The position numbers and the translations under genes are program-made. Under the pieces are notes generated by a model, which ran no database searches, was not told where the DNA came from, and saw only the letters and a list, made by a program, of their open reading frames with translations. A DNA stretch of 12,887 nt from Arcobacter sp. GTDB lineage: Bacteria > Campylobacterota > Campylobacteria > Campylobacterales > Arcobacteraceae. Numbering within the stretch: position 1 is the stretch's first letter; each line of letters starts with the position of its first letter. Positions 1-12,887 of this stretch are shown here, piece after piece. Location of the stretch: NCBI GenBank assembly GCA_965662175.1, contig CBFIGT010000043.1:1-12887 (forward strand), written 5' to 3'.

Positions 1-2
1 TA

Positions 3-1703
3 ATTGGAACATTGGATGATAATTTTGTAGAAAAAGTATTTAATTTAATTTGTCAAAAATTTGATAATCAAGATTACTCATATGATTCAGAAGAATTTAT
101 TTCCACTTTAAATAAAATTCACAATAGCAGCTGTAACAATGTACCAGTTATCTCTAATCAAAATATTCTACACCCAGCAAACCATCCAATTGCTTATCCT
201 TTTTCTAATTTTCAAAACTATAATGCAGATAAAATATCAAATTCTCTTGTTAAAAGTAATACTAAGGCTATCAATAATTTTGATATTCTTCATAATCAGA
301 ATCAACAACTTATGCATCAAAAACAATATTATCATCAAGCCATTACAAATGATATGGATAGAAAAGTTTATGCTCATAATTTAACTATGATGCAATTAAG
401 ATTAAAGGGTTTTGATATATTTAAAGAACAAAACAATAAACTTTTTTATACACGTAGACCATTTGGAGAAAAACAAAAAACTACTATTAGCGAATTAAAA
501 GATATTTGTCATGGAATATTAGGTTATCACATTGGTATTTTCAATAATAGTGATGAAGTTTTAGTTATAGATGCAAATTATTTAATAGTTTCACTGTTAA
601 AAGCAGTTAGAAAAGAGATATTTAATCCTTTTTCAAACGAAGAATTCTTACATATTGGAAATAATCTTTGGGATAGAAATACTTTTGAGTACACTAAACA
701 TCTCAACAAAAGATTTGAACCTAAAACTTTTACACATGAAAAAACTTTTATAGAAACACTTCTAAGCGAAATACTTCCAATTCAAGAACAATCACAATTT
801 ATGATGAGCTGGTATTCTAAATATATGAGAGATGGTGTGAAATCTGATATTGTAATTATTTTAATTGGAGATAGCGAAACTACTGATATTTTATTAAATA
901 GTATCTATAAACCAATATTTGCAAAAAGAAAGAAATATATTAGTGTAATAGATGATGATGTTTTAACTAAAGAACCTAATAATGAGAATTTGTTAAATAA
1001 TAAAGTTTTATATCACATTGACAATCTAGGAGCTAAAACAGATAAAAGAAGAGTGAAAAGATTAGTTAGAACTATTGCTAGACCAAACTTTATAAACCCT
1101 ATTGAAGCATGGAACACAGATGAATCATATATTTATGGAAATTTGTTAATAACATCAAGTAAAGATACTCCATTTCCATATGTAGAGGATATTTTTAGTC
1201 AATGTGTCGTTTTTAGGGTTAGAGATATTAAAACTATACAAAATAAATTAAATGTAGACAGAAATCAATTAGACCAACTAATTGAAAATAATTTAGATAA
1301 ATTTTCAACAAAACTTTTACAACAAGATAATTATCATTTAACATTAATAAATACTGATGAAAAATGCTACTTAGAATCAATGAAAAATGGAGTACTTATA
1401 ACACCAGAAATTGATTGTAAAATTGATAATTATGTTAGTAATGTGATAGGTAAAAAAATTGAAGCATTTGAAGCTATAAAGTTTTATGATGAAACTATGT
1501 ATGATGAATTTTTAACAAATATTAATGAAGACATGATTGCGCAGCCATTGCAAAGTACATATTTCAATATAATCAATGGGGAAGAATTAATACCTCATAA
1601 TGGTGAATTTTTAGAGATATTAAAAAATAAAGCTGATATGTTTAAGGAAACACCAACAGATAAAAGTAAAGTAAATGGCAAAAAAAGATACCGAATCTTT
1701 TAA
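3..1703 (+). CDS. Mobile-element primase-helicase-like protein (SF3/D5/DUF5906-like C-terminal domain, NTPase motifs degenerate); 5'-partial
   Basis: The frame is open to the window edge (att gga aca ttg...), so the TTG at 12 is probably not the true start. Motif order resembles phage/satellite primase-helicases: FNP...NTF, then a hydrophobic strand with G at the Walker A position (IVIILIGDSETTD...IYKPIF), a Walker B-like strand (KVLYHIDN), a motif C-like strand (GNLLITSS) and a basic C-terminus (VNGKKRYRIF). Family assignment is by motif recognition only. Confidence 0.6.
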   Translation: MGTLDDNFVEKVFNLICQKFDNQDYSYDSEEFISTLNKIHNSSCNNVPVISNQNILHPANHPIAYPFSNFQNYNADKISNSLVKSNTKAINNFDILHNQNQQLMHQKQYYHQAITNDMDRKVYAHNLTMMQLRLKGFDIFKEQNNKLFYTRRPFGEKQKTTISELKDICHGILGYHIGIFNNSDEVLVIDANYLIVSLLKAVRKEIFNPFSNEEFLHIGNNLWDRNTFEYTKHLNKRFEPKTFTHEKTFIETLLSEILPIQEQSQFMMSWYSKYMRDGVKSDIVIILIGDSETTDILLNSIYKPIFAKRKKYISVIDDDVLTKEPNNENLLNNKVLYHIDNLGAKTDKRRVKRLVRTIARPNFINPIEAWNTDESYIYGNLLITSSKDTPFPYVEDIFSQCVVFRVRDIKTIQNKLNVDRNQLDQLIENNLDKFSTKLLQQDNYHLTLINTDEKCYLESMKNGVLITPEIDCKIDNYVSNVIGKKIEAFEAIKFYDETMYDEFLTNINEDMIAQPLQSTYFNIINGEELIPHNGEFLEILKNKADMFKETPTDKSKVNGKKRYRIF

Positions 1704-1927
1704 TAGTGTTTTTTTAATAAAAAAATCTATTTTTCTCAGTCGAATGAGGCTCTAGATACCTTAAAAATGGGCTTTCTGAAATAAATTTAAGATTCAGTTA
1801 AGAAATCATACTTTTTTTAGTGTTTACCGAGAAAAAAACGAGAAAATTAGCTTACCAAATAGTTGTCATAATGGTAATTGAGTCAAAGGCTAAAGCTTTA
1901 AAATAATGTTGGTTTTTGAATCTTTAC

Positions 1928-2012
1928 TGGTGTGGCTAGGGGGATTTGAACCCCCACAGCTTGCGCTATACGCCCCTCAAGCGTACGTGTCTACCAATTT
2001 CACCATAGCCAC
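1928..2012 (-). tRNA. tRNA-Leu (anticodon GAG), complete, CCA encoded
   Basis: Minus strand GTGGCTA-TG-GTGAAATTGGTAGACAC-G-TACGC-TTGAGGG-GCGTA-TAGCGCAAGCTGT-GGGGG-TTCAAAT-CCCCC-TAGCCAC-A-CCA. Perfect 7-bp acceptor stem, 5-bp anticodon and T stems, long variable arm with a GCAA loop, A73 discriminator; 85 nt. Confidence 0.97.
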
Positions 2013-2056
2013 AAAATAATAAAAATTCTAAAACGACCGATATGTGATAGATTGTT

Positions 2057-2094
2057 CCCTCAAGCCCACGTGTCTACCATTCCACCATATCCGC
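2057..2094 (-). pseudogene. 5' half of a second tRNA-Leu(GAG), truncated at the end of the anticodon loop (probable att junction)
   Basis: Minus strand GCGGATA-TG-GTGGAATGGTAGACAC-G-TGGGC-TTGAGGG, followed by non-tRNA sequence (AACAATCTATC...). The acceptor 5' strand, D arm, 5' anticodon strand and 7-nt loop are present. The complementary GCCCA, the T arm and TATCCGC are absent from the window. Confidence 0.9.
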
Positions 2095-2132
2095 ATATTT
2101 AAATTAAAACTATAATTTGTAAAAGAAATGGA

Positions 2133-2138
2133 ATTTTA
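2133..2138 (-). promoter_or_regulatory. Putative sigma70 -10 box (TAAAAT) for the tRNA-Leu locus
   Basis: Minus strand GTAAAATTCC about 40 nt upstream of the tRNA 5' half. The background is AT-rich, so the call is weak. Confidence 0.45.
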
Positions 2139-2243
2139 CTCAAACTCATCTTTTCTTTTTCTGAATTTTGAAATTTTATTAAATTTAACAATTGTTTAAC
2201 ACTAGCCTTATAGAATTTAAAAAAATAAAAGGAAATTATTAAG

Positions 2244-2492
2244 ATGAAAAAAATATTATTTTTTACACTTTTCAGTTTTATTGCTATACAAGCAGAAGAG
2301 CTTTTAACTGATTCTCAAAAAATGATGCAAGAGAGACAAAAGTTATATAATACTGAGAATATAGCTACTCAAACAAAAGAGCAAAAACAGCTGAAAAAAC
2401 AATATAAATATCAGTATAAAAAGGGTGAGGGCTCAAAAATGGGTTCAAGAAATATGTACAAAGGAAGCTATACAGGTGAAGTTAGACATTGA
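2244..2492 (+). CDS. Small secreted/periplasmic hypothetical protein (Q/K/Y/G-rich)
   Basis: AAAGGA RBS upstream; Sec-type signal peptide MKKILFFTLFSFIAIQA|EE; followed by a strong terminator. Confidence 0.8.
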   Translation: MKKILFFTLFSFIAIQAEELLTDSQKMMQERQKLYNTENIATQTKEQKQLKKQYKYQYKKGEGSKMGSRNMYKGSYTGEVRH

Positions 2493-2501
2493 TTTTTTAG
2501 C

Positions 2502-2540
2502 AAAAAAAAAGCTTCAAGAGAAAATCTCTTGAAGCTTTTT
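2502..2540. terminator. Bidirectional intrinsic terminator between the small ORF and atpE
   Basis: Perfect inverted repeat AAAAAGCTTCAAGAGA-aaa-TCTCTTGAAGCTTTTT (2506-2540), with A and T tracts on either side, between convergent genes. Confidence 0.92.
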
Positions 2541-2569
2541 AGTTTCTATTAAATCTGTAGATTTATAGA

Positions 2570-2884
2570 TTACCCTAAAAATGGATTTGCATATAATGCA
2601 ATCATAGCAATAACAAGTGCATAAATAACTTGTGCTTCGATCATCGCTAATGCAATGAACATAGTTGTCATTAATTTTCCACCTAAACCTGGGTTTCTAG
2701 CAGTACCAGCGATTGTTGCAGCAGCAGTGTTACCCATACCGATAGCACCACCAAGTGCAGCTAAACCAAGACCAATACCAGCAGCTACTACAGAGTAAGC
2801 TTTTAAAGTTTCATTTGCAACTGCACCATCAGCAGCGAAAGCAGCACCAGCGATAGCTAGCATTAAAAGAACGATTTTTTTCAT
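2570..2884 (-). CDS. atpE: F0F1 ATP synthase subunit c
   Basis: Gly-rich first helix GIGLGLAALGGAIGMG, loop ARNP, conserved carboxylate in MIEAQVIY, AAGGA RBS 7 nt before ATG. The signal-peptide-like N-terminal extension is as known for Campylobacterota AtpE. Confidence 0.97.
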   Translation of the reverse strand: MKKIVLLMLAIAGAAFAADGAVANETLKAYSVVAAGIGLGLAALGGAIGMGNTAAATIAGTARNPGLGGKLMTTMFIALAMIEAQVIYALVIAMIALYANPFLG

Positions 2885-2907
2885 TCATATATCCTTAAAA
2901 ATATTTT

Positions 2908-2994
2908 CAAAGTTTGTTCGGCTTGCGTAACCTTATCAAAAAAGATAAAGCGACCTAAACATAAATGCCTAAGTACTTCCTACTTAATACTTTG
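2908..2994 (-). ncRNA. Candidate structured 5' leader (cis-regulatory RNA) of atpE
   Basis: Nested helices on the minus strand: CAAAGU/ACUUUG enclosing UAAGUA-GGAAG-UACUUA and UGUUUAGGU/GCCGAACA, the latter capped by CUUUAUC-U6-GAUAAGG. Folded by eye only. Confidence 0.45.
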
Positions 2995-3002
2995 TTGGCA
3001 GT

Positions 3003-3008
3003 ATTTTA
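3003..3008 (-). promoter_or_regulatory. Putative -10 box (TAAAAT) of atpE
   Basis: Minus strand GATAAAATACTGCC immediately upstream of the structured leader; implies a 5' UTR of about 110 nt. Confidence 0.45.
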
Positions 3009-3076
3009 TCTCAAATGATATTAATTAGAATTTAAAGTGGGCTAATTTTTTTTCTTTTGTGTAAAAAAAGAACACT

Positions 3077-3712
3077 TCATAGGAACTCTTCTATTAAGTT
3101 GTACCAAATTTCATAGGCTTTTTTATTTAGATGTATTCCGTCTGTTGTAAATTGATCTTCTAAATATCCCTTTGCTGCTAGATATTTGTTTAAATCTATA
3201 AAAGCAATATTTTCATTTTTTGAATAGTTTTGTAGTTTTTCATTTAGTTTTTTTACTTTTTTATTTATTAGTTCATGTATATTTTTATCTACATATAAAG
3301 TAGATTGCACATAGATTTTTATATTTTTTCTCTTTAGTACTTCTATAATTTTCATATAGTTTATAAATACTTCATCACTACTTTTATGATTTAAAAAATC
3401 ATTTATTCCAATCATGACAAAAGCTTTTTGTACTTTTAAATCATAGTTTTCAATTATATATAGTAATTCATTTGATTGTAAGCCATTTATGCCTTTGTTT
3501 AATATTTTAAAATCATCACTTAGTTTATGAAAAAAAGCTGCGTTTGTAATTGAATCACCAAACATTACTATCTCTGGTTTATAGCTTTTATTTTTGATTA
3601 AACTGTTGATTGTAACTAGTTCATCATAAGGGAAAACTTTTTTAGTACCTACTAATAATCCATAATAAAAAGATATAAATATTAATATTAGAACTAAAAG
3701 AGTTTTTTTCAT
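3077..3712 (-). CDS. SGNH/GDSL-family hydrolase (lipase/acylhydrolase) with N-terminal membrane anchor
   Basis: Blocks GDSIT, KGING, MIGIND and DGIHLN give the S-G-N-H residues; hydrophobic N-terminus; AAGG RBS. Confidence 0.92.
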   Translation of the reverse strand: MKKTLLVLILIFISFYYGLLVGTKKVFPYDELVTINSLIKNKSYKPEIVMFGDSITNAAFFHKLSDDFKILNKGINGLQSNELLYIIENYDLKVQKAFVMIGINDFLNHKSSDEVFINYMKIIEVLKRKNIKIYVQSTLYVDKNIHELINKKVKKLNEKLQNYSKNENIAFIDLNKYLAAKGYLEDQFTTDGIHLNKKAYEIWYNLIEEFL

Positions 3713-3755
3713 AAATTACCTTGAAAATATTTATTAATATTTTAACAAAAAAAAG

Positions 3756-3761
3756 TATAAT
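3756..3761 (+). promoter_or_regulatory. Putative -10 box (TATAAT) for the 3789-7320 operon
   Basis: Perfect TATAAT 27 nt before the ATG, with an AGGA RBS in between, in the divergent intergenic region. Confidence 0.5.
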
Positions 3762-3788
3762 AACTTAGTTTATTTTTTAGGAATTAAT

Positions 3789-5300
3789 ATGAAAAAGCTT
3801 TTTTTTGGTTTGACATTTTTTATTATTTTAGTAATTGGTGGTATTTATACTCTATTATTTACATCTCTTGGAAACGGTATTGTAGCTTCAAAAATTGAAG
3901 ATATTGCAAATGAAAAAGAGGGTGTTAACTTTAAGGTTAATAAGTTTGTATTAACAACATCAAATATTGAGTTTGATGCATCTGTTGATGAAAACTCTAA
4001 TATTAATATTATTGGTGATTTGGCTTTATTAGCTAAAACTGTAGATTTAAAGTTTAATCTTGATATTAAAGATTTATCAAAATTAGAAAAATTTACAAAT
4101 CAAAAACTGAATGGTAGTTTTAAAACAAATGGTACTTTAAAAGGAAATCAGGAGTTAGCAAAACTAGAGGGTATTACAGATATTTTTAAAAGTAACACTA
4201 CTTATGATGTTGAGCTTAAAAACTTTGAGCCATCAAATATTTTATTTGATATGAAAAAAGCAAATATTAAAGAGATACTTTATTTAGTAAATCAACCAAT
4301 ATATGCCAATGGAAATATTGATATTAATGCAAATATCAAAAATGCAAAAATTGATACTTTAGATGGTTTAATTAAAACAAAAATTACAAATGGAGTTGTT
4401 GCAAATAGTATTGTAAATAAAGCTTTTAATACAAAACTAAAAGAAATCTTGGCTTTTAAAGGTGATATTACTACTAAATTAGTTCCAAATAGTGTTCTTT
4501 CAAAAGTTGATTTTTATACAACTATGGCAAATATTTTTGTAAAAGAGGCAAATGTTGATTTAAAAACTATGACTATTAAAAGTGATTATTTAGTTAATGT
4601 AGCTGATTTATCAAAGCTTTTTGATGTAACACAAACAAAAATGAGAGGTAATATTGATATTAATGGAAATATCAAAAAAGATAAAGATTTACTAGTAATA
4701 GGAAACTCGGAACTTTTTGATGGTAAATTAACTTATAAACTTTTAAATGATGATTTTACAGCAAATATTGATGGAGTTGAACTTTTAAATGTAATGCATA
4801 TGCTTTATTATCCTGAGATTTTCACATCAAAAACAAAACTTGATTTGAACTATAACTTGCTTAAACAAAAAGGAAATATAAAAGGTAATCTTATAAATGG
4901 GCAGTTTAAGAAAAATGAATACTCAACAATTATAAATAATTTTGCTAGATTTGATTTAACAAAAGAGGTTTATAAAAGTGTAGATTTAAATAGTGATATA
5001 AATAAAAATATAATAAAATCTACAATCAATATGAAGAGTAATTTAACACAAATAGATGTTGATCCCTCGACTATTGATTTAGAAAAAAGTACTATAGATG
5101 CACTTGTTGCAACAGATATAAAAGGTATAAAATTTGATACAAAATTATCAGGCCCTTTAACAAGTCCAAATGTAAAAGTTGATACGCAAAAACTTTTAAA
5201 AACAGGATTAAATGAAAAAGCAAAAGAGAAAATTCAAGATACAATTCAAAAAAATCTTGGTGATAAAGCAGGAAACCTTTTAAAAGGTTTTTTTAACTAA
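3789..5300 (+). CDS. Membrane-anchored, beta-rich periplasmic protein, AsmA/TamB-like (putative)
   Basis: N-terminal TM helix ending LLFTSLG, long alternating amphipathic beta-strand pattern, C-terminal LSGPLTSPNVKVD followed by an amphipathic helix (LLKGFF) as in AsmA-like proteins, and an internal duplication. Confidence 0.6.
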   Translation: MKKLFFGLTFFIILVIGGIYTLLFTSLGNGIVASKIEDIANEKEGVNFKVNKFVLTTSNIEFDASVDENSNINIIGDLALLAKTVDLKFNLDIKDLSKLEKFTNQKLNGSFKTNGTLKGNQELAKLEGITDIFKSNTTYDVELKNFEPSNILFDMKKANIKEILYLVNQPIYANGNIDINANIKNAKIDTLDGLIKTKITNGVVANSIVNKAFNTKLKEILAFKGDITTKLVPNSVLSKVDFYTTMANIFVKEANVDLKTMTIKSDYLVNVADLSKLFDVTQTKMRGNIDINGNIKKDKDLLVIGNSELFDGKLTYKLLNDDFTANIDGVELLNVMHMLYYPEIFTSKTKLDLNYNLLKQKGNIKGNLINGQFKKNEYSTIINNFARFDLTKEVYKSVDLNSDINKNIIKSTINMKSNLTQIDVDPSTIDLEKSTIDALVATDIKGIKFDTKLSGPLTSPNVKVDTQKLLKTGLNEKAKEKIQDTIQKNLGDKAGNLLKGFFN

Positions 5301-5319
5301 TTTTTAAAAAAGAGAAGAT

Positions 5320-6030
5320 ATGGAACAATTAAAAAGAGTATTAATTACGGGTGGAAACAAAGGTATTGGTTTAGCTGTTGTTAAAAGATTTATAGAGTTA
5401 GATTATGAGATTATTATTTTGGCTAGGGATTATTCAAGTTTTCCATATAAAGATAATCCCAAAATCAAATGTATAGAGTATGATTTGTCAAATGTTGCGG
5501 GATTAAGAGATTTAGCTAGTGAAATTGGTGAAATTGATGTTTTAATCAACAACGCTGGTTATATGCAACCTAAATATACATATGATAACTATCCACAAGA
5601 TAAAAAAGAGCATATTATGAATGTGGATTTATACTCACCTGTTGAACTTATCACTATTTTTAGTGAGGGAATGAAAAAAAGAAATTATGGAAGAATAGTA
5701 AATACAGCTTCAATTGCTGGGCAAATAGGTCATCCTGATATTTGGTATGGGATTGCAAAAGCTGGTATTATAAATGCTACAAAAATATTTGCAAAACTTT
5801 TAGGTGCTCATAATATAGTGGTAAACTGTATAGCCCCAAGTCCTGTTGAAACTGATATGCAAAAAGATAACTCTGAAGAGAGAAAATTAGAGTTTAAAAA
5901 AGCAGTTCCTTGTGGAAGATTCGCTGAACCTAGTGAGGCAGCTGAGGTTATAGTTTGGTTGGCAACTTCTTGCCCTGAATATGTAAATGGTACAACAATG
6001 GATTTTAATAATAGTTCATATGTAAGATAA
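5320..6030 (+). CDS. Short-chain dehydrogenase/reductase (classical SDR, FabG-like fold; substrate unknown)
   Basis: TGGNKGIG cofactor motif, NNAG, catalytic S and YGIAK (YxxxK), VNCIAP. Confidence 0.93.
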   Translation: MEQLKRVLITGGNKGIGLAVVKRFIELDYEIIILARDYSSFPYKDNPKIKCIEYDLSNVAGLRDLASEIGEIDVLINNAGYMQPKYTYDNYPQDKKEHIMNVDLYSPVELITIFSEGMKKRNYGRIVNTASIAGQIGHPDIWYGIAKAGIINATKIFAKLLGAHNIVVNCIAPSPVETDMQKDNSEERKLEFKKAVPCGRFAEPSEAAEVIVWLATSCPEYVNGTTMDFNNSSYVR

Positions 6031-7320
6031 ATGAGAGATTTACTAGGCAAATTATGGTTTCAAGTTATATTAGGAATGCTTGGTGGCGTTTCTTTGGGTT
6101 TGATACTCTCGCCATCTGCTTTTGCGCTAGTTGATGAAAAGATTGCTTTTGCCCTTGCTCCTTGGATTGCCCTTGGTGGTAATATATTTTTAGCACTTAT
6201 TAAGATGATAGTTATTCCTTTGGTTATGAGTTCTATTATTTTAGGAATTACAAGTGCTGGAAATACTGAAGTTTTAAAAAGTCTTGGTTTTAAAATTGCC
6301 CCTTATTTTGTAATAACAACAATAATAGCTGTTACTTTAGGAATATTTATAACATATTTAATTCATCCAGGAACTTATGTTTCAGCTGATATTGTAAGTC
6401 AAATAAGTACTTCAAGTGTTCAAGTTGCTAAAAGTGTTGAAGATATTTCAGTGCCTGATTTAATAGTAGGATTAATTCCAATAAGTGCTGTAAAAGCTGA
6501 ACTTGATGGAAATATATTAGCCTTTGTCGTTTTGGCTATTTTTATTGGTGTTGCTTTGATGAATATTGATGATGAGGATGCTAGACCTTTAAAGGATTTA
6601 GCAAAATCACTTCAAGCTTTTTCTATGAAAGTAGTTGATTGGGCTATGAAATTAGCACCTTATGCTGTTTTTGGTCTTTTATGTAATATTACTATTAAAA
6701 TAGGTTTTGATGCCATATCATCCATGTCTATGTATGTTTTAACAGTTATATTTGGATTACTTTTACTTTTATGTTTTTATTTGCTTGTTGTATATTTTAT
6801 AGGAAAAGTTAAACCATTGGTTTTTTTATCAAAAATTAGAGAAGTACAACTTATGGCTTTTTCAACTTCATCATCAGCTGCTGTTATGCCCTTATCTATG
6901 AAAACAGCAGAAAAAGAGTTGAATGTTCCTAGTACAATCTCAAAATTTGTAATACCTTTAGGGGCAACTGTAAATATGGATGGAACAGCTCTTTATCAAG
7001 TGTGTGCAGCTATATTTTTAACCCAGCTATTTGGTATAGATTTAACACTTATTGAAGTGGTAATTTTAGCATTTACAACAGTTGGTGCTTCAATTGGAGC
7101 ACCTAGTACACCAGGAGTTGGTATAGTAATACTTGCTACAATTTTACAAGGTATTGGTGTTCCTGTTGAGGGAATTGCACTTATTTTAGGAGTTGATAGA
7201 ATTTTAGATATGTGTAGAACAACTATAAATGTAACAGGAGATTTAACAGCAACTTTAGTGATGAAAAGATTTACAAATTTTCCCTCACAAGAGGTGGCTG
7301 AAAAAATTTCAGCCCTTTGA
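6031..7320 (+). CDS. Dicarboxylate/amino acid:cation symporter (DAACS, GltP/DctA family)
   Basis: AFSTSSSAA, PLGATVNMDGTALY and GVDRILDMCRTTINVTGD motifs; multiple TM segments; ATG directly abuts the SDR stop codon. Confidence 0.95.
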   Translation: MRDLLGKLWFQVILGMLGGVSLGLILSPSAFALVDEKIAFALAPWIALGGNIFLALIKMIVIPLVMSSIILGITSAGNTEVLKSLGFKIAPYFVITTIIAVTLGIFITYLIHPGTYVSADIVSQISTSSVQVAKSVEDISVPDLIVGLIPISAVKAELDGNILAFVVLAIFIGVALMNIDDEDARPLKDLAKSLQAFSMKVVDWAMKLAPYAVFGLLCNITIKIGFDAISSMSMYVLTVIFGLLLLLCFYLLVVYFIGKVKPLVFLSKIREVQLMAFSTSSSAAVMPLSMKTAEKELNVPSTISKFVIPLGATVNMDGTALYQVCAAIFLTQLFGIDLTLIEVVILAFTTVGASIGAPSTPGVGIVILATILQGIGVPVEGIALILGVDRILDMCRTTINVTGDLTATLVMKRFTNFPSQEVAEKISAL

Positions 7321-7321
7321 T

Positions 7322-8218
7322 TTATATATTAAATCTCTTGAATATTCTTATATTATTTAGGATTTTTACAGCAATTAAGGTTAAAATAGTCCCTATAATA
7401 ATAGCTAAACTTACATGCTCTTTTAGAAAAATCACACTAAAGATTATTGCAAAAAATGGAACTAAAAAGATAAAAGAGCTAACTTCATTTGTACCTAGTT
7501 TTTCAATACCTATAAAATAAATAGATGTGGAAAAGGTTGTTGAAACTATAGCCAAACTTAAGATATTTGCCCAAAATATAAAGTCAAAACTTCCATAAGC
7601 TATTTTTAGTGGCTCAACAAAGAATATTAATACTAAAATAGTCATAAAAAAATACATATAAAAAGAGAAAACCAAAGGTGAGGTTTTTGTGGCTTTTGAG
7701 CTTAGTATGGTAATAATTGGCCAAAAAGCAGATGCTAATAAAAAGTAAATATTATGTTTTGTAAATATCTGTTCAACTGAAAATGACCAAACATTTAAAA
7801 TAGTCATAACACCAATAGCTCCTAAAATTAAAGCAAAAATATCTTTTCTTAGAATTCTTTTACCAAAAAAAAGTGCCATAATTATAAATGTATTTATTGG
7901 TATTAAAGTAGTTACTAAAGCCCCACCAAGACTTGCTGTTCCAAATTTTGTGCCTAAAAAATAGTATTTTAAATAGAGTATCATAACAATAGCTGTCAAA
8001 AAAGAGAGAGCCAAACTTTTTATATTTGTTTTAAAATATTTTCTACTTAACATTAAAACAGGAGCTAAAGTGATAATCGTAAAGAAATTTCTTAAAAAAA
8101 TTAGTTCATACTCATTTATATATGAGCTTAAAACTTTTGCATTTACCCAAGAAGCTCCCCATCCTGCCATGGCAAGAAACATTAGAAAATAAAAAATATT
8201 TTTATTTTGTTCTTTCAT
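7322..8218 (-). CDS. DMT superfamily (EamA-like) transporter
   Basis: About 10 TM helices in two repeats; WGASW near the N-terminus; FLVPFFAIIFSVIFLKE near the C-terminus. Confidence 0.9.
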   Translation of the reverse strand: MKEQNKNIFYFLMFLAMAGWGASWVNAKVLSSYINEYELIFLRNFFTIITLAPVLMLSRKYFKTNIKSLALSFLTAIVMILYLKYYFLGTKFGTASLGGALVTTLIPINTFIIMALFFGKRILRKDIFALILGAIGVMTILNVWSFSVEQIFTKHNIYFLLASAFWPIITILSSKATKTSPLVFSFYMYFFMTILVLIFFVEPLKIAYGSFDFIFWANILSLAIVSTTFSTSIYFIGIEKLGTNEVSSFIFLVPFFAIIFSVIFLKEHVSLAIIIGTILTLIAVKILNNIRIFKRFNI

Positions 8219-8244
8219 TTTTGCTCTTTATTTTAATGTTAGAA

Positions 8245-9021
8245 TTATTTTATATTAGTAATTAATTCTATTGGAAGGTGGTCACTGATATTTTTAGTAT
8301 AAAATTTGAAGTCTTTTGCCAAGTCTGTTCTTACTTTTGCAACTCCTTTTAGCTCTATTCCTATAAAATGGTCATAACTTTTACTTAAACCTTTTTTTCC
8401 TAAAGTGGTTTTTTCATCTATTAAAACTTCATAATTTTTTAGATTTTTCATAATATCTTTTTTTTCTAGATTAAAATCTCCTGCTATAATTATATTCTCT
8501 TTTTTGATTTTATATCTATTTTGGATTGATGCTACAATTTTAGCTAAGTTTTTTAACTCTTTAATCCTTTGGGCTTTTTTATTTCCATAAATTATATGAA
8601 TATTAACTATAGCAATCTTATCATCTAAAATTATAGCCATTGGAGGTCTTGCAAAATCTTTGTAGTTAAAGAACTCCACTTCTTTTATATTTTTATATTT
8701 TTTATTTATCAAAAAACCATATATCTCTTTATGGGTATCTCTACCTTTTTCTTTAGATGTAACTCTTTTAAAATCACTAAATAAAATCTCTTTTATTCCA
8801 CCTGATAAAAAATAGATGATTTGTCTATCTCTTAACTCTTGTAAACAAATTACATCAAAATCACTATTTGAAGATATATATTCATTTATTCTAGAGATAG
8901 ATTTTTTAAATAAAAGTGAATTTAGTGAAACATTCTTAAGGTTCCAACTTGCAACTTTTAACTCCTGTGAAAATAGAAATAATGGTAAAAATGCAAGTAA
9001 AAATAGTATCTTTTTAATCAA
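8245..9021 (-). CDS. Secreted endonuclease/exonuclease/phosphatase (EEP, DNase I-like) protein
   Basis: Signal peptide, then SWNLKN, CLQE, NIH, AGDFN, YDHF and SDHLPI catalytic motifs; TTG start with an AAGAGG RBS inside the end of nhaA. Confidence 0.88.
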   Translation of the reverse strand: MIKKILFLLAFLPLFLFSQELKVASWNLKNVSLNSLLFKKSISRINEYISSNSDFDVICLQELRDRQIIYFLSGGIKEILFSDFKRVTSKEKGRDTHKEIYGFLINKKYKNIKEVEFFNYKDFARPPMAIILDDKIAIVNIHIIYGNKKAQRIKELKNLAKIVASIQNRYKIKKENIIIAGDFNLEKKDIMKNLKNYEVLIDEKTTLGKKGLSKSYDHFIGIELKGVAKVRTDLAKDFKFYTKNISDHLPIELITNIK

Positions 9022-9026
9022 ACGTA

Positions 9027-10307
9027 TTAACCTCTTTTAACCCTAAGAATTAAAAATACTCCAATAACAGCTGCTATAAATGAAGCTACAAAAACACCAA
9101 GTTTTACAGCACTAATAATAGTTTCATCTAAAAATGCAAGGTGAGTAATAAAAATAGACATAGTAAATCCAATACCACCTAAAAATCCAACAGCTACAAC
9201 TTCAGACCAAGAGATATTACTAGGTTTTCTTATTATTCTTAATTTGTGCGCTAAATATGTAAATCCAAATATACCTATTGGTTTACCAATAATTAATCCA
9301 AAAACAACACCAAGAACAATCATTAAGTTTGCACTAACTGTACTAAAATCAATCAAAACACCTGCATTTGAAAAAGCAAATAAAGGCATAATAAAAAATG
9401 CTGATAAGCCATGAAGATTGTGCTCAAGTCTAACTAAAGGGTTTTGTACTTTATCGTAGTTATAAGCAATATTTTCTAAACTATCAATTTGATGGTGATT
9501 TAAAATTGGAATATCATCAATATGTTTTTCGAAGTTATTTATATCCTCTTTTGATTCATTTATAAACTTATTTTCATCAATCTTTGAACTTATTGGAATA
9601 GCAAAGGCTAACAAAACTCCTGCAATAGTTGCATGAATACCAATTGAATGAATATAAACCCATAAAGCAATTCCTAAAATCAGATATGGAGTGATTTTTG
9701 TAACTCCTTTAAAGTTTAAAGCCCAAATCAGAGCATAAATAATTCCTGCATGTAAGAAATATTCACTATGTATTTCACTTGTATAAACAGTAGCCACAAC
9801 TAAAACAGCACCCAAATCATCAACAACAGCAAGGGCAACTAAAAATAGTTTTAAAGCTGGATTTACTTTAGTTCCTAAAAGCATTAGAATTCCAAGTGCA
9901 AAAGCAATATCTGTTGCCATTGGTATTCCAAAACCTAAAGGATTACTAGGATTTAAACCCACATAAATTAAAGCAGGAATTACCATCCCTCCAATTGCAG
10001 CAACAATAGGGAAAGAGGCTTTCCTAACAGTTGAAAGTTCACCTATTAACATCTCTCTTTTTATTTCAAGTCCAACCATTAGGAAAAATAGTGCCATAAG
10101 ACCATCATCAATCCAATATGTTAAACTCATAGAAACAGATAATTCACCAATATTAACACCCAAGGGTAAGTGCCATAAATCGTAATATGCTTGACCTAAG
10201 CTTGAATTTGCAACTAATACAGCTGTTATAGTTGCTAGAAATAGTAAAATACCACTTAAAGCTTCTTTATTAATGAATCTATCTATGGTAAGTAACTTTT
10301 CAATCAT
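9027..10307 (-). CDS. nhaA: Na+/H+ antiporter NhaA
   Basis: WIDDGLMALFF, GLEIKRE, PMATDIAFALG, AVVDDLGA, GKPIG and GIGFTMSIFI motifs; AAGGA RBS. Confidence 0.96.
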   Translation of the reverse strand: MIEKLLTIDRFINKEALSGILLFLATITAVLVANSSLGQAYYDLWHLPLGVNIGELSVSMSLTYWIDDGLMALFFLMVGLEIKREMLIGELSTVRKASFPIVAAIGGMVIPALIYVGLNPSNPLGFGIPMATDIAFALGILMLLGTKVNPALKLFLVALAVVDDLGAVLVVATVYTSEIHSEYFLHAGIIYALIWALNFKGVTKITPYLILGIALWVYIHSIGIHATIAGVLLAFAIPISSKIDENKFINESKEDINNFEKHIDDIPILNHHQIDSLENIAYNYDKVQNPLVRLEHNLHGLSAFFIMPLFAFSNAGVLIDFSTVSANLMIVLGVVFGLIIGKPIGIFGFTYLAHKLRIIRKPSNISWSEVVAVGFLGGIGFTMSIFITHLAFLDETIISAVKLGVFVASFIAAVIGVFLILRVKRG

Positions 10308-10319
10308 TAAAAAATCCTT

Positions 10320-10685
10320 TTATAAGCAATTTGGACAAATGCCTTTTATTATAATATTATCAATTTTGTGATTAATTAATTTGAAGTTTAACTCCTCATG
10401 AATGCATTCAATGGTAGAACAACTAAGGCATATAAAGTGGGCATGTTTACTTTTTTTTATTTCAAAATATCTTTTTTTGTCATTTGATTCAAAAGAGCTA
10501 ATTATATTTTCATCCTCAAATTTAGTAATATTTCTATAAAAAGTTGCTTTGTCCATATTTATTGAAACTTTAATCTCTTCATAACATAAAGGTTTTAAAG
10601 ATTTTAAAAGCACCTCTAGTATCTCTTTTCTTGAGTTAGTTAATTTTATATTAGTATCTTCAATTAATTCTTTTATTTTGTCCAT
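10320..10685 (-). CDS. Fur-family metalloregulator, probably Zur-like
   Basis: T..R..IL helix, KATFYRNI recognition helix, HAHFICLSC and C-terminal GICPNC; divergent from a zinc-binding protein gene. Confidence 0.88.
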   Translation of the reverse strand: MDKIKELIEDTNIKLTNSRKEILEVLLKSLKPLCYEEIKVSINMDKATFYRNITKFEDENIISSFESNDKKRYFEIKKSKHAHFICLSCSTIECIHEELNFKLINHKIDNIIIKGICPNCL

Positions 10686-10690
10686 TTTGT

Positions 10691-10699
10691 ATTATATCA
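10691..10699 (-). promoter_or_regulatory. Extended -10 promoter (TGATATAAT) of the Fur/Zur gene; probably leaderless
   Basis: Minus strand TGATATAAT-ACAAA-ATG: 5 nt between the -10 box and the start codon, with no Shine-Dalgarno. Confidence 0.7.
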
Positions 10700-10708
10700 T
10701 ATGAAGCT

Positions 10709-10723
10709 TGCAACTAAGTTGCG
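10709..10723. promoter_or_regulatory. Palindromic operator copy 1 (TGCAACTAAGTTGCG)
   Basis: 7-1-7 palindrome with one mismatch; 14 nt identical to copy 2. Confidence 0.8.
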
Positions 10724-10738
10724 CTAAAGGATAAATTA

Positions 10739-10744
10739 TATAAT
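10739..10744 (+). promoter_or_regulatory. Putative -10 box (TATAAT) of the znuA-like gene
   Basis: Perfect TATAAT between the two operators, 43 nt before the likely ATG. Confidence 0.6.
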
Positions 10745-10753
10745 ATTCCACAA

Positions 10754-10768
10754 TGCAACTAAGTTGCA
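10754..10768. promoter_or_regulatory. Palindromic operator copy 2 (TGCAACTAAGTTGCA)
   Basis: Perfect 7-1-7 palindrome just downstream of the predicted znuA transcription start. Confidence 0.85.
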
Positions 10769-10787
10769 AAATCAACATGGAGTTATT

Positions 10788-11663
10788 ATGAAAAAAATTT
10801 TTCTTATATGTTTAATGCTTTTTTCTTCACTATATGCAGAAAAAATAGTTACTGTTAGTATTTTGCCACAAAAATATTTTGTAGAAAAAATTGCAAAAGA
10901 GAAAATTAAAGTAAATGTAATGGTGCAACCTGGATTTTCACCTGCAACTTATGAACCAAAAACATCACAAATGAAAGATTTATCTAACTCTTTAATATAT
11001 TTTTCTATAGGTGTAAATTTTGAAAATATTTGGTTAAATAGATTTAAAGATAGTAATCCTAATATGATCTTTGTAGATACATCAAAAGGCATAAAAAAGA
11101 GCATGATTGAGAAACATGAACACAAAGATGAAAAAGAGCATGGACATAAGGATCATGATAAACATGATGAACATGAGGGATTAGACCCACATATTTGGTT
11201 AGATCCAATATTAGTCAAAACACAAGCTAAAAATATTTTAGATGCTATAGTTCAAGTTGATAATATAAATAGAGATTTTTACTATGAAAATTATAAAAAA
11301 TTTTTACTTGAATTAGATGAATTACATCTTGCTTTAACAAATAATTTAAAAGAAGTTAAAGGTAAAAAATTTATGGTGTTTCATCCCTCATGGGGCTATT
11401 TTGCAACAAGATATGATTTAATTCAAGAGGCAGTTGAAAAAGAGGGGAAAGACCCAAAACCAAAAGAGATTATTAGTTTAATAAATGAAGCAAAAGAAGA
11501 GGGTATAAAAATAGTATTTATAGCACCTCAATTTTCTAAAAAATCAGCTGAGATTATCGCAAATGGTATTAAAGGAAAAGTAGCTGTTATTAATCCTTTG
11601 GATGAGAATTGGGCTAAAAGCTTAATTCATACTTCAGAAGAGATAGTAAAAAGTTATAAATGA
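10788..11663 (+). CDS. znuA: Metal ABC transporter substrate-binding protein (ZnuA/TroA family, zinc-type with His-rich loop)
   Basis: Start moved from 10764 (a TTG inside the operator) to the ATG at 10788, which follows GGAG and begins the signal peptide MKKIFLICLMLFSSLYA. Motifs VSILPQKY, TYEPK, His/acidic loop, DPHIWLDP and FHPSWGYF. Confidence 0.88.
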   Translation: MKKIFLICLMLFSSLYAEKIVTVSILPQKYFVEKIAKEKIKVNVMVQPGFSPATYEPKTSQMKDLSNSLIYFSIGVNFENIWLNRFKDSNPNMIFVDTSKGIKKSMIEKHEHKDEKEHGHKDHDKHDEHEGLDPHIWLDPILVKTQAKNILDAIVQVDNINRDFYYENYKKFLLELDELHLALTNNLKEVKGKKFMVFHPSWGYFATRYDLIQEAVEKEGKDPKPKEIISLINEAKEEGIKIVFIAPQFSKKSAEIIANGIKGKVAVINPLDENWAKSLIHTSEEIVKSYK

Positions 11664-11667
11664 TACT

Positions 11668-12885
11668 CTAACTTAAGTGAATATCTAAATCTTTGATTTT
11701 CACACTATCTTTTCCATCAAACTCTTTTTCATTTGCATCTTTTACAATAGTATCAGCAATAAATTGAGTTTGATTTGCAATAATTTTTGCCTCATTTGCA
11801 ATTGAGGCGTTTTGTTGAGTCTGTTTATCTAACAAAGTAACCGCATTATTAATCTGTTCAATTCCTGATTGTTGCTCTTTACTTGCTGTTTCAACACCAT
11901 TTATTAATACTAAAGTTTTTGAAATATTTTCATTTAATCCAAGATAACCTAAAATCATTTTATCAGAGATATTTTTTCCATCATTTGCTTTTACAGTGGC
12001 ATTTTCAACTAAAGATTTTATCTCCTTTGCAGCCTCAGCACTTCTTGAAGCTAGATTTCTTACCTCTTGGGCAACTACAGCAAATCCTTTTCCAGCCTCA
12101 CCAGCTGTTGCTGCTTCAACAGCTGCATTTAGTGATAGGATATTTGTTTGAAATGCTATTTTATCAATAATAGATATTGCTTCATTTATAGAGCTAACTT
12201 GCTCATTTATACTATCCATTGCAGAGGTAGTTTTTGAAGCTAGATTTTCTCCCTCTTTTGCTGAGTTTTTAAGTTCATTTGCATTATTTGCCATTGCAAT
12301 TACATTTTGAGTGTTATTTGATATATTTGAGGTAATCTCTTCAAGTGCTGCTGCTGTTTGCTCAATACTTGCTGCTGCTTCATTTGATGATTTACTTAAA
12401 GTATCAACATTTAATAATAAATCTTTTGCACTTTTTTGAAGAGTAAGTCCATTTGATTTGTTTTCAACTAACATATCATTAATAATATTTGCTAAGATAT
12501 TTAAACCATCAACTGTATTACCCTTTGCCTCTTTTATTCTATGTTTAAAGTTTAATTTTTGATACTCATTAAGTGCTTTTTCTATAGCTGTAATATCATT
12601 TGATATATTTTTTGAAATAATAATTATCATTTCATTAAAAATAGTTTTTAACTCCTCTAAGTTTTTATTATCTGTTGTTGCAGTAATTGTTTCATTTAAA
12701 TTTCCATTCTTAATAAGCTCTACTACTCTTTTTACATCATTAATTAAAATATTATCTTTTTCAAGAAGTGCTTTTGTTTTACTTATATTTTCATTTACCA
12801 ATTCAGAAATTTTTGCTATTTCATCATTTGAATTATTTTTAATTAACTCAACACTTGTTGTATCTCCATTTAAGTAGTTGAAAAA
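11668..12885 (-). CDS. Methyl-accepting chemotaxis protein, C-terminal part (HAMP and signalling domain); 5'-partial
   Basis: [37 protein letters not shown] hairpin. The frame stays open beyond 12801 to the window edge ([29 protein letters not shown]). Confidence 0.96.
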
Positions 12886-12887
12886 TC

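Follow-up and report, generated by a model that had tools for sequence, protein, structure and literature searches.

A mobile element that splits tRNA-Leu(GAG) and carries a substitute gene in Arcobacter, with signs of serial tRNA replacement in its family

Known systems of tRNA-dependent integration

Integration that breaks a tRNA gene and brings a replacement is already known from actinophages, Pasteurellaceae ICEs, and Sinorhizobium prophages. The actinobacteriophages Fionnbharth, LeBron, and Gaia show tRNA-dependent lysogeny (Guerrero-Bustamante & Hatfull 2024, PMC10865867) and have in common with the Arcobacter element described here a tyrosine integrase, a core of 8 to 17 bp within a tRNA gene (8 bp in tRNA-Leu(CAA) for Gaia), attL and attR junctions that stay unrepaired, and an element-borne tRNA of matching isotype. 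The tRNA of Fionnbharth, however, overlaps with one of the phage's genes and is served by a promoter of its own, whereas the substitutes in this family lie 10 to 54 nt inside attL and are mostly without a -10 box; moreover, the actinophages are phages, while no phage structural gene was found among the ORFs scanned here. The accessible part of that account describes neither serial replacement nor fixation of the carried tRNA, and its authors left open how prevalent tRNA-dependent integration is outside actinophages.

The closest published geometry is that of ICEPmu1, ICEMh1, and their relatives in Pasteurellaceae, in which an intact tRNA-Leu at the element end replaces the disrupted gene (PMC6028734). 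Those are large conjugative elements of Gammaproteobacteria, whereas the elements considered here measure 10 to 47 kb where both ends are known. The present substitute is only 76% identical to the gene that it replaces; spacer length, promoter source, and copy divergence are not given in the part of PMC6028734 available. In Sinorhizobium meliloti, Lo5R7ANS-like prophages break tRNA-Leu(UAG) mid-gene and supply a foreign copy that is 80.6% identical, which the authors term diversification of tRNA genes (PMC11476347). That case comprises two prophages and one layer, and its accessible text describes no stacks, relic flanks, or family-wide turnover.

Canonical tRNA islands likewise have a tyrosine integrase, an anticodon-centred crossover (subsite A), and a displaced distal 3' fragment, but in these islands a fragment carried in attP restores the target (Islander, PMC4383910), which is not the case here. 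Because Islander, as far as its accessible text shows, rejects candidates of <2 kb and queries with the full gene, it could miss or mis-map such elements. Our literature search, in which subscription journals were thinly covered and supplements were not included, found no paper on break-and-replace in Campylobacterota or Flavobacteriaceae and none on serial replacement with fixation of the substitutes. The idea is less new than the initial annotation supposed, given the intact tRNA-Leu at the ends of the Pasteurellaceae ICEs (PMC6028734).

The split tRNA-Leu(GAG) and its substitute

The window is the 12,887-nt stretch at the start of contig C43 of an assembly of 249 contigs (2.6 Mb, 94% complete, 27.8% GC), and the far end of the element therefore lies outside it. 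Below, G000 is the present genome, other G numbers are other genomes, L numbers are loci or stretches, and X1 to X5 are metagenome runs; A, B, and C are our labels for three element end types that differ in spacer and arm repeats. Features of the window are listed in Table 1.

Table 1. Features of the element end and the adjoining host region in the window
Feature	Position	Strand	Evidence or remark
Gene of the element (563-566 aa) whose frame runs open into the contig edge; probably a DUF5906 primase-helicase	3..1703	+	Atlas features, lead only
Tandem TTTTCTCG(G/T) repeats; putative arm-type integrase sites	1826..1846	-	Repeat search of genome
Complete substitute tRNA-Leu(GAG), encoded CCA, element-borne	1928..2012	-	ARAGORN; fold
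44-nt type-A element spacer, kept in sister elements	2013..2056	-	Contains nonconserved TAGAAT at 2025-2030
8-bp common core CTTGAGGG (tRNA positions 31-38); crossover region	2057..2064	-	Identical 8 bases at C68 9404-9411
Orphan 5' half (tRNA positions 1-38) of broken tRNA-Leu(GAG); host side of attL	2057..2094	-	Partner on C68; joined form in X1, X2, X3
Probable relic of older type-B element spacer, directly 5' of broken gene	2095..2125	-	Flank comparison with shuffles
TATAGT, second 5/6 match to -10	2109..2114	-	Consensus match only
TAAAAT, likely host -10 box, 38 nt 5' of the half	2133..2138	-	Consensus match only
82-aa ORF, host side, found in empty-site contigs	2244..2492	+	ORF scan
Terminator-like hairpin, bidirectional, after atpE	2506..2540	.	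Hairpin search
atpE (ATP synthase subunit c), synteny anchor	2570..2884	-	PF00137; 96-100% identical in same-genus loci

The initial annotation had described a tRNA 5' half that stops at the anticodon loop, a 44-nt gap, and then an intact tRNA with the same anticodon, and both the coordinates and ARAGORN agree with it. The 38-nt half ends with the loop TTGAGGG. Its missing 3' half was located by motif search at C68 9358-9410 (minus strand), adjoining an integrase ORF, and the two halves joined in silico give an 84-nt tRNA-Leu(GAG) with all stems paired (ARAGORN). This rebuilt gene is 75.6% identical to the substitute, and the stems of half and intact gene differ in the way first described. The substitute itself has a cloverleaf-like minimum-energy fold and is 91.8% identical to the substitute of G171. 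In a BLAST search of the 2.6-Mb genome (E <0.1), the sole self-independent match of the 38-mer was the D arm and loop of the substitute; given this result and the physical joining of the halves in three independent metagenome runs (see below), the half is not a chance resemblance.

ARAGORN calls neither half, so that no functional tRNA is rebuilt at attL or attR. The core is followed by the 44-nt non-tRNA spacer, with no target-restoring tRNA fragment in the attP position, which agrees with the earlier proposal that the element does not rebuild the host gene. A candidate pairing between the spacer and the dead half was rejected (z = -0.03). The 82-aa ORF between atpE and the tRNA has a signal-peptide-like start and a Gln/Lys-rich body, and no homolog was found in the loci searched.

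As anticipated, the substitute is the only Leu(GAG) among the 39 tRNAs called by ARAGORN in the 94% complete assembly. Since Leu(TAG), Ala, and Ile tRNAs are absent from the same calls, another Leu(GAG) gene may have escaped assembly. The cell might also do without the substitute in part if a Leu(TAG) tRNA can, through wobble, decode CUU; CUU and CUC account for 21.6% and 1.2% of Leu codons, respectively. Elsewhere in the genome, the minus strand at C100 ~8250-8330 holds a 3' end without an ARAGORN gene call, presumably a tmRNA-like 3' end.

The distal junction and the integrase

A matching 3' half and an integrase had been expected at the far end, and C68 holds both; attL and attR have only the 8-bp core CTTGAGGG in common. 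The tyrosine integrase looks intact (382 aa, C68 9487-10635) and ends just before the 3' half. Catalytic-type motifs were located in it, it matches PF00589 (above cut-off), PF22022, PF14659, and phrog_1 (E = 1.5e-38), and its best phage integrase matches are <30% identical. The TTTTCTCG(G/T) tandem occurs in the genome only at C43:1846 and C68:9470 and is also present at attR of G149 and G083; these tandems may be arm sites of the integrase, and TTTTCTCGG repeats are putative arm sites flanking the core.

Known element DNA amounts to ~2.06 kb from C43 plus 2.4 kb from C68, with the middle unassembled; neither a linking contig nor a contig-end overlap joins C43 to C68. Besides the integrase and the gene at 3..1703, this known DNA includes a conserved gene of 85 aa, an ORF of 144 aa, and, where the contig ends, a fragment of IS110. 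The 85-aa gene, which precedes the integrase and is kept in all members of the integrase clade, has only a weak HTH match. The gene at 3..1703 gave no Pfam, PHROG, or NCBIfam match, and its Atlas feature matches (0.97 to PF19263 clusters) are a lead. The integrase, the small gene before it, and the candidate primase-helicase (Atlas features) may point to a PICI-like or tycheposon-like satellite, for which an integrase, an excisionase-like gene, and a primase-helicase module would be expected. With the middle of the element missing, no phage structural gene was found among four element ORFs scanned against PHROGs, and no conjugation module (T4SS, relaxase, parA) was found in the known 4.5 kb or among the G149 Pfam matches. 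Viral contigs contained no integrase relative and no GAG double-pattern match, and no excised circle or attP was seen in the viral contigs or metagenome runs searched.

Between the 3' half and the rimK cluster, C68:4271-8907 carries an Na/Ca-exchanger-like gene, two histidine kinases, and a response regulator. These genes are absent at that place in same-genus genomes and are possibly leftover cargo of an older element.

The empty site

Each element end was compared with metagenome runs (X1 to X4 for one end; X1 to X3 and X5 for the other). In X1, X2, and X3, which come from three studies, one contig each matches the window from position 2057 upward (over 412, 357, and 150 nt, and with 1, 2, and 0 differences, respectively) and runs on into C68 (155, 56, and 1,210 record positions). 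The overlap of these contigs with the two references is exactly 8 nt, which shows that the gene is uninterrupted in near-identical strains and places the crossover inside the 8-bp core. The substitute is absent from the empty-site contigs at the junction. X4 and X5 yielded no near-identical junction contig, and neither the integrated form nor an attP junction was found in the five runs.

All seven same-genus genomes have one intact Leu(GAG) at this locus. The rimK cluster lies downstream, with atpE or its neighbours on the other side, in five of the six with listed genes (G045 has other genes), and the rimK-cluster genes of those five are found on C68 at 80 to 89% identity. The prediction that the empty site would hold an intact GCGGATA-type gene was correct for the X1 to X3 contigs; the same-genus genomes carry a third type.

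As an alternative, the fragment might be what is left of a tandem paralog, or an old scar with no relation to the adjoining DNA. Partial tandem duplications with identical stems do exist: of 51 distinct chains from metagenomes that begin with a half, 9 are of this kind. Here, however, the exact 3' partner adjoins an integrase and the gene is uninterrupted in near-identical strains, which rules this alternative out for practical purposes and leaves it a negligible probability. The two junctions and their core are shown, as are the empty site and an integrase next to attR, and no Leu(GAG) other than the substitute was called; we regard integration without repair plus a carried substitute as practically certain.

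Recurrence across the family

A pattern for the 5' half matches 168 of 183 relatives, 21 of which have two or three matches within 100 nt; G126, missed by the pattern, is a 22nd case of the layout. In a 3'-half search of 45 genomes, 11 of the 21 and G000 yielded an orphan 3' half able to pair with the 5' half; seven of these lie on the same contig and delimit elements of 9.9 to 42 kb. In 10 of the 21 the distal 3' half was not found, although the integrase of G180 was found by integrase search. The integrase ends just before the 3' half in all 12 cases (including G000), and these 12 attR integrases form one clade with support of 100/99 (19-row tree; long-branch warnings concern the outgroups). 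At a cut-off of E <=1e-60, 15 of 184 genomes hold this integrase, and 14 of them have the half-plus-substitute layout; the 15th integrase is 38% identical and lies at another tRNA cluster. Nine layout-positive genomes gave no integrase match at E <=1e-60, and the closed genome G039 yielded neither the clade integrase nor the 3' half with the queries used, which is what a locked-in relic should show. When five genomes were searched loosely for decayed 3' halves, the matches were at chance level.

The closest integrase, 84% identical, belongs to G083 in another genus, where the substitute is of a different type; the tRNA cassette is thus exchangeable. The sister type-A element in G149 is complete (16.4 kb), with matches to AbiE, type I R-M, HTH, AAA, and integrase, and 7 of its 16 scanned ORFs have no Pfam match.

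Several loci are more complex. In G106 (L043:19050-19270), the last of three stacked units is damaged beyond the T arm, and the strict pattern found no intact Leu(GAG) in the genome, which is 99% complete. In G031 (L055, L215), a type-C-like substitute follows a 10-nt spacer at the left end, but the integrase and repeats at the right end found are of type B, and the two ends possibly represent two elements or a recombinant. In L353 and L364, a complete Leu(GAG) is preceded by three to four tandem repeats of a unit made up of an identical 5' half and a 50-nt spacer.

Transcription of the substitute

Across the family, 64 of 88 host-position units have a -10-like hexamer 6 to 30 nt upstream, where shuffles predict 44%; among substitutes the count is 2 of 23, where 22% is predicted. 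Since substitutes mostly come without a -10 box, read-through from the host promoter is favored as the design. In the window, TAAAAT is present where the initial annotation had placed a -10-like hexamer. It lies 38 nt upstream of the half, versus 7 to 29 nt in relatives, because the type-B spacer relic intervenes; such a layout would arise if the original 5' half had been deleted between two CTTTT runs. A sigma-70 consensus scan of the window returned no minus-strand promoter.

The present substitute is one of the two with a -10-like hexamer, a TAGAAT (5/6) 12 nt upstream. The same break-and-replace event might thus have delivered a tRNA with its own promoter in the 44-nt spacer, independent of the host promoter, and for Fionnbharth a tRNA promoter has been demonstrated (PMC10865867). 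However, TAGAAT is not kept in the sister type-A spacers of G171, G180, and G149 or in G083 and G106, the closest relative (L342) has GAGAAT at that position, and the 10-nt spacers in G015, G018, and G031 are too short for a promoter. We consider a spacer promoter unlikely and host read-through the probable mode for this copy. The earlier proposal of transcription from the host promoter is thus supported family-wide by the -10 counts but weakened for this copy by its own hexamer.

An older layer

The rebuilt gene is 95 to 96% identical to type-B substitutes in G008, G012, and G026, 81 to 82% identical to the gene of its own genus, and 98.8% identical to the lone gene of G002. We compared its flanks (45 nt upstream on C43 and 120 nt downstream on C68) with 41 loci, using 300 shuffles. 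Upstream and downstream z values against type B reached 7.8 and 6.7 (G150, G090) and 7.9 and 6.2 (G098), respectively, levels attained by 0 of 300 shuffles; upstream values were weaker for G008, G026, and G012 (2.2 to 3.6). Among the 41 loci, lone genes and other element types had z values of <=2.5, except for G047 downstream (3.6) and G117 upstream (3.8), and G117 has a type-B integrase. Replacement therefore looks serial, given the identity of the broken gene to type-B substitutes and the match of both flanks to type B.

In a best-of-set version of the flank test, the broken gene scored z values of 4.2 upstream (0/60) and 5.9 downstream. Values of >=4 were obtained for 4 of 11 substitute-type lone genes, 2 of 22 CGGGC-type genes, 0 of 9 other rare-type genes, and 0 of 23 common-type genes; the cut at 4 was chosen after the data were seen, and two common-type genes reached 3.2 and 3.5.

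The initial annotation had treated the broken gene as the native host tRNA. On sequence grounds, it is instead very likely the substitute of an older element and not the ancestral host gene. The competing single-layer account, in which the broken gene is native and elements captured substitutes from hosts with such types, draws on the nearly identical G002 gene, which stands alone behind the atpE terminator without element flanks, on the 7 of 11 lone substitute-type genes without relic flanks, and on the unrooted direction of transfer. Both flanks of the broken gene nevertheless match type-B DNA in the two tests above, none of the 23 genes of the commonest host types reaches z = 4, and all seven same-genus genomes carry a different type, so that we regard a single layer as quite improbable.

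In keeping with an older substitute at this site, units are also stacked three deep in G106, G150, L076, and L344. A hand tally of host-position stems in 168 genomes gave 96 common (CTAYC, CCATC, CTACT), 50 CGGGC, and 22 rare types, and 23 of 24 substitutes have rare stem types. In 53 genomes, among the matches listed, Leu(TAG) and Leu(TAA) have three stem types each, differing by 1 to 2 bases and with no close doubles, and Leu(GAG) has eight anticodon-stem types (hand count). These stem-type data are consistent with turnover but are not proof, as related genomes do not count as independent cases and no root fixes the direction of transfer.

A stricter rule, that substitutes are never of the common host types, was rejected: it holds in genomes (0 of 24) but is broken by 5 of 51 metagenome chains starting with a half, so that the avoidance is a bias. 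Two further loci show degenerate copies: G107 (L069) has a heavily decayed 5' half upstream of its lone gene, and in G046 (L033), 637 kb away from the main locus, there is a second Leu(GAG), which is degenerate and has a type-B-like spacer.

Other targets and lineages

G000 holds a second case at Leu(CAA) after fba, with the 5' half and substitute at C30:1614-1844 and the 3' half at C182:2478-2528 (L052, L209). Its core is 11 bp (GATTCAAAATC), HTH and replication-initiator-like genes follow, and G034 and G155, which represent two other genera, have nearly identical left ends. No integrase was found beside the 3' half on the short contig C182. Of 131 genomes searched, 77 gave some match and 9 have close Leu(CAA) doubles. 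An additional 117-aa ORF in this element end (L209:2662-3012) has weak HNH-type matches (Cas9, IscB, and retron HNH models), all below cut-off. In L319 (G014) and L320 (G044), ~13 kb from the left junction, the far Leu(CAA) end consists of a substitute-type 5' half fused to a 3' half, which in L320 is the host's; attP here looks built from an older junction.

A scan of all species, covering Leu tRNAs, returned at least 120 stretches. Among the 120 matches listed, 55 combine a half and a full tRNA with the same anticodon, 50 combine full tRNAs with different anticodons, and 15 are other arrangements. Ten Flavobacteriaceae genomes from the 55 were examined, and eight have an orphan 3' half 36 to 103 kb away that adjoins a Phage_integrase/Arm-DNA-bind_5 gene (split in one) pointing away from attR. 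Because this integrase is of another type and orientation, an independent origin in Flavobacteriaceae is suggested. Some of the remaining 45 half-plus-full stretches look like plain partial duplications. A search of L071-L190 with a nine-sequence integrase HMM was negative within 10 kb. Of the metagenome loci, 60 of 62 begin with a half, and the first and last stems differ in 42 of the 51 distinct chains of this kind. In viral contigs, the general pattern recovered ordinary tandem full tRNAs in 112 of 120 cases and a half plus a full tRNA in 3. Half-plus-full tRNA-Leu(TAA) pairs were noted in viral contigs L445, L479, and L503.

Proposed mechanism and implications

Our preferred reading, which we hold at a probability of about 0.85, is that an element entered the anticodon loop of Leu(GAG) through an 8-bp core and left both halves unrepaired, that it carries, 44 nt inside attL, a substitute likely expressed by read-through, and that the split gene was itself likely an older substitute from the same clade. 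In the mechanism that we propose, the tyrosine integrase would recombine attP (core plus flanking arm repeats) with the anticodon loop, and one transcript would run from the host promoter through the dead half and the spacer into the substitute. RNase P, which processes tRNA precursors, would cut out the 5' end of the substitute. Three layers may then be represented at this locus: a genus-type gene (not found), the type-B substitute that was split, and the type-A substitute that is intact. Since the substitute retains the anticodon loop, it would offer a new target for the next element, and once the halves decay or the scar is deleted, it would become the permanent gene of the cell.

Extending this mechanism beyond the present locus, we lean toward a tRNA ratchet, in which integrase clades in several phyla move promoterless tRNA-Leu cassettes that depend on the host promoter, and in which each substitute is the next target and is eventually fixed, so that single-copy core tRNAs are repeatedly overwritten. 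A single deletion between the two attP loop copies would turn the design into the canonical one.

Overall, the data would extend tRNA-dependent integration to about one in eight species of the family and to Flavobacteriaceae, and they point to a class of islands, some with defence genes, that tools based on a restored tRNA could miss. If the ratchet is true, it would provide a mechanism for the repeated swapping of a core translation gene by mobile elements and would account for eight stem types in Leu(GAG) versus three each in the untargeted Leu(TAG) and Leu(TAA). The decay of split halves would then lock the element end into the chromosome, and the tRNA sequences would record the traffic of mobile elements and not species descent.
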